8,795 bases of DNA, from contig CAZDOL010000011.1 of NCBI GenBank assembly GCA_964507075.1, forward strand, positions 5,342-14,136. The letters run 5' to 3'. The stretch comes from an uncultured Gammaproteobacteria bacterium (lineage in GTDB: Bacteria > Patescibacteriota > Patescibacteriia > UBA2591 > UBA6264). A program made the translations under genes and the position numbers. Positions within the stretch are counted from its first letter, which is position 1, and each line of letters starts with the position of its first letter. The notes beneath the pieces were generated by a model. The model had not been told where the DNA came from, made no database searches, and saw only the letters and a list, made by a program, of their open reading frames with translations. Below are positions 1 through 8,795 of the stretch, piece by piece.

Positions 1-51
1 CTATGCTTTATGCTATTCTTAAGATAACAAAAGATAGAAATAAAAATTAAT

Positions 52-98
52 ATTATAAGAACCTGCTCACTGTGTTCGCAGAACCTTGAAATTAAATT
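52..98. repeat. Copy 1 of a perfect 47-bp direct repeat core (ATTATAAGAACCTGCTCACTGTGTTCGCAGAACCTTGAAATTAAATT)
   Basis: Identical 47-mer recurs at 127-173 (period 75 bp). It contains two AGAACCT heptamers starting at 58 and 80 (22 bp apart). It is part of a larger diverged 75-bp tandem unit (52-126). Confidence 0.95.
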
Positions 99-126
99 TT
101 TATTGCATAAATAATAAGGTAATTTA

Positions 127-173
127 ATTATAAGAACCTGCTCACTGTGTTCGCAGAACCTTGAAATTAAATT
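127..173. repeat. Copy 2 of the perfect 47-bp direct repeat core
   Basis: 47/47 identity to 52-98, with AGAACCT heptamers starting at 133 and 155. The 28-nt flank after each core (99-126 vs 174-200) aligns at only about 20/28 positions with one gap. Copy 2 ends about 30 nt upstream of the ATG at 204. Confidence 0.95.
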
Positions 174-203
174 CTATTTCATAAACATTAATGTATTTTA
201 ATT

Positions 204-719
204 ATGGAAAGACCTACTAAAGCAGAATATTATTTAGGCATAGCCAAGAATATTGGCTCTCGCTCTACTTGTTTTCGTAATAATTTGGGAGCGATAATTG
301 TCAGAGAAGATCAAATTGTAGCCACTGGTTATATTGGAGCTCCGCGCCAAACAAAGGATTGTTTTGAGAGGGGTGAATGTTTGCGTGATACTCTTAAAAT
401 TTCACATGGTGAACGTTATGAAGTTTGTCGCTCAGTTCATGCTGAACAAAACGCGATTATTAATGCTGCTCGCGCTGGTTCATCTATTTTGGGTGGCGAT
501 ATGTATATTTCTGGAGAAACAAATGATGGAGAGAAAATAGATACTTTTCCTTGTTTTATTTGCAAAAAAATGATTATGAACTCGGGCTTAGAAAGAGTTA
601 TTTGTTCTACCAAAGATAAGGGCATAAAAGTTTTTTTAGTTGAAGATTGGATTAAAGATTGGCAGAAAAAAGACATTTTAGACGATAAGTTTCAATACGG
701 ACAAGACCAAAATTTTTGA
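204..719 (+). CDS. comEB: dCMP (deoxycytidylate) deaminase, ComEB-like, cytidine/deoxycytidylate deaminase zinc-binding family
   Basis: 171-aa ORF. Zinc-site motifs H-A-E (HAEQNAI, codons at 438-446) and P-C-x-x-C (PCFICKKM, from 549). N-terminal 'YYLGIAKNIGSRSTCFRNNLGAIIV...ATGYIGAP' and the Cys-containing insert before HAE (CFERGECL...VCRSVHAE) resemble B. subtilis ComEB and other dCMP deaminases. TGA stop. Confidence 0.88.
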   Translation: MERPTKAEYYLGIAKNIGSRSTCFRNNLGAIIVREDQIVATGYIGAPRQTKDCFERGECLRDTLKISHGERYEVCRSVHAEQNAIINAARAGSSILGGDMYISGETNDGEKIDTFPCFICKKMIMNSGLERVICSTKDKGIKVFLVEDWIKDWQKKDILDDKFQYGQDQNF

Positions 720-737
720 GTAATTAAATATCAATAT

Positions 738-1109
738 ATGATCAATTTAAAAGAATTAAAAAAAAGTTTTAAATCCGCTTTTAATGGATTGTGTATTGCC
801 GTCAAAGAAGAACAAACATTTAAAGTTCAAATTATAGTGAGCTTGATAGTTATAGTTTTAATGTTTGTTTTGCGTTTAAGTAACATAGAGAAGGTGATTT
901 TATTTTTGTTCATAACCTCTGTTTTGGGAATGGAATTAATTAATTCTCAGATTGAAAGAATCTTAGATTTTTCTCATTTAGGATTCCATCCCAAGATTAA
1001 ACGCATTAAAGACCTTTCAGCGGCAGCTGTTTTAGTGGTTTCTCTCGGGGCCCTTTTGGGTGGCCTGTTGATTTTAGGTCCAGCTTTATTAGAAGTTTTA
1101 GGTATCTAA
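738..1109 (+). CDS. dgkA: Diacylglycerol kinase / undecaprenol kinase family membrane protein (prokaryotic DgkA family)
   Basis: 123 aa, about the size of E. coli DgkA (122 aa). 'FKSAFNGLCIAVKEEQTFKVQ' and 'MELINSQIERILDF...IKRIKDLSAAAVLV' align with DgkA 'IKAAGYSWKGLRAAWINEAAFRQE' and 'VEILNSAIEAVVD...RAKDMGSAAVLI'. Three hydrophobic helices. Starts 18 nt after the deaminase stop. Confidence 0.88.
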   Translation: MINLKELKKSFKSAFNGLCIAVKEEQTFKVQIIVSLIVIVLMFVLRLSNIEKVILFLFITSVLGMELINSQIERILDFSHLGFHPKIKRIKDLSAAAVLVVSLGALLGGLLILGPALLEVLGI

Positions 1110-1120
1110 ATAAAATTAGT

Positions 1121-1154
1121 AAAAAGTTGAGGAACCGAGTTCCTCAATTTTTTT
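1121..1154 (+). terminator. Rho-independent terminator after dgkA
   Basis: Perfect 9-bp stem TTGAGGAAC (1127-1135) / GTTCCTCAA (1139-1147), 3-nt loop CGA, then T7 (1148-1154). A5 at 1121-1125 could extend the stem or allow bidirectional function. Lies 12 nt after the dgkA stop. Confidence 0.85.
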
Positions 1155-1160
1155 ATTTAC

Positions 1161-1188
1161 TTGCAGATTTATGTTAATTTGTTAAAAT
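1161..1188 (+). promoter_or_regulatory. Sigma-70-type promoter candidate for parA (TTGCAG - 16 nt - TGtTAAAAT)
   Basis: -35-like TTGCAG 1161-1166. Extended -10 with TG at 1180-1181 and TAAAAT at 1183-1188. Sits immediately after the terminator and before parA. AT-rich background raises the false-positive risk. Confidence 0.5.
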
Positions 1189-1192
1189 TAGA

Positions 1193-1990
1193 ATGTATTT
1201 AATGGACAATATGGTTATGAAAAAACCAGTGGTTATTACAATTTGCAATCGTAAAGGCGGGACTGGCAAAACCAGCGTGGCTATTAATTTAGCAGCTTAT
1301 TTATCCCGTTTAGGCAAGAAGGTTTTACTTATTGACTTAGACCCACAGGCTAATGCTACTTCTGGTTTAGGTGTTACCAATAATCAGAATGGGATTTATG
1401 AGGTTTTAAGTCAAAAAATTTCGTTAACAGATAGTATGGTTGCAACACGTGGTAATCTCTGGTTATCTCCTTCCAGCGAAAATTTGGCTGGAGCTGATGT
1501 TGAAATTGTTGATGTAGAAAACAGAGAATCAATTTTATCTCGCATTCTTAATTCTTTTATTCAAAACGATAATCCAGATATAGATTTTATTCTCATTGAC
1601 ACTGCTCCTTCTTTAAGTTTAATCACTATCAATAGTTTAGTTGCTGCTGATAAAGTTTTAATTCCTGTTCAAGCAGAATATTTTGCCCTAGAAGGATTGG
1701 GACAACTTTGCAAAACTATTGATTTAGTAAAAACCAATTTGCAACCAAATTTAAATATATTAGGAGCTGTTGTTACTATGTATGACGCTAGAAGCAAACT
1801 CTCTCTGGAGGTTTGGCAAGAATTATATCGTCATTTCCCTCATCCTATTTTTAGAACAGTTATTCCTCGCAATGTTCGTTTAGCTGAAGCCCCAAGTTAT
1901 GGCCAAACTATATTAGAATATGCTCCTCACTCTAAGGGGGCTCGCGCTTTTCGCCGTTTAACTAAAGAATTCCTATCTCTTAATAAATAG
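1193..1990 (+). CDS. parA: ParA/Soj chromosome-partitioning ATPase (deviant Walker A family)
   Basis: Deviant Walker A 'NRKGGTGKTS' (KGGTGKT from 1253), 'VLLIDLDPQANAT', Walker B-like 'DFILIDTAPSL', 'VLIPVQAEYFALEGL', 'IPRNVRLAEAPSYGQ'. Coordinates give the maximal ORF. In-frame ATGs at 1202, 1211 and 1217 (MKKPVVITICN...) are equally or more plausible starts. TAG stop. Confidence 0.93.
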   Translation: MYLMDNMVMKKPVVITICNRKGGTGKTSVAINLAAYLSRLGKKVLLIDLDPQANATSGLGVTNNQNGIYEVLSQKISLTDSMVATRGNLWLSPSSENLAGADVEIVDVENRESILSRILNSFIQNDNPDIDFILIDTAPSLSLITINSLVAADKVLIPVQAEYFALEGLGQLCKTIDLVKTNLQPNLNILGAVVTMYDARSKLSLEVWQELYRHFPHPIFRTVIPRNVRLAEAPSYGQTILEYAPHSKGARAFRRLTKEFLSLNK

Positions 1991-2015
1991 TAATATTATT
2001 TTTGTAGTTTTATTT

Positions 2016-2036
2016 CTTGCAGGTTGGACCTGCAAG
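2016..2036 (+). other. Perfect 8-bp stem / 5-nt loop hairpin in the parA-DUF192 spacer, with no U-tract
   Basis: CTTGCAGG (2016-2023), loop TTGGA, CCTGCAAG (2029-2036). Followed by AAGTTCC rather than a T run, so it is not a canonical intrinsic terminator. Function unknown. Confidence 0.6.
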
Positions 2037-2070
2037 AAGTTCCTAAACCTAAATAAGGAAAGTGAAATGT

Positions 2071-2526
2071 ATGCAGAAAGTTTTAATTTTGACCTTAGTA
2101 TTGTTTTTAGTTTTGTTATTAGTGTTGTTGTTTGGAGTTTTTCAAAAGAAAAAGCAAGGTCAAGTGTGTTTTAATGATTATTGTTTTGAGGTTGAAATAG
2201 CTCAAAATTTGGCACAAAGGACAAAGGGTCTGATGTTTAGAGAAAAGTTGGAAGAAAATCAAGGCATGCTTTTTGTTTTTAGTTCAGAAAAACAGCATAG
2301 TTTTTGGATGAAAAATGTTTCTTTTCCTTTAGATATCCTTTGGTTAAATAGTAATCAAGAGGTTGTTTTTATTAGTCATAATAGTCAACCTTGTGTTGGG
2401 TTAAAATGTTTGGCTATTAAGCCTAACCAGAAAGCCCAATATGTCTTAGAGATTAAAGGAGGATTAGCTGATAAAATCGGCATCAAGGAAGGAAGTAAAT
2501 TAATTTTTAGTGAAAATATTATTTGA
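2071..2526 (+). CDS. DUF192 (COG1430) family exported protein with N-terminal signal anchor
   Basis: Motifs 'RTKGLMFREKL...GMLFVF...FWMKNVSFPLDILWLN' match the DUF192 signature (GLM..., GMLF, fWMknt..pLDi). N-terminal hydrophobic segment VLILTLVLFLVLLLVLLFGVF followed by KKK. Start set at ATG 2071, 11 nt after AAGGAA (2055-2060), the only clear Shine-Dalgarno in the window. The track's GTG at 2062 abuts that RBS. Two Cx4C pairs (2167-2184, 2392-2409). TGA stop. Confidence 0.85.
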   Translation: MQKVLILTLVLFLVLLLVLLFGVFQKKKQGQVCFNDYCFEVEIAQNLAQRTKGLMFREKLEENQGMLFVFSSEKQHSFWMKNVSFPLDILWLNSNQEVVFISHNSQPCVGLKCLAIKPNQKAQYVLEIKGGLADKIGIKEGSKLIFSENII

Positions 2527-2560
2527 TAATTATAAATTATTTTTTAAGTTAAAAAATTCT

Positions 2561-4021
2561 ATGAAAGTAAAGGGAACGTTGACTATTATTTTTTTAATCG
2601 CTTTGTTTTTCATTCCTCAATTTAGTCAAGCGCAAGAATCTCAAATTGAGCATGATTTTTGTATGGTATATTTTACGGGAGTAGGTTGCACTCATTGCGC
2701 TAATGCCGATCCAATTGTTTTAACCCAATTACCGTCTGAATATTCTAATTTAGTAGTAGTGGAGTATGAGGTTTATCAGAATAGAGGGAATGCTCCTCTA
2801 TTGTATCAATATGATGAAAAATATAATTCTGGATTAGGGATTCCTTTGTTGATTTTCGGAGAAGACGATAAACTTGCTGGTGATAATCCTATTTTGAGAA
2901 ATATTAGAAAAATTATTGAAGAAAAACAAACCAATCCCTTAGCTTGTTTAAATGGGTTAATGTCTTGTTTCTGTGAAACCAACATAAACGATTTGCCTAG
3001 GTTTCCTAAAATTTGGCAACAAGGAAAAATTTTAATTAAAGACAAAACATCTAATGAGTTGTTATTATCAAAAACAAAAAGTGACCAATTATTTAAAGCA
3101 TTATTAAAGTCATATGATATAGAAAAGAATTTAGAGGGAATTGAATATGAAAAAATAACTCCGCTAAAGGTTGCTTTATCTAGTCAAAATATTGAATTTG
3201 ATAAAGCTATAAAAATAGGAGATTGGGTTTTTCAATGGAATGATGGAGGACGAAAAGAGAATTGGATTATAGCTGATGAAGAAAACAAAGATAAGGGTGA
3301 AGAATTATTGGTAGAAGGATCTCAGCCAAAATTTACTATTGCAAAGATTCTATCATTAGCAATTGTTGATGCTATAAATCCATGTGCTTTAGCTGTTTTG
3401 ATTTTAATGTTAACCGCAATTTTAGCATATAATCCAGGAAAAAGAAAAAATATTATTTTGGCTGGATTAGCTTTTGTATCAGCAGTTTTTATAATGTATT
3501 TAATTTATGGATTGCTTATTGTTAAATTTTTTCAAGTAATACAGGGATTGAGCGCGATTAGATTATGGTTGTATAGGGCACTAGGGCTTATAGCGATTGT
3601 TCTTGGAGTATTAAATATTAAGGATTTTATTAAATATAAGCCAGGCAGTATTGGAACAGAAATGCCAATGTTCATGCGACCGAAAGTTAAAAAAATTATT
3701 TCTGGAATTACTTCTCCAAAAGGAGCTTTTGTTGTTGGACTTTTTGTGACTTTATTTCTTTTGCCCTGCACTATTGGTCCCTATATTATTGTAGGCGGAA
3801 TTTTATCTGCCTTAGAATTCTTAAAAATTTTGCCTTTGTTAATTTTTTATAATTTAGTTTTTGTAACCCCCATGCTTGTTATTATAGGTTTGGTGTATTG
3901 GAGATTTAGTAAAATAGGAGATGTCTCAGTATGGAAAGAAAAAAATATAAATAAGCTTCATTTAATAACTGGTTTAATAATGTTTATTCTTGGGATAGCG
4001 ATGGTTTTTTCATTGATATAA
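2561..4021 (+). CDS. Exported thioredoxin-fold (CxxC) domain fused via an unassigned middle region to a CcdA/DsbD-type six-TM thiol-disulfide electron-transfer membrane domain
   Basis: Start at ATG 2561 gives the signal peptide MKVKGTLTIIFLIALFFIPQFSQA|QE. Trx-like 'MVYFTGVGCTHCANA' (CxxC codons 2687-2698) with a later 'GIPLLIF' cis-Pro-like strand. About 120 aa are unassigned. There are six predicted TM helices, with the hallmark Cys in TM1 ('DAINPCALAV', TGT 3383-3385) and in TM4 ('FLLPCTIGPY', TGC 3767-3769), as in CcdA/DsbD-beta. The track's GTG start at 2510 would overlap DUF192 and bury the signal peptide. Confidence 0.8.
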   Translation: MKVKGTLTIIFLIALFFIPQFSQAQESQIEHDFCMVYFTGVGCTHCANADPIVLTQLPSEYSNLVVVEYEVYQNRGNAPLLYQYDEKYNSGLGIPLLIFGEDDKLAGDNPILRNIRKIIEEKQTNPLACLNGLMSCFCETNINDLPRFPKIWQQGKILIKDKTSNELLLSKTKSDQLFKALLKSYDIEKNLEGIEYEKITPLKVALSSQNIEFDKAIKIGDWVFQWNDGGRKENWIIADEENKDKGEELLVEGSQPKFTIAKILSLAIVDAINPCALAVLILMLTAILAYNPGKRKNIILAGLAFVSAVFIMYLIYGLLIVKFFQVIQGLSAIRLWLYRALGLIAIVLGVLNIKDFIKYKPGSIGTEMPMFMRPKVKKIISGITSPKGAFVVGLFVTLFLLPCTIGPYIIVGGILSALEFLKILPLLIFYNLVFVTPMLVIIGLVYWRFSKIGDVSVWKEKNINKLHLITGLIMFILGIAMVFSLI

Positions 4022-4041
4022 GTTTTGAATTGTGGTAAAAT
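4013..4041 (+). promoter_or_regulatory. Sigma-70-type promoter candidate for parB (TTGATA - 17 nt - TGgTAAAAT)
   Basis: -35 TTGATA 4013-4018 (5/6 to TTGACA, overlapping the last codons of the upstream CDS), a 17-nt spacer, and an extended -10 with TG at 4033-4034 and TAAAAT at 4036-4041. Same TGnTAAAAT form as the parA candidate. About 42 nt upstream of the parB ATG. Confidence 0.5.
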
Positions 4042-4083
4042 ATATAATTAGGAATTAGTTATTAGAAATTAATTATTGTTTAT

Positions 4084-4935
4084 ATGCCTTTGGGTCGAGG
4101 ATTAGAATCATTAATACCAGTAAAAATAATTAAAAAAGTTACTTTAGATGGGCTTTCGCAAACAGGTGAGCGTGTTAACGAAATCCCAGTTGAACAAATT
4201 GATCCCAGTCCTAATCAACCACGCAAGAATTTTGCTCGGGCGGATATGGAAGAATTAATTAATTCTGTTAGGACAAATGGCATTATCCAACCATTAATTT
4301 TAATCAAAAAAGAACAGGGGAGATATGAAATTATAGCAGGAGAAAGGCGTTGGCGTTCAGCTAAAATTATAGGACTAAAAACAGTGCCATCTTTAGTTAG
4401 AGCAATTAATGTTAACAAGAAATTAGAGATTGCTTTATTAGAGAATATTCAAAGAAAAGACTTGAACGCCATAGAAAAGGCCCGCGCTTATCAAAGGTTG
4501 ATTGATGAATTTAATTTAACTCAAGAAAATATTTCCAAAAGATTAGGTATGGCTCGAGCAACAGTTGCTAATACTTTGCGTTTATTGAGATTGCCCGAAG
4601 TTATTCAAAACGCCATAGAGCAAGAAAAAATTAGCGAAGGTCATGCTAAGACACTTTCTTCAATTAATGATCCAGTCAAACAGGAAACATTACTCAAAAG
4701 AATATTGGGCCTAGGGTTAACTGTTAGAGAGACTGCCAAAATGATAAACAATAAGAGGGTAAGAAAAGCAATCAAAACTAATCCAGATTTAGAAGAAAAA
4801 GAAAAAATATTATCTAGAGCATTAGATACAAAGGTTAAGATTCGTCAGTCTGGAAAAAAAATTAAGATTTTAATAGAGGTTTACAATCAAGAAGATTTAG
4901 ATATAATAATAGAGAGAATGAAATTAAATAATTAA
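4084..4935 (+). CDS. parB: ParB/Spo0J chromosome-partitioning protein (ParB N-terminal nuclease-like/CTPase domain plus HTH)
   Basis: 'MPLGRGLESLIP' N-terminus, 'IPVEQIDPSPNQPRKNF', ParB box 'IIQPLILIKKEQGRYEIIAGERRWRSAKIIGL', 'ALLENIQRKDLNAIEKARAYQRL', HTH 'TQENISKRLGMARATVANTLRLLRLP'. 283 aa. Confidence 0.95.
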   Translation: MPLGRGLESLIPVKIIKKVTLDGLSQTGERVNEIPVEQIDPSPNQPRKNFARADMEELINSVRTNGIIQPLILIKKEQGRYEIIAGERRWRSAKIIGLKTVPSLVRAINVNKKLEIALLENIQRKDLNAIEKARAYQRLIDEFNLTQENISKRLGMARATVANTLRLLRLPEVIQNAIEQEKISEGHAKTLSSINDPVKQETLLKRILGLGLTVRETAKMINNKRVRKAIKTNPDLEEKEKILSRALDTKVKIRQSGKKIKILIEVYNQEDLDIIIERMKLNN

Positions 4936-4947
4936 ATTGATTCTATT

Positions 4948-5175
4948 ATGGCTATTGAGGTTAGAAGAAAGCAAAAAGAGGCGTTAAATGTTTTTTTGCG
5001 TCGTTTTTCCGAAAAGGTAAAGCGAAGTGGTATTATTAATCAATCTAAAAAAGCAAGATTTCGCGTTAAGCCCAAAAGCAAAAATTTAAGAAGAAAAAGC
5101 GCTTTGGAACGCAATAAAAAAACCGAAAGGATAAATTTTTTAAAAAAGATAGGCAAATTAAAGCCAGGAAAATAA
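4948..5175 (+). CDS. rpsU: 30S ribosomal protein bS21
   Basis: 75-aa highly basic protein. 'EALNVFLRRFSEKVKRSGII...ARFRVKPKSK..RRKSALER' parallels E. coli S21 'DVALRRFKRSCEKAGVL...[20 protein letters not shown]'. Starts 12 nt after the parB stop. Confidence 0.8.
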   Translation: MAIEVRRKQKEALNVFLRRFSEKVKRSGIINQSKKARFRVKPKSKNLRRKSALERNKKTERINFLKKIGKLKPGK

Positions 5176-5225
5176 AATAAGCTATTTATGGTTTATAAGC
5201 ATAATAGTTGTTAACATAAAAAGTT

Positions 5226-5324
5226 ATGTATTTTCAACGACCCAAGACGAACAAGTTTCTTTTAGTTGCTTCTATTTCTTTAATTTTTCTTTTTGTTTTA
5301 ATCGTACCATCTTTAGTTCAGGCT
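5226..5324 (+). other. Predicted Sec signal peptide of the giant protein (aa 1-33)
   Basis: Basic n-region (RPKTNK), 20-residue hydrophobic core, and V-Q-A|Q-D, which fits the A-x-A-type signal peptidase I rule. Confidence 0.7.
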
Positions 5325-8300
5325 CAAGATTTGGGTGCTGATTTAGTGGCAGAAAGCGCCACTAGCGCTGGCATAGGAGAATCAAGTTTGCCTGCTATTT
5401 TGGGAAGAATTTTTAAAATAGTTTTAAGCGTTTTGGGGTTAATAGCCTTGGTTGTCGTTATTATAGCTGGAATACAATGGATGACCTCTGGCGGAAATTC
5501 TGAAAAAATTAAAAAAGCAAAAGCTCTTTTATCAGCAGGCCTTATTGGTTTGCTGATTATTGTTTGTGCTTACGCAATGGTGAGTTTTATTATTTCTTCT
5601 TTGGGTGGAGTCACTGAAGGAACAGGATGTACGCCGGGCAACTGTTGTGGCGATGGGTATGCATGGAATTCTGATTGTGAATGTGATGATTGGGTCTATC
5701 CAAGCTGCGCGACAGGTCAAAGCCAGGAATATTTTCGTTTAACACGAGGAGAAGCTAATTTTGATATTGATAATAAAATATATTTATGTAGCAACATTAG
5801 AGCTGTTTTTAATCATAATATTAATGAAAATACAGTTAATGTAGCTGTTGCTAATTCTACATTAAAAGTTATTGATTCTGACGACATTATTATTAGTGGG
5901 ACTTTTCAGACAACAGGTGGGTCAATATTATTTACTCCCGAAAATTTTTGGACAGAATTTAGTGATTATAAATTAATAATACCCAAGACAATTAGCGATA
6001 ACAATAACAAATATCTTGTGGGTTGCGCCATGGGATTTAGTCCAGCAGGCGGTTGCAGTAACAACGGAACCGTAGATTGGGATTTTACAACAAACAACGA
6101 AGAGGATATAACTCCGCCCTTTGTAGATCATGCCTATCCTATAATGGACATTGATGATCCATTATATCCTGACAAAAATGTCTCTCGAGCGCCAATGATT
6201 GATGTAGTTTTTAATGAAAATATAGATTACGCAACTATTGTTGACACAAATCATGCAGATTATAATGCAAATGATTCAAATACTTGGCATCCAATAGTAA
6301 ATAATTTTCAATTGTGTGAAATAGAGGCACAAAATACAGAATGCAACCCAGTCAATATATATAATAATGATAATTTTATCATTGTACCAATATCACAAGG
6401 GTTTAGGATTTTTATTACAAATGCTCAATGGTTAGATGCTTTTACGTGGTATGAAATTCAGGTTGATGGAGTGTATGATATGTGCAACAACCAGATGGCA
6501 GATAGTCAATCATGGGAATTTCAAACTAATAACAATATTCCTGGAGCGCAGGATTGGTGGCCAAAAGGTAGTAATGTATGTCCAGATGCTTTAGTTGGTA
6601 TTCGTTTTGCCACTAGTATGTACGAGTATGAAGTTAAAATGAGTGTTGTTAATGATGATGGTACCACAGAATTTGAAGGATTGATCAAACCCTCTGATAT
6701 TGCTAGCCCTGGTCCATACGAGACAACATTAACCACTGGTAGTGGTTCTTTAAAAGTTGTTGATGACGATTACATAAATGTTTCAAATCAGTTTAAGATT
6801 TTTCAATTAGAGTTAAATGATACTTTAAATATTGACACTCCTTATACCATTGAAGTTACAACAGATTTAGTAATAGATGTTGACGGCAATACTCTGGATA
6901 AAAGTTGGAGTTTTGATGTGACAAATATGCAAGATTGCGCGTGTGAGCCGATCATTTATGAAGTTTTACCTAGTAGTGGAGCTCGACAATCTTGCGTAAC
7001 AATAAGGGGCCATTGTTTTGCTGGGACAACAGAAAGACCTGCCACCATTAACGAGTTGTGGTTTGATGATACCCAGGATCCTCCGCCCCCAAATGGACAA
7101 CAATTTATTGACGGATCCTTGAGGGCAGACATAGAAGGTCATACCGCTAATTCTATTGTTACTATAATACCAGAAAATTTTGGAGACCCTCTGATTGACC
7201 CAAACACATCGGATATTCCAGACTTTTTAGGTGTGGGCATAAAAATTATTTATGATGATAATCAGGAAGAAGTAGAGAATTTTTCTGAAAGTCAATTTAC
7301 AGTTATTGACAATGCTTTAGCACAAGGTCCTTGTATTTGGAGGTTAGATCCCAATAATGGGTATGTAGGAGATAGGTTTAACGTTGAAGGCATTAAATTT
7401 GGTTTGACTCCTGGTGTAATTAATATAGAGGATTGGTTCTTTAACTTAACTTATAGCGGCGCCTGGAATGAAAATTTAATAGAACAAGTTATGGTACCTG
7501 GTTTTACTACTGCCGGAGATAGAGACGTAACAGTTGTTGATGGTAGTGGTTTTGTTAGTAATCCCGTTCCCTTTGATGTTATATTTGACCGACCAGAGGT
7601 AAAAGAATTTGGTTGTAATCCTCCTCCAGTTTACTCTTCGCCCAGCCCGTATAAAAATACTGAGGATGCTTGCGTTGCTATTGATTTGATTCTTGAGTTT
7701 ACTAAAGATATGATAGATTTTGGTCCGGATGGTGTTTTAAATATAAATAATTATACTATTCAAAATTGTGGCACAGATGATATTTATAACGAAGCATATT
7801 GTAGTCAAATTTATTATAATCCCTCTAATGCCCAGTTTGATGACCTGAATTCTAGTAGAATAGTTCGGCTTTCTTTGTCCTCGGCATTTACAGTTGGAAC
7901 ATGGTATACAATTAATGTATTAGCTAATGTTAAGTCAGATGAAGATGTTGGGATGGAGGAAAATTATGTGTGGCATTTTAAAACAAGAGATACAGATGTT
8001 TGTCCTGTGGCAAGTATAAATTTGACTCCCCAAAATGAAACTATTACTGGTTGTTCTGGCGCTAAAGCTTTTGAGGCTGAACCCTATGCTAGTAATTGTA
8101 ATGCCTTAACCCCTGGTTCTTATTCATATGATTGGTCTTCTTCTAATCCTGCTGCTGCGACCATAGGCACTGGGAATACTTATCAAAATATTGCAAGCGC
8201 AGCTGGAGCTGGCTCAACATGGATTAGAGTTGAAGAAGCAGATTCTTTTAAATGGACCAAAGAATTATTAAATGTAAATTGTTGCAGAACTAACGAAGAT

Positions 8301-8795
8301 TGTTATGATCCAGATGGAGATGGCTCTGATCGTTGTTTAGGGAGTGAATGTAATGATGATTATGGTATTTGTACGCCCGTAATTAACGATTTTAACCCAG
8401 AATCTGGTTATTATAATGATTGGGTTAGTATTCATGGTTGTTGGTTTAATAATTATAACGCAAGTTATAGCAGAGTAAGGTTTAATGAAGAATTGTCAAT
8501 TATTCCTTTTGATAAGTGCACCAGCTCTGCTTGGCAGAATGAGCAAATTATTGCGGAAGTTCCAGAGACGGGAAATCCCTTTGGATATATTCAGGTTACT
8601 TCAGCGCCCTACGGTAGTGCTTTTGTTGTTTCAAGTTCTGATATTTTTAATGATTACGGCTCTCCTCGTGCAGGAATTTGTAATTTAAGACCAAGTCATG
8701 GGATTCCTGGTTCAATTACTCAACTGACTGCGAATGATAATTTGTTGGGACAGGGTGGTAATGATGATGTATATTATGGAACTGAAAAAGCTATT
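5226..8795 (+). CDS. Giant secreted, membrane-anchored, Cys-rich surface protein, 3'-truncated by the window edge: signal peptide + VirB2/TrbC-like pilin hairpin + Ig-like (SbsA/Big_5-like, Big_2-like) and IPT/TIG-like module array
   Basis: Not in the supplied ORF track. I translated manually from ATG 5226 and checked the frame at 5520, 6000, 6540, 7020, 7500, 8280 and 8760. This gives 1190 sense codons and no stop before 8795. N-terminus MYFQRPKTNKFLLVASISLIFLFVLIVPSLVQA|QD. Recurrent module ends are W-x-F-x-T (VDWDFTT, SWEFQT, SWSFDVT, VWHFKT). IPT-like starts are CEPIIYEVLPSSG, CIWRLDPNNG, CTPVINDFNPESG and CNLRPSHGIPG. A Big_2-like 'YDWSSSNPAAATIG' is also present. Confidence 0.9.
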   Translation, partial: MYFQRPKTNKFLLVASISLIFLFVLIVPSLVQAQDLGADLVAESATSAGIGESSLPAILGRIFKIVLSVLGLIALVVVIIAGIQWMTSGGNSEKIKKAKALLSAGLIGLLIIVCAYAMVSFIISSLGGVTEGTGCTPGNCCGDGYAWNSDCECDDWVYPSCATGQSQEYFRLTRGEANFDIDNKIYLCSNIRAVFNHNINENTVNVAVANSTLKVIDSDDIIISGTFQTTGGSILFTPENFWTEFSDYKLIIPKTISDNNNKYLVGCAMGFSPAGGCSNNGTVDWDFTTNNEEDITPPFVDHAYPIMDIDDPLYPDKNVSRAPMIDVVFNENIDYATIVDTNHADYNANDSNTWHPIVNNFQLCEIEAQNTECNPVNIYNNDNFIIVPISQGFRIFITNAQWLDAFTWYEIQVDGVYDMCNNQMADSQSWEFQTNNNIPGAQDWWPKGSNVCPDALVGIRFATSMYEYEVKMSVVNDDGTTEFEGLIKPSDIASPGPYETTLTTGSGSLKVVDDDYINVSNQFKIFQLELNDTLNIDTPYTIEVTTDLVIDVDGNTLDKSWSFDVTNMQDCACEPIIYEVLPSSGARQSCVTIRGHCFAGTTERPATINELWFDDTQDPPPPNGQQFIDGSLRADIEGHTANSIVTIIPENFGDPLIDPNTSDIPDFLGVGIKIIYDDNQEEVENFSESQFTVIDNALAQGPCIWRLDPNNGYVGDRFNVEGIKFGLTPGVINIEDWFFNLTYSGAWNENLIEQVMVPGFTTAGDRDVTVVDGSGFVSNPVPFDVIFDRPEVKEFGCNPPPVYSSPSPYKNTEDACVAIDLILEFTKDMIDFGPDGVLNINNYTIQNCGTDDIYNEAYCSQIYYNPSNAQFDDLNSSRIVRLSLSSAFTVGTWYTINVLANVKSDEDVGMEENYVWHFKTRDTDVCPVASINLTPQNETITGCSGAKAFEAEPYASNCNALTPGSYSYDWSSSNPAAATIGTGNTYQNIASAAGAGSTWIRVEEADSFKWTKELLNVNCCRTNEDCYDPDGDGSDRCLGSECNDDYGICTPVINDFNPESGYYNDWVSIHGCWFNNYNASYSRVRFNEELSIIPFDKCTSSAWQNEQIIAEVPETGNPFGYIQVTSAPYGSAFVVSSSDIFNDYGSPRAGICNLRPSHGIPGSITQLTANDNLLGQGGNDDVYYGTEKAI
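5388..5603 (+). other. VirB2/TrbC-like (T4SS-pilin-like) helix-loop-helix membrane hairpin (aa 55-126 of the giant protein)
   Basis: LPAILGRIFKIVLSVLGLIALVVVIIAGIQW-MTSGGNSEKIKKAK-ALLSAGLIGLLIIVCAYAMVSFIISSL: two long hydrophobic helices around a short Lys-rich loop. The 'WMTSGGNxEKxKKAK' loop matches my recollection of the small T4SS-pilin family proteins common in CPR bacteria. This rests on recognition, not an HMM result. Confidence 0.6.

Follow-up and report, generated by a model that had tools for sequence, protein, structure and literature searches.

The window, which is the whole 8,795-nt stretch of DNA analysed here, carries on its forward strand the 5′ part of a gene for a giant surface protein. 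The start codon was placed at the ATG at position 5226, the first after an in-frame TAA at 5217, and the reading frame is still open at the window end after 1,190 codons. The features of the locus are as follows:

4948–5175, forward strand: rpsU (ribosomal protein S21), 50 nt upstream of the giant gene (ORF; PF01165 S21, likewise placed in the loci L010, L011, and L018)
5226–8795, forward strand: 5′ part of the giant surface protein gene (3,570 nt, residues 1–1190 of a 9,330-nt gene that runs past the window; from translation)
5226–5324, forward strand: Sec-type signal peptide, residues 1–33 (from hydropathy and charges; predicted cleavage VQA↓QD)
5325–5399, forward strand: exposed N-terminal segment of the predicted mature protein, residues 34–58 (acidic, without K/R; conserved aGlg...Lp..iG motif up to TM1)
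5382–5591, forward strand: PF18895 T4SS_pilin match, residues 53–122 (34.5–38.3 bits against a gathering threshold of 26.6)
5400–5480, forward strand: TM1, helix 1 of the hairpin, residues 59–85 (from hydropathy and AlphaFold2; family motif AGIQW at its end)
5481–5525, forward strand: basic loop MTSGGNSEKIKKAKA, predicted to be cytoplasmic, residues 86–100 (charge +4/−1; motif WMTSGG..EK..KAK)
5526–5600, forward strand: TM2, helix 2 of the hairpin, residues 101–125 (from hydropathy and AlphaFold2; motif IGL.II..AYA...F), which would bring the chain back outside
5601–5720, forward strand: junction, residues 126–165 (LGGVTEGTG linker, then the Cys-rich knot GCTPGNCCGDGYAWNSDCECDDWVYPSC; from aligned fused and free proteins)
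5790–6092, forward strand: Big_5 (bacterial Ig-like) domain, residues 189–289, the best-scoring of four in the window (PF13205, 77 bits)

The full length of the protein was taken from three metagenome contigs (L001, L002, and L003), each of which contains the window as an exact substring. The complete open reading frame (L003, 6224–15553) encodes 3,109 residues of a predicted secreted, membrane-tethered protein, in which T4SS_pilin, Big_5, and five fn3 matches were found with Pfam. A form of 2,817 residues in the NCBI single-cell assembly was considered as a repeat-number variant and rejected, being identical over 2,815 residues and then truncated; the genes downstream of it are inverted relative to the three metagenome contigs, and an assembly chimera is the likely cause.

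The neighbours of the giant gene belong to housekeeping and the cell envelope (parAB, rpsU, yqeY, TSP3_bac, MreC, and PBP2), and the order rpsU-(yqeY)-giant-TSP3-MreC is conserved in many collinear homologues. The VirB4, VirB6, or VirD4-like genes for which the preliminary description had proposed to check the contig did not turn up: around the giant gene and around four homologues, neither these nor VirB3 nor a gene for a free pilin occurs within 10 kb, and no T4SS gene was found within 10 kb across six genomic contexts. The same holds for T4SS Pfam families within 10 kb in L001–L006, L010, L011, L012, L018, and L019–L021, and for a Pfam scan of the seven downstream ORFs. No further hairpin ORF was present in the 20–24 kb loci L001–L006, and no TraF-like maturation peptidase was seen near the giant gene.

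The signal peptide comprises a basic n-region (R5, K7, and K10) and the h-region LLVASISLIFLFVLIVPSL, and cleavage would be expected after VQA. The "AQ" at the predicted cleavage position is conserved among fused and free members alike, and A-x-A-Q is invariant across the four VirB2/TrbC sequences of alignment A2, matching the site of the giant. The class III signal peptide of type IV pilins (G↓F/M-T-L-x-E) is absent; the N-terminus, MYFQRPKTNKFLLVAS..., is that of a classical Sec substrate, followed by two transmembrane helices. Positions 5388–5603, where the preliminary description had recognised a pilin-type hairpin behind a signal peptide, correspond exactly to residues 55–126 of the giant protein, and the recognition was borne out both by the PF18895 match and by AlphaFold2, which, given residues 34–132 and a 45-sequence alignment, predicted a confident hairpin (pLDDT 83.5, helices above 90), with residues 34–58 forming a short helix and then the onset of a long one.

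Over the whole 3,109 residues, the Kyte-Doolittle hydropathy exceeds 1.6 in three 19-residue windows only, one in the signal peptide and one in each helix of the hairpin. The LP.T[GAS] motif is absent from the entire protein, and its C-terminus (...CEGGGGGGS) has no hydrophobic segment, so that a C-terminal cell-wall anchor was excluded. A cytoplasmic location of the array was likewise excluded by its 140 Cys residues, its Ig/fn3 content, and the flanking charges. The positive-inside argument made earlier, which put the loop in the cytoplasm and the array outside, thus holds up well: the loop carries +4/−1, the flanks of the hairpin are free of K/R, and the array is acidic and rich in Cys. Given that there is neither an LPXTG motif nor a hydrophobic segment besides the signal peptide and the hairpin, the array would be placed outside the cell with the hairpin as its sole tether, and display of the protein on the surface by this single anchor is very probable.

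Beyond TM2, a further ~2,980 residues follow, made up of Ig-like, Cys-rich, and fn3 modules, and the ectodomain has a net charge of −291. The Ig/IPT array that had been proposed downstream of the hairpin was recovered by Pfam as four Big_5 stretches within the window, to which the five fn3 repeats are added beyond it. In the alignment, the chain of free pilins goes no more than about 10 residues past TM2, stopping at the point from which the fused proteins run on and at which the latter carry a conserved G.TG or Gly-rich junction; in many fused members, G-rich sequence and a GC.PG.CC motif follow.

Membership of the pilin family was assessed by several profile methods. The T4SS pilin model PF18895, which the preliminary description had named, gave a significant match (34.5 bits with the whole protein and 38.3 bits with residues 1–140; E 1e-9 to 2e-8) covering profile positions 3–71 of 71. 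The TrbC/VirB2 model PF04956, proposed alongside it, fared less well with the window protein itself (11–15.4 bits, E 0.02–0.5, below the gathering threshold of 27.9), and the NCBIfam model for the Mbov_0395 pilin-like protein scored 27 bits, below its cut-off of 40. The PF04956 threshold is passed by two fused homologues, P0138 (30.7) and P0153 (39.4), and the domain is also found in roughly one in five of the best-scoring free relatives, which bear names such as "pilin" or "VirB2 component". When a 45-sequence profile of the hairpin was compared by hhalign with four VirB2/TrbC sequences, 59 columns aligned in register (Prob 54%, E 1.3e-4; Prob 25% with VirB2 alone), TM1 lining up with ...AIGISWM of Agrobacterium VirB2. 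Against all PDB chains, the hairpin-family profile matched no solved T4SS pilin; its sole matches, designed "Pizza" β-propeller repeats aligned over a 20-residue loop motif, were judged spurious. A Foldseek search of the predicted hairpin against the PDB gave no match with E below 1 and was headed by generic helical hairpins (ATP synthase c and CHMP4B), which renders the fold non-discriminating.

An exhaustive phmmer search with residues 1–140 retrieved 31,630 representative proteins at E ≤ 1e-3, of which 4,450 reached E ≤ 1e-10, and a word-index homology search found five free pilins, the giant itself not being among its matches. Free pilins are 40–55% identical to the module of the giant and have position-specific motifs in common with it, and an alignment with 82 family members spans the module from the signal peptide and its cleavage site through TM1 and the loop to TM2. 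Homology of the module to the Patescibacterial VirB2-like pilins is highly probable.

The architectures of the relatives were examined in the best 150 of the about 31,600 representative phmmer matches. The earlier view of the family as small stand-alone proteins stands insofar as free pilins of 107–182 residues dominate, making up all of the best 120 profile matches, but fusion proved to be no oddity: at least 31 clusters among the matches listed have a single N-terminal hairpin in a protein of 268–3,083 residues, with 140–2,950 residues beyond it. Their extensions are almost always Big_5/TIG/Big_7 and, in all 31 of 31 long single-hairpin proteins, come behind TM2 at the C-terminal end of the hairpin, on the side modelled as outside. 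Many fused homologues are collinear with the giant of the window over at least 800 residues. Extended pilins form a continuum beside the free ones: an array in L007 includes one 297-residue member with a 190-residue N-terminal extension, the final member of the L016 array has 223 residues, and L011 holds a short hairpin ORF in tandem with a 655-residue pilin-Big_5 protein and a pilin-fused ORF of 3,012 residues. A scan of genome contigs yielded two pilin arrays only, L016 and L017. Concatenated "polypilins" with 2–17 hairpins per chain also exist. The supplement of a Patescibacteria T4SS survey has no entry for the genome of the window and gives no protein lengths.

Across 19 giants collinear with that of the window, identity to the latter is 41–87% in the hairpin (mean 57.5%), against a mean of 32.7% in the ectodomain and about 35% in the signal peptide. 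Fused hairpins have a column entropy of 1.28 bits and free ones of 1.43 bits, compared with about 2.5 bits for the signal peptide. At 53 of the 68 hairpin columns, fused and free members agree in their consensus residue, a likeness that is partly built in, as both sets were retrieved by similarity to the hairpin of the window. The most conserved element of the family is the loop motif WMTSGG..EK..KAK, in which W52, M53, and T54 reach at least 90% and G57 is invariant (alignment A1); the loop consensus is identical between the two sets, the giants keeping GF.WMTSGG..EK..KAK of the free pilins.

The reading favoured here, held with moderate confidence, is that the giant is a VirB2-like pilin of modular build, in which the hairpin serves as the anchor of an adhesin and has probably kept its engagement with pilin partners. 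Once the signal peptide has been removed, the two helices would enter the membrane with both ends outside (N-out/C-out) and the Lys-rich loop facing the cytoplasm, like VirB2/TrbC before assembly, a topology suggested by the charges and by family homology. The acidic, disulfide-rich array would fold outside and project as an adhesin or envelope fibre, attached by the hairpin only. The hairpin would still bind the partners of free pilins, whether pilin subunits, the machinery that handles them, or both, and the adhesin would thereby be coupled to pilin assembly. As it is under the same sequence constraints as the free pilins, we infer that the hairpin is more than a greasy anchor; the chances that it keeps pilin-type interactions appear evenly balanced. 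The conserved motif could instead have been kept for insertion into the membrane, for the binding of lipids, or for the stability of the hairpin.

The most serious alternative is a single past fusion between an ancestral pilin gene and that of an Ig-repeat surface protein, after which the hairpin would have become purely a stable two-helix anchor with no link to pilins or the T4SS, the product being a giant adhesin, an S-layer-like protein, or an envelope fibre. The nearest neighbour of a fused hairpin is another fused hairpin in 30 of 32 cases, which fits few or one old fusion event, and the conserved rpsU-yqeY-giant-TSP3_bac-MreC-PBP2 locus is not one of T4SS genes or pilin arrays. Public databases annotate these giants as Ig-like surface proteins ("Ig-like domain-containing protein"), and S-layer proposals for Patescibacteria include large Ig-rich, TM-anchored proteins. 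A pure anchor would need just hydrophobicity, however, and the hairpin is far better conserved than the signal-peptide core and the ectodomain, with the loop motif and glycine positions of free pilins kept across lineages whose ectodomains share only 22–35% identity; in one lineage, moreover, fused genes stand in tandem with a short hairpin ORF. The conservation pattern thus argues against a simple greasy anchor, and this alternative is regarded as a real but lesser possibility.

Incorporation of the giant into an actual pilus, the bolder of the two suggestions made in the preliminary description, is rather unlikely. A cargo of ~3,000 residues on a subunit of a helical pilus could be tolerable only at low stoichiometry, and the literature search found no report of an observed VirB2-type pilus in any Patescibacterium. 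In its fullest form, the proposal would make the pilin-Ig giants the missing adhesin of the Patescibacterial T4SS, their hairpins co-polymerising with free pilins, most plausibly at the tip as the first-incorporated subunit or else as a sparse lateral subunit; we consider this doubtful. Were it true, a monoderm-type epibiont would build a conjugative-type pilus bearing a host-capture array of ~3,000 residues of Ig, fn3, and Cys-knot modules, the giants would replace VirB5 and PrgB, and the polypilins would represent a related route to hard-wired subunit neighbours.

C-terminal processing is established for TrbC and VirB2, and by analogy with this precedent the giant might be a precursor from which cleavage just past TM2 frees the Ig/fn3 array, secreted or wall-bound, and leaves a pilin of normal size. 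The mature protein is predicted to begin with Gln, like T-pilin, A-x-A-Q is kept in both families, and the conserved junction sits where free pilins end; analogy is nevertheless the whole of its basis, the freed array would be without any anchor motif, and no TraF-like peptidase accompanies the gene, all of which makes such processing very unlikely. Convergence of a generic two-TM hairpin on the pilin model by compositional bias, to which the generic fold matches, the many weak Pfam matches to unrelated TM families, and the sub-threshold TrbC score of the window protein might point, is highly improbable in the face of a PF18895 score 8–12 bits over gathering, position-specific motifs in common with free pilins at 40–55% identity, an alignment spanning signal peptide, cleavage site, both helices, and loop, and fused relatives that pass the TrbC threshold.

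The preliminary description knew of no experimentally characterised example of a pilin hairpin joined to a giant Ig array, and the literature search likewise found neither a characterised example nor a description of the architecture; the design is nonetheless widespread in Patescibacteria. This phylum accounts for a very large share of bacterial diversity, many of its members live attached to other microbes, and a T4SS and VirB2-like pilin array are essential in its single genetically tractable species. The giants may link large adhesion arrays to the Patescibacterial pilin system, and a pilin module wired to such arrays would offer a concrete, testable connection between pilin assembly and the grip on the host. 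They would also provide an epitope-rich handle for finding pilin assemblies by cryo-ET or immunolabelling, while fused and free hairpins constitute a natural experiment on which residues matter. Surveys in which each PF18895 match is scored as "VirB2" may count such giants.

Among known systems, the closest are the Patescibacterial VirB2-like pilins (PF18895), the arrays of which were surveyed by Quinonero-Coronel et al. 2025; in Ca. Southlakia epibionticum, a six-gene array (SEML1_0014-0019) is essential and a pilus has been hypothesised. These proteins come from the same phylum and consist of the same module as that of the giant, from the signal peptide and pre-TM segment through TM1, the WMTSGG..EK..KAK loop, and TM2. 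They are small and typically encoded in tandem arrays, often near virB4, whereas the giant adds about 2,980 residues and is encoded by a lone gene among housekeeping genes. Agrobacterium VirB2, RP4 TrbC, and F TraA (PF04956 and relatives) resemble the giant in their long signal peptide, the site of which is of the A-x-A-Q type, their two hydrophobic helices in an N-out/C-out arrangement, and a short basic loop after G..W(M). The loop of the giant is about 8 residues longer, its host is a monoderm-type Patescibacterium, and no virB genes are adjacent; with its huge C-terminal cargo, moreover, it could be cyclised head to tail only after cleavage of the chain.

The likeness to giant Ig-repeat proteins, such as the S-layer candidates proposed for Paceibacterales (bioRxiv 10.1101/2024.05.28.596244), is compositional only: these are also very large, acidic, Ig/fn3-rich, TM-held, and encoded among envelope genes, whereas the anchor of the giant is a conserved pilin-family module and not a generic TM helix. 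For display on a pilus, the modular type IV pilins PilB (vWA module) and PilC (lectin module) of Streptococcus sanguinis provide the best functional analogy (PMC8179133, PMC9934059). The concept is the same, namely a pilin module with adhesive modules on its exposed end that are delivered by a filament, although these pilins belong to an unrelated superfamily with a class III signal peptide, a single N-terminal helix, the T4P machinery, and one grafted domain in place of about 3,000 residues, and their incorporation is experimental whereas the giant is known from sequence. Target-cell contact in T4SSs is otherwise served by surface or tip adhesins of no sequence relation to the giant, namely the soluble helical VirB5, the tip protein of diderms, and the LPXTG-anchored PrgB of enterococcal pCF10, both encoded inside T4SS clusters. 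According to the literature, neither has been detected in Patescibacteria, and a pilin-fused adhesin of the kind described here could fill this gap.

Eight co-directional genes, all on the + strand, make up the window, the last of them a very long ORF. The positions of interest, 5388-5603, correspond exactly to aa 55-126 of this ORF.

Features of the window and of the product of its very long ORF
Gene order, + strand: dCMP deaminase, diacylglycerol kinase, ParA, DUF192 protein, 503-aa SfLAP-family membrane protein, ParB, ribosomal protein S21, then the very long ORF
2510-4021, + strand: SfLAP-family (PF11139) membrane protein, 503 aa, with an N-terminal exported domain carrying a CxxC motif (VGCTHC)
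From 5226, + strand: giant ORF, its ATG being the first start past an in-frame TAA at 5217; 1,190 codons up to the window end, still open
aa 1-33: signal peptide, predicted cleavage between VQA and QD
aa 34-58: acidic segment without Lys or Arg
aa 59-85: hydrophobic helix 1
Between the helices: loop MTSGGNSEKIKKAKA, charge +4/-1
aa 101-125: hydrophobic helix 2
Past helix 2: Gly-rich and Cys-rich junction with no Lys or Arg and six Asp or Glu

The window sequence was found intact, as an exact substring, in the single-cell contig ASNW01000007.1 (GCA_000405165.1) and in several metagenome contigs, on which the giant ORF runs to 3,109 aa. The single-cell assembly (L001:11143-20852) encodes a protein of 2,817 aa, whose first 2,815 aa are identical before it terminates (…TSNWLIF*); the genes that follow (782 aa; a 227-aa TSP3_bac protein) run the opposite way to those in three independent metagenome contigs (L019, L020 and L021) encoding 3,109 aa. 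This shorter form probably arose as a chimera during amplification or assembly.

The module was assigned to the T4SS_pilin family by PF18895, the model proposed for this purpose in the preliminary description, which scored 34.5-38.3 bits (gathering score 26.6) on aa 53-122 and covered 69 of its 71 positions. The pilin-type layout of helix, basic loop and helix after a signal peptide was likewise borne out by the segment map and by AlphaFold2 (45-sequence alignment), which modelled a helical hairpin with confidence (mean pLDDT 83.5, helices above 90). Membership of PF18895 is thus firm; the window protein carries the score and motif of that family, not its usual small, arrayed character. PF04956 (TrbC/VirB2) and the NCBIfam Mbov_0395 pilin-like family matched the same region below their cut-offs, and no T4SS gene accompanies the gene within 10 kb. 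Two fused homologues, P0138 and P0153, did exceed the PF04956 gathering score, and about one fifth of the closest free relatives carry a precomputed PF04956 match. These nearest stand-alone relatives (115-140 aa, 40-55% identity) bear source names such as “pilin” or “type IV secretory pathway VirB2 component”, and 31,630 representative proteins reached E<=1e-3 when aa 1-140 were used as query in an exhaustive phmmer search. Aligned to a reference profile of Agrobacterium VirB2 (tblastn-verified, 100% identity) and three annotated TrbC/VirB2 proteins from conjugative plasmids, the hairpin-family profile scored Prob 54% and E 1.3e-4 over 59 columns, with both helices and the G..W(M) motif in register and a loop some eight residues longer; the Ala-Gln at the predicted signal-peptidase site is conserved in both families. 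Comparison with solved structures yielded only spurious repeat proteins by sequence profile and only generic helical hairpins (E>1) by Foldseek. Homology to classical VirB2/TrbC, which Pfam and the Patescibacterial T4SS literature assume for PF18895 pilins, is therefore probable for the module, and is not strongly shown for the window protein alone.

The Ig-like array said to follow the hairpin was identified as Big_5 modules, together with five fn3 repeats. Because the signal peptide and the two hairpin helices are the only hydrophobic segments in all 3,109 aa, the remainder contains 140 Cys at a net charge of -291, and neither an LPXTG motif nor a C-terminal anchor was found over the full length, the array must, as read from these features, be extracytoplasmic and attached to the membrane by the hairpin alone, in agreement with the topology originally proposed. 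Two genes upstream of this Cys-rich product, the SfLAP-family protein carries NPCA and LPCT motifs in its transmembrane segments, reminiscent of CcdA/DsbD-type thiol-disulfide transporters, and might conceivably assist the oxidative folding of the giant.

Small stand-alone proteins were correctly taken to be typical of the family, as the best 120 profile matches in a set of 5.8 billion proteins were all free pilins of 107-182 aa. The fusion does depart from that norm without being unique: among 158 proteins retrieved by homology searches, 51 were single-hairpin proteins of at most 210 aa, 31 were single-hairpin proteins of 268-3,083 aa and 76 had from two to at least ten hairpins per chain. 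All 31 long single-hairpin proteins have the hairpin N-terminally and the extension after the second helix. PF18895 was present in all 23 fused proteins scanned or annotated, accompanied in 21 by Big_5, TIG or Big_7. In BLASTP many align collinearly with the window protein, over the hairpin and a further 300 to over 800 residues of ectodomain, P0007 being 65% identical over 2,887 aa. P0053 (L018:10001-17179), a collinear homologue of 2,392 aa, additionally contains Laminin_G_3 and CBM_4_9 carbohydrate-binding modules, which points to glycan binding as one putative activity of these ectodomains.

Across 19 collinear giants, the hairpin averaged 57.5% identity to the window protein, compared with 32.7% for the ectodomain and around 35% for the signal peptide. 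The signal peptide is a useful internal control, being a hydrophobic stretch on which hydrophobicity is the main constraint. Column entropy was 1.28 bits in fused and 1.43 bits in free hairpins, while signal-peptide columns had about 2.5 bits. The fused and free consensus residues coincide at 53 of 68 hairpin columns (GF.WMTSGG..EK..KAK....IGL.II..AYAI..F), a resemblance inflated by the retrieval of both sets through similarity to the window hairpin. Mean core identities were 0.51 (fused-fused), 0.48 (free-free) and 0.47 (fused-free), yet in 79 of 83 cases a hairpin and its nearest neighbour shared a class, suggesting that the fusion lineages are old and stable.

Given that the hairpin is the best-conserved part and shares its loop motif with free pilins, it may be more than an N-out/C-out membrane anchor of the array: the same hairpin would still contact other pilins and/or their handling machinery in the manner of a pilin, the reading that we favour and to which we give about an even chance. 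A strong rival, though less likely, is that the hairpin only holds the protein in the membrane, in line with the housekeeping setting of the gene and the lack of a demonstrated pilus; a mere membrane-holding segment, however, would not be expected to remain the best-conserved part, nor to keep the cytoplasmic loop motif of free pilins. Cleavage at the conserved Gly-rich junction to free the array, by analogy with the C-terminal processing of TrbC/VirB2, seems highly improbable. As regards the pilin-type contacts, incorporation into an actual extracellular filament is unlikely. In the structures of F- and T-pili the lumen is lined by the loop between the helices and the termini point outward, so C-terminal cargo would be geometrically compatible with display on a pilus, provided that few subunits bear it or that it sits at the tip.

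The housekeeping setting is itself conserved. The order (parA-parB)-rpsU-(yqeY)-giant-...-TSP3_bac protein(s)-MreC(-PBP2) is kept in at least five lineages (window 4948-8795 and loci L010, L011, L012, L018 and L019; parA-parB upstream in the window and L010) with giants only about 30-40% identical. The giant gives the impression of belonging to the core envelope genes, not to a mobile element or T4SS island. The check for VirB4/VirB6/VirD4-like neighbours proposed earlier came out negative: no VirB4, VirB6, VirB3, VirD4 or relaxase family lies within 10 kb of the giant in the window organism or any homologous locus examined. Seven ORFs downstream of the giant in the window organism gave no T4SS match, and the hairpin HMM detected no second hairpin ORF in the organism's loci. 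Distance from virB4 alone is not decisive, because P0001, the closest free pilin, sits in an eight-gene pilin array itself without a T4SS gene within 10 kb; in the 2025 survey of Patescibacterial T4SS, a pilin was near virB4 in 1,135 of 1,948 assemblies (Quinonero-Coronel et al. 2025).

Other arrangements of the hairpin were encountered. “Polypilins” (e.g. P0008-P0020 and P0028-P0031) carry tandem PF18895 hairpins in one polypeptide, which is led by a single signal peptide and built of units about 95-120 aa long; as each unit has two transmembrane helices, a repeated N-out/C-out topology is consistent. Examples are P0009 (552 aa), P0010 (1,147 aa) and P0011 (1,775 aa, up to 17 matched stretches by phmmer), and two-hairpin proteins of about 235-260 aa are a well-populated class; no description of polypilins was found in the literature. 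Two mutually unrelated tandem pilin arrays, L007:7241-12877 (eight genes) and L016:7920-12756 (seven to eight genes), neither with a T4SS gene within 10 kb, are each directly preceded by a gene for a 463-464-aa SBP_bac_1-type solute-binding protein, that of L016 recognised by length and position only. They include extended members of 297 aa (L007; N-terminal extension, hairpin at the C-terminal end) and 223 aa (L016; Pro-rich C-terminal tail). At L011:9248-21026, three hairpin-bearing ORFs lie in tandem: a yqeY of 250 aa (usually about 150) continuing in frame into a signal-peptide-like segment and hairpin, which may reflect a genuine fusion, loss of a stop codon or a short pilin with its own start inside the ORF, directly followed by ORFs for a pilin-Big_5 protein of 655 aa and a pilin-fused protein of 3,012 aa.

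The pilin module and its phylum-wide family are already known, and the fused architecture is visible in databases under names such as “Ig-like domain-containing protein” or “IPT/TIG domain-containing protein” (source “Patescibacteria group bacterium”). Only small pilins and arrays are discussed in the literature consulted, including the 2025 Patescibacterial T4SS survey, a 2025 T4SS review and the Southlakia Tn-seq paper, whose supplement gives PF18895 seven times, the six rows listed (SEML1_0014-0019) being small proteins; no description was found there of the giant pilin-Ig family, of the conservation of its locus or of the pilin-like constraint on its hairpin. These fusions offer a testable, sequence-derived clue to host attachment and to the structures that Patescibacterial pilins form. 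Since VirB5 and PrgB, the usual T4SS adhesins, have not been detected in Patescibacteria, a pilin-fused giant could fill the role left by their absence. Functionally, the nearest documented concept is that of the modular type IV pilins of Streptococcus sanguinis, in which adhesive modules are grafted on a pilin (PMC8179133, PMC9934059), although these belong to a pilin superfamily unrelated to that of the window hairpin.
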